This document shows, one piece after another, positions 1 through 64,000 of a stretch of 64,000 bases of DNA. Within the stretch, counting starts at the first letter, position 1; every line of letters starts with the position of its first letter. Origin of the DNA: an uncultured Lachnospiraceae bacterium (GTDB lineage Bacteria; Bacillota; Clostridia; Lachnospirales; Lachnospiraceae); contig CALWPC010000050.1 of the NCBI GenBank assembly GCA_944383325.1, positions 60,235 through 124,234 on the forward strand, read 5' to 3'. The notes below the pieces were generated by a model. The model was not told where the DNA came from, made no database searches, and was given only the letters and a program-made list of their open reading frames with translations. The position numbers and the translations under genes are program-made.

Positions 1-2
1 TA

Positions 3-872
3 GAGGGCTTTATCCAATACTTACATGATGAAAAACAGTCGTCTGCCAATACAGTGTACTCCTATCGGAGAGATTTATGCAAAATGCAGTCCTGGTTTTC
101 GGAGAATGGAATTGACGATCTGTGCGCGGTGTCGGAACAGAATTTAGCTTCCTATGTCGTGGCACTGGAGGACGATGGCTTTGCGAAATCCACAATTTCT
201 AGAAGCATCGCCGCGATCAAGTCATTTTACGGTTATTTGTTTCGGGAGGGTCGCATCCGCAGGGACGTGACGTCGATGCTTCATTCGCCGAAGGTGGAGA
301 AGAAGCTTCCCGGCGTATTGTCTGTGCAGGAAGTGGATTGTCTGTTGGGACAGCCGTTCGGCAGCAAGCCAAAAGAAATTCGGGACAAGGCGATGTTGGA
401 ACTGTTGTACGCGACAGGAATTCGTGTGAGCGAACTGATTCATTTGCAGCTTTCCGATGTCAATATGGAAATGTGTTACATTGTGTGTAAACTTTCGGAC
501 AGGGTGCGAAAGATTCCTTTTGGTTCTGAGGCGGAGAGGGCGTTAGCTCGTTATCTGGCGGACGCCAGACCGTTTTTGGCAAAAGATCCGGGGTGTTCCG
601 TCTTATTTACAAACTGTTCCGGATCCCCGATGAGCCGCCAGGGGTTTTGGAAACTGATCAAATACTATGCAAACCGGGCGGGTATTGTATCAGATATTAC
701 TCCGCAGACACTAAGGCATTCGTTTGCCGCTCATCTGGTTGCCAACGGGGCGGATCTGCATGCTGTTCAGGAAATGTTGGGTCATTCCGATATTTCCACG
801 ACGCAGATTTATGCCAATCTAAACAATAACCGAATCAGGCAGGTATACATACAGGCGCATCCCCGCGGATAA
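3..872 (+). CDS. xerD: Tyrosine recombinase XerD-like (5' end cut by window edge)
   Basis: Frame 3 is open from base 3 (EGFIQYLHDEKQSSANTVYSYRRDL, SAM-like N-domain), so the GTG at 54 in the ORF track is not the true start. Catalytic motifs: ATGIRVSEL (Arg), LRHSFAAHL (H-x-x-R), LGHSDISTTQIY (His..Tyr). Confidence 0.85.
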   Translation, partial: EGFIQYLHDEKQSSANTVYSYRRDLCKMQSWFSENGIDDLCAVSEQNLASYVVALEDDGFAKSTISRSIAAIKSFYGYLFREGRIRRDVTSMLHSPKVEKKLPGVLSVQEVDCLLGQPFGSKPKEIRDKAMLELLYATGIRVSELIHLQLSDVNMEMCYIVCKLSDRVRKIPFGSEAERALARYLADARPFLAKDPGCSVLFTNCSGSPMSRQGFWKLIKYYANRAGIVSDITPQTLRHSFAAHLVANGADLHAVQEMLGHSDISTTQIYANLNNNRIRQVYIQAHPRG

Positions 873-887
873 GCGGGGATGCAAAAA

Positions 888-919
888 ACGGAGGGGAACT
901 TGCGTTCTCCTCCGTTTTT
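888..919 (+). terminator. Rho-independent terminator after xerD
   Basis: ACGGAGGGGAAC / GTTCTCCTCCGT 12-bp stem (one G-T wobble) followed by TTTTT. An A-run precedes it, so it could work in both directions. Confidence 0.75.
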
Positions 920-957
920 ATTAGGCTGTTCACAATCATTAGCCTTGCAGACTTTCA

Positions 958-1842
958 TCAGTCAATTTCTTTCTGAAAATGCTGATAATCCTTTACTGAT
1001 TCCCAGTGACCTCCCCATGTAAAGCCATGCTGTGTAAACAACTGATAAGCAAGGTCGTCTTCGTCGATTTTATATGCAAACTCTGCGGTGCGGTCGGCAT
1101 AGGCAGCTGCCTCGGCAGGTACGACAATCTGCTCGCCGGTCGTTTCATCAACGGCCACGTACGGATTGTACAGCGGGTTTAAGTCCACGCAGATGCCCCA
1201 GCTGTGATCAGAAATATAAGTCGTTGATCCGGTTGTCAGCCGGAAATTGAACGCAGAAGTATTATTGGCTGCCATAGAGGCGTCGTCGTCTGCATTAAAG
1301 TCGTCGATCAGCCGGATGCTTTCGATCGGATAGCGCGCCTGATACAGTTCGTAAAAAATTTCCACCAGATCCTGGGCAATGGCTGCGTTACAGATTAATT
1401 CGCCTTCACAGTCCACATTTTCAAAATTGACATATAAAACGCGTACATAGCACAGAGCATCATATGATATTTTTGTATTTACGGATTCGTTAAAAGAGAG
1501 ATCACGGATTCGCTCCATAAGCTCCGGTTGGTCCGATACACGTTCATAGTAGAAATCTTCCGCATACGTATAGCGGTTTGGGGATTCGGGATAGTATGGC
1601 GGCGTGTGCACGGAAGTCTGTGCGTTCTTCGCGGGTTCCTCCGTCGGTTCGGATGTTTGCCCCGGCTGAGGCGACGGTACTGTTGTTTCAGAAGGCGCTG
1701 CGGTTTCCAGTGAATCATTCAGGGAAGACAGATTCCGAAACGGCAGATATTCCGAAAAAGCAGCGATTAAAAAAAGACTGAGTACCAATATCATAATCAG
1801 AATTAAAATTGTGGTCAATAAACGGGCTGTTTTTCGGTTCAT
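958..1842 (-). CDS. M15 family metallopeptidase (VanY-like D-Ala-D-Ala carboxypeptidase), membrane anchored
   Basis: N-terminal TM helix (LLTTILILIMILVLSLFLIAAF) and a Pro/Thr/Glu linker. C-terminal motifs HSWGICVDLN and GFTWGGHW..DYQHFQ are typical of peptidase M15. RBS GGAGGA lies 7 nt upstream of the ATG. Confidence 0.75.
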   Translation of the reverse strand: MNRKTARLLTTILILIMILVLSLFLIAAFSEYLPFRNLSSLNDSLETAAPSETTVPSPQPGQTSEPTEEPAKNAQTSVHTPPYYPESPNRYTYAEDFYYERVSDQPELMERIRDLSFNESVNTKISYDALCYVRVLYVNFENVDCEGELICNAAIAQDLVEIFYELYQARYPIESIRLIDDFNADDDASMAANNTSAFNFRLTTGSTTYISDHSWGICVDLNPLYNPYVAVDETTGEQIVVPAEAAAYADRTAEFAYKIDEDDLAYQLFTQHGFTWGGHWESVKDYQHFQKEID

Positions 1843-2648
1843 GTTGTTTTATCCTCCATAAATCTATTTAAAATTTCAGCAAAGCCGTCATGGTTGCAGT
1901 CCGCATTGGTAATATAGTCGGCGGCTGCCTTGACCTGGGGAGAGGCGTTTGCCATCGCGACGCCGATGCCGGCAGCCTGGATCATTGAAATATCATTTTC
2001 CGCGTCGCCTGCCGCTATCGCGTCGGTGATCGGAATATGTAAGTGATTGCACAGTGTCCGCACAGCATTGCCCTTGCTGATGCCGAGCGGGCAATACTCG
2101 AGCATAAAACTGCAGGAAAAAATACTGCTGCATCGCCCCTGTTCCCATTCGCGGTGCGCAGCCTGAAAATCCCGCAGCCGTTTTTCACTGCTTCGGTCAA
2201 TGAGTATTACCTTCCACGGGTCATAGGAAAGATACTTTGCAATATCGGGAACGATGACTGCGGGTACCGAAATGGCCTGTTCGTAATAAGCAAGCTCCGG
2301 GGTGGCATGTTCGCAGAGCACGTTGGTCTTTGAATAACTGTGTGCGTGTATTCCCCAGGCATCCGCTTCGTCGAGAAGATAACGGACAAAGTCACGGCTA
2401 AGGCCTGTCTCGAATAGAATGGATGCAGTGTGACAGTCGTACAGCAGCGCCCCGTTGCTTGCGATGAGATAACAGCCCGGGCCGGTGAGATGAAGCTCTC
2501 TTGCCAGTTGAATGGCACTGGGAAGCGGGCGCCCCGTTGTGATTACGATCTGCCGTCCGCCTGCAAGCCACGTTTCAATCGCCTGTCTGTTTTTCGGAGT
2601 CACCTGCTTCGCGTCATTCAGCAATGTGCCGTCGAGATCGGTAAACAT
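1839..2648 (-). CDS. Cof-type HAD-IIB hydrolase
   Basis: Motif I FTDLDGTLL, motif IV AAGDAENDISM, and Cof-like cap. The ORF track start at 2738 has no RBS. The ATG at 2648 (MFTDLDGTL) gives the usual ~269 aa and follows GGGTGAG. The stop overlaps the M15 start (ATGA), suggesting an operon. Confidence 0.8.
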   Translation of the reverse strand: MFTDLDGTLLNDAKQVTPKNRQAIETWLAGGRQIVITTGRPLPSAIQLARELHLTGPGCYLIASNGALLYDCHTASILFETGLSRDFVRYLLDEADAWGIHAHSYSKTNVLCEHATPELAYYEQAISVPAVIVPDIAKYLSYDPWKVILIDRSSEKRLRDFQAAHREWEQGRCSSIFSCSFMLEYCPLGISKGNAVRTLCNHLHIPITDAIAAGDAENDISMIQAAGIGVAMANASPQVKAAADYITNADCNHDGFAEILNRFMEDKTT

Positions 2649-2864
2649 TATTTGGCTCACCCTGTATTCCTCCAATCTTTCAGTGATCAATGGATCTGGT
2701 TGGATGTACGTCAGATCTTTATCAGTATACCATAGCAAATGAAATTTGAAAATAATGTAAATTTTCTCAAAAAGTCTTTACAGTCAAATCTGATGTGTGA
2801 TAATATTATACATAGTATTTTAAACTATATATTATGGTTTTGTGGAAATGAGGTTGGAATTGCT

Positions 2865-3701
2865 ATGGATTATAAAATCATTGTAGACAGCTGCGGAGAA
2901 TTCACAGAGCAGATGAAGCAAAATCCCTGCTTTGAAAGTGTTGCGCTGACATTGGAGGTCGGCGGCGTTTCCGTTGTGGATGATCAGACGTTTGACCAGG
3001 CGGCTTTTCTTCGTATGGTGAGAGAGTGTCCTGATTGCCCGAAATCTTCCTGTCCGTCGCCGGATGCTTATGTGCAGTCTTATACATCGGAGGCAAAGCG
3101 TATCTATGTGGTGACGCTGTCTGCGGAGCTTAGCGGATCATACAATAGTGCGGTGCTCGCAAAGAATTTGTATCTGGAAGAGCATCAGGGACAGCAGATC
3201 CATGTATTTAATTCCTGTTCGGCATCCGTCGGCGAGACCAATATTGCACTTAAAATTCAAGAGTGCGAGGAACAGGGGATGGATTTTGAACAGGTTGTCC
3301 GTACTGTTGAGGATTATATTGAACATAAGCGCACGTATTTTGTACTTGAGACACTGGAGACGCTGCGAAAGAACGGCCGTCTGACCGGCATCAAGGCGGT
3401 AGTGGCCAGTGTATTGAATATTAAGCCGGTGATGGGAGCCGATCGCGGAACGATTATTCAGCTTGATCAGGCGCGGGGAATGAATAAGGCTCTGGCGAAG
3501 ATGGCAGATTATATTATCAGAGAAGTAAAAGAGCCGGAAAAGAAGCGCCTGGCGATTTCGCACTGTAATTGTCCGGAGAGAGCAAAACAGATCCGGGAAG
3601 ATCTATTGAAAAGAGCAAAATTTCGTGATATAATTATTCTAAATACAGCGGGCGTCAGCACCATGTACGCAAACGACGGCGGAGTGATTGTCTCCGTATA
3701 G
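2865..3701 (+). CDS. DegV family fatty-acid-binding protein
   Basis: MDYKIIVDSCGEF... and typical DegV length (278 aa) from the ATG at 2865, which is preceded by GAGGT. The 42 codons upstream in the ORF track are AT-rich promoter DNA. Confidence 0.8.
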   Translation: MDYKIIVDSCGEFTEQMKQNPCFESVALTLEVGGVSVVDDQTFDQAAFLRMVRECPDCPKSSCPSPDAYVQSYTSEAKRIYVVTLSAELSGSYNSAVLAKNLYLEEHQGQQIHVFNSCSASVGETNIALKIQECEEQGMDFEQVVRTVEDYIEHKRTYFVLETLETLRKNGRLTGIKAVVASVLNIKPVMGADRGTIIQLDQARGMNKALAKMADYIIREVKEPEKKRLAISHCNCPERAKQIREDLLKRAKFRDIIILNTAGVSTMYANDGGVIVSV

Positions 3702-3754
3702 CCGATCAATGGCGTTGATGTGCAGCGCTGCGCAGGAATAGGAGATTATGTACG

Positions 3755-4009
3755 ATGAGCATCGAAAAGGTGAATCAATACAAGCAGAGCAAAAAAACCC
3801 GGAAAGATGAAATCAAACGCGAAAAGAGACAGCGTATCATTGCGAGAGTGTTGGTCAGCGTAGTCTGCGTTGCGTTGGTAGGATGGATCGGTTGGTCGGT
3901 ATACAGCAGCATCAGCGCGGGCAAGGAAGGAACCGATGCACAAAATGTCAATCTCACTCCTCTTGAAGATTATCTGGGCGGCCTGGAGACGGTAACGGCG
4001 GCTCCCTGA
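3755..4009 (+). CDS. Hypothetical small single-pass membrane protein
   Basis: Lys/Arg-rich N-terminus followed by one TM helix (IIARVLVSVVCVALVGWIGW). AGGAG lies 11 nt upstream. No recognisable family. Confidence 0.45.
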   Translation: MSIEKVNQYKQSKKTRKDEIKREKRQRIIARVLVSVVCVALVGWIGWSVYSSISAGKEGTDAQNVNLTPLEDYLGGLETVTAAP

Positions 4010-4033
4010 TGGGGTTACAGCGGCGGAAAAGAG

Positions 4034-4435
4034 GTGAGCATATTGGATGTACATGACATGCAGGGCGGGGAGTTTGGTACCCGGAATGAAAAAATGCGTA
4101 TCGTTCAGGAGTTGGTTCCTGGCAAGCAGGTGACAATGGCGCATGTGATCGCAAGTCCTGATCCGATTATTTATAAAAAGCTCGGATTGGATCTGACGAT
4201 CGACTACCACCGGGCGGCGATTGGAATATTGACGATGAGCCCGAGCGAGGTGGCGGTGATTGCAGGAGACATTGCGATTAAGACATCCAATGTAGAGTTG
4301 GGATTTATTGACCGGTTCAGCGGTACCGTGATTATTACCGGGCGCATCGCCGAGGTGACGGCAGCGCTTCAGGCAATTTTAAATTATACGCGGGAGCATT
4401 TGGGCTTTACGGTCTGTGAGATCACAAGAACATAA
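4034..4435 (+). CDS. EutS/PduU-type (circularly permuted) bacterial microcompartment shell protein
   Basis: RIVQELVPGKQVTMAHVIASP...AIGILTMSPSEVAVIAGDIAIKTSNVELGFIDRFSGTVIITG...CEITRT aligns along its length with my recollection of EutS/PduU. The start is uncertain (GTG 4034 or ATG 4094). Confidence 0.8.
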   Translation: MSILDVHDMQGGEFGTRNEKMRIVQELVPGKQVTMAHVIASPDPIIYKKLGLDLTIDYHRAAIGILTMSPSEVAVIAGDIAIKTSNVELGFIDRFSGTVIITGRIAEVTAALQAILNYTREHLGFTVCEITRT

Positions 4436-4661
4436 TATATATTCTGTGCGGTTTGCGGCAGGTATGGACGTGTCCGGCTTTCTTTTAACAGGAGGGCGGG
4501 CGCGTTTTTTATTCGACAGGATACATTTGTGTGCCGTAAACGTGGCGTCACAATCATTTCACATTTGCAGCAAGGTTAAGGAATTGCTTTTTTGGGGAAA
4601 ATCCTGTACAATAAACTACAACTAGGCAAAAGCAACGATAAAGGCAAAAGGGGAGAGACTT

Positions 4662-5927
4662 GTGAGCATTGTTCATCGGTTTTTCAGAAAATGCGCCCAA
4701 TGGCGGAGAAGTCTGCCGGATGGATTTGTTCGTTTTTCCGACGGCATCAGCGGTCTCGGCCCCCGGAATCTGACTGCGGTAGGCATTATGGTAATCGGGT
4801 TCGGGGTTATTTTATATGCGGTGTTAATTCCGTTTTATAATGATTACCAGAATCGCAAGATGCTCGAGAAATTTCAGCTAGCACTTCAGGCGACACTGGG
4901 CGATTCGACAGGTGATGGAGATCTGTTGGACGGAGACAATTATAAAGGAAGCGGAATGACGGAGGCGGAATATAATGAGCTTTCGCCCGAGGAACAGGCC
5001 AAAATTGACGCGCAGTTGAAAAAGGAGCGGGAAATCCTTGCGACAATCGGAAGTCAGCAGATTATCGGAGTGCTCAAGATCGATGCGCTTGGTCTGGAGC
5101 ATGCCATTGTGGAAGGGACAGATTCGGTAAATATACGTGTGGCCGTCGGACATATCTCTGAATCGGATGAGATTGGAAGCTCGGGCAACTGCGCCATCGC
5201 AGGTCATCGCGGCGGTTACTACGGAGAGTTTTTTAAAAATATTGATCAGCTCAAAGAAGGGGATTTGATCGAAGTCACAGATTTGACCGGAACGGTGTAT
5301 ACATATTCGGTGTACAAGTCGGAAGTGGTCAAGCCGAGAGACTGGACGATTATTGAACCCGTAGAAGGACAGCGGACGCTGACGCTGCTTTCCTGTGAGG
5401 AAAACGGGACAATGCGCATTGCGGTGTGGGCGCGTATGATCGAAACGGTAGTCGACGATTCCGGTAATGAACAGGTACAGCTTGTGACGCCGGAGCCGAC
5501 CGAGGAACCGACGCCGACACCGGAGCCGACGCCGACACCGGAACCGACTGAGGAACCGACACCGGAGCCGACGCCGACGATTTCTCCTGTGAGAACCGTG
5601 GAAATTCGCAATATTTACGATCAGGTAGTTTATTCCGGCACGACAAATGAAAACGGAGAGTGGAGCGCGTCTCTGCCAAATGGCACTTATACGGTCATTT
5701 TGACGGACTCTGAGGGGAATCAGGAGTTTCAGACACTGACGGTCGGCGACGGAGTGACGAGCAGAGTGTGCGAGATTATTGTATCCGATGTGACGGGGCG
5801 CACAGTGTACGCCGGCAAGACCGATGAGAACGGAAACTGGTCGGTGGACTTGCCGCCCGGCTATTATATTATTACAATTACGGATGTGTTTGGAAATCAG
5901 ACGAGAGAAGAGCATATTGTGCAATAA
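4662..5927 (+). CDS. Sortase (non-class-C) with Pro-Thr linker and two C-terminal beta-sandwich repeats
   Basis: N-terminal TM. Sortase core motifs AIAGHRG, LTLLSC (catalytic Cys) and RIAVWARM (Arg). Then a PEPTEEPTPTPEPTPTPEPTEEPTPEPTPT linker and two ~50-aa repeats (G.T.ENG.WS..LP.G.Y..) resembling carboxypeptidase-regulatory/SdrD-B-like folds. RBS AAAGGGGAG precedes the GTG. Confidence 0.8.
   Translation: MSIVHRFFRKCAQWRRSLPDGFVRFSDGISGLGPRNLTAVGIMVIGFGVILYAVLIPFYNDYQNRKMLEKFQLALQATLGDSTGDGDLLDGDNYKGSGMTEAEYNELSPEEQAKIDAQLKKEREILATIGSQQIIGVLKIDALGLEHAIVEGTDSVNIRVAVGHISESDEIGSSGNCAIAGHRGGYYGEFFKNIDQLKEGDLIEVTDLTGTVYTYSVYKSEVVKPRDWTIIEPVEGQRTLTLLSCEENGTMRIAVWARMIETVVDDSGNEQVQLVTPEPTEEPTPTPEPTPTPEPTEEPTPEPTPTISPVRTVEIRNIYDQVVYSGTTNENGEWSASLPNGTYTVILTDSEGNQEFQTLTVGDGVTSRVCEIIVSDVTGRTVYAGKTDENGNWSVDLPPGYYIITITDVFGNQTREEHIVQ
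5490..5579 (+). repeat. Tandem CCGGAGCCGAC(G/C)-type coding repeat (Pro-Thr-Glu linker)
   Basis: Near-identical 18-24 nt units are visible in the DNA. They encode the PEPT-rich linker of the sortase. Confidence 0.8.
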
Positions 5928-6084
5928 AAAATATTACAATTTCGTAAATTTTTTTGTGAAATGTACCCAGAAAATACTTGCAATCACAGCGGGGGCATGC
6001 TATGATACAGTTGATACGATGAAATGGTTATAGGGATATAACCGAGCGTTCAAAATGACAATATCAAAGGGAAAAGGAGTTTTG

Positions 6085-7392
6085 ATGGCGATGAAAATGA
6101 TGAAGAAAGTGTTGTCGGCAGTAGCTGCTGCTGCTCTCGTAGTTGCGTCAGTTCCGGCGATCCCGACACAAGCCGCCAATGAGATCGTGAAGTATGATTT
6201 CGAGAGCGGACTGGGCGGCATGACCTCCACCGGTTTTGGTACGGATCCGACGATCGTGCAGGATGCAACGATGGGCAATGTGCTTCAGTTTGCGGATGGG
6301 GGCTCATCAAGTTACATAACAGGGCAGGAGGACAGCTCGCTTGCAAACGACAACGGAAAGGCCAACACGCGTATTGAGAACGGTACGCCGAGCAGCTTGC
6401 AGTTTGCAAATCCGTTTTGCGGAAAGTCGCTCACTGGGATGTCCATCTCGATGTGGGTAAAGGTTCCGTCGGGAGCCGGCTCACAGGCACCGGGTCTGCT
6501 TGGCTTTGTGTCCAACGATGTGACAAGGGAACATCCGGACAAAGTGGATTCCAGTGTTGAGGGAGATAAGTCCAATCTGGAATCATCTACTGGTAAATAT
6601 GCGTTTGGTATTACCGGATCCAGTGTGACCGGAGCAGCAATTGACGTTCTTCCGATGCTTTATCTGGCAGGTCTGCATCATAACTGGTATATGTATGTTG
6701 ACGAGCAGTCGACGTTCAACACCCAGGCAGATCAGTGGGTATTTATGGTAGTTTCCATTTCAAATGGCATTGAGGAAACAAAGGTATACGTAAACGGCGA
6801 GGATATTGACGGTGTTCCGAGCGCCGGTAAGCGTTATAACAAGGGTGAAGATGTAGGCGGAACAGCCGGAAACACAACCGAGCCGACGCTGACGGAGATT
6901 CTTACAATGGCGGATATGCCGACAGCATATGTTGGTTTCACCGGCTTCAGCCCGACAGTGTCAGGTGTTTGCATCGATGATCTGACATTCTATGATGCAG
7001 CAGTGAGCGGTGCAGAGGCAATGAATCTGTACACAACCGCACAGGCGGCAGTTGCAGGCAAGACCGCTTCAGGCGGTTCCGGCACAACGACGACAGCGGG
7101 CGGTACAAACGCGACAGCAGGTACAACCACTGGCGGCAGTACAGATGCGAACGGCACTGGTACGGCATCAACTTCTGGTGGCGGTAGCACGTCTAACGGA
7201 TCAGGTAGTGGAAGCAGTACGACATCCGGTGGAACGACATCAACAGGCAGCACATCAACTTCCAGTACAAATAATACCAACCTTCCGCAGACCGGTGTTG
7301 TAGAGACGAGTGTTCTGGTAGCTTGTGGTGTGGCGGCAGTTGCAGGCGGTGCATTCCTGTTTAAGAAAAAAGATGCAAAAGAAGAAAATTAA
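6085..7392 (+). CDS. LPXTG-anchored surface protein with LamG/concanavalin-like domain
   Basis: Signal peptide MAMKMMKKVLSAVAAAALVVASVPAIPTQA after RBS AAAGGAG. LamG-like tail (QWVFMVVSIS...KVYVNGEDI, GVCIDDLTFYDAAVSGAEAMNLY). Gly/Ser/Thr-rich stalk. Sorting signal LPQTG, hydrophobic helix and KKKD tail. Confidence 0.8.
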   Translation: MAMKMMKKVLSAVAAAALVVASVPAIPTQAANEIVKYDFESGLGGMTSTGFGTDPTIVQDATMGNVLQFADGGSSSYITGQEDSSLANDNGKANTRIENGTPSSLQFANPFCGKSLTGMSISMWVKVPSGAGSQAPGLLGFVSNDVTREHPDKVDSSVEGDKSNLESSTGKYAFGITGSSVTGAAIDVLPMLYLAGLHHNWYMYVDEQSTFNTQADQWVFMVVSISNGIEETKVYVNGEDIDGVPSAGKRYNKGEDVGGTAGNTTEPTLTEILTMADMPTAYVGFTGFSPTVSGVCIDDLTFYDAAVSGAEAMNLYTTAQAAVAGKTASGGSGTTTTAGGTNATAGTTTGGSTDANGTGTASTSGGGSTSNGSGSGSSTTSGGTTSTGSTSTSSTNNTNLPQTGVVETSVLVACGVAAVAGGAFLFKKKDAKEEN

Positions 7393-7411
7393 ATTCAGCT
7401 GATTTTTCAGT

Positions 7412-7446
7412 GGAGGGATTGCGGATAATGCGATCCCTCCTTTTTT
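7412..7446 (+). terminator. Rho-independent terminator after the LamG protein gene
   Basis: GGAGGGATTGC...GCGATCCCTCC stem followed by TTTTTT. Confidence 0.8.
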
Positions 7447-7457
7447 AGGATGGTGTA

Positions 7458-8327
7458 GTGATGAAAAGACTGTTTTTGTGTGTATGTGCCGCGGTTCTGT
7501 TGACAGGCTGCGCACTGTTTCCGAAAGAAGAAGAGCTGACAACGACTCCGATCATTGAGGCCTATCAGCAGGAAGAATTTAAAATGGCTGAAGTCCAGAG
7601 AGGAGAGTTAAAGCACTATGAGACGATTGATGTAGTCACGCAGATGATCAATGAGACGCAGCTATCCTTTCCGTTTGATGATATGAGTTATGAAGGGTTT
7701 TATGTTCGTACCGGTGACCCTATATCCGAGGGACAGGTATTGGCAAAGCTGAGCGCGAGCGGAAAAGAACAGCTCGTCGGCGATTCTTCGGAGCTGACGC
7801 TGACGGCGCCGTATGATGGAATTGTCGTCTATGCGCGGGATATTGAGGAGGGCGAAAAGTCGGTCAGCGGACAGGTGGTTCTGATTTTAAATCAGAGCGA
7901 TACGTTCATTCTCAGCGCCTTTACACCGTACTGGGATCGATTTGAAATTGGTCAGAATTATTTGCTTCACTATGCAGGCGAGGATTATCAGATGACTGCG
8001 GTAGATGCGGAGACAATCGGGATTACGCCCGCAGCCCGCCCGGAGGGTGAAGACGAGCCGTCCAGGGTATATTTTACGGTTCAGGCTCCCGGCTTGCTGC
8101 TGCAGTCTGGGCAGCAGGGTGAAGTGACAATTTTGCTGGAGCAGAAAGAGGACGTACTCTACATTCCTGCATCGGCGATTACGGTAGTGAATGATGAAGA
8201 AATTGTTTATGTGGAAAATGCGGACGGCATTCGAAGTACGCAGAAGGTGACAACCGGCATGCGCGCAAATGAATATGTGGAAATTGTTGACGGGCTGTCG
8301 GAAGGCGACAAGGTGATTTTGGAGTAA
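7458..8327 (+). CDS. HlyD/MacA-type efflux adaptor lipoprotein 1 (short, no long coiled coil)
   Basis: Lipobox LLTGC. Lipoyl-like hairpin halves (GDPISEGQVLAKL ... LTAPYDGIV) and a beta-barrel C-terminus ending DGLSEGDKVILE, typical of membrane fusion proteins. Confidence 0.7.
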   Translation: MMKRLFLCVCAAVLLTGCALFPKEEELTTTPIIEAYQQEEFKMAEVQRGELKHYETIDVVTQMINETQLSFPFDDMSYEGFYVRTGDPISEGQVLAKLSASGKEQLVGDSSELTLTAPYDGIVVYARDIEEGEKSVSGQVVLILNQSDTFILSAFTPYWDRFEIGQNYLLHYAGEDYQMTAVDAETIGITPAARPEGEDEPSRVYFTVQAPGLLLQSGQQGEVTILLEQKEDVLYIPASAITVVNDEEIVYVENADGIRSTQKVTTGMRANEYVEIVDGLSEGDKVILE

Positions 8328-8342
8328 AAGGGCGGATGAACG

Positions 8343-9431
8343 ATGAAGAATAAGAATTTTCAGAAATGGACTGCGCATCTCCTTGCAGTGATCCTTGCGG
8401 TCGCACTGCCGGGCTGTGGTTCGGATGTCCCGAAGCTTTTGGAGCCGATCGGTTCGGATGAAAATGTAGTGGAGGCAGTCCGCGGTGAAATGTATAATAT
8501 GACGGCAACACAGACCAGTGTGGTGCCTCAGATGCAGTATGTCCGTATGGGCAGCGGACAGGGACTTGTAAAAGATATACCGGTATCGTTGGGTGATCAG
8601 GTTCAAACCGGAGATGTCTTAGTAGAGTTGGATGGCAGCGGGTTGGAAAGTCAGGTTGCGCAGATTGACGAGGAAATTGAGGAGATGACGAAGGCGAATG
8701 AGTACCTCAATGCTCTGGCGGAGACACAGATTCAGGTTGCTCAGCTGGAACTTGAAAAGCTGCGCGCCGAAGGCGCTTCACAGGAGGCAATAGATGCAAA
8801 ATCGGCAGAGGTCACTACGCGCCAGGACAGGCTGTCGTCAGATCGGGTAGAACAGGAAAAGGAACTTGCAGAGCTTCAGCTGCAAAAAATGGAAGGCGGC
8901 TACAGCGGGACGCCGCTTACCTCGCCATGCAACGGTACTGTCGCAGCTCTTCGGGCGGGTTCTATCGGAGATACGATTGAGAGCGGCGCCGCGGTCGCGG
9001 CGATTGCGGTCGAAGGATCAAAGCAGCTGCGCGGAGAATATGTGGCGGAGGAAGTGTTAAATAGCGCGCATGAAGTATATGCCATCATCGGCGGAGAGCG
9101 CTATGAGATTACGCCGTCGCCGTATTCTCAGAATGAGCTGTCGATGCTGACTATGTTTGAGTCCACACTGTACGGCTCCTATTATCTCAATGATGCGGAT
9201 GACGTAGAATACGGCGAAATGGCCTCCGTGGTCGTTGTCACAGATTATCGCGAAGATGTATTATATATTCCTGATAACGCGCTATACAGCGATGTGGATT
9301 CTTACTATGTTTATGTACAGACCGATGACGGAGAGCGGGAACGGCATGACGTAGAGATTGGATTTCAGTGGAATAATGCAGTTGAAATTTTGAGCGGCAT
9401 TGAGGAAGGAGCGGTGTTATATGCGAAATAA
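8343..9431 (+). CDS. HlyD/MacA-type efflux adaptor lipoprotein 2 (with coiled-coil hairpin)
   Basis: Lipobox ALPGC. GDQVQTGDVLVELD ... long heptad-like segment (QIDEEIEEMTKANEYLNALAETQIQVAQLELEKLRAEG...) ... LTSPCNGTV ... SGIEEGAVLY. Confidence 0.75.
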   Translation: MKNKNFQKWTAHLLAVILAVALPGCGSDVPKLLEPIGSDENVVEAVRGEMYNMTATQTSVVPQMQYVRMGSGQGLVKDIPVSLGDQVQTGDVLVELDGSGLESQVAQIDEEIEEMTKANEYLNALAETQIQVAQLELEKLRAEGASQEAIDAKSAEVTTRQDRLSSDRVEQEKELAELQLQKMEGGYSGTPLTSPCNGTVAALRAGSIGDTIESGAAVAAIAVEGSKQLRGEYVAEEVLNSAHEVYAIIGGERYEITPSPYSQNELSMLTMFESTLYGSYYLNDADDVEYGEMASVVVVTDYREDVLYIPDNALYSDVDSYYVYVQTDDGERERHDVEIGFQWNNAVEILSGIEEGAVLYAK

Positions 9432-10518
9432 CAAAACGGCAAAACTTGCGGTGTGCATGGCGGCTGTTTTGTGTTCTGCGTGCCTTCTGAGCGGATGCGG
9501 AAAGGACAGGGAAAGAGAAGAGCTGCTTGAACAGTCGTTAGTTTCCGCGGATGATGAGGAGATTGGAACAAGCACCGCTCAGATCGGAAGTCTCCGGGAG
9601 GAGCTTACATTCAGCGGCGAGGTTTATTATCCGGTAATCCGGGAAATCACCTGTCCGGAAAGCGGTTATGCGCTGAAACAAATTGTGGTGGAAGTGGGCG
9701 ATACCGTCAATTCGGGGGATCTGATTGCCGAGGTTGAGGCGCTGTCCGCAGAAGACGTCAATGCAAAGCAACAGCAGATTGATCAAAAGCAGAAGGAGCT
9801 AGAGGATGTCAGGGCATATACGAATCAGGAAATCAATTCTCTGACCGCTGAGCGGAATGCGGCCCAGACGGAGCTAGAACGGCAGATCTGCGATTTGAAA
9901 ATTCAGGAACAGCAGCTTACAATGGCGCATATGGAAGAAGAATACGCAAAGGAAATTGCCGGACTGGAGGAGGAAATGCAGCAAATTCAGTCCGCAGAGA
10001 CACTGGACGGAATCTACGCGCCGTATGACGGGGTGATCGAAGAAGTCAATTCGATTACTGCGGGGACGGTACTCACAGATTCCCGTCCGGTTGTGGCGAT
10101 GTATTCTGTGGAAACCTGCCTGATTACGGCCAAGAACCCCGGAAATGTCCGCTATGGCGATGCGGTGACTGTGACGGCGGGAATCGGCGACGGGCGCAGG
10201 GAATACAGCGGACAGATTGTCGGCGCGGATAATGCACTCGATGAAGGCATTCAGGATGGCAATCTCTATATTAAGCTGACGGAAGACTATGATCCGGAAA
10301 ATCTGAAAAATATTGAGATTGTGGCAACCGGCTATGAAGTCGAAGATGTTTTGGTTGTCAAAGCCAACGCGGTATTTGAGCAGAAGGATGAGAGTTATGT
10401 TTATTTGCTTCAGGATGATAAACTGATGCAGAGACATGTGATTGTCGGCGGTACCGACGGAGAGTACACCTGGATCTTGCAGGGGTTGTCCGAGGGCGAC
10501 GTCGTATCGATACAGTAG
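9421..10518 (+). CDS. HlyD/MacA-type efflux adaptor lipoprotein 3 (with coiled-coil hairpin)
   Basis: ATG at 9421 follows GGAAGGAG and overlaps the preceding stop by 11 nt. Lipobox LLSGC. GDTVNSGDLIAEVE, coiled coil (KQQQIDQKQKELEDVRAY...), IYAPYDGVI, and C-terminus QGLSEGDVVSIQ. Confidence 0.75.
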   Translation: MRNNKTAKLAVCMAAVLCSACLLSGCGKDREREELLEQSLVSADDEEIGTSTAQIGSLREELTFSGEVYYPVIREITCPESGYALKQIVVEVGDTVNSGDLIAEVEALSAEDVNAKQQQIDQKQKELEDVRAYTNQEINSLTAERNAAQTELERQICDLKIQEQQLTMAHMEEEYAKEIAGLEEEMQQIQSAETLDGIYAPYDGVIEEVNSITAGTVLTDSRPVVAMYSVETCLITAKNPGNVRYGDAVTVTAGIGDGRREYSGQIVGADNALDEGIQDGNLYIKLTEDYDPENLKNIEIVATGYEVEDVLVVKANAVFEQKDESYVYLLQDDKLMQRHVIVGGTDGEYTWILQGLSEGDVVSIQ

Positions 10519-10531
10519 GGGGTGAGCAGCG

Positions 10532-13510
10532 GTGTTGGATTTTGTTATCCAAAAAATGTTAAATCGAAAATGGATTGTGATTTGTCTGCTCATCGGCAAT
10601 ATTTTGCTTGTGGGTATTGCGTGCTGTAACCCGATGTATACGGATGCCGTACAGCAGAAGACGCTCAGCCGGAATATGAGCAAATTTGTAGAGGACTATA
10701 ATCGGTATCCGGGTACGATTCAACTGGATGCAAAATTGACTGTCAGTGAGGAGACAAATACAGCGGAGACATTTGTCCGCGCGCGGGATGCGATTGCCGA
10801 GATCAGGGATCGTCTTGCCGTTCCGTCTGTGATGGAAATTTACCATTATTATGTTCCAAAGTCGGAGGCAACGACAGATTATACATACGACGGAGAGCAG
10901 CTTCAGAAATCACTCGCCGTTGGCTGTATTTCCGATTTTCCGGAACATGTGCAGATGGTGTCCGGGGAGCTATATTCGGATGAAGTCGGGGAAGACGGCG
11001 TGATTGACGCGGTAATCAGTCAGAAGGGACTGGTAACGCAGAAGCTTCTGATCGGTGAAACGCTGACTTTTGATGATTTAAAGGATCAGGAGGGAGATCC
11101 GGTTCGCATCCGGATCAGCGGCGTGTTCGAAAACAGCGAGGAAGAAGACCTTTACTGGGTGAACAGTCCGAGTACGTTTACTTCGGAAATTTTAATTTCG
11201 GAGAATATTTTTAATGAGTATTTTATTGATTATGAACAGCCGGTCTATGATTTGCGGGGAGCGTTCTATCTGTTACTGGACGATGAGGAGATCTCGAGCG
11301 CGGATGTTGACACGCTGCTTGGCAGGACAAAAGAGTATTCAAACGAGTATTCGCAGTTGTCGAATGTTACGTTTCGGGCGTTTTATACAACGCTTCTGGA
11401 AGAACATCAGGTGACTGCCAGAAAAGTCCTCTCGACGCTTCAGATTTTGCAGGTACCTATTCTGGTGCTTTTGGCGGCGTTTATTTTTATGGTTTCCAGG
11501 CAGATTATGGAAATTGAAAAAAATGATATTGCGATTTTAAAGAGCCGCGGAGCGAGCAAGAAACAGTTAGTAACTAGTTACCTGATCCAGAGCAGTATTT
11601 TGGCGGGTATTGGACTGGTGGCCGGTATTCCGCTTTCCATGATTCTTTGTCAGATGTTCGGATCGGCAAATTCGTTTCTTGGATTTGTGCAGAGAAGTGC
11701 TCTCCATATCCGTATTTCGCCGACAGTGCTGCTTTATGCGCTGTTCGCTTCGGCGCTTTCTGTAATCGCGATGACGCTTCCGGTTTTGCGGTATGCGGAT
11801 TTGACGATTGTGGAACATAAGCAAAAACAGAGCGACAAGAAAAAACGGGTCTGGTGGCAGAAATATTTTCTGGATGTACTGTTATTGGCTGTGTCGCTGT
11901 ATGGTCTGTATACGTTTAGCAATCAGAGAGAGTCACTGGCGGAGAAGGTGGCGGACGGCGGCGCGTTGGATCCATTATTGTTTTTATCATCTTCATTGTT
12001 TATTATCGGGACGGGGCTGTTGGCGCTGCGTGTCATTCCGCTGCTGTTGTCCCTGATTTTCCGTATCTGGAAAAATAAGTGGGATCCGGCGGTGTATGCT
12101 TCATTCTTGCGAGTCCTGCGCACAAAAAACAAGATTTATTTTATTATGCTGTTTATGACGCTTACGATCTCACTTGGGATTTTTAATGCCAAGACAGCGC
12201 GCACAATTAATCAGAGTGAGGAGGAACGTATCAGCTACGCAGTGGGAGCAGATGTTGTGCTCCAGGAACGATGGAGCGACGAGGAGGAGTCAGAGGTTGA
12301 ACAGGCTGTTCAAGCACAGCTGACAGAGGATGAGCAGGATGGTGACCGCTCTGAAAACGATCGGAACGAATCCGATCAGCAGCCGCTCAACGCAGACGAT
12401 TACACAGAGCCTGATATTGATAAGTATGCTTCTATTGAAAATGTGGTTAATGTGACTAAAGTGTACCGCACGGAAGATGCGCATATTTCTGTGGAGGCAA
12501 CGGTGGCGGAAAAGCTCAATAAGGGGCGACAGATGACTGAGGAGGACAACGAAGAGAACGAGGATTGGGGAAGTCAGCAGGTGACATCGCAAAACATTAT
12601 CCTGATGGGAATCCAGACAAAGGGGTTTGGCGAGATCTCCTGGTTTCGGGATAATTTGCTGCCGACACATTGGTATCATTATTTGAATGCCATTTCACAA
12701 AATGCTTCGGCCGTTCTGGTGTCTTCGAACTTCAGAGATCAGCTAGGCTATCAACTCGGAGATGCGCTCACATATACAACGGCGACCGGAGCCAGTGTGC
12801 AGGGGACTATTTTTGGCTTTGTAGATTACTGGCCGACGTATCAGCCGACGACGACGGAGACGGCGGACGACGGGACAGAGGTTACCCTGGATGAATATCT
12901 GGTAGTGGCCAATTTACAAAAGCTTCAGACGGTAGACGGAGTGTTGCCCTACCAGGTTTGGTTGGATGTGGACGGTTCCACACAGCCGATTTATGATTTC
13001 ATTGGTGAAAAGCAGATTAAGCTTGTCAGCTTTGAGGATCGGCAGGCGGATCTGATTGATATGAAAAATGAGCCGATGATTCAGGGCACGAACGGAAGCC
13101 TGACGGTTGGTTTTATTGTAGTGCTTATTTTGTGCGGGGTAGGCTTTTTGATCTACTGGATTATTTCCATTCAGTCGCGCGCGCTGCAGTTTGGTATTTT
13201 CCGCGCAATGGGTATGACGATGCGGGAGTTAATCGAAATGTTGATCGGCGAGCAGGTTTTCATTACGTTGCCGTCGCTGATTATGGGCGCAGTCATCGGA
13301 CTGGTGGCATCCAGTTTGTATATTCCGCTCATTCAGATTGCATATCAGAGCACAGAGACGGTGCTTCCTGTTCTGGTAGAGTCTGCAGTGGCTGACATTA
13401 TCAAAATGTTTATTGTCGTTTTGGTTGTCATCGCGATCTGCATTGCAATACTGGGATGGCTGATTTCAAAAATTAAAATTTCGCAGGCGCTGAAATTGGG
13501 CGAGGATTAA
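10532..13510 (+). CDS. ABC transporter permease with two FtsX domains and two large extracytoplasmic domains
   Basis: About 10 predicted TM helices. Large loops lie after TM1 and before the last three helices. FtsX-type helices appear twice (IAILKSRGASKKQL..., FGIFRAMGMTMRELI...). An acidic insert sits in the second loop. Confidence 0.8.
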   Translation: MLDFVIQKMLNRKWIVICLLIGNILLVGIACCNPMYTDAVQQKTLSRNMSKFVEDYNRYPGTIQLDAKLTVSEETNTAETFVRARDAIAEIRDRLAVPSVMEIYHYYVPKSEATTDYTYDGEQLQKSLAVGCISDFPEHVQMVSGELYSDEVGEDGVIDAVISQKGLVTQKLLIGETLTFDDLKDQEGDPVRIRISGVFENSEEEDLYWVNSPSTFTSEILISENIFNEYFIDYEQPVYDLRGAFYLLLDDEEISSADVDTLLGRTKEYSNEYSQLSNVTFRAFYTTLLEEHQVTARKVLSTLQILQVPILVLLAAFIFMVSRQIMEIEKNDIAILKSRGASKKQLVTSYLIQSSILAGIGLVAGIPLSMILCQMFGSANSFLGFVQRSALHIRISPTVLLYALFASALSVIAMTLPVLRYADLTIVEHKQKQSDKKKRVWWQKYFLDVLLLAVSLYGLYTFSNQRESLAEKVADGGALDPLLFLSSSLFIIGTGLLALRVIPLLLSLIFRIWKNKWDPAVYASFLRVLRTKNKIYFIMLFMTLTISLGIFNAKTARTINQSEEERISYAVGADVVLQERWSDEEESEVEQAVQAQLTEDEQDGDRSENDRNESDQQPLNADDYTEPDIDKYASIENVVNVTKVYRTEDAHISVEATVAEKLNKGRQMTEEDNEENEDWGSQQVTSQNIILMGIQTKGFGEISWFRDNLLPTHWYHYLNAISQNASAVLVSSNFRDQLGYQLGDALTYTTATGASVQGTIFGFVDYWPTYQPTTTETADDGTEVTLDEYLVVANLQKLQTVDGVLPYQVWLDVDGSTQPIYDFIGEKQIKLVSFEDRQADLIDMKNEPMIQGTNGSLTVGFIVVLILCGVGFLIYWIISIQSRALQFGIFRAMGMTMRELIEMLIGEQVFITLPSLIMGAVIGLVASSLYIPLIQIAYQSTETVLPVLVESAVADIIKMFIVVLVVIAICIAILGWLISKIKISQALKLGED

Positions 13511-13533
13511 AATGCAGAATGAGAGGTGATTGC

Positions 13534-14215
13534 ATGGAGTGGACTGAAGGTATTATGATGGAGACAAGAAATGTCAGCCGGTGTTTTCCAATGCCGGACG
13601 GAGAGGACTTTTATGCGCTCAGAGACATTAACATCGGTATTCCCGCCCACCGTTTGACTATTCTGCGCGGACGGTCCGGTTCAGGGAAGACGACGCTGAT
13701 GAATATTCTCGGAGCGCTTGACAAACCGAGCACCGGCCAGCTTCTGTTTGACGGGGAGGATATAACCGGCTGGAATGAAGATCAGTGCAGTTTGATGAGA
13801 CGGGAAAAAGTCGGATTTGTTTTTCAGTCAGTGGCACTGATTCCGATGATGACGGCATATGAAAATGTGGAGTACGCGCTGCGACTTTCCGGATATGAGG
13901 GAAACCGGCAGGAGCGCGTGGAGGAATGTCTGAAAATGGTCGGCCTGTCCGCCCGCATGCATCATATGCCGGAGGAAATGTCCGGTGGGGAGCAGCAGCG
14001 CGTGGCGATTGCCAGAGCGATTGCACACAGGCCGAAAGTGCTCTTTGCGGATGAGCCGACAGCAGAGTTGGATACGAATACGGGACTGCAAGTTGTGAAA
14101 ATTTTTAAGACGCTTGTGGAACAGGACGGGGCGACTATTGTGATGACAACGCATGACGTCGGTTTGATGGAAATCGGGGATAAAGTATTTGAACTGGAGG
14201 ACGGTGAGATCATCA

Positions 14216-14226
<11 letters not shown>
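13534..14226 (+). CDS. ABC transporter ATP-binding protein A (MacB/LolD-like NBD)
   Basis: Walker A GRSGSGKTT, signature MSGGEQQRVAIARA, Walker B LFADEPTAELD, H-loop TTHD. The ATG at 13534 follows AGAGGTG. Confidence 0.9.
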
Positions 14227-15130
<904 letters not shown>

Positions 15131-15306
15131 ATGTGCAGCGCTTTACGGGTTGGCAGCAGTGGCGTTGATTGATAAAGTGCAGGCGTGTCTTCAAATATCG
15201 ATGCAAATAGTGGAATTTCGTGTTATAATCAAATCATAAAAGTCAATTTAGGCAACATCGATATTGATGGAAGACGCGAAAATACAGTGAGGGAGGACAT
15301 GGAGCA

Positions 15307-17151
15307 GTGGCGGACGCAAAGAAGGTATCGGACAGCAAATGCTCGTTTACAAAGAGTCGAGGTCAAACAATCCCGCTAGGGGTTTCAAAGACAAATGCAG
15401 GAATTAATTTTTCGGTCTGTGTAAAGCGGGATCAATCCTGCGCGCTTGTGTTGTATCAACGGGGAGAACGTCAGCCGTTCGCAAAAGTCGCCCTGGATGT
15501 ATGCGATGGACAGGGTGACGTGCGTGCGGTTGAGCTTGCGGGACTGTCCGGCAGACATCTGGAATATGTGTATGAAATCGACGGTCAGGAAGTGCCGGAT
15601 CCGTATGCGAGATGTATTTATGGCACAAAAAAATATGGAGAGACGCCGCAGTATGTGCGGTGCGGCATTCCAGACGGAGATTACGACTGGGAAGATGACC
15701 GGGCGCCGGCGCATCCGCTGAGCGATGTGATTGCCTATAATCTTCATGTGCGTGGATTTACAAAAGATGTCTCCTCGAAGGTGAAAAAAAAGGGCACGTT
15801 TGGAGGAATTATAGAGAAAATCCCATATCTGTGCGAGCTCGGGGTGAATCAGATTGAATTGATGCCGGCGTATGAATTTCCGGAGCTATATTCGGATCCG
15901 GCCCTGATGACGCCGGAAATCACAAAGAAAAATTATTGGGGTTACGGTCCTGCGCTCTTTTTTGCACCCAAGGCGTCCTATGCGGCGTCGGATCGTCCGT
16001 GCACGGAATTCAAAGATTTGGTGAAAGCCTGTCACCGGTCGGGCATCGAACTGGTAATGGAGTTTTATTTTCCTGAACACACGAGCCTGGCGATGATTGC
16101 CGACTGCCTGCGTTACTGGGTGATGGAATATCATGTAGACGGGTTTCACATCAATGCGCTGCCAACCGGTTATATGAGCAGTCTGGCGGTGGATCCGATT
16201 CTGTCAGCGACCAAACTGTATGCATCGGATTTTCCCGATTTGAGTGCCGAGGCGGATGCCGGTCATCTTGCACGCTATCACGACGGCTTCAGTGGGGCAA
16301 TGCGGAGGATTTTAAAGGGAGACGAAGATCAGCTTCACGCTTTTATGTATTATTTGTGCGAACACCCGCAAGACACAGGGGTGATCCATTATATCACCAG
16401 TCACAACGGGTTTACGCTGTGCGATTTGGTGTCCTATGATCAGAAGCACAATGAGGACAATCACCAGAATAACTGCGACGGGAGTGATTTCAATTTCAGT
16501 TGGAATTGTGGCCAGGAGGGAAGAAGCCGAAAGCGCAAAGTACTCGCTCTTCGCCGCAAACAGATGAAAAATGCGCTAGCGCTGCTGTTGTTTTCGCAGG
16601 GGACGCCAATGCTGCTTGCGGGCGACGAATGCGGCAATTCCCAGGAGGGAAACAATAATCCATATTGCCATGACAGCAAGCTGACCTGGGTGCAGTGGAA
16701 TAATGCAGTTTCAAAAGAAATGCAGCCGTTTGTCAGGAAATTGATTGCACTGCGGAAACGTCATCCGATTTTACACAGCGCGGAGCCGCTGAAATCCATG
16801 GACGTCAATGGGAACGGTTATCCGGATGTATCGTTTCACAGTGACAAAGCGTGGTATGTGGAGATGGAGCCGTACCGGAGACATGTCGGGGTCATGTACT
16901 GTGCAAGTCAGACGGATTTTTTATACGTGGCTTTTAATTTTCACTGGCTTTCGCATGATTTTGCGCTTCCTTACCTGCCCTCACAATATGTCTGGAAGAT
17001 GCTTATGGATACGAGCGTTGAGGGAGAGCATTGTATCGAAGAGCCGGAAAATGCGGTCAGCATTTCTGATCAGAGAAAAATTGTCGTACCGGAGCGCACC
17101 GTGGTACTGTTGATTGCACAGGAAAGAGAACCGGAGCAGCAAGAGAAATGA
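15307..17151 (+). CDS. GH13 glycogen-debranching enzyme / isoamylase-type (GlgX-like)
   Basis: N-terminal GlgX-like strand (RGQTIPLGVSKTNAGINFSV). GH13 blocks include GIELVMEF, YHVDGFHINA, LLAGDECGNSQ.GNNN.YC, and WNCG.EG. GTG start lies 10 nt after GGAGG. Confidence 0.75.
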   Translation: MADAKKVSDSKCSFTKSRGQTIPLGVSKTNAGINFSVCVKRDQSCALVLYQRGERQPFAKVALDVCDGQGDVRAVELAGLSGRHLEYVYEIDGQEVPDPYARCIYGTKKYGETPQYVRCGIPDGDYDWEDDRAPAHPLSDVIAYNLHVRGFTKDVSSKVKKKGTFGGIIEKIPYLCELGVNQIELMPAYEFPELYSDPALMTPEITKKNYWGYGPALFFAPKASYAASDRPCTEFKDLVKACHRSGIELVMEFYFPEHTSLAMIADCLRYWVMEYHVDGFHINALPTGYMSSLAVDPILSATKLYASDFPDLSAEADAGHLARYHDGFSGAMRRILKGDEDQLHAFMYYLCEHPQDTGVIHYITSHNGFTLCDLVSYDQKHNEDNHQNNCDGSDFNFSWNCGQEGRSRKRKVLALRRKQMKNALALLLFSQGTPMLLAGDECGNSQEGNNNPYCHDSKLTWVQWNNAVSKEMQPFVRKLIALRKRHPILHSAEPLKSMDVNGNGYPDVSFHSDKAWYVEMEPYRRHVGVMYCASQTDFLYVAFNFHWLSHDFALPYLPSQYVWKMLMDTSVEGEHCIEEPENAVSISDQRKIVVPERTVVLLIAQEREPEQQEK

Positions 17152-17933
17152 AGCAGCTGCAGAGGGGGTTTGGAGGCTATGCCGGAGAGCTTGGTAGTTC
17201 AGAGTTAAAATGGATTGCCATGCTCTGCATGGTGATTGATCATATCGGTGCGGTGTTTGAGGTGCAGCTTGCCGGATGGTATGATGTTTTCCGGCTGATT
17301 GGCAGATTTGCGTTTCCGATATATTGTTTCTTACTGGTATACGGGGTTGTGCACACGCACAGCCGTTTCCGGTATGCCTTGCGGCTGTTGTGTTTTGCCT
17401 TCATCAGCGAGCCGTGCTTTGATCTGGTGTTTCACCATACGCTGTTGGAATTTGATTCGCAGAATGTGTTTTTTACGCTGTTCCTTTCCTGTTGTATGTT
17501 GTGTGTTTGGGATTGGTGCCCAAAGTGGTGGGGCAGATGGTTAAGCGTGTGTGCTGCTGCGGCGGCAGCGGTGCTGCTTCGGTGCGACTATACTTATCGG
17601 GGTATTTTCTTTGTCTTTTGTTTTGACCAGATGAGAAGAGGGGCCGATTCCGGGCGCAGGCATATACAGACAGCGGCGGCAGTGCTTTTTATTGCGGTGG
17701 ATTTGTTTTGCTTTGGGCGTATCCTGACCGGAGACGGCCGGATTGCGTGGCCGTTGTTGCCGCAGAGGCTGTTTGGATTTTATAATCAGGACGTGGCCGT
17801 CCTGGCGCTTGTACTTCCCGCTGTGTACGGAGAACAAAGGCACGGCCGGCAGAGCGGTTGGCAAAAGTGGATGTACTATGCTTTTTATCCGGCGCATTTG
17901 TTGGCATTATATTTTATTGCATCTTTTGTATAA
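17148..17933 (+). CDS. TraX family integral membrane protein
   Basis: LKWIAMLCMVIDHIGAVF opening motif and a multi-TM profile typical of the TraX family. The start ATG overlaps the glgX-like stop (ATGA). Confidence 0.65.
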   Translation: MKQLQRGFGGYAGELGSSELKWIAMLCMVIDHIGAVFEVQLAGWYDVFRLIGRFAFPIYCFLLVYGVVHTHSRFRYALRLLCFAFISEPCFDLVFHHTLLEFDSQNVFFTLFLSCCMLCVWDWCPKWWGRWLSVCAAAAAAVLLRCDYTYRGIFFVFCFDQMRRGADSGRRHIQTAAAVLFIAVDLFCFGRILTGDGRIAWPLLPQRLFGFYNQDVAVLALVLPAVYGEQRHGRQSGWQKWMYYAFYPAHLLALYFIASFV

Positions 17934-18022
17934 ATTATGATACAATAGATAGGCAGTGATGCCTGGTGATCATGCATCACTGTACAATATTTTAAGGAGT
18001 TACCCGGAGGTTTAAGTGGTTT

Positions 18023-19027
18023 ATGATTCAAGATAAAAAGACATTATTCAGCGGTATGCAGGCGACAGGGACATTGACGCTCGGTAATTTTGCGGGAGCG
18101 CTCAAAAATTGGGTGACACTTAGCGACCAATATGAGTGTTTTTACTGCGTAGTGGATTTGCATTCGATTACCGTGCGGCAGGATCCGTCGACGCTGCGCA
18201 AACGCGCGCGCGATCTGTTGACGCTTTATATTGCAGCCGGACTGGATCCGGTAAAAAATTGTATTTATTACCAGTCACATGTCTCTGCGCATGCGGAATT
18301 GGCATGGATTTTAAATTGTTTTACTTATATGGGAGAATTAAACCGCATGACGCAGTATAAAGATAAATGCGCCAAACATGCGGATAATATTAATGCCGGC
18401 CTGTTTACATACCCGGTGCTGATGGCGGCGGATATTTTGCTGTTTCAGTCGGATGTCGTGCCGGTAGGCATAGACCAGATGCAGCATCTGGAAATTACGA
18501 GAGATATTGCGCAGCGTTTTAACGGCATTTATGGCGAGGTATTTACGATACCGGAAGCATATATCGGCAAATCAGGGGCAAAAATCATGTCGCTTCAGGA
18601 TCCGACAAAGAAAATGTCCAAATCCGACGAGAATCCGAACGCGAGTATTTATCTGACCGATGATCCCGATACGGTCATCCGTAAGTGCAAGCGCGCAGTG
18701 ACCGATTCCGGGAATGAAATTGTATACCGGGAGGATAAGCCGGGCATTTGCAATCTCATGGATATTTATATGGCTATGACCGGCAGGAGTGTAGCTGAGG
18801 TGGAGCGCGAGTTTGACGGAAAAGGCTATGGAGAGTTTAAGATGGCGGTTGGCGAAGCCGTTGTCTCGGTGCTTCGGCCAATCCAGGAGCGGGCGGAGAG
18901 TCTTAGAAAAGACAAGGCATATCTTGATTCGATTATCAAAGAAAACGGAGAAAAGGCGGCGTACATTGCAAATAAGACTTTGCGCAAGGTTCAGCGCAAG
19001 GTTGGATTTCCAGATCGGATCCGTTGA
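18023..19027 (+). CDS. trpS: Tryptophan--tRNA ligase
   Basis: FSGMQATGTLTLGNFAG (HIGH-region equivalent), KMSKS motif (KKMSKSDEN), and 334 aa length. Confidence 0.95.
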   Translation: MIQDKKTLFSGMQATGTLTLGNFAGALKNWVTLSDQYECFYCVVDLHSITVRQDPSTLRKRARDLLTLYIAAGLDPVKNCIYYQSHVSAHAELAWILNCFTYMGELNRMTQYKDKCAKHADNINAGLFTYPVLMAADILLFQSDVVPVGIDQMQHLEITRDIAQRFNGIYGEVFTIPEAYIGKSGAKIMSLQDPTKKMSKSDENPNASIYLTDDPDTVIRKCKRAVTDSGNEIVYREDKPGICNLMDIYMAMTGRSVAEVEREFDGKGYGEFKMAVGEAVVSVLRPIQERAESLRKDKAYLDSIIKENGEKAAYIANKTLRKVQRKVGFPDRIR

Positions 19028-19095
19028 GCGGACAGGTTGGATCATTACACAAAGCGAGTGGTCGTAACACGGGATCGGTGTGAAGGAGGCTCATT

Positions 19096-20160
19096 ATGGC
19101 AGCAGGCAGAGATGTTTTGTATGTGGGAACATATACACACGGTACAAGCGTAGGCGTACATATTTATGATATGGATCCGGAAGTCGGCGCGCTGACGGAG
19201 CGAAAAGTGATTCCAATTAATAATGCGTCGTATCTGACCGTGTCGCGCAGCGGAAAATATTTATACTCGATTGCGGATGAAGGCGTGGAGGCGTACCGTA
19301 TTCTTCCCGACGGAGATCTGGAGTATATTAATCAGGCGGGCATTCGGGGAATGCGTGGATGCTATTTATCGACAGACAGCAAAGACCGGTTTTTATATGT
19401 GGCCGGTTATCATGACGGAAAAGTGACGGTCATGTCGCTGAATAAAGACGGCAGTATCGGTCATATATGCGACGGGATTTTTCACAAAGGAATCGGGAGC
19501 GTTGCGGACCGGAATTTTCGCCCGCATGTAAACTGCGTCATTCCGACGCCGGATGAAAAGTATTTGTGCGCAGTCGATCTGGGACTGGATCATGTAAAGA
19601 TCTACAGTGTGGATCCACATACCGGAAAACTGCGGTTAGTAGATATATTGCGGTGCGAGCTAGAATGTGGACCTCGCCATATGCTTTTTAGCAAAGACGG
19701 CCGCTTTGCCTATCTGATCTGTGAGATCAAAAATTATATTTCGGTGTATGCTTATGACGGAAGCGGAAAAAACCCGAAATTCGAATGGATTGAGAATGTG
19801 CGTACGATCAGCGATCAGTCGGCGAAGAGTAACAGCGCGGCTTCCGGCATGAAGCTTTCGAAAGACGGGCAGTATTTGTATTGTTCGAACGCCGGCGAGA
19901 ACAGTATGGGTATTTTTCGAGTGAATCAGCAGGATGGGACATTGGAGAAAGTTTGTATTTTGCCTGTGAGCGGAGATTATCCGAAGGATATTGATGTGTT
20001 TTCCGGGAATCAATTTGTTCTTGCACTCAATCATGAGTCGAATTCCATCACGACCTTTCATGTGAATTATGAAAAGGGTACGATTGCGATGAATCGGGCG
20101 CCGTTATATGTGGAAACGCCGAATTGCGCACTGGTACTGCATTTGGATGAAACCGACTGA
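19096..20160 (+). CDS. Lactonase family protein, 7-bladed beta-propeller (6-phosphogluconolactonase-like)
   Basis: Repeated blade pattern (YVGTY, SGKYLY, DRFLYVAGY, KYLCAVDLG.D, RFAYLICE, QYLYCSNAG) typical of the PF10282 lactonase family. Confidence 0.7.
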   Translation: MAAGRDVLYVGTYTHGTSVGVHIYDMDPEVGALTERKVIPINNASYLTVSRSGKYLYSIADEGVEAYRILPDGDLEYINQAGIRGMRGCYLSTDSKDRFLYVAGYHDGKVTVMSLNKDGSIGHICDGIFHKGIGSVADRNFRPHVNCVIPTPDEKYLCAVDLGLDHVKIYSVDPHTGKLRLVDILRCELECGPRHMLFSKDGRFAYLICEIKNYISVYAYDGSGKNPKFEWIENVRTISDQSAKSNSAASGMKLSKDGQYLYCSNAGENSMGIFRVNQQDGTLEKVCILPVSGDYPKDIDVFSGNQFVLALNHESNSITTFHVNYEKGTIAMNRAPLYVETPNCALVLHLDETD

Positions 20161-20264
20161 TGAGCACAAAACCGTTCTCATACTACCGCAGTTGATGAAT
20201 CGCCTGTAATGATATTTGCAAAGGCGTATTGCTCGCGGAGGTGAGAACGGCTTTTCTTTGTTGT

Positions 20265-21383
20265 TTAATTCCCGAAATGGTTTTTCGGGCAGTAAATTTG
20301 TTTCAGGTGTGCAACCTGGGAACCCATATTCGTGAGCAGGGCATCCGCTACTGTGAGAGCAGCCATACTTTCCACGACGACTACGGCGCGCGGTACAATC
20401 ACGGGATCGTGGCGCCCGCCGATGGCGATGTCCGTTGTATTTCCGTCTGTTGTCACGGTTGTCTGGGATGCGCTGATGGACGGTGTGGGTTTGATATGCG
20501 CGCGCAGAGTGATCGTGCTGCCGTCGCTGATGCCGCCGTAAATTCCTCCGGCATGATTGGAGTTTTTGATGAGCTGTCCGTCCTCGGCGTGCATCTGATC
20601 ATTGTTTGTGCGTCCGGTTGCCTTCGATGCGAGCGTACCGTCTCCGATTTCAACCGCCTTGACAGCGCCGATAGACATCAGCGCTTTTGCAAACGAGGCG
20701 TCCAGTTTATCAAAACACGGTTCGCCAAGACCTGCAGGGCAGTTGAAAATTTTGCATTCCACAATTCCGCCGACAGAGTTTTTTTCCTGCATGCATGCGG
20801 TGATCAGCGCAGCGGCTTTTTCGGCTGCGTCTGCGTCCGGCATGTACAGTGCGTTATTTTGGATCTCCTGTTCGCTAAATCGAGCGGGATCGATTTGGAT
20901 GTCTCCGATGGATAGCGTGTAAGTGCAGAACGAAATGCCAAGCGCGCTTAAAAGCTTGACGGCAACTGCGCCGGCGGCCACGCGGCCGATTGTTTCGCGT
21001 CCGGAGGAGCGGCCTCCACCGCGGTAATCGCGGAAACCATATTTCAGGTCATATGTGAGATCGGCATGCCCCGGACGGTAGACGGAGGCGATCTTTCCAT
21101 AGTCGGAGGAGCGTTGATTTGTATTATAAATGAGCATAGAAATTGGGGTACCGGTCGTTTTGCCCTCAAAAATGCCGGATAGGATTTCAATCTGATCTGC
21201 TTCCCGGCGCGGAGTAGAATATTTTGACTGGCCCGGTTTTCGGCGGTTTAGAAAGGTCTGAATGTCGTCCTCGCACAGAGACAGGCCGGCCGGACAGCCG
21301 TCGATGACGACGCCGAGCGCCTTGCCGTGCGATTCCCCCCAAGTTGTGATTTGAAAATGTGAACCAAATGATGAACCTGCCAT
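20265..21383 (-). CDS. aroC: Chorismate synthase
   Basis: MAGSSFGSHFQITTWGESHGKALGVVIDGCPAGL..., GGGRSSGRET, 372 aa from the internal ATG. The ORF-track N-terminal 16 codons are unlikely to be real. Confidence 0.95.
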   Translation of the reverse strand: MAGSSFGSHFQITTWGESHGKALGVVIDGCPAGLSLCEDDIQTFLNRRKPGQSKYSTPRREADQIEILSGIFEGKTTGTPISMLIYNTNQRSSDYGKIASVYRPGHADLTYDLKYGFRDYRGGGRSSGRETIGRVAAGAVAVKLLSALGISFCTYTLSIGDIQIDPARFSEQEIQNNALYMPDADAAEKAAALITACMQEKNSVGGIVECKIFNCPAGLGEPCFDKLDASFAKALMSIGAVKAVEIGDGTLASKATGRTNNDQMHAEDGQLIKNSNHAGGIYGGISDGSTITLRAHIKPTPSISASQTTVTTDGNTTDIAIGGRHDPVIVPRAVVVVESMAALTVADALLTNMGSQVAHLKQIYCPKNHFGN

Positions 21384-21547
21384 GTTTACCTCGTTTCTGT
21401 TGCGGCGCAGTGCGGTCACTGTGTCGTACAATGTTCTTTTTTAAAAATAGTATAGCGGAAAGTGGTCTGCCTGACAAGAAGAACCGGTAAAGTTTTGCGG
21501 TGCGGTCTGTGGGCAGCGTGTATTTGAGAGAGGAGAACGCACTCACG

Positions 21548-24187
21548 ATGGAACAGCTGACACCAATGATGCAGCAATATGTAAATACGAAAGAGGAGTA
21601 TAAAGATTGTATTTTGTTTTATCGCCTCGGTGATTTTTATGAAATGTTTTTTGAGGATGCGGTGACGGCGTCCCGGGAACTGGAAATTACGCTGACCGGC
21701 AAGGACTGTGGACTTTCGGAGCGCGCGCCGATGTGTGGCGTTCCTTATCACGCCGTGGACAGTTATCTGGATAAACTGGTGGCAAAAGGCTATAAAGTCG
21801 CTATCTGCGAACAGGTAGAAGATCCGAAGCAGGCGAAGGGACTTGTGAAGCGGGAAGTGGTGCGTATTGTGACGCCGGGAACCAACTTGAGCGCGCAGGC
21901 GCTTGACGAGTCAAAAAATAATTATCTGATGTGTGTGGCGTATCTGGAAGATCATTTCGGAATTGCGGTTGCGGATGTGTCAACGGGGGCTTTTCATGTC
22001 ACCGAAGTTGAGAACGGCCGTCAGTTTCTCGATGAAATGAATAAATTTACACCATCAGAAATTATTTGCAATCAGTCGTTTTGCATGAGCGGCATTGTGT
22101 TGGAGGACATAAAGGAACGGCTTGGCGTCACGGTGTTTCCGCTGGAAGAGGATTATTTTGACGAGGAGAGTGTAACCAAAAAGTTGTTGGCGCATTTTCA
22201 TGCGGCTTCCGCCGAGACGTTGGGTCTGATTAATATGCCGCAGGGAATTCTTGCAGCCGGCGCTTTGCTTCAGTATTTATATGATACGCAAAAAAATGAT
22301 TTGAGCCATATGTCTCATCTCACGCCGTATTTTATTAATAAGTTTATGATTCTGGACACCTCTACGAGAAGAAATCTGGAACTTACGGAGACGCTGCGGG
22401 AGAAGAGAAAGCATGGTTCTCTCTTATGGGTTCTGGACCGGACAAAGACGGCGATGGGCGCTAGGATGCTTCGCAGTTTTCTGGAACAGCCGCTGATTGA
22501 GAAAGCGGAAATTGTCGGACGGCAGGATGCGGTGGAGGAGTTATTCGCAGATGCCATTCTGCGCGAGGAACTGCGAGAATATTTGCAGCCTGTTTATGAT
22601 CTGGAACGTCTGATCAGCCGAATCAGCTACGGATCGGCAAATCCGCGCGACCTGATTGCGCTGAAAACATCGATTGCGATTTTGCCGTCGATCCGGTATT
22701 TGCTTGAGCCGTTAAAAGCCGAATTTAACCGCGCAATTTTTGAGGATCTGGATGCTCTGGAAGATCTGTATGAATTATTGGAGCGCGCAATTGTAGAAGA
22801 TCCCCCGCTTGCGCAGAAAGACGGAGGGATTATCAGGGAGGGCTATTCCGAAGAGGTTGATGAGCTTCGCCGGGCCAAGAGTGAGGGAAAGGACTGGTTG
22901 GCAAAAATTGAGGCGAAAGAGCGGGAGCGCACCGGAATCCGCAATATGAAAATCAAATTCAATAAGGTGTTCGGATATTACCTCGAAGTCACCAATTCTT
23001 ACCGCGATCTGGTGCCGGATGATTATATTCGGAAGCAGACTCTGGCAAATGCAGAGCGCTATGTGACCGCGGAGCTCAAAGAACTGGAGAATAAAATTCT
23101 CGGGGCGGAGGAACGTCTTGTCTCCTTAGAGTATATCCTGTTTAAACAAGTGCGTGACACACTGGCCGGACAGGTACGCCGCATCCAGAAGACGGCGGAT
23201 GCGGTGGCGCGGCTCGATGTCTTTGCTTCACTGGCGCATGTGGCGGTCAAAAACCGTTATGTGCGGCCAAAGATGAATGAACGCGGTGTGATTGAAATAC
23301 AGGCAGGCCGTCATCCGGTGGTGGAAAAGACGATTTTGGGTCAGAGTTTTATTGAAAATGACACGTTTTTAAATAATACAAAAAACCGCGTGTCGATTAT
23401 CACAGGGCCAAATATGGCGGGGAAGTCTACCTATATGCGGCAGACGGCTCTGATTGTGCTGATGGCGCAGATTGGAAGCTTTGTTCCGGCAAGAACGGCG
23501 AATATCGGAGTGGTCGACCGGATTTTTACAAGGGTGGGCGCTTCGGATGATCTTGCAAGCGGGCAGAGTACCTTTATGGTCGAGATGACGGAGGTGGCGA
23601 ACATCCTTCGGAATGCAACGGCGGACAGTCTGTTGATTTTGGATGAAATCGGGCGCGGCACCAGTACGTTTGACGGGCTGAGTATCGCCTGGGCTGTTGT
23701 GGAACATATCAGTAATGTAAAACAACTCGGGGCCAAGACGCTGTTTGCAACACATTATCATGAACTCACTGAGCTTGAGGGGACGATTGACGGGGTTCAT
23801 AATTATTGCATTGCGGTCAAAGAACAGGGGGATGACATTGTGTTTCTCCGCAAAATTGTCCGGGGCGGCGCAGATAAAAGTTACGGTATTCAGGTGGCAA
23901 AACTTGCCGGAGTGCCGGACGTCGTGATTGAGCGGGCAAAAGAGCTCGTCGAGGATTTGAGCGATGCGGATATTTCCATGCGGGCAAGAAAAATCGCCGA
24001 GGAGGCGCAGACAAAAAAGGCGCGTACATTAGACGAAGTGGATTTGGAGCAAATTTCTCTGTTTGATACGGTGAAGGATGATGATATTCTAAGAGAGCTT
24101 CGGGAAGTGTCGATCAGTGAGCTGACGCCGCTCGAGGCGCTGAATAAACTGAGCGAGCTGCAAAACAAACTGATTAACCGTTGGTAG
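21548..24187 (+). CDS. mutS: DNA mismatch repair protein MutS
   Basis: MEQLTPMMQQY..., GDFYEMF, Walker A GPNMAGKST, DEIGRGTSTFDG. 879 aa from the ATG at 21548. Confidence 0.97.
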   Translation: MEQLTPMMQQYVNTKEEYKDCILFYRLGDFYEMFFEDAVTASRELEITLTGKDCGLSERAPMCGVPYHAVDSYLDKLVAKGYKVAICEQVEDPKQAKGLVKREVVRIVTPGTNLSAQALDESKNNYLMCVAYLEDHFGIAVADVSTGAFHVTEVENGRQFLDEMNKFTPSEIICNQSFCMSGIVLEDIKERLGVTVFPLEEDYFDEESVTKKLLAHFHAASAETLGLINMPQGILAAGALLQYLYDTQKNDLSHMSHLTPYFINKFMILDTSTRRNLELTETLREKRKHGSLLWVLDRTKTAMGARMLRSFLEQPLIEKAEIVGRQDAVEELFADAILREELREYLQPVYDLERLISRISYGSANPRDLIALKTSIAILPSIRYLLEPLKAEFNRAIFEDLDALEDLYELLERAIVEDPPLAQKDGGIIREGYSEEVDELRRAKSEGKDWLAKIEAKERERTGIRNMKIKFNKVFGYYLEVTNSYRDLVPDDYIRKQTLANAERYVTAELKELENKILGAEERLVSLEYILFKQVRDTLAGQVRRIQKTADAVARLDVFASLAHVAVKNRYVRPKMNERGVIEIQAGRHPVVEKTILGQSFIENDTFLNNTKNRVSIITGPNMAGKSTYMRQTALIVLMAQIGSFVPARTANIGVVDRIFTRVGASDDLASGQSTFMVEMTEVANILRNATADSLLILDEIGRGTSTFDGLSIAWAVVEHISNVKQLGAKTLFATHYHELTELEGTIDGVHNYCIAVKEQGDDIVFLRKIVRGGADKSYGIQVAKLAGVPDVVIERAKELVEDLSDADISMRARKIAEEAQTKKARTLDEVDLEQISLFDTVKDDDILRELREVSISELTPLEALNKLSELQNKLINRW

Positions 24188-24237
24188 TTTGAAGCATCAG
24201 GTGTGTCAGTACAAGTTGTCAGGAGGCATGAGAATTT

Positions 24238-26088
24238 GTGAGAAATGAGATTAAATTGTTAGATGCGGTCACGGTAGACCAGATTGCCGCGGGTGAAGTT
24301 GTGGAGCGTCCCGCCTCAGTGGTAAAGGAGCTTGTGGAAAATGCGATTGACGCAAAGGCCTCGGCCGTGACGGTGGAAATTAAAGAGGGCGGAATTCAGC
24401 TGATTCGTGTTACGGATGACGGAAACGGTATTCCTTCGGATCAGGTTGGACTGGCATTCAGCAGACATTCCACCAGTAAGATTCGGTGTATCGAGGATCT
24501 GAAAACGATTGCCAGTCTCGGTTTCCGCGGGGAGGCGCTTTCGAGTATTGCATCGGTATCGCGGGTGGAGCTGCTGACGAAGACGGCGCAGGAAATTACC
24601 GGGTCGCGGTATGTGATTGAGGGCGGAGAGGAATTGTCGTTCTCGGAGGCCGGCCTCCCGGATGGGACGACATTTTTTATCAGAAATTTGTTTTATAATA
24701 CGCCGGCCAGGAGAAAGTTTTTAAAGACTGCGTCGGGCGAGGCAGGACAGGTTCAGGAACTGATGGTAAAGTTTGCGCTCTCGCATCCGGAGCTTGCGTT
24801 TACGTATATTCAGAACGGGCAGACAAAGTTTGTGACGTCGGGCAATGGAAAATTGCAGGAAGTGATTTATGAGTTGCTTGGAAAAGAGTGGGCCAAAGCG
24901 GTGATCCCCGTTTCGTTTTCCTGCGATGCGTTCCGGGCGGAGGGATTTATCGGAGAACCGCGGATTAGCCGCGGCAACCGCAATTATGAGTATTACTTTG
25001 TGAATGGAAGAGCTGTCAAGAGCCGGGTGCTCGCGGGGGCGATTGAGGACGGCTATCAGGGTCAGCTGATGCAGCACCGGTATCCGTTTGTTGTGCTGCT
25101 GTTGTCGGTGCCCGGAGATGAGGTTGACGTCAATGTGCATCCGTCAAAAATGGAAGTGCGTTTCCATAAAAAAGAACAGATTTACCGCGAGCTGTCGGGT
25201 TATATTCAAGAGCTGCTCAATAGCCGGCAGACCTTGCAGGAGGAAACATTTGCCTCACCGGCTTTGGAAAAAAACACGAATGCCGAAAAGGAAATTAAAC
25301 CTGTTCGGGCAGCGGAGCCGTTTGAAAAGATGCGGCGCAAAGAGGAACTGGAAAAACGCATTGCACAAAAGTCAGAGCGTCCAAAGGAAAGCGCAGAACA
25401 TTCCAATTCCTTTCAGGAGCTGTTTACAAAGCTGCGTCCCGCTGCTGAGCCAGATGCGTCCGCTGAGCAAATGACGTTGAGTGAGACAACGCTATTTAAC
25501 GAGCCAAAACAGATTTCAGTACGGATGGTGGGACAAGTATTCGGCACATATTGGATTGTGGAATATGAGGAACAGATGCTGCTCATTGATCAGCATGCTG
25601 CTCATGAAAAAGTATTGTATGAACAGATGATGCTAGATCTGCAGACGAAGACCATATATTCACAGCAGCTGAGTCCGCCGGCGGTTGTGACGCTGTCTCC
25701 TGTTGAGGCGCAGAAGCTTGAAAGTTATCGGGAGTATCTGGGGCAGATGGGATACGAGATTTCCCATTTCGGCGGAAATGAATATGCCGTGCATGCGGTT
25801 CCGTCCAACTTGTATGGGTTGGCGGACAAAGAGCTGTTGCTGGATTTGCTTGAGGGACTGGAGGACGATACCGGACGGAAAAATGAGCAGAGGATTTATG
25901 ACCGCATTGCGACGATGTCGTGCAAAGCGGCGGTCAAAGGAAATCATCGTTTTAGCGAGAAGGAGGCGGCTTATCTGTTTGAAGAGCTGCTTCGGCTGAA
26001 GGATCCGTATCATTGTCCGCACGGCCGGCCGACCATGATTGTAATGTCAAAGGCGGAATTAGAGAAAAAATTCCGGCGTATTGTGTAA
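24238..26088 (+). CDS. mutL: DNA mismatch repair protein MutL
   Basis: IKLLDAVTVDQIAAGEVVERPASVVKELVENAIDA, DNGNGI, GFRGEAL, C-terminal CPHGRPT. Confidence 0.97.
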   Translation: MRNEIKLLDAVTVDQIAAGEVVERPASVVKELVENAIDAKASAVTVEIKEGGIQLIRVTDDGNGIPSDQVGLAFSRHSTSKIRCIEDLKTIASLGFRGEALSSIASVSRVELLTKTAQEITGSRYVIEGGEELSFSEAGLPDGTTFFIRNLFYNTPARRKFLKTASGEAGQVQELMVKFALSHPELAFTYIQNGQTKFVTSGNGKLQEVIYELLGKEWAKAVIPVSFSCDAFRAEGFIGEPRISRGNRNYEYYFVNGRAVKSRVLAGAIEDGYQGQLMQHRYPFVVLLLSVPGDEVDVNVHPSKMEVRFHKKEQIYRELSGYIQELLNSRQTLQEETFASPALEKNTNAEKEIKPVRAAEPFEKMRRKEELEKRIAQKSERPKESAEHSNSFQELFTKLRPAAEPDASAEQMTLSETTLFNEPKQISVRMVGQVFGTYWIVEYEEQMLLIDQHAAHEKVLYEQMMLDLQTKTIYSQQLSPPAVVTLSPVEAQKLESYREYLGQMGYEISHFGGNEYAVHAVPSNLYGLADKELLLDLLEGLEDDTGRKNEQRIYDRIATMSCKAAVKGNHRFSEKEAAYLFEELLRLKDPYHCPHGRPTMIVMSKAELEKKFRRIV

Positions 26089-26190
26089 AAGGCATACATC
26101 GGGTGATTCATATAGAAAACAAACAAATCGATTTCTATTTTCAATGATCCTTCAATCTTTTCTTTCTATAATGAGTTTGGAGGTGCCAGG

Positions 26191-26571
26191 ATGAAGCTTT
26201 TACTTGTGGAAGATGAAAGAAGAATGGCGCAGGCGCTCTGTGAGCTTTTGCGTTTGGAAAAATATGATGTAGACTACTGCGCTGACGGAGCGGACGGACT
26301 CGATGCCATAGAAACCGGCATTTTAAGAAAAGAAAAAAACCATGCCGTTTTGGCGGTATTCAATGGTGGAGATGAAATTCCTGCGGATCAGAGGGATTTT
26401 CTATTTGAACGCTTTTATCGTACCGATACTGCAAGGACCGGGGAAAACAATCATTATGGATTGGGGCTTGCGATCGCGAAGGCGATTGTGAGTTCCCATA
26501 AAGGTTCCATTCACGTACGGTGCTATGACAAAAAGGTAGAATTTTACGCAAAAATTCCATTACAAAAATAA
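26191..26571 (+). pseudogene. In-frame chimera of a response-regulator N-terminus and a histidine-kinase C-terminus (two-component system deletion remnant)
   Basis: Residues 1-44 (MKLLLVEDERRMAQALCELLRLEKYDVDYCADGADGLDAIETGI) are an OmpR-type receiver start, cut before the phospho-acceptor Asp. Residues ~45-126 (..VFNGGDEIPADQRDFLFERFYRTDTAR...GLGLAIAKAIVSSHKGSI...) are the G1/G2 end of a HATPase_c domain. Confidence 0.8.
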
Positions 26572-26643
26572 AAAACATTCTTTCAATTTTTTTCAATCTT
26601 CCTTCTGTATACTGATCCTATCAGAGATACAGGAGGATTTTTT

Positions 26644-27318
26644 ATGGCTTTTCAAACAGTTTTCAAACGGTATGAGCTGAAATATTTATTGACAGAGGAA
26701 CAAAAGGAAAAGGTATTGCAGGCAATGGAGCCCTATATGTCCCTTGACAAATATGGAAGAACGACTATCCGCAATCTGTATTTTGACACGGATACCTATC
26801 GGTTGGTCAGGCGTTCCATCGATAAGCCGACATACAAAGAAAAGCTGCGCATCCGCAGTTATGAGCGGGTGGAACCGAACAGTACCGTATTTGTGGAACT
26901 GAAAAAGAAATATCAGCAGGTAGTTTATAAGCGGCGGATTTCTTTGCCGGAAGCAGAGGCCATGGATTGGGTCACAGGCGGGCATTCTTGCCATATGGAT
27001 ACGCAGATTTCCGAGGAGGTTGATTATTTTCTCGATTATTACCGGGGGTTGCATCCTGCGGTTTTCCTCTCATATGAAAGGGAGGCGTTTTTTGCAAAAG
27101 ACGGCTCTGATTTTCGTATTACTTTTGATGACAATATTCTGTTTCGGCAGGAGGAGTTGTCACTGGAATCGGATGTTTATGGCACTCCGCTTTTGCCGCC
27201 CGGGAAGGTGCTTATGGAAATTAAATGCACCGGCGGTATTCCGTTATGGTTGGTTCACGTGCTTTCAGAAGAGCATATTTATAAGACGTCTTTTTCCAAA
27301 TATGGAGCAGCCTATTAG
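26644..27318 (+). CDS. VTC (polyphosphate polymerase-like, CYTH-fold) domain protein
   Basis: FKRYELKYLL opening, RIRSY, ELKKK and MEIK motifs of bacterial VTC-domain proteins. 224 aa. Confidence 0.75.
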   Translation: MAFQTVFKRYELKYLLTEEQKEKVLQAMEPYMSLDKYGRTTIRNLYFDTDTYRLVRRSIDKPTYKEKLRIRSYERVEPNSTVFVELKKKYQQVVYKRRISLPEAEAMDWVTGGHSCHMDTQISEEVDYFLDYYRGLHPAVFLSYEREAFFAKDGSDFRITFDDNILFRQEELSLESDVYGTPLLPPGKVLMEIKCTGGIPLWLVHVLSEEHIYKTSFSKYGAAY

Positions 27319-27355
27319 GCTGCAATCTATCCTCAATTAAAGGAGGTCGCCTGTC

Positions 27356-28051
27356 ATGGCTGATACATTATTCCGCGGATTGTTTGATTCCGATCTTACT
27401 TCCGTTATTCGTGTAACAGATTTTTTGCTTTGCCTTGGATTTGCCCTGGTACTTGGTCTCATTATGACGTTTGCGTATATGTTTCGCTCCCGTTACACAA
27501 AAAGTTTTGTGGTGACTCTGGCCTTGCTTCCGGCAGTGGTCTGTGTGGTCATTATGTTAGTGAACGGGAACGTAGGTACCGGAGTAGCCGTTGCCGGCGC
27601 TTTTAGCTTAGTGCGGTTTCGGTCAGTGCCTGGTACGGCAAAGGAAATTTGTACCCTGTTTTTTGCTATGGGAACAGGGCTGATTGTCGGCATGGGTTAT
27701 CTGGGCTTTGCTGCAATGTTTACGATTATTATGAGTGTGGTTTATTTGCTCTACACCCGTCTTGATTTCGGTTCCAGAAGGAACGCGGCTATTTATAAAA
27801 CGCTGACGATTACGATTCCGGAGGATTTGGATTATACTGGCGTTTTCGATGATATTTTCAGCCAATATACGTCTTCTCACGATTTGGTTTATGTCAAAAC
27901 GACAAATATGGGAAGTATGTTTCGGCTTACTTATCAGGTGACACTGCGTGATCCGGCAAAAGAAAAAGAGATGCTTGACAAATTGCGCTGCAGAAATGGC
28001 AATTTGGAAATAGCAGTTTCAAGACAGGAAAGTACAGTGTCAGAACTATGA
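27356..28051 (+). CDS. DUF4956 family membrane protein
   Basis: YTKSFVVTLALLPAVVCVVIMLVNGNVGTGVAVAGAFSLVRFRSVPGTAKEI matches my recollection of the DUF4956 core. There are 4 TM helices plus a soluble tail. Confidence 0.7.
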   Translation: MADTLFRGLFDSDLTSVIRVTDFLLCLGFALVLGLIMTFAYMFRSRYTKSFVVTLALLPAVVCVVIMLVNGNVGTGVAVAGAFSLVRFRSVPGTAKEICTLFFAMGTGLIVGMGYLGFAAMFTIIMSVVYLLYTRLDFGSRRNAAIYKTLTITIPEDLDYTGVFDDIFSQYTSSHDLVYVKTTNMGSMFRLTYQVTLRDPAKEKEMLDKLRCRNGNLEIAVSRQESTVSEL

Positions 28052-28070
28052 TGAAAGGAGAAGCGGATTG

Positions 28071-29888
28071 ATGAAAAAGTGGACATCCTTTATTTTGGTT
28101 TTGGTGTTGGTTGTTTGTACGTTAACCGGATGTAATAACAATACAGAAGATCGCTCTGGCAGTATAGCAGCGGAGAACTCTGATTACAGCGTGGAAACGT
28201 CCTCAACAGATTTCTCTCAAACGGATGCATCTCAAACAGATGGGGAAATGTTTACGGAACGGGATTTTCAAACAGATTATGACGAAAGTGACAGTGTCAC
28301 AATCTGGCTGAACGGTGATTCTGTACAGGCAAGCTCAGATAGTGTGGAGATTTCAGGCACGACTGTTACGATTACAGAGGAAGCCACCTATATCCTTACC
28401 GGAACGCTTGACGATGGCATGATTATTGTAAATGCCCCCGATACGGCAAAGCTTCAGTTGGTACTAAATGGTGTCAACATCAATAGCGGAACGTCTGCAG
28501 CTTTATATATTCTGGAGGCTGATAAAGTGTTTGTGACACTGGCGGATGACTCAGAAAATACTCTTTCCAATGGCGGAACATTTGTTGCTATTGACGAGAA
28601 CAATATTGACTCCGCGGTATTTTCAAAACAGGATTTCACACTGAATGGCTCAGGTTCTCTCACAGTAACTTCTCCCGCAGGGCATGGTATTGTTTGTAAG
28701 GACGATCTGGTCATTACAAGCGGGATTTATAGTGTCACTTCTGCGTCTCACGGTCTGGACGCCAACGACAGTGTGCGTGTTACCGGGGAGACGGTGATTA
28801 CGGTAGATGCAGGAAAGGACGGAATCCATGTAGAGAATAGCGATGATACATCTCTTGGCTTTGTATATGTTTCCGGGGGAAGTATGAAAATGGAAGCAGA
28901 AGGGGACGGTATCAGCGCCGGCGCTTATATGCAGATTACAGACGGAGACTTTGATATTTTAGCCGGTGGCGGCAGCGAAAACGGCGCCAAAGAATCTTCT
29001 GATTCCTGGGGCGGTTTCCAGGGCGGAAGAGGTCCCGAACAGAATGTCGTCTCTGAGGATGCATCTTCAAGCGACAGCGCCAGTATGAAAGGACTGAAAA
29101 GTGAAAGCAGTCTGCTGATTTCCGGAGGTAGCTTTACTCTAAATTCAGCAGATGATGCTGTGCATTCCAATGCTTCGATTACAATAAATGGCGGGAATTT
29201 TGACATTGCCTCCGGGGATGATGCTTTTCACGCAGACGATTCCCTCACCGTTACCGACGGCACAATCAATATCACAGAAAGTTATGAAGGATTGGAAGCG
29301 TTGCATCTTGATATTCAAGGCGGAGAGATTACCCTTGTTGCCAGTGACGATGGCCTGAACGCAGCCGGCGGAACCGATTCGAGCGGAACGACGGGCGGCC
29401 GTGACGGCATGTTCGGCGGCGGAGGTGGCCATGGGGACATGGGCGGTGGAATGTCTTCTTCCAATGGCAGCATCACAATTTCCGGGGGAGTGGTGTATAT
29501 TACCGCTTCCGGTGATGGAATTGATGCGAACGGTTCGCTGACCATTTCCGGAGGCTATACCGTTGTAACCGGGCCGACACAGGGGGATACCGCTACATTG
29601 GATTATGATACTACTGCTATGATTACAGGCGGAACCTTCATCGGAACGGGAGCAGTCGGTATGGCACAGACCTTTAGCGGTTCAGAACAAGGGGTAATAG
29701 CGGTCAGCGTAGGAAATCAATCTGCGGGAACGGAGATTATTCTGAAAGATACAAATGGAAAGGAACTGCTTTCCAGTACACCGGATATGTCTTTTGCAGT
29801 TGTGATTTTAAGTAGTCCGGATTTGGCATCTGGTGAAACGTATTCCCTCACAGTGGGAACAATTTCCAGTGAGGTGGAAGCAAATTGA
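28071..29888 (+). CDS. Lipoprotein with parallel beta-helix-like repeats (carbohydrate-binding-domain-containing protein family)
   Basis: Lipobox TLTGC. Repeated units of the type GDG/ADD-A(I/V)H(A/S)..S(L/I)T(I/V).GG, plus a Gly-rich patch GGRDGMFGGGGGHGDMGGGM. Confidence 0.6.
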   Translation: MKKWTSFILVLVLVVCTLTGCNNNTEDRSGSIAAENSDYSVETSSTDFSQTDASQTDGEMFTERDFQTDYDESDSVTIWLNGDSVQASSDSVEISGTTVTITEEATYILTGTLDDGMIIVNAPDTAKLQLVLNGVNINSGTSAALYILEADKVFVTLADDSENTLSNGGTFVAIDENNIDSAVFSKQDFTLNGSGSLTVTSPAGHGIVCKDDLVITSGIYSVTSASHGLDANDSVRVTGETVITVDAGKDGIHVENSDDTSLGFVYVSGGSMKMEAEGDGISAGAYMQITDGDFDILAGGGSENGAKESSDSWGGFQGGRGPEQNVVSEDASSSDSASMKGLKSESSLLISGGSFTLNSADDAVHSNASITINGGNFDIASGDDAFHADDSLTVTDGTINITESYEGLEALHLDIQGGEITLVASDDGLNAAGGTDSSGTTGGRDGMFGGGGGHGDMGGGMSSSNGSITISGGVVYITASGDGIDANGSLTISGGYTVVTGPTQGDTATLDYDTTAMITGGTFIGTGAVGMAQTFSGSEQGVIAVSVGNQSAGTEIILKDTNGKELLSSTPDMSFAVVILSSPDLASGETYSLTVGTISSEVEAN

Positions 29889-30184
29889 TGTTTTAAGAGC
29901 GCATCGGTTAGATGAACGCCGATAAAGAAGTTTTGAAAACAAACTAACTTAACGGCTGACAAATAGGATTGCAACAAGATCTTAGCGTACCGCAGGCGTT
30001 AGACGGCTTATGCCGCAATTCCATTTTAAGAACACTATGTATTCAGTTGTAACTCCCCGATAAGGGTATTTTGTTATATATCGCAGGAAAAGAGACAATG
30101 AAGTGCGAGTTTCCTCACACTTCATTGACTCTGCGGTTTAAGTGTTTATGATATTTTGCTCTGCTCGCTATACTGGAAGTTGTC

Positions 30185-30352
30185 CTATTCCTCTTGATTA
30201 TCGATTACATAGATAATGCAGGAAATCCCCGCAATCATTGAAAACAGAATAGACCCACCCATTGGATTGTTCACAGTTGCTCCGATAAAAAAACCGACTA
30301 TTCCTACAATAATCATTATGATAACAGAAATAATTGTTCTAAATTTTTTCAT
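30185..30352 (-). CDS. Unlisted 55-aa two-TM membrane protein
   Basis: Below the 60-aa ORF-track cutoff. MKKFRTIISVIIMIIVGIVGFFIGATVNNPMGGSILFSMIAGISCIIYVIDNQEE. RBS GAAGGTGA lies 7 nt upstream of the ATG. A hairpin AATGAAGTG...CACTTCATT lies downstream at ~30098-30130. Confidence 0.55.
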   Translation of the reverse strand: MKKFRTIISVIIMIIVGIVGFFIGATVNNPMGGSILFSMIAGISCIIYVIDNQEE

Positions 30353-30477
30353 ATGCATTTCACCTTCTCAATTCCGATTTGTCTCTCAAACAATTATACC
30401 ACAGACTTGTGAAAAATCAACTGCGCAGGGGGGAAAGAAAGCGGAATAAGTATCCCCGTACCGCCTCCAAAGGGTAA

Positions 30478-30600
30478 TTATGCGTAAATTATATCTGTAT
30501 AAACAATTTCCCTTGCTCTTGCCTGTATGTCATTTATTGCGCCAATCCAAGCCATTTGGTCGGTACTTTTGGGTTCTTCTGTTATACCTTCTTTTTCAGT
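30478..30600 (-). pseudogene. TnpV-like C-terminal fragment (mobile element remnant)
   Basis: The minus-strand frame reads TEKEGITEEPKSTDQMAWIGAINDIQARAREIVYTDIIYA*. This matches my recollection of the conserved tail of transposon-encoded TnpV proteins (..EGVTE.LK..DQM.W....N.I..RAEEI....IY). There is no start codon or N-terminal half. Confidence 0.5.
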
Positions 30601-30926
30601 AAGTTGCCAATTACTCTGGCTGATTACAAAGCCAAAGGGAGAAGCTACTTCCTTATGCAGCCGCTCCCTCGAGCGTCCTTTTTTTATTCGAGCGGAAAGT
30701 GCAAAGAGCGTTCCGTTCGAATAAAAAGTGTTCCGGGAGCGTACCCACGCCGGATCACAAAGTGACCAACCCCTTTAAGATCGAGAGGCAGGTTATTTAG
30801 CTGTTGCTTTTTATTACAAGGTGTTTACTGTATACCGATAACTAGAAGAATGCATATATGTATAAATCAATAAATTAACAAAGAGTGACATAATACAATA
30901 AAATAATTATAAATTAAAACTTTTAG

Positions 30927-30955
30927 TTGACACAAATGAAAGGATAAAATATAAT
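30927..30955 (+). promoter_or_regulatory. Consensus sigma-70/SigA promoter (TTGACA-17-TATAAT)
   Basis: TTGACA at 30927-30932, a 17-nt spacer, then TATAAT at 30950-30955, in an AT-rich tract 58 nt upstream of the DUF5688 gene start. Confidence 0.7.
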
Positions 30956-31012
30956 ACTAATATGAATTAACATAAGATATGAAATATATACACTAAGGAG
31001 GAATCGATTCAT

Positions 31013-31915
31013 ATGGAATATGGGGAGTTTAAGAGGGCATTGCAGGAACAGCTTCAGGAACGATTTGGAGAGCGCGCACATGTGGAAATCCAGACATTTT
31101 TGAAGAATAATTCGAAGAGACAGGATGGGATTATGGTATTTCAGGAGGGAAGCAGCGCGACTCCGGCTGTATATCTGGACAAGTATTACGATGAATTTCA
31201 AAGCGGAGCATCATTAGGAGCGATTGTCCGGGAAATCAGTGATTTTTATGAGGATAATCATGAGGCGGAGTTTGATTTAAGTTTCTTTAAAGAATTTGCC
31301 AAAGTCAGGGAACGTATTGTCTTTCAGCTAGTTAATTTTGAGCGCAATGCGGAATTGTTTCAGGAAGTGCCGTATGTGCGTACACTGGATTTGGCTATGG
31401 TGTTTTTGTGCAGAGTGGAGCACCCGTCATATGGAAATGTCAATATTATGATTCGGGATGCTCATCTGAAGCTGTGGGGGACAGACGTTGTGGCACTCTA
31501 TGAGCGGGCGATGGCCAACACGCCCAGACTTCTTCCGTGCGAACTGAAAAGTATGGGGGAGCTGTTGTCGGAAATCGGACAGGACGATTTGGCGGACATC
31601 AGCAAGGAGCTCATCATCTCGGAGGAGAACGATCCGGGGATGTATGTGCTTAGCAACTATCTGCACTGTCACGGAGCCGCCTGTATGATGTATCGGGGGA
31701 TTTTGTCGAAATTTGCGATGGCATGCGGCAGCGATTTTTATATTATCCCCTCTTCGGTGCACGAAGTGATCCTGATTCCGGTGAAGAAAATGTTGTCTCA
31801 CAGCGCAATGAATGAGGTAGTTGGACAGGTAAACCGTACGCAGGTTGCTTCGGAGGAAGTATTGGCGGACACGGTGTATTTTTATTCCAGAAAGCTAAAG
31901 AAAATTTTGTTTTAG
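31013..31915 (+). CDS. DUF5688 family protein (usually carried on conjugative elements/plasmids of Clostridia)
   Basis: The opening MEYGEFKRALQEQLQERFG...EIQTFLKNNSKRQDGIMV...ATPAVYLDKYYDEF matches the family pattern as I recall it. Strong RBS AAGGAGGA. Confidence 0.55.
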   Translation: MEYGEFKRALQEQLQERFGERAHVEIQTFLKNNSKRQDGIMVFQEGSSATPAVYLDKYYDEFQSGASLGAIVREISDFYEDNHEAEFDLSFFKEFAKVRERIVFQLVNFERNAELFQEVPYVRTLDLAMVFLCRVEHPSYGNVNIMIRDAHLKLWGTDVVALYERAMANTPRLLPCELKSMGELLSEIGQDDLADISKELIISEENDPGMYVLSNYLHCHGAACMMYRGILSKFAMACGSDFYIIPSSVHEVILIPVKKMLSHSAMNEVVGQVNRTQVASEEVLADTVYFYSRKLKKILF

Positions 31916-31987
31916 GTTGAAATGAGATTCCTTTTTTGATACACTGAAAACAATTTATTGAGCCAAACCAAAAGGGAGGAATCGTTC

Positions 31988-33376
31988 ATGGAAAAGACAA
32001 TGGAGAAAATGGTGGCGTTAGCCAAGGCGAGAGGATTTGTATATCCCGGTTCGGAGATTTACGGGGGACTGGCCAATACATGGGATTACGGCAATCTCGG
32101 CGTGGAATTGAAAAACAATGTCAAAAAGGCATGGTGGCAGAAATTTATTACACAGAGTCCGTACAATGTCGGAGTTGACTGCGCGATCTTAATGAATCCG
32201 CAGACATGGGTGGCGTCCGGCCATCTCGGCAGTTTCAGCGATCCGCTGATGGACTGCAAAGAGTGCCATGAACGGTTTCGGGCAGATCAGCTGATTGAAA
32301 AGTTTGCTGAGGAACACGACATCACACTTGATGGGAGTGTGGATGCGTGGTCTCATGAGCAGATGCAGTCTTTTATTGCAGAGCATCGGGTTCCCTGTCC
32401 CACATGCGGCGCGCACAATTTCACAGATATTCGGGAGTTTAATCTGATGTTTAAGACGTTCCAGGGCGTGACGGAGGATGCGAAAAATACGGTATACCTT
32501 CGCCCGGAGACCGCGCAGGGCATTTTTGTGAATTTTAAGAACGTACAGAGAACATCGAGAAAGAAAATTCCGTTCGGCATTGGTCAGATTGGAAAAAGTT
32601 TCCGAAATGAGATTACTCCCGGAAATTTTACGTTTCGCACGAGAGAATTTGAGCAGATGGAGCTTGAATTTTTCTGTGAACCGGATACGGATCTTGAGTG
32701 GTTTGCTTACTGGAAGGAATTTTGCATTCAGTGGCTTCGGTCGCTCGGCATGAAGGACGAGGAGATGCGGGTGCGCGATCATGAACCGGAAGAGCTTTCC
32801 TTTTACAGCAAGGCGACGTCAGACATCGAGTTTTTATTTCCGTTTGGATGGGGTGAGCTCTGGGGAATCGCAGACCGCACGGACTATGATTTGTCGCGCC
32901 ACCAGGAAGTGTCCGGGCAGGATTTGAGTTACTTTGACGATGCGCAGGATAAGCGCTATATCCCGTATGTGATTGAACCGTCGCTTGGCGTGGATCGTGT
33001 GGTACTGGCATTTTTGTGTGGCGCTTACGACGAGGAGGAGTTGGATGACGGGACGGTGCGTACGGTATTGCGCTTCCATCCGGTACTGGCGCCTGTGAAA
33101 ATCGGTGTCCTCCCGCTTTCCAAAAAGCTCAGTGAGCCTGCTCAAAAATTGTATGAAACACTCTCCGCAAAATATAACTGTGAGTATGACGACCGCGGTA
33201 ATATCGGAAGGCGGTATCGCCGTCAGGATGAAATTGGTACGCCGTTTTGTGTAACTTATGATTTTCAGTCTGAAGAAGATGGCGCAGTTACGGTGCGCGA
33301 TCGCGACACGATGGAGCAGGAGCGTGTGAAAATCGAGGAATTGGATGCATATTTTGCAAATAAATTTACATTTTAA
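31988..33376 (+). CDS. glyQS: Glycine--tRNA ligase (homodimeric GlyQS type)
   Basis: [35 protein letters not shown]..., [22 protein letters not shown]. 462 aa from the ATG at 31988 after AAGGGAGGA. Confidence 0.95.
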
Positions 33377-33389
33377 TAATGATGCGGCA

Positions 33390-33428
33390 AATAACAGCGT
33401 ATGCGTGATGCATATGCTGTTATTTTTT
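33390..33428 (+). terminator. Rho-independent terminator after glyQS
   Basis: AATAACAGCGTATGC / GCATATGCTGTTATT stem (one wobble) followed by TTTT. Confidence 0.8.
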
Positions 33429-33450
33429 GGAGTTTTTGGAGTTTTTCACC

Positions 33451-33478
33451 TTGACTAAACAGGGAAGTATGTTAAAAT
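33451..33478 (+). promoter_or_regulatory. Likely ppdK promoter (TTGACT-16-TAAAAT)
   Basis: TTGACT at 33451 and TAAAAT at 33473, 60 nt upstream of the ppdK ATG. Confidence 0.55.
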
Positions 33479-33537
33479 TGATGTGTGCGCGATGTTTGAT
33501 AAAACAAAGGCGAAATAATAAAGGAGGATATACGGAG

Positions 33538-36162
33538 ATGGCAAAATGGGTATATTTATTCACGGAAGGGAACGCAACTATGCGAAACCTTCTTGGCGGG
33601 AAAGGAGCCAATCTTGCTGAGATGACCAATCTCGGTCTTCCGGTACCGCAGGGCTTCACAATCACAACGGAGGCTTGTACACAGTACTATGAGGATGGCA
33701 AAAAGATCAATGACGAGATTATGGGTCAGATCATGGAGCACATCACAAAAATGGAAGAGATCACAGGCAAGAAGTTTGGTGATAAAGAGAATCCGCTGCT
33801 TGTTTCCGTTCGTTCAGGAGCCAGAGCATCCATGCCGGGTATGATGGATACGATTCTGAATCTTGGTCTGAATGAAGAAGTTGTTGAAGTATTGGCCAAG
33901 AAATCGGGCAATCCGCGTTGGGCATGGGACTGCTATAGAAGATTTATACAGATGTTTTCCGATGTTGTTATGGAAGTCGGCAAAAAATATTTTGAAGAAC
34001 TGATTGATCAGATGAAGTCGGCAAAGGGCGTTACGCAGGATGTCGATCTGACCGCAGACGATCTTCGGGAGTTGGCGGAACAGTTTAAAGCCGAGTACAA
34101 AGAAAAGATCGGCGAGGACTTCCCGACAGATCCCAAGGTACAGCTTATGGAGGCAATCAAGGCGGTGTTCCGTTCATGGGATAATCCTCGTGCAAATGTA
34201 TACCGTCGGGACAATGATATTCCGTATTCCTGGGGTACAGCAGTCAACGTACAGATGATGGCGTTTGGAAATATGGGTGAGACTTCCGGAACAGGCGTTG
34301 CATTCACCCGTGACCCTGCTACGGGAGAAAAGCATCTGATGGGCGAATTTTTGATGAACGCACAGGGCGAGGATGTGGTTGCAGGTGTCCGCACGCCGCA
34401 GAAAATTGATCAGCTTAAAGAAGTAATGCCGGAGGTATACGAGCAGTTTGTAAACATCTGCAAGACTCTGGAAGATCATTACAGAGATATGCAGGATATG
34501 GAGTTTACGATTGAGGACAAGAAACTCTATATGCTTCAGACGCGAAACGGAAAGAGAACGGCAAAAGCAGCGCTGAAGATCGCCTGCGACCTCGTTGACG
34601 AGGGTATGATTACGGAGGAAAAGGCGGTCACAATGATCGATCCCAGAAATTTAGACAGTCTTTTGCATCCGCAGTTCGACGCTGAAGTATTAAAAAATAC
34701 AGAGCCGATTGCCCGCGCACTGGCAGCTTCTCCGGGCGCTGCATGCGGTAAAATTGTCTTTACGGCCGAAGATGCAAAAGAGTGGGCGGCAAGAGGAGAA
34801 AAAGTAGTTCTCGTTCGTCTGGAGACATCGCCGGAAGATATTGAGGGTATGAAAGCTGCGCAAGGTATTTTGACGGTTCGCGGCGGTATGACCTCTCATG
34901 CGGCGGTTGTTGCGCGCGGTATGGGTGCGTGCTGTGTATCCGGCTGTTCGGAAATTGTGATGGATGAGGCAAACAAGACGTTCGTTCTGGCAGGTAAAGA
35001 GTATCATGAAGGCGATGCGTTGTCTCTGGACGGCTCGACCGGAAATATTTATGACGGTCTGATCCCGACAGTGGATGCATCAATTGCCGGTGAATTTGGC
35101 AGAATTATGGCTTGGGCTGACAAGTATCGCAGACTGCAGGTGCGCACAAATGCGGACACGCCGGCTGATGCTAAGAAAGCGCGCGAGCTTGGCGCTGAGG
35201 GAATCGGACTTTGCCGTACGGAGCATATGTTCTTTGAGGGAGATCGTATCGACGCCTTCCGTGAGATGATTTGTTCGGACACGGTTGAGGAGAGAGAGGC
35301 GGCATTAGAGAAGATTCTTCCGGTACAGCAGAGTGATTTCGAGAAATTGTATGAGGCGTTGGAGGGCAATCCGGTAACCATTCGTTTCCTCGATCCGCCG
35401 CTGCATGAGTTTGTTCCGACCGAGGATGAGGATATTCAGAAATTAGCTGACGCCAAGGGCAAGACGGTTGAGCAGATCCGTGCTATTATTGATTCCCTGC
35501 ATGAGTTTAACCCGATGATGGGACACCGCGGCTGCCGTCTGGCGGTTACTTACCCGGAAATTGCTAAAATGCAGACGAAAGCGGTAATCCGCGCGGCGAT
35601 CAATGTCCAGAAGGCGCATCCCGATTGGAACATTACGCCGGAAATTATGATTCCTCTTGCAGGAGATGCAAAAGAGCTGAAGTTTGTGAAGGATGTTGTG
35701 GTGAAGACGGCAGATAAAGAGATTGCGGCAGCAGGTGCTTCTATTTCTTATGAGGTCGGCACCATGATTGAGATTCCGCGTGCGGCTTTGTTGGCAGATG
35801 AGATGGCGAAAGAGGCAGACTTCTTCTGCTTTGGTACCAACGATCTGACTCAGATGACGTATGGTTTCTCGCGCGACGATGCAGGCAAATTCCTGAATGC
35901 TTACTATGATGCAAAGATTTTTGAAAATGATCCGTTTGCAAAACTGGATCAGGACGGCGTCGGCAAGCTGATGCAGATGTGTATTCAGCTTGGTAAACCG
36001 GTTAATCCGAAACTGCATCTGGGCATCTGCGGAGAACATGGCGGCGATCCGTCCTCTGTAGAGTTCTGTGATAAGATCGGACTTGACTATGTGTCCTGTT
36101 CACCGTTCCGTGTGCCGATCGCAAGACTGGCAGCGGCACAGGCAGCGATTGCAAATAAGTAG
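33538..36162 (+). CDS. ppdK: Pyruvate, phosphate dikinase
   Basis: MAKWVYLFTEGNATMRNLLGGKGANLAEM, phosphohistidine loop GGMTSHAAVVARGMG, LCRTEHMF, GICGEHGGDP. 874 aa from the ATG at 33538 after AAAGGAGGA. Confidence 0.97.
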   Translation: MAKWVYLFTEGNATMRNLLGGKGANLAEMTNLGLPVPQGFTITTEACTQYYEDGKKINDEIMGQIMEHITKMEEITGKKFGDKENPLLVSVRSGARASMPGMMDTILNLGLNEEVVEVLAKKSGNPRWAWDCYRRFIQMFSDVVMEVGKKYFEELIDQMKSAKGVTQDVDLTADDLRELAEQFKAEYKEKIGEDFPTDPKVQLMEAIKAVFRSWDNPRANVYRRDNDIPYSWGTAVNVQMMAFGNMGETSGTGVAFTRDPATGEKHLMGEFLMNAQGEDVVAGVRTPQKIDQLKEVMPEVYEQFVNICKTLEDHYRDMQDMEFTIEDKKLYMLQTRNGKRTAKAALKIACDLVDEGMITEEKAVTMIDPRNLDSLLHPQFDAEVLKNTEPIARALAASPGAACGKIVFTAEDAKEWAARGEKVVLVRLETSPEDIEGMKAAQGILTVRGGMTSHAAVVARGMGACCVSGCSEIVMDEANKTFVLAGKEYHEGDALSLDGSTGNIYDGLIPTVDASIAGEFGRIMAWADKYRRLQVRTNADTPADAKKARELGAEGIGLCRTEHMFFEGDRIDAFREMICSDTVEEREAALEKILPVQQSDFEKLYEALEGNPVTIRFLDPPLHEFVPTEDEDIQKLADAKGKTVEQIRAIIDSLHEFNPMMGHRGCRLAVTYPEIAKMQTKAVIRAAINVQKAHPDWNITPEIMIPLAGDAKELKFVKDVVVKTADKEIAAAGASISYEVGTMIEIPRAALLADEMAKEADFFCFGTNDLTQMTYGFSRDDAGKFLNAYYDAKIFENDPFAKLDQDGVGKLMQMCIQLGKPVNPKLHLGICGEHGGDPSSVEFCDKIGLDYVSCSPFRVPIARLAAAQAAIANK

Positions 36163-36222
36163 GCGTAACTATTTTTGTTATAAGACACCGCAAAATAGCC
36201 TGAAAAATTTACCCTAAAATAC

Positions 36223-36263
36223 AGACCTTGTACTATGGTTTCCATAGTATGAGGTCTTATTTT
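36223..36263 (+). terminator. Rho-independent terminator after ppdK
   Basis: AGACCTTGTACTATGG TTT CCATAGTATGAGGTCT (16-bp stem, 2 mismatches) followed by TATTTT. Confidence 0.75.
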
Positions 36264-36321
36264 GCCCTTATAAGAGCCGAAAACGCTGTTTTGTCGATAA
36301 AATGGGAAGTTTATTGATAAA

Positions 36322-36870
36322 TTGGAGGATGGAAAGGCTCAGTTATATAAAATCAATTGTAATTATACTTTTATTTATGATGAGGCATTAAAATATTATA
36401 AACAGAATAAAAAGGGCGATATTGAATTAGGGAAAAAATATCATCTTCCTAAAAGAAAAGAGCATATCGAAGATGAAATTTTATACAAAGATGTCCCCGA
36501 TTGCCTTGAGATATTAAATAAAAAGTATCGTATTGGTATCATAGCGAATCAACCATTGGGAACAAAAAGCAGATTAGAAAAATGGGGGATTATGAAATAT
36601 ATTGATTTAGTTATCGCCTCGGCAGAAGAAGGGGTATCAAAACCAAACCCTAAAATTTTTGAAATTGCTTTGCAAAGGGCTAAGTGTGAAGCTAATCAGG
36701 CAATAATGATTGGAGATCGAATAGATAATGATATTATGCCTGCTAAAAAAATGGGAATGCGAACAATATGGATAAAACAAGGTTTTGGCGGTTATTGGCA
36801 AATAACTGGAGATGATGAAAAGCCAGATTATATTGTTGAGAATATGATTGAGTTATGTAGTTGCCTGTAG
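36322..36870 (+). CDS. HAD-IA hydrolase lacking the N-terminal DxD nucleophile motif (possibly truncated/pseudogene)
   Basis: Motif II IGIIANQ, motif III SKPNPKIF and motif IV GDRIDNDI are present. No DxDGT-type motif I is present, the start is TTG, and a stop lies immediately upstream in frame. The DNA is very AT-rich. Confidence 0.6.
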   Translation: MEDGKAQLYKINCNYTFIYDEALKYYKQNKKGDIELGKKYHLPKRKEHIEDEILYKDVPDCLEILNKKYRIGIIANQPLGTKSRLEKWGIMKYIDLVIASAEEGVSKPNPKIFEIALQRAKCEANQAIMIGDRIDNDIMPAKKMGMRTIWIKQGFGGYWQITGDDEKPDYIVENMIELCSCL

Positions 36871-37155
36871 TGATCGCTTCCAGTTTTTGTAAGGGTTGGT
36901 ATATTCACAATAGTCTAAAATTGCTCTTTTTGGCTAAAAGGATTTGTTGCGCGACATTGGTGTCACTGGACACTCCGTTGTATCATTGACCTTGTTGGTC
37001 TGGAAAAGGATTCTTTCTAATATGCCCCCAATTTAGAAAGAATCTGAAAAATCAGACCTTCAGGGTCATTTTTGTTGTTTTTCCAGAAATGATATTGCGG
37101 AGAGGGGAACACATGTTTTTTAAAGAAACTAAACAATATTAGTAATGAAACGAGC

Positions 37156-37183
37156 TTGACAGACAGAAATGCGACGGTATAAT
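37156..37183 (+). promoter_or_regulatory. Near-consensus promoter (TTGACA-16-TATAAT) for the ABC exporter gene
   Basis: TTGACA at 37156-37161 and TATAAT at 37178-37183, about 80 nt upstream of the GTG at 37263. Confidence 0.65.
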
Positions 37184-37262
37184 ACAAATAAAGACATAAC
37201 TAAAAAATATTAACTTTTATATTGGCGTCAATAAATGATTTGATCAAGGAGCGAGTTCATTA

Positions 37263-39035
37263 GTGAAGAAAACCATAAAGAATAATATGTATATTTTAAA
37301 ATATGTTAAAACGTATACGCCAAAATATTTTTACTTGAGAATGTTAACAATACTTTTGGCGCCGATTCCGTCATTAGTTTCAATTTTTGTGACCCAAACT
37401 GCGATTGACAGGGTTTCAGACCCAAGAAGGGCTGATGGTGTATATATGTTGCTTTTGGCAGGATTTATGATCTTGCTTGTGAGTAATCTTTTTCTATCTG
37501 TTGTGAATAACGGTATGGGTCTTATTGCAAAAAGAGTGTTGACAAAACAAATCCAGTCTCATTTGCTAAAAAAAGCTGAAAAAATGGATTTTGACTGTTT
37601 TGACAATACACAATTTTATGATCAGTATACGCGTGCCATGACGGAAACGGATCAAAGATGTATAAAGGTTTTTGATACATTTATCACCCTTTTATCAAAG
37701 CTGATCACCTTAATTAGTGTGGTTTCGGTGTTAACCGTTTTGAGTCCGTATGTTATTCTCGTTTGTATTTGTTTGATTATTTTTAATTTTGTCCTTAATA
37801 AAATAAAAAACACCGTAGATTTCAAATATAATAATAGTCTCACATTTATGACGAGGAAAATAAATTATATAAAAAAAATATTTTATGAGCCAAAATATGC
37901 ACAGGAGCTTCGTATGGGGAAGTTAGGGCCTTTGATGCATAAAAAGTTTGAAAAGACCATGGATGATTTGTTGGATGCAGATAAAAAATATTGCGTTCCG
38001 AATACGTTGTTCAACACTAGTTTTAATTGTGTAGGTTATCTGTTAAGCTATTCGGTTATGGGCCTTGCCTGTTGGCAAATTAGTATGGGGACATTATCTG
38101 TCGGCGGTTTTGCGGCATTGTTAAATGGTGCGGAGCAGCTGTTTATGGGATTTTATGGTTTGCTCAACAGTGTAACAGAGATGAATTTACATAGCAAATT
38201 TATAGATAACTTGAAATATGTCATGGATTATGAATCAAAGATAGAAACTTCTGATAAGAATAAGTTGTATTGCAATCAAAATGGCGACATTTCAATTAAA
38301 AAGGTATCGTTTACATATCCTCTGCAGGAACAGCCTGTGTTAAAAAATATTTCTATGTATATACCAAAAGGTAAGAAAATTGCCATTGTAGGCTATAATG
38401 GATCGGGCAAAACGACACTTGTAAAATTACTGCTCCGTTTGTATGATCCCTCTGGCGGTAGCATTTTGTGGGATGATAAAGATTATAAACTTTATGATGT
38501 TAGTACGCTTAGAGCGCAATACAGTGTTGTATTTCAAAATTATCAATGCTATGCGCTTTCAATAGAAGAAAATATTACTTTGCAAGAAGATCTTAGTAAA
38601 GATCAGTTGGATAAAATGAAAGAAGCAACAAAAATAAGTGGTATTTCTGCAAAAATTGATGCGCTCCCAAATCAGTATTCTACGAGTATGTCAAAGGAAT
38701 TTGATGAATCGGGTGTTCCATTTTCCGGTGGAGAACAGCAAAAAATTGCGATTGCCAGAGCGTTTTATGAAAATAAAAATGTCATTATTATGGACGAGCC
38801 GTCAAGTTCTTTGGATCCGATCGCAGAGTATGAAATGAACACAAATATTAAACAGCTTGCCGAAGATAAAACGGTGATTATGATTTCGCATCGGTTGTCA
38901 ACTATCAGGATGTTTGACGAGATCTACGTTATGGATCATGGTGAAATTGCCGAGCATGGGACCCACGAGGAGCTTATGGAAAAAGAAGGCTTGTATTATC
39001 AGATGTTTATTAAACAGGCAAGTAATTATCAATAA
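37263..39035 (+). CDS. ABC exporter half-transporter (fused 6-TM domain + NBD)
   Basis: N-terminal TMD with ~6 helices. Walker A GYNGSGKTT, signature FSGGEQQKIAIARA, Walker B IIMDEPSSSLD, H-loop ISHR. AT-rich codon usage unlike the neighbouring genes. Confidence 0.9.
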   Translation: MKKTIKNNMYILKYVKTYTPKYFYLRMLTILLAPIPSLVSIFVTQTAIDRVSDPRRADGVYMLLLAGFMILLVSNLFLSVVNNGMGLIAKRVLTKQIQSHLLKKAEKMDFDCFDNTQFYDQYTRAMTETDQRCIKVFDTFITLLSKLITLISVVSVLTVLSPYVILVCICLIIFNFVLNKIKNTVDFKYNNSLTFMTRKINYIKKIFYEPKYAQELRMGKLGPLMHKKFEKTMDDLLDADKKYCVPNTLFNTSFNCVGYLLSYSVMGLACWQISMGTLSVGGFAALLNGAEQLFMGFYGLLNSVTEMNLHSKFIDNLKYVMDYESKIETSDKNKLYCNQNGDISIKKVSFTYPLQEQPVLKNISMYIPKGKKIAIVGYNGSGKTTLVKLLLRLYDPSGGSILWDDKDYKLYDVSTLRAQYSVVFQNYQCYALSIEENITLQEDLSKDQLDKMKEATKISGISAKIDALPNQYSTSMSKEFDESGVPFSGGEQQKIAIARAFYENKNVIIMDEPSSSLDPIAEYEMNTNIKQLAEDKTVIMISHRLSTIRMFDEIYVMDHGEIAEHGTHEELMEKEGLYYQMFIKQASNYQ

Positions 39036-39267
39036 AAAGGGCGTCACAAAGTGGGTAATGCTCAGGAAAACTATTTTTTATGAGGTCAGATGACCACACT
39101 TGTCGGCACAATCTTTTCATGATACAATTTTATTATCGGAAATTCGAATCAGGAAGGGATGGTGATAAAGAAGTGAAGAATATTGCCTGCACTGGAACGC
39201 GCAGGGGGAATTTATGCAAGGCGGATGGCAACAGGATTTGACATGCATATTGATAGGGGGTTTAAAA

Positions 39268-39801
39268 ATGAACGAGTGTATAGAACAGATGAAACGAAGA
39301 AGGAGTATCCGCAAATATAAACAGGATATGGTTCCGCAGGAGCTTCTCGACCAAATTATTGAGGCGGGACTTTATGCTGCAAATGGTATGGGATACCAAA
39401 ATACAATTATTATTCAGGTCACAAACAAGAAGCTGAGAGATCAAATCTCAAAAATGAATTGTGAAATTGGCGGTTGGAAAGAGGGATTTGATCCATTTTA
39501 CGGAGCGCCCGCAATGCTGATTGTGCTTGCGAAAAAAGACTGGCCGAACCGTGTATACGACGGCAGTCTTGTTATGGGAAATTTGATGCTTGCCGCTCAT
39601 GAACTTGGCCTTGGGAGCTGTTGGATTCACAGAGCAAAAGAAGAGTTTGAGACGGAGTGGGGAAAAACATTTTTGAAATCACTCGGAATCGAGGAGGAAT
39701 ATGAAGGGATCGGACATTGCGCGCTCGGATATGTGCAGGGGGATTATCCCAAAATACCTGCAAGAAAAGAAAACAGAGTGTTTTATGTCAGGGAGGATTA
39801 A
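39268..39801 (+). CDS. Nitroreductase family protein
   Basis: RRSIRKYKQDMVPQELLDQIIEAGLYAANGMGYQ... and LGLGSCWI are typical of NfsB/FRP-like nitroreductases. 177 aa from the ATG at 39268. Confidence 0.85.
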   Translation: MNECIEQMKRRRSIRKYKQDMVPQELLDQIIEAGLYAANGMGYQNTIIIQVTNKKLRDQISKMNCEIGGWKEGFDPFYGAPAMLIVLAKKDWPNRVYDGSLVMGNLMLAAHELGLGSCWIHRAKEEFETEWGKTFLKSLGIEEEYEGIGHCALGYVQGDYPKIPARKENRVFYVRED

Positions 39802-39804
39802 GAA

Positions 39805-40392
39805 ATGCAGCACAAAGTCAAATTAACGGTCATTGATAAAAAATTATATCCGGATCTCCAGGAACAATATTGCGCAGATCCCGCTTCCGGAGCCTGTCCC
39901 TGCTATCATGTAGGAGATGAATTTCTTTTTGAGCGTTACGGAGCAACGGATGATTTTTGGCATATGGGCCTGAATACTTTAAAACAAACGGTAAAGACCG
40001 CGGACGGGATTGCGGGCGGCGCTTCATTTCCGCATTGCTCAGAGGCATGGGATGCGATTTCCCGCTATATTTATACCGGGCTGCAGGGCGGCTCTATTAT
40101 GCGCGGGTGGATGAAGGACGAGCGTGTGATGATTGCCTGCTGTTCAGACGGAACGCGACCGGTTATTTTTAAAATAGAACGACTGGATTATAAAGCCGTT
40201 TATCTGGACAGGGACATGAATGCGGACTGCCAAAACAGATTAAAAGACGTTTTGATGCATCTTGACGCGGTTACCGAGGTGGTCTTTCGCGAGGAGTACA
40301 TAGAAATCTATCTGCAAAGTGATCTAAACGATGAATTGTTAAAAGCTGTTGTGGAAAGCTGCGGGGAATATGGTGTGCAAAAAATTGATTAA
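39805..40392 (+). CDS. TIGR04076 family protein with internal insertion and extra C-terminal domain
   Basis: KVKLTVIDKK...CPCYHVGDEF...CSEAWDAISRYIY.LQGG...MIACCSDGTRPVIFKIERL fits the TIGR04076 pattern as I recall it. An extra ~70 aa (AVYLDRDMN...VVFREEYIEIYL...) follows. Confidence 0.65.
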   Translation: MQHKVKLTVIDKKLYPDLQEQYCADPASGACPCYHVGDEFLFERYGATDDFWHMGLNTLKQTVKTADGIAGGASFPHCSEAWDAISRYIYTGLQGGSIMRGWMKDERVMIACCSDGTRPVIFKIERLDYKAVYLDRDMNADCQNRLKDVLMHLDAVTEVVFREEYIEIYLQSDLNDELLKAVVESCGEYGVQKID

Positions 40393-40563
40393 AACAGTTT
40401 TAGGGATGGATCCGGCAAAGACAATATGACGAATGGTCATTTGACAGGATTGGAAAGGAATGGTAACATATTTATGAATAGGAACATTTTGCACGAAATC
40501 GCGGCAGAATGAGCCTGTCTATGATCGTCACAGTAACTATTAATGGGAAGGGGAAGAAGAGGT

Positions 40564-43131
40564 ATGAAGAAGAAAAGGGTATGGTCTGCGGTGTTGTCGG
40601 CGGCGCTTATTTTGACAAGCTTCAGTGCTGTTTGTATATCCGGCAAAACGGATGCCGACGCAGCGGATGTGCAGTTGGTTTCTGAGCCGGTGGTGACCGA
40701 ACTGCCGGGTACGAATCGAACCGTTTCGGAATATAATCCGAGTTTTCTCTCGGTGACCGGATTTGCCAAAGAGGCGGTCAGCGACAGAACAGATGCGATC
40801 GGAACGGACGCTTACCGGGTGGTCAATAATGAGGAAGAGTTTCTACAGGCACTGGACGACGCGAAATTGGGAAAAGTGCGTGTTATTGAAATTGCGGCCG
40901 ATTTGAATTTGGGATGGGATTCTCTGAGCGAGCAGGAGCGGGCGCATGACTGTATTTCGTCGTATGGATGGTCTCCGCTCGCGGAAGTTTACAATCCTTC
41001 CATTCTGGAAAATAATGTTTCTCAGCTTACGATCGCCGACACGCACGGTTTGACTATTTTTTCCCGAGCGGGAAATACGGTCAAGTATGCAGAGTGGAAA
41101 CTGCAGGGGACAAGCTCGGATATTGTGATCCGAAATCTGAAATTTGATGAAATGTGGAATTGGAGCGAGGCGGCTTCCACCAAAGAGTTGGGTTGGACGC
41201 TGCTGAAATTAAACGGCGTCAAGGGCGTGTGGATTGATCACTGTACCTTTACGCTTGGTTCGGACGGCAACGTGGATTCGGAAAACGGGGCGTCGAATAT
41301 GACGCAGTCATGGAATTCTTACAGCCTGCCGACGACGGAGACTCCCGGAACGGACAGTATGCTCTATAAAACCATTACATATCTGGAGTATCTGTATGGC
41401 CAGGGCAAATTATCGGATACGGGACGGTATAGTCTGCTGCGAGATCACGGGGCAAGCCCGCAACAGATTATGGCATATGAGGCATATCACCAAAAGCTGT
41501 GTCTCAATGGATCTGGTGACAAGGATTTTAAAGATGCAGAGGGCTATGAGGACGGCAATCAGAGGCTGCATCTGACGTTTGCCTACAATAAGGTGACGAA
41601 TATCGGAGCCAGGCTTCCGTTTATCCGTCAGGGAACGGCGCATTTAATTAATGTATATCTCGACAATTCAGGACATATGGCGCTTCACAATGATGAGAGT
41701 CTGCCGTTTGGGGAATATGGAGGATGGCAGCTCAACTGCGGCCTGGATGCGCACAATGGCGCCTGCGTCGGCGCAGATACCTGTGTTTTTAATGAGGCTA
41801 AAGCGCTTGTGGGCGTCGAACAGCAAGACGGCAAGGTGGAGTATGACAGCTCACAGTATCCGGATGGGTACAGTTATGCGGGAATGCAGGTTCCGTTTAA
41901 CTATTCGTTTGCAGGCGTATATAATCATATGCTCGCAGTCAATTCCAAGGTGACTTATAATGGTCAGACTTATACAGGCAGCAGTTGGGATAACAACGGA
42001 GATAATCTGTTTACCGTGGAATATACGTGGAGCGACAAATCGACGATCGGAAACTTTCACTGGTTTTCCTCTATCGATCATGCGGATGAGTATGTGAAAG
42101 GGGATGCGCCCCATATCCAGGATGAAAACGGCAATATCACGTATATTCCTTTTTCATTCAGCTACACCGATACGCTCCCGTATGCATATCAGGCGCTGCC
42201 TCTGGAGGATGTGGAGACGGTTATTTCTCAATATGCGGGCGCTTATGTGTATAATGAGGGGCCTGAATTTTGGCTTCGGACGGAATATGATGCAGACGAA
42301 GAGATTATGCCTGTAGATCAAAGTCAGGAAATCCTGGCAGAGGGGTTAAATATCAGCGAGGAAACGTTGGAGGTCAGAGTGGGCGAGGCGCGTCAGCTGA
42401 ATGCGGATGTGGTACCTTCCAATGCATCAAACCGGGAAGTGCTTTGGACTTCGTCAGACCCGGATTGTCTTCAAGTATTGGATTCCGGGCTGATCATTCC
42501 GCTGAGCGAGGGGACGGCGACGGTTACGGCGACGACTCAGGACGGAACGGAGATTGAAAAAACCTGCGTCGTTACCGTTTCGAATCCGGTGACTTCGATT
42601 GAGATTTTAGGAGCCCGCACGATGTACCTTGGAGATGAGAATACGCCTGCGGAAACGCTTCAGTTGCAAGCGATTGTGCTCCCGGAAGACGCCACGGATT
42701 CGTCTGTCATCTGGACGTCAAGTAATCCCAGTGCGCTTTCGGTAGATGAAAACGGTTTGCTGACCGCGTTAAAGAAAAGCAGCGGGGTCCGGATAACCTG
42801 CCAGTCTGTTTCCGATCCAAGTGTTTCTGCAACGGTTCGCATTGCTGTTAAAGAAGGAGTGAATCCCAATCCTTCCGCGGAACCGAGTCCAAGTCCCGAG
42901 CCGCCTGTATACGGCGATATTGATGACGACGGTTATGTGACGGCGGCGGATGCACTGTGTGCGCTTCGCCATGCGGCGCAGTTGACTGAGCTAGAGGGTA
43001 CTGCCTTTTTGGCGGCGGATGTAAACGGCGATCAGCAGATTACAGCGGCGGATGCATTGTATATCTTGCAGAAAGCAGCGCAGATGATTGATACGTTTCC
43101 GGTAGAAATTACGAAGAGCTCCGATATTTAG
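40564..43131 (+). CDS. Secreted PL1-like pectate lyase-fold protein with two Big_2 domains and a C-terminal dockerin
   Basis: Signal peptide after GGGAAGGGGAAG. Lyase motifs VIRNLKF, GVWIDHCTF, GARLPFIRQGTAHLINVYL. Two Big_2 repeats (ARQLNADVVPSNASNREVLWTSSDP..; LQLQAIVLPEDATDSSVIWTSSNP..). Dockerin repeats GDIDDDGYVTAADAL and DVNGDQQITAADAL. Confidence 0.8.
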   Translation: MKKKRVWSAVLSAALILTSFSAVCISGKTDADAADVQLVSEPVVTELPGTNRTVSEYNPSFLSVTGFAKEAVSDRTDAIGTDAYRVVNNEEEFLQALDDAKLGKVRVIEIAADLNLGWDSLSEQERAHDCISSYGWSPLAEVYNPSILENNVSQLTIADTHGLTIFSRAGNTVKYAEWKLQGTSSDIVIRNLKFDEMWNWSEAASTKELGWTLLKLNGVKGVWIDHCTFTLGSDGNVDSENGASNMTQSWNSYSLPTTETPGTDSMLYKTITYLEYLYGQGKLSDTGRYSLLRDHGASPQQIMAYEAYHQKLCLNGSGDKDFKDAEGYEDGNQRLHLTFAYNKVTNIGARLPFIRQGTAHLINVYLDNSGHMALHNDESLPFGEYGGWQLNCGLDAHNGACVGADTCVFNEAKALVGVEQQDGKVEYDSSQYPDGYSYAGMQVPFNYSFAGVYNHMLAVNSKVTYNGQTYTGSSWDNNGDNLFTVEYTWSDKSTIGNFHWFSSIDHADEYVKGDAPHIQDENGNITYIPFSFSYTDTLPYAYQALPLEDVETVISQYAGAYVYNEGPEFWLRTEYDADEEIMPVDQSQEILAEGLNISEETLEVRVGEARQLNADVVPSNASNREVLWTSSDPDCLQVLDSGLIIPLSEGTATVTATTQDGTEIEKTCVVTVSNPVTSIEILGARTMYLGDENTPAETLQLQAIVLPEDATDSSVIWTSSNPSALSVDENGLLTALKKSSGVRITCQSVSDPSVSATVRIAVKEGVNPNPSAEPSPSPEPPVYGDIDDDGYVTAADALCALRHAAQLTELEGTAFLAADVNGDQQITAADALYILQKAAQMIDTFPVEITKSSDI

Positions 43132-43164
43132 GAATAATACAATTATTTATTGACACGTATAAAG

Positions 43165-43217
43165 ACTGATATGCGAAGGCAACATAAACAGAGCTAACGC
43201 ATATCAGTTTTTTTTTG
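43165..43217 (+). terminator. Strong rho-independent terminator after the lyase gene
   Basis: ACTGATATGCG ... CGCATATCAGT perfect 11-bp stem followed by a run of 9 T. Confidence 0.8.
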
Positions 43218-43298
43218 AAAAGCATGTTTTTTGGGAATAATGATGAGGTGACTTGGCATGAATATGGATTAAAAAAATAAAATTGAGAGGTAAAGCAG

Positions 43299-44171
43299 AT
43301 GAGAGAAAGTATGGAATCGGATCAGAAAATCATCCGGCCGGAGTCGGTAAAAGCGTTTGAGGAGTATTTGGTGGAACGAGAAAACTCGTCGGCGACGATC
43401 GAGAAGTATTTAAGAGATGTCAGGACGTTTCTTCGTTATATGGGAGCGGATGGCGTTATGCGTAAGGATGTTTTGCTAGCGTATAAAAGTTGGCTTTTAG
43501 AACATTACAGCGTAAACAGTGTCAATTCGATGCTAGTCGCGCTCAATCAGTTTCTGACCTTTCTGGAGTTGGGGAGAATGAGACTGAAGCGGGTAAAAAT
43601 TCAGACGCAGCATCTGCGTCCGGCGGGGAGAGATCTGGGAAAAGGAGATTTTCAGAAACTGGTGCGGTGCGCCAGAGCGTCGGGAAGCGAGCAGACGGCG
43701 ATGATTATGGAGACGATTGGCGCAACAGGCGTTCGGGTCAGTGAACTAAAGTTTTTTCGTGTCGAAAATGTTCGAAGCGGTATGATTCGCGTGCAGAATA
43801 AAGGAAAGTACAGAATGGTACTGCTCCCCAAATTGCTGCAGAAAAAACTGTTGCTGTATACAAAAAAGTATGGAATTTACTCAGGGGTCATTTTTCGGAC
43901 AAGAAGCGGCAGAGCAAAGGACCGCTCGAATATCTGGAAAGATATGAAACGTGCGGCGCAAATGGCGGGAGTAAATACGGATAAAGTGTTTCCGCATAAT
44001 TTCCGCCATCTGTTTGCCCGTACCTTTTATAAACAGACAAAAAATTTAATTAACCTTGCAGATATTTTGGGACACAGCAGTGTGGATGTCACAAGAATCT
44101 ATGCTTCAGAAGGAATAGCGGAATGGCAGAAAAATCTTGAGCGGGTCAACCTGTTGGAAGTGACCACATAA
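43299..44171 (+). CDS. Tyrosine site-specific recombinase (phage-integrase family), candidate invertase
   Basis: SAM-like N-domain (SATIEKYLRDVRTFLRY). Catalytic ATGVRVSEL (Arg), HNFRHLFA (H-x-x-R), LGHSSVDVTRIY (His..Tyr). The stop codon lies inside the left recombination-site-like repeat. Confidence 0.85.
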   Translation: MRESMESDQKIIRPESVKAFEEYLVERENSSATIEKYLRDVRTFLRYMGADGVMRKDVLLAYKSWLLEHYSVNSVNSMLVALNQFLTFLELGRMRLKRVKIQTQHLRPAGRDLGKGDFQKLVRCARASGSEQTAMIMETIGATGVRVSELKFFRVENVRSGMIRVQNKGKYRMVLLPKLLQKKLLLYTKKYGIYSGVIFRTRSGRAKDRSNIWKDMKRAAQMAGVNTDKVFPHNFRHLFARTFYKQTKNLINLADILGHSSVDVTRIYASEGIAEWQKNLERVNLLEVTT

Positions 44172-44187
44172 TAATAATTATGTGGTA
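44166..44187. repeat. Left inverted repeat (IR-L) / recombinase core-site-like palindrome
   Basis: CACATAATAATAATTATGTGGT is the exact reverse complement of 44475-44496. Internally it has CCACATA and TATGTGG arms around the asymmetric spacer ATAATAAT. Confidence 0.85.
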
Positions 44188-44474
44188 TATGAGTCGATAC
44201 ATAATAAAAAACAGCTGAACTGTTTTTAGCTTATCACCTCAATATGCAAATGTCAACAACAAATCCGTATGAAAAAGACACATGTTTCTTTCCCGAAGTG
44301 GTAACATGCGATAAATAGCCGGAATCTTCAGTTTATTCAAACCGGATTTTTGTTTTGTATTTATATTTACAGGCAAAAACAAACAGAGCGTCAAATATAT
44401 GACATGTCAGTGCTTCTTCGTACCAAAAAACTGGAGCTGTTTTTGCGTATTCTTTTTCAATCCATGCAGAAGCG
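44188..44474. promoter_or_regulatory. Candidate invertible segment (~287 bp) between IR-L and IR-R1
   Basis: It is non-coding and bounded by 22-bp perfect inverted repeats. It contains leftward-facing promoter-like hexamers (TTGACA-17-TAAGCT and TTGAAT-17-TATTTA on the minus strand) and an A/T-flanked hairpin at 44208-44228. Confidence 0.6.
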
Positions 44475-44496
44475 ACCACATAATTATTATTATGTG
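44475..44496. repeat. Right inverted repeat (IR-R1)
   Basis: ACCACATAATTATTATTATGTG is a perfect 22-bp inverse of IR-L. Its spacer is ATTATTAT, the opposite polarity to IR-L. Confidence 0.85.
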
Positions 44497-44505
44497 TTTT
44501 TTTTT

Positions 44506-44528
44506 ACTACGTAATTATTATTATGTGG
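44506..44528. repeat. Second, degenerate right-hand site (IR-R2)
   Basis: ACTACGTAATTATTATTATGTGG matches 21 of 23 positions of the inverse of IR-L, in the same polarity as IR-R1. A T-run separates it from IR-R1. Confidence 0.7.
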
Positions 44529-44574
44529 CGTATGTGGGCAGGAGCTGACAGTGATATATAAGGGAGTGGTAAGC

Positions 44575-47500
44575 ATGTATGGTTTGAAAAGACGCATCCT
44601 GGCAGGGATTCTCATACTGATTTTTGTGCTGCCGCTGAACGGCAGTTTTGCTGTCGCTGAAGGACAGGCAGAAGAAAGGGACAACACGGAGGTGTCTTCG
44701 TGGGAGTGGGTTGATAAAAATGAGATGTTGCAGTGGTCCGAGGAACTGCACTGTTGGGGCTTGGGAATACCGGGAGCCAGTGAGGACAATCCGATGACCG
44801 CCAAGCAACTGGCTTTGCTGCTGCCCGCACAGATCAGTGCCCGGACGACCGACGGCCAGACGGTAACTGCGGATCTTTTATGGGATCTGTCGGAAATTCC
44901 GCAGCAGGGTGTTTGGTCGGGAACCTATTTGGTTACCGCCGAAGTTTCCGGGGAGTATCGGATGGCGGAGGATGCAGAACCGCTAGAAGTCAATGTGGAG
45001 TTTGGCGGAGCGCAGGTGTTGTCAGAACTGCCGTCGGGAGATCCGCAGTATTCGGATTACTTGGTCAATGGAGTTTCTCCGAATGGAACGACCATACATC
45101 TGTTTGACTACTGGGTGAATGAGTCGGGCGGTCAGAGTGCCTCTGATCACAGCAATCCGTCACAGTTTCAAAATCAGGGAATTAACGACGATCATGCGCT
45201 GCTATTTGGGCAGGGGATGGATAGTGCATACGGCGCATGGAATCAGTGGACAGGGAATGCGTCGCCGCGCACCGGTATTGTGGCAAGCAAGCTGTCTGAC
45301 GACGGCTATCCCTGCTTAAACGGATTAGATACCAGTAATGTTAACCTCATAAAAAATCGGGATGGCAGTGAGTCACTGGCTTATTTGTTTGATCCGGACC
45401 GGAGGCACAAAGGAAAACAATCTTTTGAGGATGTGCAGGGACTGCTTAAGGTCGATGAGGATGGATATTATACCTACGATTGTCAGAAAAATTATGCGGT
45501 GTATTATCAGGAGACCAAGTCGTTCATTCTGTATGCCTACCCGGGCGTTCGCCAGGGAGGTCAGTCGCCGGACGGACAATTTTTTCCTTTTAATGCGGCA
45601 GTAAATATTGATACAAATCAGAAATTTGTAAACAGTAATCTTCAGTCCACTGATGATTCAATCAATCATTATTTCGGGCTGACGATGTCGACTCGGTTTA
45701 TTCAGCAATATGGCGGATATGTCGATGAAAAACATAGCGCGCCTGTGACTTATGAATTCGGCGGCGACGACGATGTGTGGGTATTTATCGACGGCACTCT
45801 CGTGGCTGATTTGGGCGGTATTCATAATCGTGCAAGCTTGGAGATTGATTTTTCTACAGGCCTTATACAGGTGAACGGAACGAATAACGGATATATTGGG
45901 CGCAAGCTCGAGTATAATTCGGACACGCTTCCCGACAATACTTATCATACTCTCGATTTTTTCTATCTGGAACGAGGCAATGTCGATTCCAATATGACGC
46001 TGAAATATAATCTGGTGACGATTCCTGAAAGTTCGGTTATCAAAGTTGACCAGGCCGGGGATCCGGTGACTGGAGCCGAGTTTGCACTGTATGATGCAGA
46101 CGATCCGGATCAGCTAATCGCGACCGGAACAACAGGACGTGACGGTGCATTTGTTTTTATTGACGAAAACGATTATCCGATTACGATCGCACAACTCTAT
46201 GCGGAGTATGGGCCAGGTCAGATGAATGGTGAGCCTGATTTGATTTTGCGGGAGACAAAAGTTCCCCCGGGATACCGGTCGGCAGAAACGGCGATGGAGC
46301 TTCGGTTTCATGAGTCCGATAATGGGGAAGTTTTGCTCTTGTCCAATAACCAATGGGATACAGGCGCTTACGCTATGTCGAAAGTGACTGCTACGGCGCC
46401 GGATTCTATTCGATCGGAGGATGGAACGAAAGAGGTTGATTTAAAAAACGTGACCAATCCGCAGATCTTTGCGGTCGTGTTTCAGAAACAGGAAAGCGGT
46501 GACTGGTTTCCGCTCTACGGCGACCCGATCAGTGGGTGGTCGGTGACTGATGGCAGTTCATGGGCCGATATTCGGGAAGCGGCGGAAAAGAATCCTTATT
46601 TCTTTCAGCTAGCGAGCAATGGCTCCTATCAGGTGGAAGTGGAAAATTTGCCGGGCGATATTACATCGTACTATTATGTGTGCGGTGACGAACAAACGGC
46701 CAAATATACGGTGGCCTACTATTATACGACAGCCGGAAGCACGGAACAGATTAACGGGTCGAATACATGGAGAATTGACTCGGACGCCAAGGAGTCGCAG
46801 TATCAGTTCGACAGGGTGTTTTCTGTGAATCTGTATGTTCCGAATATTAAAAATCGGTTGTTTGTCCAAAAAGTAGATGAAGAAAAGCAGCCGGTGAATG
46901 GCGCGGAGTTTTCGCTTTACCGGGCAGGGGATGTCGACGTGAATGAAAGCGGTTTCACGATCCATACCGGTGCGAATGCATATGATCAGCTGACAACGGC
47001 TGCGATTTCCGGAAGCATCAGCCTGGATGGAGGAGGCGTATTTCCTGCAGAAAACGGGATTTTGGAATGCGGGGAATACTTCCTGATTGAGACAGGTGTA
47101 CCGGAATGGTATCAGGGCAATGAGACGGCAATCCGGATTGTTGTGGATTCTACCGGTGTTTATGCAGATGCAGGAGACGGGGATGACGGCGTGTCGGTGC
47201 TGAGGGGCGTAGGCTCTGTTGTGAAAAGTATGGTGCAGTTTGCGGCGGACGATCAGGTGGACTTAACGCTGAATACCATTCGGGCGGGATCTGAATCGGG
47301 GACTTACACGGACAGGACACTGACGTGGAATGACGATACCGAGTGGGAGAACGAGGAAACACTTTTGCACCTTCAGTATTCCAATCAGTATCAGGTGCTC
47401 GACTACCGGTTAGAAGGCGGATCAGGAAGCGAAGCGAATACGATCAATGAACTGACCGTAGAAACAGTCAGCGGATGGTCAAGACTGAGCATTAGACAAT

Positions 47501-49008
47501 GTTTTCAGCATGACGAGAGCTCGGATAGCACTTTAAAAACGGATTTGCAGAATCAGGATCTCACCAATCTGTTTTCCGGTCTTGCCGTCGTCCGGGTGGA
47601 GAATCAGAAGGTTGGAAACTTGACGGTTCAAAAAGAGGTGTTGGGAGAAGAGGCCCCTGAGGCGGCGTCGTTTACTTTTCAGCTTTCGCTGAGCGACAGT
47701 GTGGGCGCGCCGCTTACGCAATCTTATCAGGCAACCAGGTATCTGACAGACGGCGGGCAGGAAAATATGACGGTGAAAAACGGCGACACGTTCCAGTTAA
47801 AGGATGGTGAAAAAATCGTTATTTTGGATCTTCCGGCGGGCGCGGACTATCAGGTTGAGGAAATCAATATACCATCGGGATTTACGCCGAGTGTGCTTCA
47901 GAATCAGGACGTTGATGCCAAGGACGGAAATATGGCTTTGGGCAGTATTTCGCATCGTATGCAGGAGAGCGTCACGTTTTATAATGCTTATTCCAGTGAT
48001 GCCGTGGCAGTGCTGAATGGGGTGAAGCGTCTTAGCGGACGGATGATTGGACAGGAGGATGTTTTTGAATTTCAGTTGTCTGCTGCTGATGATGCGACCT
48101 CGGAAGCCATTGAGGCGGGAGATGTAGTGCTTGGCGAGGGCGCTGATTTCGTTTCGGTAACCGGAGACGGCAGCAGTGAGACGGCGAGTTTCTCATTTCC
48201 CGAAGTACGCTTCCGAGAGCCGGGACAGTATTGTTTTTATATTGCAGAGGTGGTGCCGGCAGAGCATCCGGGAATGACCTATGATACACACAAAACAAAG
48301 GTCACGGTGAATGTTTTACGGGACGAAGCCGGTGGTCTTATGAGAGCTGTTGTTTCTTATGATAATACGGGTGCTCCGATAGCGGATGACCGGGAGGTTA
48401 CCGACCGGGCATCGTTTACAAATCAAATTACAGGTGAGTTTTCTTTCCGAAAGGTAGACAGGGGGCATCAGCCGGTAGAAGGTGCGCGGTTTGCACTGTA
48501 CCGCCTGGACTGTGAAAATACGGATCATGATCACAGCGGCGAAAACGATGAGCTTTTGGTGGGAGCAAACGGAGCTTTTGAGGAAGCATATCTGTATTCG
48601 GAATGTTGGACATTGATACAGACCGAGATGTCGGCGCCTGATACCGGACTTGTGCAATTTTCGGATATTCCCATTGTCGGAGAGTATCGTTTAGTAGAAG
48701 TGTTGGTTCCCGACGGCTTTATGAATCCGGGCGGACAGTGGAAAGTCGAGTACAGTGATCTCGACGGCAAATTCGGTCCGAAAGCCGGCGGCGACGCCAG
48801 TGTGGGCAATCCGCCTGCCATTGGAGTAGATGAAGAGGGCGTATATTATATTTTCAATTATCGTCCGAGCGCATTGCCGTTTGCGGGGAACAAAGGAATT
48901 GTTTGTTTCATGGCGGTTGGCGGCGTCATTATGGCAGCCGGGGGCACCGGATTGCTGTGCGCTATTCGAAAAAGGCGCCGGTTGATGCACAGAGCTGATC
49001 TTGACTGA
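44575..49008 (+). CDS. Large sortase-anchored pilus tip adhesin (fibro-slime/PA14-like domain + multiple Cna-B/SpaA-type isopeptide domains)
   Basis: ATG at 44575 follows AAGGGAG. Signal peptide [30 protein letters not shown]. Fibro-slime block [23 protein letters not shown]...[10 protein letters not shown]. Repeated Cna-B signatures ([68 protein letters not shown]). C-terminal LPFAG, hydrophobic helix and RKRRR. Confidence 0.85.
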   Translation: [1477 protein letters not shown]

Positions 49009-49106
49009 GAAGACAGACGGAAGGAACTTTGTGGAATATGGGTGATGATATTCACCTTGTAAATAAAACACCATATTCAAAATGATATTTAAGGGGGAAT
49101 GATTTT

Positions 49107-50726
49107 ATGACAACGAACACAAAAACCGCATTTTATAAAATGTGGGCAGTATGCCTGGCATTGGCGCTAGTGCTGTCGATGAGCATCACGGCATTTGCCA
49201 GTATTACGCAAGATACAACCGGTCAATTTACCGTAACCGGGTTTGATACGGATCCGTCACTCAAAATAGAAGTGTCTGCGTTTCAAATTATTACAGTCAA
49301 TGTAGATAATCAAGCCGGACAGCCTGCTTATCCGATGTACACGTGGAATGCGAACGTAGCCGCATGGATGCGGACGAATGGGTATGAGCAGTACATTAAT
49401 GATACTCTTGGGAAAAATGCGGTAGCCGATCAGTTTGATCCTGAGCAAATAGCAGCTAAAGATATGACTGTCTTTCTGGAAAAGATAACTGCGGCTATCA
49501 AGGCGGGAACGATTTTATTAACTGCAACTAAAACGGTTGAAGCGTCTGAGGGCAGCGCAGTCTTTACAGAGATGCCGATGGGAGAGTATTTGATTACCGC
49601 CAAAGGAGGCGTGAAGATTTATCAGCCTACCACGGCCGAACTGGTGCCCCGGGAAACGGAAGGAGAATGGGAGATCGTCGGGGAAGAGTATGAGATGAAA
49701 AGCACGGATCCTGGAATTACCGAAAAGGAAGGCTCTACGGAGGAAGGTGATCAGACCGTTGCAATCGGCGATACGGTCAATTATATGCTGACAGTTCGCG
49801 TGCCCTCTTATCCGGCAGATGCGTCGCACACAAAATTTGAAGTCAGCGACAGCATGAGCAGCGGCCTGACGTTTGACGGAGCCGATTCGATTCAGGTTTA
49901 TAGTGACAAGGAAAAAACAAATCCTATATCTGACGACAATTATACTGTGACTGTTCCTTCAGAAACACGGACATTCTCCATTGCGTTTAAAGACCAATTT
50001 ACGAGAAACACAGAGCTTACGACGATTTATATTGTATATTCGGCGACGGTCAACCCTTTTGCTTTTGAAGAGGATGCTCTCGGCAACCAGGCGTTCCTGG
50101 GATATAGCAATGATCCGTATACAGAGTCGGATTATGAAACGCCGGGACCTGAGGAGGATGTATATACATATGGCATTGCGCTGACAAAGATTGACAAGGA
50201 TCATAATTCTGTCACAGCAGCAGACGGGGATAAACGCGCGCAGTTTACTCTTTCCGATAATGGCACTGCACTGACGTTTACCGAGACGGAGACGGACGGG
50301 GTTTATCGCTATGATGCAAACGGTTCGACGACCTTGGAGGTAGCTGCAGACGGCACACTGCTGCTTCAGGGGTTGGATGAGGGCACCTATATTTTAAAAG
50401 AGACGCAGGCTCCGGAAGGATATGTTCTTCCGACGGGTGAAATCACGATTGTCATTACGGATCAGGAAGACGGCGCGGCCGATGGAATGATTGATGCAGC
50501 GAATGTGACAAGCAGCGGAACAATTACAATTTGTGATCCGTCGGTGGTTGATAATGCCAAGAACGTGGTTGATTTTCATGTGGTGAATACAAGCTCGGAG
50601 GACGCGGGCTTTACGCTTCCTGTCACAGGCGGCATGGGTACGCTGATTTTTACGGTGGCCGGTGTGCTGCTGATGGCGGGCGCTGTAGTAATGGTTGTCC
50701 TTGCGAAAAAGAAACAGGTACAATAA
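49107..50726 (+). CDS. LPXTG-anchored major (backbone) pilin, SpaH/EbpB-like
   Basis: Signal peptide. Pilin-motif-like VRVPSYPADASHTK. E-box YILKETQAPEGY. Sorting signal LPVTG, hydrophobic helix and KKKQ. Confidence 0.8.
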   Translation: MTTNTKTAFYKMWAVCLALALVLSMSITAFASITQDTTGQFTVTGFDTDPSLKIEVSAFQIITVNVDNQAGQPAYPMYTWNANVAAWMRTNGYEQYINDTLGKNAVADQFDPEQIAAKDMTVFLEKITAAIKAGTILLTATKTVEASEGSAVFTEMPMGEYLITAKGGVKIYQPTTAELVPRETEGEWEIVGEEYEMKSTDPGITEKEGSTEEGDQTVAIGDTVNYMLTVRVPSYPADASHTKFEVSDSMSSGLTFDGADSIQVYSDKEKTNPISDDNYTVTVPSETRTFSIAFKDQFTRNTELTTIYIVYSATVNPFAFEEDALGNQAFLGYSNDPYTESDYETPGPEEDVYTYGIALTKIDKDHNSVTAADGDKRAQFTLSDNGTALTFTETETDGVYRYDANGSTTLEVAADGTLLLQGLDEGTYILKETQAPEGYVLPTGEITIVITDQEDGAADGMIDAANVTSSGTITICDPSVVDNAKNVVDFHVVNTSSEDAGFTLPVTGGMGTLIFTVAGVLLMAGAVVMVVLAKKKQVQ

Positions 50727-50766
50727 ACGGCATAAAATAAAAATATATAAATGGGTTTTATCTGGT

Positions 50767-51627
50767 ATGACAAAAAACAGAATCAGGAAAAAGAAAAACC
50801 CGTGGGTATTCCTGGCGCCCCTGCTGATTTTTGCAGTAGGCGCCGGGATTTTCATTTATCCTGCGGCAAGTAATTTTCTGGCGGAGCGCAATCAGCAGCA
50901 TATAATACACACTTATCAGAAAACCGTCGAGGAAACGAGCCGGGACGTGCTCGATAACGCATGGGCTGAGGCAATTACTTACAACGAAAATCTGGCGGGG
51001 GATCCGGTTCATGATCCTTTTGTCATGGGAAGCGGTTATGTCCTTCCAGAAAATTATGAGGAAGTGTTAAATATAGACGGTGATGGAGTGATGGGTTATA
51101 TCGAAATTCCGAAAATCGGCGTTTTGCTTCCGATTTATCACGGAACGGATGAAGATGTGCTTGCAAAGGGCGCAGGTCATCTGGATGTGACGGCGCTCCC
51201 GATTGGGGGAGAGGGATTGCATTCGGTGATCAGCGCTCACCGGGGATTGCCAAGCGCTCAATTATTTACCAGGTTGGATGAGCTAGAGATCGGGGATGTC
51301 TTTTATGTTCATGTTCTGGATGCCGTTCTTGCGTATGAGGTGGATCAGACGGAGGTGATTTTGCCGGAGGAACTCGGTTTGTTGGAGCCGGAGGACGGCA
51401 GAGATCTGATGACGCTTCTGACATGTACACCGTACGCGGTAAATACCCACCGCCTGCTTGTGCGGGGAGAGAGGGTTCCTTATGAAGAAACGGTTGCGGA
51501 GGACATCAATGAAAGCAGGACAGTGGATGCGGACAAATCCTGGCGAAAGGAGTATTTGTATTCAGCTATAGCCGGCGCGGTGTTTCTTAGCGTGTGCATT
51601 GTTGTTCTAAAAAGAAGAAAAAAGTAA
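50767..51627 (+). CDS. Class C (pilin-polymerising) sortase 1
   Basis: N-terminal TM. HIIHTYQ lid region, VISAHRG, TLLTCTPYAVNTHRLLVRGERV, and a C-terminal TM anchor, typical of class C. Confidence 0.9.
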   Translation: MTKNRIRKKKNPWVFLAPLLIFAVGAGIFIYPAASNFLAERNQQHIIHTYQKTVEETSRDVLDNAWAEAITYNENLAGDPVHDPFVMGSGYVLPENYEEVLNIDGDGVMGYIEIPKIGVLLPIYHGTDEDVLAKGAGHLDVTALPIGGEGLHSVISAHRGLPSAQLFTRLDELEIGDVFYVHVLDAVLAYEVDQTEVILPEELGLLEPEDGRDLMTLLTCTPYAVNTHRLLVRGERVPYEETVAEDINESRTVDADKSWRKEYLYSAIAGAVFLSVCIVVLKRRKK

Positions 51628-51676
51628 AAGAAAAACGCAGATCTTCTACGGCATCGGAACAGAGGGGAACGTGGAG

Positions 51677-52576
51677 ATGAAAAAAAACGTACTTTGGATG
51701 ACAGCAGGAATCTTGTTTTTTGCCGGTATACTTGTACTGGCATTTCCGACTGCGGTAAATTTGGCATATCAATATCGGAGCCAGAAGACGATCGTACAAT
51801 TTTGTGACGAGAATGCTGCGGATTCCGACACGGCGGACGATACGCTTTTTTTGCAGATGGAGGAGTATAACTTGGCGATCTATCAAAATCAGCAAAAGGA
51901 TCTCTGCGATGCATGGAGTTATCAGCAAAATATGTTTCATTTTGACGCCGCAGGCCTCGCCGACGATATGATCGGTTATCTCGTCATTGAAGCTATGGAT
52001 GTGCAAATCCCGCTGTATATCGGCGCCAGTAATGCCAATATGAGTAAGGGCGCGGCTGTTTTGGGTCAGACCAGTATGCCGATCGGCGGAGAGAATACAA
52101 ATTGTGTGATTGCCGCGCACAGAGGGTATGGAAGTGTCCCTATGTTCCGAAACATTGAGGCGCTTGAGTACGGTGATCAGGTGGTGATTACAAATTTGTG
52201 GGACACCCTGACCTATGAAGTAGTGAAAAGTATTGTGATTGATCCGGACGATATTGATGCGGTCAAGATTATTCCGGGGCAGGATTTGGTGACGCTGATT
52301 ACCTGTCATCCGTATACAAAAAATGTACAGCGGTATGTCGTGTATTGCCGGCGGGTCAGCGACGGGGAAGAAAATCAACAGCTAGTGCAGGCAACAGAGG
52401 CGCTTCCGGAAATTGCGGAATCGATTCATGGAGTGGAATATGTTTCGTCAGAAAAGGATATTCAGTTGGAAGAGCAGATGTATACGATCCGTATTTTGAC
52501 TGTCGCGGCGTCCTGCTTCGCGTTGCTGCTGTGGTTTTTTGTAAAAAAAATCAGACGGCATTTCAGACGGATGTAA
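51677..52576 (+). CDS. Class C sortase 2
   Basis: N-terminal TM. VIAAHRG, TLITCHPYTKNVQRYVVYCRRV, C-terminal TM. The ATG at 51677 follows GGGGAACGTGGAG. Confidence 0.9.
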   Translation: MKKNVLWMTAGILFFAGILVLAFPTAVNLAYQYRSQKTIVQFCDENAADSDTADDTLFLQMEEYNLAIYQNQQKDLCDAWSYQQNMFHFDAAGLADDMIGYLVIEAMDVQIPLYIGASNANMSKGAAVLGQTSMPIGGENTNCVIAAHRGYGSVPMFRNIEALEYGDQVVITNLWDTLTYEVVKSIVIDPDDIDAVKIIPGQDLVTLITCHPYTKNVQRYVVYCRRVSDGEENQQLVQATEALPEIAESIHGVEYVSSEKDIQLEEQMYTIRILTVAASCFALLLWFFVKKIRRHFRRM

Positions 52577-52582
52577 AAAAAC

Positions 52583-52611
52583 TTGCACGACGTGCATCAA
52601 AATGCTAAAAT
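52583..52611 (+). promoter_or_regulatory. Likely rnpB promoter (TTGCAC-17-TAAAAT)
   Basis: The hexamers sit 14 nt upstream of the inferred RNase P RNA 5' end. Confidence 0.55.
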
Positions 52612-52624
52612 ACATAAATAAAAT

Positions 52625-52974
52625 AAGTAGAACAGGTGATCGCGGCCGGCAGTCCGAAAGGCGCCGTCTGAGGAAAGTCCGGGCTTCACAGGGCAGGATG
52701 CCGGATAACGTCCGGTGGAGGCGACTCCAAGGAAAGTGCAACAGAAATATACCGCATGCGGATTTATTCCGCGTGTAAGGGTGGAAGGGTAGGGCAAGAG
52801 CCTACCGCTTTGCCGGCAACGGCGAAGGCATATGTAAACCCCATCCGAAGCAAAACCGTGATAAAAACAATAGATTGGCCCGATCTGTTTTTAGGTAGGT
52901 TGCTAGAGACCGTTGGCGACAACGGTTCGAGATAGATGATCACCCCCGACATAACCCGGCTTATCGTTCTGCTT
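52625..52974 (+). ncRNA. rnpB: Bacterial RNase P RNA
   Basis: Universally conserved blocks are read directly: GAGGAAAGTCCGGGC, GTAAGGGTGGAAGGGTAGGGCAAGAGCCTACC, ACATAACCCGGCTTA. The P1 helix is AAGTAGAAC (52625) pairing with GTTCTGCTT (52966). Ends are approximate to within a few nt. Confidence 0.9.
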
Positions 52975-53010
52975 ATTTTATATATCTAAGATAGGAAGAA
53001 GGCGTAACTT

Positions 53011-53226
53011 ATGATTTTTGCAGCGAACGTTTTTCCGGCTTTGACCGGAGACGAGTCCAATGCGGCAATGTTTATTGTCATTGCAGTGATTGCGGTGATT
53101 GTTGTTCTTGTACTCGCGTTTAAAGATCGGATTTTCCGGACGGGTAAAAAGGACGGGATCAGTGAAAACGGCGGCGCAACAATGACTGCAGACCAGGCAG
53201 AGGACAAAAGAAACGGCAAAGAATAA
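53011..53226 (+). CDS. Hypothetical small membrane protein
   Basis: One TM helix (AAMFIVIAVIAVIVVLVLAF) and a charged tail. Weak RBS GGAAGAAGG. No recognisable family. Confidence 0.35.
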   Translation: MIFAANVFPALTGDESNAAMFIVIAVIAVIVVLVLAFKDRIFRTGKKDGISENGGATMTADQAEDKRNGKE

Positions 53227-53235
53227 GAGGAGTAT

Positions 53236-54930
53236 ATGATGAAATCATCCGCACAATTAGAGTCGATGCTCCGGGATATTGATCATAAAGGCTATCCGGC
53301 GTATAAGTCGCTTCGGGGCAGCTACCGTTTCGGTACCTATCAGCTGTCTATTGATCATGTGCAGGGCGATCCGTTCGCCTCTCCCTCCCGTCTGACGGTT
53401 CATATCACGGATCGGGAGAGCGGTTTTTCGAGGGAGCTTTGGGCGACTGGCGACAGAAAGATTGCGTTTTGCGATTTTTTGCTGCGTCTTTTTGAGAAAG
53501 CAGTGAGGAAATACTCCTTTCAGGCGAAAGGTTCGGGAAAAAGCGGCGCGATTTTTACCACACATCCCGGTCAGCAGGTGCTTGCCCGCACGGCTTGCAC
53601 AGTCCGGGACAATACGATACTTATGCGGTTTGAGGTGGGATTTCCGGCCAATGGCCGAACGATCAATGCCAGGGAGCTCCATAAAATTCTGTTTGAGTAT
53701 CTGCCTCGCTGTGTCAGCAGTTCCATGTACAGCCGCAATATTGACCAAAAGGCGTTAAATGACGCCATTGAGCTGTATGAGGATCAGCAGGCGCTCAGGG
53801 CATATCTGTCAGGGAATCATATGGCGGCGTTTGTAGCCAACGGCGCAGTGCTGCCAAGAAAAAGCGGAGTGTCCAGTGAGCCGATGAGCACAGCGGTTCC
53901 TTTTACTTCTCCGGATTCGATGAGCGTGACGGTGGATCTGCCGCACCGGGGCAAGGTGACCGGTATGGGAATCCGCGAGGGCATCACGTTGATTACCGGG
54001 GGCGGCTATCACGGAAAGTCTACCCTGTTAAAGGCGTTGGAATCCGGCGTGTATAATCACATTGCCGGCGACGGACGTGAGTTTGTCATTACCGATGCGA
54101 CGGCGGTGAAGCTGCGGGCGGAAGAGGGGCGTGTGGTAAAAGAAGTGAACATTTCCCCGTTTATTAATCATCTGCCGGGCGGCAGAGATACCAGGTCTTT
54201 TTCGACAGAAGACGCCAGTGGAAGCACGTCTCAGGCTGCCGCGGTGATGGAGGGTATTGAGGCGGGCGCGAGGTTGTTTTTAATTGATGAAGATACCTGT
54301 GCGACGAATTTTATGGTTCGCGACGAGCTGATGCAGCGCGTCATTGCGCCGGATAAAGAGCCGATCACACCGTTTCTTGTCCGCATTCGTCCGCTGTTTG
54401 AGGATCTTGGAATTTCGACGATTTTGGTAGTCGGCAGCTCGGGAGCGTTTTTCGGCCCGGCGGATTGTGTTCTGCAGATGGATAATTACCGGGCTTTAGA
54501 TATTACACAGCGAACAAAGCAGGAAGCGAAGGCGTATGGTCTGCCGGACGTTGCAGACGACGGATTTTCATTTCCGCCGGCAGAGCGGAAACGATATGAG
54601 GCGTCTTTAAAAGGTGTTCGGCGGGGTGAACGGCCTCCGAAAATTAAGGTGCAGGGCAAGGATGCGCTCTATTATGACAAATCGCTGATTGATTTGCGCT
54701 ATGTGGAGCAGCTTGTCTGCGAGGAACAGACAAGAGCGCTCGGGTACATGCTGCTGTATCTTCACACACATTCCGATTCGGCAAAAACGCTGGCTGAACA
54801 GCTTGGCGTTCTTTACAGTAAGGCGGTGCGCGAGGGGTTGGAGAGTATTGCGAAGGCTGATTGCCCGCCGTTTATGGCCATGCCGAGAATTCAGGAAGTT
54901 TTTGCGTGTATTAACCGTTGTCGGTTTTGA
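53236..54930 (+). CDS. ABC-class ATPase domain protein (COG3044 / PF09818-like), function unknown
   Basis: LRDIDHKGYPAYKSLRGSY.F..Y.L.IDHVQGDPFASPSRL opening and Walker A-like ITGGGYHGKST match my recollection of the predicted ATPase of the ABC class family. Confidence 0.7.
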   Translation: MMKSSAQLESMLRDIDHKGYPAYKSLRGSYRFGTYQLSIDHVQGDPFASPSRLTVHITDRESGFSRELWATGDRKIAFCDFLLRLFEKAVRKYSFQAKGSGKSGAIFTTHPGQQVLARTACTVRDNTILMRFEVGFPANGRTINARELHKILFEYLPRCVSSSMYSRNIDQKALNDAIELYEDQQALRAYLSGNHMAAFVANGAVLPRKSGVSSEPMSTAVPFTSPDSMSVTVDLPHRGKVTGMGIREGITLITGGGYHGKSTLLKALESGVYNHIAGDGREFVITDATAVKLRAEEGRVVKEVNISPFINHLPGGRDTRSFSTEDASGSTSQAAAVMEGIEAGARLFLIDEDTCATNFMVRDELMQRVIAPDKEPITPFLVRIRPLFEDLGISTILVVGSSGAFFGPADCVLQMDNYRALDITQRTKQEAKAYGLPDVADDGFSFPPAERKRYEASLKGVRRGERPPKIKVQGKDALYYDKSLIDLRYVEQLVCEEQTRALGYMLLYLHTHSDSAKTLAEQLGVLYSKAVREGLESIAKADCPPFMAMPRIQEVFACINRCRF

Positions 54931-54961
54931 TCCGGTAAGGAGACAGACCGATCAGATTAAT

Positions 54962-54995
54962 AAAAACCGGTGCGCCCCTCGGCGCGCCGGTTTTT
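54962..54995. terminator. Bidirectional terminator between convergent genes
   Basis: AAAAACCGGTGCGCC CCTC GGCGCGCCGGTTTTT is a GC-rich stem flanked by an A-run and a T-run. Confidence 0.85.
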
Positions 54996-55034
54996 GTAAT
55001 TTCATGTATGATGTTTTTTGTAAGAATGCCGTTG

Positions 55035-55484
55035 TTACGATCTGCGGTCATATTTTTCTTCGCAATATTTGCAGCGATAGATCGCGCGCTCTTCGTCAGT
55101 CAACAGAAATACCTGCTTTAACTCCTGCTCTATGGATGTAATACAGCGGGGATTTTTACAGCGGATGATATTGCTGATTTTTTTTGGCAGGCGCAGCGTG
55201 CGCTTTTCCACAATTTCGCTGTCTTTAATGACATTGACGGTGATGGAGCGGTCGATAAATCCGAGAATATCAAGGTTCACCTCATCGATCGGGCATTCTA
55301 CTTTGATAATGTCTTTTTTGCCCATCAGGTTGCTGCGCGCGTTTTTGATAATGGCGACGGTGCAGTCAAAATCATTCAATCCGAGATCATGGTAGATGGC
55401 CATGCTCTTTCCTGCCGGAATATGATCCAGTACAAATCCTTCTTCTATTTTGCCGACATTTAATGTTCCCATCATTTCCTCCAT
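55035..55484 (-). CDS. pyrI: Aspartate carbamoyltransferase regulatory subunit
   Basis: LNVGKIEEGFVLDHIPAGK... and the Zn-binding C-terminus CKNPRCIT...YRCKYCE. Confidence 0.92.
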   Translation of the reverse strand: MEEMMGTLNVGKIEEGFVLDHIPAGKSMAIYHDLGLNDFDCTVAIIKNARSNLMGKKDIIKVECPIDEVNLDILGFIDRSITVNVIKDSEIVEKRTLRLPKKISNIIRCKNPRCITSIEQELKQVFLLTDEERAIYRCKYCEEKYDRRS

Positions 55485-55501
55485 TCTGGTTGTTGAGCGT
55501 T

Positions 55502-56431
55502 TTATGATGCAGCGAGCGGGTCGAGTTGCAGTAAAATAAGAATCAGCGCCATTCGGGCGTACACTCCATATTGTACCTGCTGAAAATAGACGGCTCTGGG
55601 ATCGTCGTCGACCTCGGTGGAAATTTCATTCACACGGGGCAGCGGATGGAGCACAAGCATATCGTCTTTCGCCAGTGACATTTTAGCTGCGTCGAGAATG
55701 TAGCAATCTTTCAGGCGAATGTATTCCTCCTCGTTGAAAAAGCGTTCGCGCTGTACACGGGTCATATACAGTATATCCATTTCATTCATCACGTCGTCGA
55801 GATTGCTGACTTCTTTATATGGAATCTGTCTGGCGTCGAGTACTTCCTCGCGGATGTAGTCGGGAATGCGAAGCTCGTCGGGAGAAATGAGAATAAACGA
55901 TATGTTTTCGTAGCGCGCCAATGCATGGATGAGAGAGTGAACGGTTCGGCCAAATTTCAGATCGCCGCACAGACCGATCGTCAGGTTGGTCAATCTCCCT
56001 TTGAGAGAGCGGATCGTGTGAAGATCGGTAATCGTCTGCGTGGGATGCTGATGACCGCCGTCGCCGGCGTTGATTACCGGAATCCGGGATTTTTCAGATG
56101 CGACAAGAGGGGCGCCCTCTTTCGGGTGGCGCATCGCGCAGATGTCGGCATAGCAGGATACCATGCGGATCGTGTCGCTGACACTTTCTCCCTTGGCGGC
56201 GGAACTGGAAGCCGCGCTTGAGAATCCGATGACACTGCCTCCGAGATTCAGCATGGCGGTCTCAAAGCTCAGGCGTGTGCGCGTGCTTGGCTCATAAAAG
56301 AGCGTGGCAATTTTCTTGCCGTCGCAGATATGAGCGTACGCGTCGCGGTGATGTTCAATATCCGTTGCAAGATCCATCAGATGTTCTAATTCCTCGACGG
56401 TAAAGTCGAGCGGACTCATTAAATGTCTCAT
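55502..56431 (-). CDS. pyrB: Aspartate carbamoyltransferase catalytic subunit
   Basis: From the ATG at 56431 (RBS AAGGAGGT): [11 protein letters not shown]..., [22 protein letters not shown]. 309 aa. The 233 extra N-terminal codons in the ORF track run antisense through argS and are spurious. Confidence 0.95.
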
Positions 56432-56599
56432 CGTAACCTCCTTGTTGAAAACATATGCCTCTTTGGAAAGCCTTCTGTTTTCCTTTTGATATGATACAAT
56501 AAAAGGCATGAAGATGCAATAAAAAAGAGGGAAATATATCTTGGAAAATCCGTTGAAATCCGATATAATAGCTTTGATACAAAAATGGAGGACAAGTGA

Positions 56600-58366
56600 A
56601 TGAAAAAGTTGAACGATGTTCTGGCTGAGGAGTTGGAAAGCGCGTTTGAGAGCGCCGGGTTTGATCGCTCCTATGCGAAGGTGACGGTTTCCAACCGCCC
56701 GGATTTGTGTGAATATCAGTGCAACGGCGCGATGGCGGCGGCAAAGCAGTACCGCATGGCGCCTCTGCAGATTGCCGAACAGGTGGTGGACAGACTTCAC
56801 GACAGCGCCGTCGTGACGGATGTGACGGCGGTAAGGCCGGGATTTATTAATTTCAGGATGAACCCGGAATGGTTGGCAGATTTTCTGAACAGACTTGCAC
56901 AGGAAGAAAAATTGGGCGTTGAACAACCGGAACGGCCGCAGACGATCATGATCGATTATGGCGGGCCGAATGTGGCGAAGCCGCTTCACATCGGTCATCT
57001 GCGTTCCGCAATTATCGGCGAGAGCATTAAGCGTATCGGCCGGTTTATGGGGCACAGGGTGATCGGGGACGTGCATCTCGGCGACTGGGGACTCCAGATC
57101 GGTCTGCTGATTGCGGAGCTTAGGCTTCATCAGCCGGAGTTAATCTATTTTGACGAGACATATACCGGTGAATATCCGGAAAATCCGCCGTTTACGATCG
57201 GCGAACTGGAACAGCTGTATCCGCAGGCGAGCGCGCGCTCCAAGGAGGACGAAGCGTTTTATGCGCAGGCGCTTGAGGCGACGCATCTGCTTCAGGAGGG
57301 CAGGCGCGGCTACCGCGCGCTCTGGCAGCATATTATTCATGTGTCTGTTGAGGATATTAAAAAAAATTACGACCGCCTGAACGTGTCGTTTGATCTGTGG
57401 AAAAAGGAATCTGATGTACAGCCGTACATTCCGGATATGCTAGCTGCAATGGAACGGCAGGGGATCGCGAGAGAAGACGACGGGGCGCTGATTGTTGATG
57501 TGGCGGAGGATGACGATGCGAGGGAAATTCCCCCGTGCATTGTCCGCAAGTCAGACGGAGCCGCACTTTATACGACTACGGATCTGGCGACGCTTGTAGA
57601 GCGCGAGCGGGAGTATCACCCGGACCGGATTATATATGTGGCGGATAAACGGCAGGAACTGCATTTTATCCAGGTGTTCCGCACAGCCCGCAAAGCAGGT
57701 ATTGTAAGTGAACATACGGAGCTTGAGCATATCGCGTTTGGAACAATGAATGGCAAGGACGGCCGGCCGTTTAAGACGAGAACAGGCGGCGTCATGCGCT
57801 TGGAGACACTCCTCGCAGAAGTGAACGAGGAGATGGAGAAGAAAATCAACGAAGGGCGCACCATGTCGCAGGAGGAAGTGGAGAGCACCGCAAAATTAGT
57901 AGCGCTTTCCGCGGTAAAATACGGAGATCTGAGTAATCAGGCGTCCAAAGATTACGTGTTCGATGTGGACAGGTTCACTTCGTTTGAGGGAAATACCGGC
58001 CCTTATATTTTGTATACGATTGTGCGGATGAAATCCATTTTAAGCAAGTACCAAGAGCAGTGGGGAGAAGTAAACGGATTTTCGATGCTTCCGGCAAAGA
58101 GCGGGGAAGAGAAAGACGTCATGCTTGCGCTGACGCGGTTTGCCGATGTATTTCAGACGGCATTTGAGGAGTGCGCTCCGCACAAAATCTGTGCTTACAT
58201 TTATGAATTATCCAATCATTTTAACCGCTTTTATCATGCAAACAAAATTATGAGTGAAGAAGACAAAGCGCAGAGAGAGTCGTGGGTTGCGCTTTTGTGT
58301 CTGACTTTGCGTGCGCTGGAGAGCAGTATTGACGTGCTTGGCTTCTGCGCGCCGGAGAGGATGTAG
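56600..58366 (+). CDS. argS: Arginine--tRNA ligase
   Basis: Class I HIGH motif ([14 protein letters not shown]), ArgRS-type anticodon-binding C-terminus, 588 aa. Confidence 0.92.
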
Positions 58367-58368
58367 AA

Positions 58369-59001
58369 GTGATGTCAGGTACGTGTGTGATTGTTGGGGC
58401 GGGGAGCTTCACAGAGTCGGAGCTTCTGCTTTCCGATCAGGATTTTTTGATTGCCGCTGACGGCGGTTATGACCGCGTGTGCGCACTGGGAAGGACGCCG
58501 GATTTGGTCATCGGGGATTTTGATTCTCTGCACCGGATTCCGAATCATCCGAATACGATTGTCCTGCCGACGGAGAAAGACGACACGGACATGGCCGCCG
58601 CGGTGGAGGAGGGGGTGCGAAGAGGGTTCCGTCAGTTTGCCATCTATGGAGGTATGGGCGGACGATTTGAGCACTCTGTTGCAAACCTTCAGTTGTTGGC
58701 AGGGATGAAAACGAGGGGGCTGCATGCAGTGTTATATGGTCCGAAAGAAAAGATTTTTTTTCTGCGCGGGCCGGAAAAAATGAAATTTGCTGCTGGCGAG
58801 AAGGGCTTTCTTTCCGTGTTTTCGCACAGCGATGTCTGTGTGGGGGTAAATGAGAGGGGCTTAAAATACGCGCTGTATGATCAGACGCTGACAAATCAGA
58901 TGGTGATCGGAATCAGCAATGAGTTTATCGGACAACAGGCGATGGTTTCTGTCGAACAGGGACTGTTGTGTCTCATTCAGGAGCGCAAGGAGGTTCGTTG
59001 A
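58369..59001 (+). CDS. Thiamine diphosphokinase
   Basis: LIAADGG..., VIGDFDSL, EKDDTDM, GG.GGRFEH are typical TPK motifs. Confidence 0.85.
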   Translation: MMSGTCVIVGAGSFTESELLLSDQDFLIAADGGYDRVCALGRTPDLVIGDFDSLHRIPNHPNTIVLPTEKDDTDMAAAVEEGVRRGFRQFAIYGGMGGRFEHSVANLQLLAGMKTRGLHAVLYGPKEKIFFLRGPEKMKFAAGEKGFLSVFSHSDVCVGVNERGLKYALYDQTLTNQMVIGISNEFIGQQAMVSVEQGLLCLIQERKEVR

Positions 59002-59002
59002 G

Positions 59003-59758
59003 ATGAAAAAACAGGTCTTATTAGGGACGGCGGCGATGTTGATCGGTGTGCTTTGTTTCACCGCATGCGGAAAAAAGAACGATGTGGAAACGTCAACGGC
59101 AGAACCGACGGCACAGGCGACAGAGGAGGCGACGCCCGCGCCGACGCCGAAACTGACTTATCTGGAACGTCTCGAGCAGGCGATTAAGGACGGAGATACA
59201 AAATATCTCCGCGAAGAGCTGAAATACTGGGATTCTGCAAAGGAAGTGTCCGGTCAGTACAGTATTAATATGATCGCGGATTTTGTCGATTATATGAATG
59301 CAAGCAGCGAACGGCTTCGCTCCTTTATGCAACAGATTGAGGATGAATTTTATCTGGAAGATGAGGAGCGCGTTGTCCTGCCGGCGGTATATGTTTATGT
59401 GACGACGACGTCGGATAATACAAACTTTGATTTTCAGTTTTTCGGGGAGCGCACGATCGACGAGGCGGACAGAAAGGCGCAGAAACTTGGCCCGCTGCTT
59501 CCTACGGATTATACGATCACAGCATCCAATGAGTCGTGGGAAGATTCGCAGACCGCAGTTATTCCAATCAGCCTTTCCGAGCTTAGCGATGACAGTTCGT
59601 CCCGGCATATGTATTATTTGAAATTTTATAAAACAGAGTATACGCTCTACCCGGACGGCGATTCTTCAGGTGGCGACCGCGCGGAGGAGTCCGATTCGGG
59701 AGAAGGAGAAGAGCAGCGTGAAACGTATGCTCCGCAATCAGAGGAATCAGAGGAATAA
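59003..59758 (+). CDS. Hypothetical lipoprotein with acidic C-terminus
   Basis: ATG at 59003 follows AAGGAGG. Lipobox CFTAC. Acidic Ser/Glu-rich tail. No recognisable family. Confidence 0.6.
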   Translation: MKKQVLLGTAAMLIGVLCFTACGKKNDVETSTAEPTAQATEEATPAPTPKLTYLERLEQAIKDGDTKYLREELKYWDSAKEVSGQYSINMIADFVDYMNASSERLRSFMQQIEDEFYLEDEERVVLPAVYVYVTTTSDNTNFDFQFFGERTIDEADRKAQKLGPLLPTDYTITASNESWEDSQTAVIPISLSELSDDSSSRHMYYLKFYKTEYTLYPDGDSSGGDRAEESDSGEGEEQRETYAPQSEESEE

Positions 59759-59773
59759 GATGGAGATGATGAT

Positions 59774-60583
59774 TTGCTCAGAAAACGGTTTTTAGCAGGG
59801 GGCAGCATGTCTTTGTGGCGCAGCCTGCTGCTAGTTGTTCTGGCTCTTGTGTGTTACTTTGCAGTGCAGGAGTGTGTTTCGTTTTTTATTGTTCGGATAT
59901 TGGCGCTTTATGTGGGAATCGGCGGGGAACAGCCTGCGCAGATGACGGGCGGATATACCCTTACTGTTTCGCTGATTGCCAACGCTCTGACCATTCCCGC
60001 GCTGTATGTGCTGTTTTATGACCGCAGTACATACCGCGCTCCTGTGCGCCTTTCACTGCTTTGGAATGTACTGTTCGGCTGTTGTCTGTGTGTCAGCCTG
60101 AATATGCTGATTTCCGTGTTTCGTCTGAGCGAACTGTTTCCGACATATACGGAAGTGTCCGAGCATTTTTTTGTAGGCAGTCTATGGTTAGAGCTGCTTA
60201 CAATCGGGGTGGTTTCTCCGTTTTTAGAAGAACTGTTGTTTCGTGGAATCATGTATAAAGAATTTCGCAGCTGCGCCGGGTCGCGGTTGGCCATGTTACT
60301 TTCGGCCCTGATTTTCGGAGCGATGCATATGAACATGCTGCAGTTTCTGTATGCTTCTGTGCTAGGGCTGTGTCTTGCATGGGTATATGAGCGCTACCAG
60401 AGTCTCTGGGCGCCGTATCTCGTACATGCCGCGGCAAATATCTTTTCTGTTGTGATTACGGAAAATGAGACCGTGCAGCGCTTTTTATCTTCGGGTTTCG
60501 GCGCCGTTTTCACGATTGTCCTTCTGACAGGCGCGCTGTGGGCGCCGGTGTTTATTGTTAGAAGCACAAGAAAGGAGTTGTAA
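59774..60583 (+). CDS. CPBP family intramembrane glutamic endopeptidase (CAAX protease-like)
   Basis: Motif 1 EELLFRG, motif 2 FGAMH, motif 3 HAAANI, multi-TM. The start is uncertain (59774 or 59807). Confidence 0.8.
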   Translation: MLRKRFLAGGSMSLWRSLLLVVLALVCYFAVQECVSFFIVRILALYVGIGGEQPAQMTGGYTLTVSLIANALTIPALYVLFYDRSTYRAPVRLSLLWNVLFGCCLCVSLNMLISVFRLSELFPTYTEVSEHFFVGSLWLELLTIGVVSPFLEELLFRGIMYKEFRSCAGSRLAMLLSALIFGAMHMNMLQFLYASVLGLCLAWVYERYQSLWAPYLVHAAANIFSVVITENETVQRFLSSGFGAVFTIVLLTGALWAPVFIVRSTRKEL

Positions 60584-60590
60584 ATCAAAT

Positions 60591-60992
60591 ATGGGAAATT
60601 TTAAGGAAAAGCTTCAGCGCTTTATGATGGGCCGCTATGGTGTGGATCAGTTGGGGAAAACACTATTGTATGTGTCGGTGATTCTGCTCATTCTGGATAT
60701 TATTTTTCGCACCAATTTGTTTTTCTGGCTGGCGGTAGTGCTGTTGGTATTCTGCTATGTTCGCATGTTCTCTAAAAATTACTCTCAGCGAAGCGCCGAG
60801 AATGCCGCCTATCTCCGTTTTACCGGAAAGGTCAAGGGTGTGTTTACAAGGAAAAAGAATGAAGCGATGGACAGAGAACACCGCATTTTTTCCTGCCCGA
60901 ACTGTAAGCAGCGGATTCGTGTGCCGCGGGGCAAGGGAAAAATCAGTATTCACTGTCCAAAATGCGGAACGGATTTTATCAAACGGACATAA
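60591..60992 (+). CDS. Zinc-ribbon membrane protein
   Basis: ATG at 60591. Two TM helices, then CPNCKQRIRVP...IHCPKCG (a C-x2-C ... C-x2-C ribbon). Confidence 0.6.
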   Translation: MGNFKEKLQRFMMGRYGVDQLGKTLLYVSVILLILDIIFRTNLFFWLAVVLLVFCYVRMFSKNYSQRSAENAAYLRFTGKVKGVFTRKKNEAMDREHRIFSCPNCKQRIRVPRGKGKISIHCPKCGTDFIKRT

Positions 60993-61001
60993 TCGTCTCA
61001 G

Positions 61002-62183
61002 TCAGTCTGATTTTGTCTGTCTGGACAGGATAGAAAGTCCGAGCAGGAGCGCAAGTGGAAACAGCGCGGATACTAAAATCCCGACTTTCAGGTTGTCGTG
61101 AAAGTGCCCAGAGATAAAACCGGCCAGAGTGGGCCCTGCGAAACAGCCGAAGTCTCCGGCTAGCGCAAGCAGTGCAAACAGTGCGGTGCCGCTGTTTTTT
61201 AATACAGTGGCCCTGCTGAAAGTTCCGGGCCATAAAATGCCGACGGACAGTCCGCACAGCGCCAGGCCGGCCAACCCAAAGACCGGGGATGGAATCAGAG
61301 CGATACAGAGGTAGGCCATCAGGCAGAGCATGCCGCTGACCCGCATAAAATGATTGAGGTTGATTCGGCTGCCGTATTTGCCGTAATATGCACGCGAACA
61401 TCCCATCAGCAGGGCAAACGTCATGGGGCCAAGGAGGTCGCCTACAGTCTTGCTGATGCCGAGTCCGCTTTCCACAAAGGTGGAGGCCCACTGGCTGATC
61501 GTCTGTTCACTGGCTCCTGCGCAGAGCATAATCAGCATCAGGGTCCAGAAGATATTTTTCGTCATTAATGTGCGGACAGACATTTGTGGCTCGTCGTCTC
61601 CGATCAGAGCAGCGAGAGGGACTTTTGTGAAAACAATGGCGTTGCAGACGGGTATGACCGCCCATAACACTGCGAGCAGTTTCCATTGCGCAATGCCGAA
61701 AAAATGAAAAAATAGTGTGGAAATCAGCACTACTCCGACCTGACCCCAACAGTAAAACGAGTGAAGAAGACTCATAGCGGTCTCTTTGTTGTCTGTCGGA
61801 CAGGACTCCATGATGGGGCTGACGAGTACTTCGATGAGTCCGCCGCCGACTGCGTAAATGCAGACGGAGAGCAGGATACCCAAAAATGCACTTGGCAGCA
61901 CTTCCGGGAGAAGCGTGAGGGCGACCAGTCCGGTTGCCGAACATACGTGGGCAACAATCATGCATGCACGGTAGCCGATTTTATCGACAAAAAAGGCAGA
62001 CAGCAGATCAATCAGCAGCTGAATGCCAAAATTTACAGTGACAAGCAGGGTGATTTGTGTCAGAGGTATCTGATAACTCGTTTGGAACGTCAGAAACAGA
62101 AGCGGGGCAAAGTTGTTGACGATTGCCTGGACAATATAGCCGATAAAGCAGGCGGTCATTGTGGCCTGATAGTTCCTGTTCAT
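61002..62183 (-). CDS. MFS transporter
   Basis: About 12 TM helices in 393 aa. RBS CAGGAGGA. Substrate unknown. Confidence 0.8.
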   Translation of the reverse strand: MNRNYQATMTACFIGYIVQAIVNNFAPLLFLTFQTSYQIPLTQITLLVTVNFGIQLLIDLLSAFFVDKIGYRACMIVAHVCSATGLVALTLLPEVLPSAFLGILLSVCIYAVGGGLIEVLVSPIMESCPTDNKETAMSLLHSFYCWGQVGVVLISTLFFHFFGIAQWKLLAVLWAVIPVCNAIVFTKVPLAALIGDDEPQMSVRTLMTKNIFWTLMLIMLCAGASEQTISQWASTFVESGLGISKTVGDLLGPMTFALLMGCSRAYYGKYGSRINLNHFMRVSGMLCLMAYLCIALIPSPVFGLAGLALCGLSVGILWPGTFSRATVLKNSGTALFALLALAGDFGCFAGPTLAGFISGHFHDNLKVGILVSALFPLALLLGLSILSRQTKSD

Positions 62184-62243
62184 GGTATTTATTGATCCTC
62201 CTGAAAATATGATCTTGTTGTGAAATAAACAGAGGCTGTGCAG

Positions 62244-63674
62244 CTATGACACGGCCTCTGTTTTTTCAAAAAATTCAATAATCCGTGAAAATTGCATTCC
62301 ATGGGACGCCTTGACTAAAATGGTGTCGTTTGGCTTTAGCAATGGTGTTTGTTCCAGTTGGCGGAGCAGTTCATCCAGTGTATGAAAACTGTAGATTTCC
62401 AGTCCGTGTTCCGATCCGGTTTCCGCCGCTCCCCTGGCAAGCTCTCTGGCAAGAGAACCGACCGTAATCAGGACGTCGACCGCCTGCCGGCCGAGATACT
62501 GTCCGGTTTCATAGTGAAGCTGCTTTTCATTTTCGCCAAGTTCGAACATGTCCCCTAAAATGCAGACGCTCCGTCCGTCGGCCCGGCACACGACGTCAAT
62601 CGATGCGCGCATCGAAACGGGATTGGCGTTGTAGCAATCGTCGATAATGGTATAGGAAGCGCTCTGAAAAATATGATTTCGCCCTCCGACCGGTGTCAGC
62701 GCTTCGATTCCGGCTTTAATTTCATGATCGGTCAGGCCGAATAATTGCCCTGCAAGGGCGCCTGCGAGCGCGTTATACACCATGTGATCTCCGGGAATTG
62801 GTATGGATACGGAGAATGTTTCTGCCGGAGCGTTTTCTTGTTTTAAATGAATTTGGCAGGCGGTGCCAAGCAGCCCGTGCGGCGCGATCGCATCTGCAAA
62901 TCCGGTATAGCGGCTGTCTGCCTCAAATTGCTCCGGCTGAAGCGTGTAAAAGCGGGGGGTGATTCCGCGGACAGTTCCAATGGTTGCCAGTTTATCGTCG
63001 TCGCCGTTTAGTAAAATAGCGCCGTTGTCGCGCAAACCTTCAAAAATTTCCGTTTTGGCTTTTAAAATGCCGTCGCGTGTTTTTAAATTTTCCAAATGAC
63101 ACTGTCCGATATTTGTAATCACAACAACGTGCGGCTTCGCAATCTTGGTCAGACGCGACATTTCTCCGAATTCGCTGATGCCCATTTCGAGTACGGCAAT
63201 CTCATGTTCTTCGCGCAGACGAAAAATGGTCAGCGGCAGACCGATTTCATTGTTAAAATTGCCGTCGGTTTTGAGCACCCGGTATTTTTGGGACAGCACA
63301 GAAGCGATCATTTCTTTCGTGCTTGTCTTGCCGACGCTTCCGGTAACGCCGATGACTTTTACAGATAATTGGGACAGATAGTATTCGGCCAGATCTTTCA
63401 GAGCCTGGTATGTGGACGGAACTACAATATAAGGATGCGAATTGTGCGGAAGCACCCGTTCCGAGAGGCAGCAGAGCGCCTGCTGCTCATAGGCCGAAAG
63501 AATATAGTCGTGTCCGTCGCTGCGGTTTCCAACGACTGCGATAAAAAGAGAGCCGGGGGTAACTTTGCGGCTGTCAATCGTGACGGCGGACACCTCGCGG
63601 TCAAGTTGATCTGTATCGCCGTAATAGACGCCGCCGACTGCGGCGCAAATATTTTTTAGGGTTAGCTGTTTCAT
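62244..63674 (-). CDS. murF: UDP-N-acetylmuramoyl-tripeptide--D-alanyl-D-alanine ligase
   Basis: DSRKV.PGSLF, GVTGSVGKTSTKEM, DCYNANP, and the position directly downstream of ddl. Confidence 0.93.
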   Translation of the reverse strand: MKQLTLKNICAAVGGVYYGDTDQLDREVSAVTIDSRKVTPGSLFIAVVGNRSDGHDYILSAYEQQALCCLSERVLPHNSHPYIVVPSTYQALKDLAEYYLSQLSVKVIGVTGSVGKTSTKEMIASVLSQKYRVLKTDGNFNNEIGLPLTIFRLREEHEIAVLEMGISEFGEMSRLTKIAKPHVVVITNIGQCHLENLKTRDGILKAKTEIFEGLRDNGAILLNGDDDKLATIGTVRGITPRFYTLQPEQFEADSRYTGFADAIAPHGLLGTACQIHLKQENAPAETFSVSIPIPGDHMVYNALAGALAGQLFGLTDHEIKAGIEALTPVGGRNHIFQSASYTIIDDCYNANPVSMRASIDVVCRADGRSVCILGDMFELGENEKQLHYETGQYLGRQAVDVLITVGSLARELARGAAETGSEHGLEIYSFHTLDELLRQLEQTPLLKPNDTILVKASHGMQFSRIIEFFEKTEAVS

Positions 63675-63681
63675 AGGAACC

Positions 63682-64000
63682 TCACATATGTTCTATCGGT
63701 TTTTCGAGTGATGTTTGAATGATCGTTTCGCAGAGATCTTCAAAGCTGACGCCGGCGGCGGCCGCCTCCTGAGGAAGCAGACTGGTCGGCGTCATGCCGG
63801 GCAGTGTGTTGGCTTCCAGGCAGTACAGATGCGAATCGGCGTCCATCAGAAAATCAATTCGCGCGTATACTTCTAAATGCAGAGCACGGTATGCCTGTTC
63901 GGCATATTGCTGCATCTGTGCAGTCAGCTGTTCAGGCAGGTCGGCGGGACAGGTTTCCACAGTTGAGCCTGCCTGATATTTGTTTTTATAGTCGTACAAT
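63682..64000 (-). CDS. ddl: D-alanine--D-alanine ligase (3' portion; 5' end beyond window)
   Basis: C-terminal ATP-grasp motifs ARIDFLMD, LEANTLPGMT..SLLPQEA, and murF adjacency. Confidence 0.9.
   Translation of the reverse strand, partial: LYDYKNKYQAGSTVETCPADLPEQLTAQMQQYAEQAYRALHLEVYARIDFLMDADSHLYCLEANTLPGMTPTSLLPQEAAAAGVSFEDLCETIIQTSLEKPIEHM

Follow-up and report, generated by a model that had tools for sequence, protein, structure and literature searches.

The gene at positions 43299–44171, on the forward strand of the window (the whole 64-kb stretch of DNA analysed here, from an uncultured gut Lachnospiraceae bacterium), encodes a 290-aa Xer-like tyrosine recombinase, presumed to be an invertase. 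Its sequence matches the catalytic domain model PF00589 from Pfam with 66.1 bits (cut-off 27.1) and the N-terminal SAM-like domain PF02899 with 31 bits, and a phmmer alignment to 1a0p places residues R146, K168/K170, H233, R236, H259 and Y268 opposite the catalytic residues of XerD, R148/K172/H244/R247/H270/Y279. The protein scores below all three relevant NCBIfam equivalog cut-offs (XerA: 123 versus 220, XerD: 97 versus 330, XerC: 90 versus 335).

Downstream, on the same strand, lies a leader (44529–44574) with a ribosome-binding site GGGAG (44562–44566) and no detected promoter, followed by four genes. The first (44575–49008) encodes a pilus tip adhesin (1477 aa) that combines a fibro-slime domain with the isopeptide domains SpaA, DUF7601 and FctA; a canonical LPxTG signal was not found in this protein, in which a C-terminal ALPFAG precedes a hydrophobic stretch and then a basic tail. 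The second (49107–50726) encodes a backbone pilin of 539 aa with an LPVTG anchor and a GramPos_pilinBB domain, and the remaining two (50695–51627 and 51671–52576) encode class C, i.e. pilin-polymerising, sortases (NF033745, scores: 270 and 195 bits, cut-off 160). Isopeptide-domain adhesin and pilin, an LPXTG-type anchor and class C sortases together identify a sortase-dependent pilus operon. Among Gram-positive gut bacteria, pili of this type rank as main factors of adhesion and colonisation. The gene assignments of the preliminary description thus hold, both for a tyrosine recombinase with all catalytic residues present and for a four-gene sortase-pilus operon headed by the 1477-aa adhesin, as does the distance of 79 nt between the right recombination site (ending at 44496) and the adhesin ATG at 44575.

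Recombination sites and the segment between them

The recombinase gene and the pilus operon are separated by a perfect 22-nt inverted repeat, CACATAATAATAATTATGTGGT (44165–44186) and ACCACATAATTATTATTATGTG (44475–44496), which encloses 288 bp. The two copies are each near-palindromic and differ from one another only in their central bases. We refer to the corresponding core sites, none of which has an assigned strand, as L (about 44164–44186, CCACATAA-TAATAA-TTATGTGG) and R1 (about 44475–44497, CCACATAA-TTATTA-TTATGTGt). The stop codon of the recombinase, TAA at 44169–44171, lies inside the left arm of L. A third, imperfect copy, R2 (44506–44528, ActACgTAA-TTATTA-TTATGTGG, read as ACTACGTAATTATTATTATGTGG), has the same orientation as R1, from which it is separated by a run of nine T (44497–44505); it is 92% complementary to L over 24 nt, and the pair formed by L and R2 encloses about 317–319 bp. 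A search of the 64 kb with the pattern CCACATAATWATWATTATGTGG, allowing up to 3 mismatches, returned 3 matches, namely L, R1 and R2, and none in 100 shuffled sequences. The preliminary description had recognised the 22-bp repeat, placing the right arm correctly and the left arm one nucleotide too far to the right; the near-palindromic copies differing only in the centre and the overlap of the left site with the recombinase stop codon were both recovered on reading the sequence, while its account of two sites has to be extended by R2, up to which its feature ran and which it left undescribed.

The segment that would be turned by recombination between L and R1 (44186–44475, ~288 bp) is non-coding. 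L is inverted with respect to both R1 and R2, an arrangement other than the direct att repeats around cargo expected of an integrative mobile element. The Rfam search of 43000–45000 revealed neither a riboswitch nor any other RNA family, and the search of the literature with the site sequence returned primer matches only. After inversion, the predicted junctions would read GAAGTGACCACATAATAATAATTATGTGGTCGCTTCTGCATGG on the left and CGACTCATATACCACATAATTATTATTATGTG on the right, the latter followed by the T-run or by GCGTATG.

The segment carries one sigma70-type promoter (44228–44256, reverse strand) with the −35 element TTGACA (44256–44251), a 17-nt spacer ending in TGA, and the −10 element TAAGCT (44233–44228). 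The −10 element matches the consensus at 3 of 6 positions and is accompanied by TG at the extended −10 position; it falls below the threshold of a generic promoter scan. The promoter, which is presumably active, faces site L and not the pilus operon, and its transcript would run antisense into the recombinase gene. The scan of the interval between the right sites and the adhesin ATG (44497–44574) returned nothing promoter-like, in agreement with what had been noted earlier. As far as sequence evidence goes, an outward-directed promoter within the segment, combined with none in front of the regulated gene, is the layout of an inverton, and since the segment's only promoter is directed at the recombinase 3' end, the pilus operon is predicted to be OFF in the window.

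Two minor features lie between the promoter and site L. A weak hairpin, AAAAACAG-CUGAA-CUGUUUUU (44207–44227, forward strand; −5.9 kcal/mol, z −1.8), directly follows the recombinase gene and may be its terminator; it overlaps the predicted transcript start of the switch promoter on the opposite strand, which is expected near 44221. The motif ATTATGTAT (44197–44205, reverse strand), situated between the −10 element and L, is an instance of a family-wide ATATGTA motif, which about 13 of 17 family members share, among them those whose core arms differ.

Related cassettes and same-species contigs

The family comparison covered 14 systems from other Clostridia, with recombinases 40–66% identical to that of the window. 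In all of them an inverted-repeat pair begins 0–60 nt past the recombinase stop codon and encloses 146–428 bp (mostly 200–300 bp); their arms, nnACATAA/TTATGTnn, do not vary, whereas 10 different sequences occupy the central 6 bp. Arms around an asymmetric centre, as initially described, are therefore retained, with the proposed 7-nt arms and 8-bp spacer giving way to the 8-nt arms and 6-bp variable centre favoured by this comparison. A sub-clade of recombinases has arms of its own (ACAACGGA/TCCGTTGT), i.e. the arms co-vary with the enzyme, in keeping with the adjacent recombinase as the presumed catalyst of the inversion. Each segment of the family contains one promoter of the form TTGAca-17-(TGn)TAnnnT, whose spacing to one of the repeats is fixed: from the end of the −10 element to the outer edge of the repeat plus 10 nt, every family member shows 57–85 nt, mostly 67–73 nt. 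This promoter faces the cargo gene in L011, L041, L012, L033, L087 and L088. The cargo consists mostly of surface structures (VWA adhesins, BspA-LRR, SLH and collagen/cohesin proteins, polysaccharide genes).

Three ortholog groups, one of them with a pilus-type adhesin, were found in both orientations, with breakpoints falling precisely at the repeats. The C. symbiosum group comprises 4 contigs in one orientation and 6 in the other, and the orientation of L015 and L025 differs from that of L028 and L030. In the group of P0112, whose recombinase is 63% identical to that of the window and is followed by a VWA/FctA pilus-type adhesin, L087 and L088 are ON and L089–L091 are OFF, with an identical recombinase protein throughout.

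For the species of the window itself, 26 other contigs were retrieved by exact recombinase variants, and all are OFF, as is the window. Accessions with the locus include ERZ27311061, ERZ27349973, ERZ27311052/56/64/76, ERZ28812523, ERZ27955555 and GCA_964261755.1, as well as the Logan runs SRR26673790, SRR28906848, SRR24315774, ERR12528243, ERR13983411, SRR19743017, SRR30941448 and SRR22212990. The opposite orientation, which the preliminary description had suggested looking for in related genomes, is thus present in orthologous cassettes but in 0 of 26 contigs at this locus, a count that limits rather than contradicts the switch model, because an assembly shows only the orientation that predominates and the contigs are not wholly independent of each other. 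Two further collections do not contain the species: the GTDB representative genomes (best recombinase match 62%) and the JGI metagenome contigs, where the exact flipped left junction has 0 matches, a zero that carries no information, since the closest recombinase there reaches no more than 65% identity.

What does vary among the same-species contigs is a 31-bp module, T9 plus ACTACGTAATTATTATTATGTG (44497–44527, no strand), which is missing in some strains and reverse-complemented on the left in others. The site configurations are L1/R2 (12 contigs), L2/R1 (5), L2/R2 (2), L3/R1 (1), L1/R3 (1) and L1/R1 (2), with the module on the right side in 12 contigs and its exact reverse complement on the left in 5. 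Lineage-specific variants of the module pair up across the two sides, T8A-ACTACG in L052 and L055 versus CGTAGT-TA8 in L053 and L056, and likewise in L057 versus L054 and L058. The hybrid left site CCACATAATAATAATTACGTAGT is the product predicted for a crossover between L and R2. A module that has changed sides next to a segment that is still OFF implies two nested inversions via an ON intermediate. Such relocation is found in at least 3 separate lineages with identical or near-identical recombinases and segment SNPs, and the inversions must therefore be recent and recurrent. Module copy number (0–2) and the length of the T-run (T8–T10) vary between contigs as well. Read as a terminator, R1 plus T9 reaches no more than −7.1 kcal/mol, and within the surrounding sequence the partner of R1 is R2.

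Some irregular contigs have simpler explanations. The Logan contigs L050 and L051 stop inside the left site, as is explained by an assembly at k=31 meeting tandem modules of 31 bp, so these breaks need not reflect mixed orientations. The recombinase is intact in nearly all same-species contigs; the frameshifted P0129 in L085, considered as a locked switch, carries only single-base homopolymer deletions typical of long-read error, and P0128, with a C-terminus 6 aa longer and considered as the product of a flipped state, derives from a 1.1-kb contig ending in unrelated sequence.

Switch model and alternative readings

We consider it very likely that the locus is an inverton with its own tyrosine recombinase encoded in cis, through which a sortase-dependent pilus undergoes phase variation. 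The invertible switch proposed at the outset is supported by the inverted sites, the intact recombinase, the segment promoter in its conserved position, the flipping of orthologous cassettes and the relocation of the module within the species, all of which were observed directly. According to this model, the recombinase would bind the arms (CC)ACATAA / TTATGT(GG) of L and of either R1 or R2 and exchange strands within the asymmetric 6–8-bp centre, the cleavage positions being inferred. Because the centres have opposite polarity on the two sides, the segment would be inverted and not excised. In the state of the window, the promoter would fire towards the 3' end of the recombinase gene and leave the pilus operon promoterless (OFF); in the inverted state, it would lie ~40 nt inside the right site and read through into the adhesin-pilin-sortase operon, so the pilus is expected to be ON after inversion. 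The two right-hand sites allow two nested inversions (~288 bp and ~319 bp), the outer of which would carry the 31-bp module to the other side.

The three-site layout could also be more than a simple ON/OFF inverton, namely a two-bit switch, an elaboration that we regard as possible but rather unlikely. Recombination between L and R1 would then flip the promoter only, and recombination between L and R2 the promoter together with the module of site plus T9. Folding into a hairpin of 8 bp with U9 behind it, the module would serve as a weak terminator or insulator for the transcripts that leave the segment on its side. Four states would result: full ON, attenuated ON, OFF with antisense transcription into the recombinase gene, and OFF with the antisense transcription blocked. 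Both OFF configurations, with the module on the right or on the left, do occur in the same lineages. If such a switch existed, the distinction between running and blocked antisense transcription would feed back on the switching rate.

Returning to the inverton as such, the single orientation shared by 27 of 27 sequences of the species (the window and the 26 contigs) could mean that the switch is an evolutionary relic or locked, with the segment now fixed OFF and the pilus operon silent or driven otherwise, and the two further pilus-linked ortholog groups, P0033 and P0004, are likewise all OFF. We find this improbable: the passage of the module from side to side in at least 3 lineages speaks for recent, recurrent inversions, the recombinase is intact in nearly all contigs (the frameshift in L085 being a likely long-read error), and the ortholog at 63% identity, itself linked to a pilus adhesin, is seen in both states. 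More doubtful still is the possibility that variation proceeds mainly through the copy number of the 31-bp module (0–2) or the length of the T-run (T8–T10) instead of promoter inversion. Both numbers do differ among contigs, and R1 together with T9 can form a hairpin of 8 bp with U9 after it (−7.1 kcal/mol, z −4.2), but in the window orientation the module sits in a leader without an upstream promoter, most family members lack the module and flip nonetheless, no terminator fold rises above background at the analogous duplicated site of L019, and counts of homopolymers and tandem repeats are error-prone in short-read assemblies. The least probable reading of all, in which the sites are static operators or RNA hairpins and the gene encodes either a housekeeping Xer protein or a mobile-element integrase with its att sites, can draw on homologs annotated as 'Tyrosine recombinase XerD' or 'integrase' and on the hairpin possible at each site, but it is opposed by scores far under the XerA/C/D equivalog cut-offs, by sites that are inverted, only ~290 bp apart with no gene between them, and paired beside the recombinase gene unlike a single dif, by a cassette that adjoins unrelated cargo genes from one genome to another and exists as several paralogs within MGYG-HGUT-01286, and by the precise inversion of the enclosed DNA in orthologs.

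The locus and its relatives provide a sequence rule for finding such switches in metagenomes, namely repeats of the form ACATAA-N6-TTATGT that accompany a Xer-like recombinase, with a promoter placed ~40 nt inward of one of them, and by this rule the ON or OFF state of each switch can be called from an assembly. The recombinase family comprises at least 7,996 proteins at E ≤ 1e-30, and its members are routinely misnamed XerD or integrase; given this misnaming and the very large family, such annotations probably conceal many phase-variable surface genes in Lachnospiraceae and Oscillospiraceae.

Comparison with known switches

The probable counterpart of the cassette family is 'inverton group 139' / 'invertase group 35' of Clostridia (Jin et al., Microbiome 2025, PMC11892184), judging from the agreement in layout and geometry. 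Group 139 is described there as 33 invertons in 17 strains with read-verified flipping, whose orientation shifts with passage and surface attachment; as in the window, a tyrosine-type recombinase/integrase adjoins a short intergenic inverton in gut Clostridia. The example of Clostridium sp. D5 has 25-nt repeats enclosing 206 bp (PMC11892184), and the C. symbiosum homolog of the window cassette has 25-nt repeats enclosing 205 bp. The present switch is therefore best regarded as a new case of a kind that is very probably on record already for gut Clostridia, while the sortase-pilus cargo, the three-site nesting and the anatomy of conserved arms, variable centre and promoter are not described in that work (PMC11892184). 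A published inverton controlling a sortase pilus was not found in the searchable literature.

The layout resembles that of fimS, which controls type 1 fimbriae in E. coli: there too, a tyrosine recombinase is encoded beside a ~300-bp invertible element that bears the promoter of a pilus operon and switches it ON and OFF, with a strong OFF bias. fimS differs in its 9-bp repeats, two dedicated recombinases, IHF/Lrp accessory sites and chaperone-usher pilus, as opposed to 22–24-bp repeats, one Xer-like enzyme whose stop codon lies in a site, and a Gram-positive sortase pilus in the window. The recombinase is also outside the FimB/FimE family, as it scores 20.3 bits against a cut-off of 222 for the FimB-type invertase model NF007371. 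From the analogy drawn in the preliminary description, with fimS/FimBE on the one hand and RecV on the other, the layout of fimS can thus be kept and membership in the FimB/FimE family cannot. RecV is a single enzyme encoded away from the several C. difficile switches that it serves, the cwpV switch acts via a terminator and not via promoter orientation, and the RecV repeats are not known to be related in sequence to those of the window. fimS is the better analogy for this reason, since each cassette of the type found in the window carries its own recombinase, unlike RecV. What the RecV-dependent switches (cwpV, flgB, cmrRST, pdcB; PMC3080850, PMC6837544, PMC9286219) share with the window is the occurrence in Clostridia of a tyrosine recombinase acting on short invertible stretches in front of genes for the cell surface or motility.

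A similar arrangement in a Gram-positive bacterium is the invertible promoter of SZO08560 in Streptococcus zooepidemicus, whose flipping is supported by reverse reads and RT-qPCR (Holden et al. 2009, PMC2654543, where fimS is cited as the paradigm). It likewise combines an LPXTG surface protein, a promoter between inverted repeats and an adjacent recombinase gene (SZO08550), and differs in having 10-bp repeats (GTAGACTTTA), ~115 bp enclosed and a single surface protein in place of a pilus operon, and in belonging to another lineage. Stochastic ON/OFF expression of a sortase-dependent pilus in a gut commensal is known from Bifidobacterium breve, where it proceeds by replication slippage in a G-tract and not by DNA inversion (PMC9187656).

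Recombination sites and flanking genes

Direct reading of 43200–44700, together with a repeat search, confirmed the perfect 22-nt inverted repeat reported in the preliminary description, with the right arm at the position given there (44475–44496) and the left arm one base lower (44165–44186). Both arms are near-palindromes, CCACATAA-TAATAA-TTATGTGG on the left and CCACATAA-TTATTA-TTATGTGt on the right (inner right site, R1), and their centres exhibit the opposite polarity claimed earlier. A third copy (outer right site, R2; 44506–44528, ActACgTAA-TTATTA-TTATGTGG) has the polarity of R1, from which it is separated by T9. The site pattern with up to 3 mismatches matches only these three positions across the 64-kb window, while shuffled sequences gave none. 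Sub-terminal 20-nt inverted repeats with 80% complementarity (44207–44226 and 44425–44444) lie 20–30 nt inside the core sites, with a similar AAAAACAGCT... sequence following the left site in either segment orientation; they may be an accessory site or a remnant of a longer repeat.

The left site contains the stop codon of a 290-aa ORF (43299–44171), as had been proposed. Its product comprises a SAM-like N-terminal domain and a Phage_integrase catalytic domain, aligns over the full length with XerC-like, XerD and XerA structures, and has R146, K168/170, H233, R236, H259 and Y268 at the catalytic positions. Since its scores with the NCBIfam models of XerA, XerC, XerD and FimB-type invertases fall far short of the cut-offs, we regard it as a simple Xer-like tyrosine recombinase outside these named families; its closest named relative comes from a Lachnospiraceae MAG. 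Two public copies are frameshifted or truncated (locus L085 in GCA_047239605.1 and protein P0018). The L085 frameshift was rejected as a sign of a locked switch, because every indel in it removes one base from a homopolymer, the usual pattern of long-read error. A variant C-terminus (...LLEVEGVPKVMK instead of ...LLEVTT) in contig L059 (Logan SRR33520758, 1134 nt), whose match to the locus stops precisely at the left site and is followed by 30 nt of unrelated sequence, is probably a chimeric contig end.

Four genes follow downstream: a SpaA/DUF7601/FctA isopeptide-domain adhesin, a backbone pilin with an LPVTG anchor, and two class C sortases. The 1477-aa adhesin starts at ATG 44575; compared with the GTG at 44551 (1485 aa) of the public gene calls, this start is preceded by a better ribosome-binding site (GGGAG, 9 nt upstream), and it yields a typical signal peptide. 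Its C-terminus exhibits ALPFAG, a hydrophobic stretch and a basic tail, with no canonical LPxTG. The gene upstream of the recombinase (40543–43131) encodes an 862-aa protein in which two Big_2 domains, weak similarity to pectate lyase and a type I dockerin were recognised, the dockerin being unusual for a Lachnospiraceae-like genome; it is followed by a terminator-like hairpin (43161–43212).

Homologous cassettes and promoter orientation

The recombinase, used as query against species-representative genomes and metagenomes, revealed homologs (40–66% identity) in Blautia, Oscillospiraceae, C. symbiosum, C. transplantifaecale, Pseudoflavonifractor and an Erysipelotrichales genome; the family comprises at least 7,996 proteins at E ≤ 1e-30. 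At nearly all loci an inverted-repeat pair begins 0–60 nt past the recombinase stop codon and encloses 146–428 bp. The arms nnACATAA / TTATGTnn are unchanged in 14 systems, while the central six bases occur in ten versions (TAATAA, CAATTA, CACTAA, CAATAA, TGATGA, TAACAA, CGTCAA, TGTTAA, TTTGCC, TCCGTA), with opposite polarity at the two ends of every locus. In tyrosine recombinase core sites, protein-binding arms flank a crossover region that needs only to match its partner; constant arms around a variable centre are the sequence signature of such an arrangement, with the arms as predicted recombinase-binding elements. A recombinase sub-clade (L016, L019, L026, L032) has other arms, ACAACGGA / TCCGTTGT, thus site and enzyme co-vary. 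One uncultured Oscillospiraceae genome (MGYG-HGUT-01286) carries at least 5 paralogous cassettes (L016, L018, L019, L021, L026); the cargo was identified as a BspA-LRR protein at L016 and as an SLH/VWA/LRR protein at L026. At L019 the right site is duplicated and a partial second recombinase gene lies downstream (5227–6009).

A single predicted sigma70-type promoter (TTGAca, then 17 nt that mostly close with TGn, then TAnnnT) is present in each family segment; its -10 end keeps a near-constant distance to one repeat, and it points outward through that repeat. By this conserved pattern, the window promoter is predicted on the minus strand (TTGACA 44256–44251, TAAGCT 44233–44228), so that it faces the recombinase gene at its 3' end. 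A promoter scan from R2 to the adhesin ATG found no promoter-like site, in line with the preliminary description, and an Rfam search found no element at the locus. Together, the direction of the segment promoter and the lack of one between R2 and the ATG indicate that the window copy is OFF. In L011, L041 and L012, whose recombinases are 60–62% identical, the homologous promoter faces the cargo, namely VWA adhesins or polysaccharide genes 3' of the cassettes; the promoter regions of loci L060 and L011 are recognisably homologous and oppositely oriented. Some 13 of 17 family members have an ATATGTA(T) motif at variable distance between the -10 and the repeat (window 44197–44205, minus strand, ATTATGTAT; also L014, L016, L017, L019, L020, L022, L023, L026, L032, L011 and L041), and it occurs even in the sub-clade with divergent arms; an accessory binding site is one possible role, a leader element another.

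Orthologous cassettes flip. The contigs of the C. symbiosum group (repeat TACCACATAATGATGATTATGTGGT, 205 bp enclosed) share identical flanks and divide four to six between the two orientations, and both orientations likewise occur between L015/L025 and L028/L030. In the group of recombinase P0112 (63% identical to the window's and identical across the group's contigs), located upstream of a VWA/FctA/DUF7601 pilus-type adhesin of 3,600–3,900 aa, the promoter adjoins the right repeat in L087 and L088 (ON), whereas in L089, L090 and L091 the DNA between the same 33-bp repeats is exactly reverse-complemented (OFF).

The 31-bp module and alternative explanations

The same-species set comprises 26 contigs besides the window, with the same recombinase or a 90%-identity-cluster variant (few amino-acid differences). 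All 26 have the segment orientation of the window, and the ON state of this locus was not observed among them; the opposite orientation, which the preliminary description had suggested seeking in related genomes, is present in ortholog groups and absent from these 26 same-species contigs. The 31-bp module (T9 plus degenerate site, 44497–44527) does change position. Counting the window and denoting left and right sites by number, it lies on the right in 12 sequences (L1/R2) and on the left, as the exact reverse complement, in 5 (L2/R1); L2/R2 occurs in 2 sequences, L3/R1 and L1/R3 in one each, and the module is absent from 2 (L1/R1), these counts reflecting majority assembly states, contigs that partly share studies, and an error-prone 31-bp tandem copy number. 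When the module is on the left, the region reads CCACATAATAATAATTACGTAGT-A8/9-CACATAATAATAATTATGTGG, and the hybrid outer-left site exactly matches the predicted L x R2 crossover. Lineage-specific variants move with the module: where L052/L055 carry T8A-ACTACG on the right, L053/L056, in the same SNP background, carry CGTAGT-TA8 on the left, and L057 is matched likewise by L054/L058. As the module crosses while the segment orientation is unchanged, two inversions are implied, outer then inner, through a promoter-ON intermediate, and hence repeated, recent recombination at these sites in this species. The consensus in the population reverts to OFF, via directional bias or selection. The module homopolymer differs among contigs (T8, T9, T10; A7, A8, A9; sometimes a flanking A/T change), as seen at window 44497–44505 and in L003, L048, L052, L057 and L081; genuine slippage and noise in the assemblies are both conceivable causes.

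The sites, the intact recombinase, the segment promoter, ortholog flipping and module relocation support the invertible-switch reading of the preliminary description: with high probability, the pilus operon is controlled by a functional invertible promoter that the recombinase flips, here captured in its OFF state. That the mobile module additionally serves as a terminator or insulator, giving a four-state switch, is doubtful, its predicted hairpin being weak; folding of L019, the only other duplicated site, gave no support for such a role. A locked relic is unlikely given the recurrent module relocation and the intact recombinase. Variation of the module or its poly-T as the real switch is more improbable still, because no promoter lies upstream in this orientation and most family members have no module. 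The reading as a static operator, Xer or integrase is contradicted by the family evidence and can hardly be credited.

Relation to known switches and range of cargo

The layout is functionally that of fimS with FimB/FimE, as had been noted, but the likeness does not extend to the enzyme, which falls outside the FimB-type family. C. difficile, with its RecV switches, offers a parallel in both host class and purpose; there the recombinase gene lies apart from the switches that it serves, and cwpV is switched by means of a terminator. An LPXTG protein with an adjacent recombinase in S. zooepidemicus provides a Gram-positive precedent (PMC2654543). Jin et al. described "inverton group 139", 33 read-verified invertons in 17 Clostridia strains, tightly linked to the tyrosine recombinase "invertase group 35" (PMC11892184); in their Clostridium sp. 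D5 example, 25-nt repeats enclose 206 bp (PMC11892184), which is the geometry of our C. symbiosum cassette (25 nt, 205 bp). The window family, which agrees with this group in layout and geometry, is probably the same. The feature is real and the kind of switch already known; what is added here is the pilus cargo, the nested three-site layout, and the family-level site and promoter anatomy, which lets ON and OFF be called from sequence. The searchable literature yielded no inverton that controls a sortase-dependent pilus; B. breve, the known commensal example of pilus switching, uses slippage (PMC9187656). Some cassettes are followed 3' by non-surface cargo, i.e. a TIR/TPR protein (L020, 5750–7747), a LytTR response regulator (L023, 5311–6048), a MatE transporter (L022, 5624–6952) and transketolase subunits (L015, 6246–8061), a hint that defence, regulation or metabolism may be phase-variable as well.
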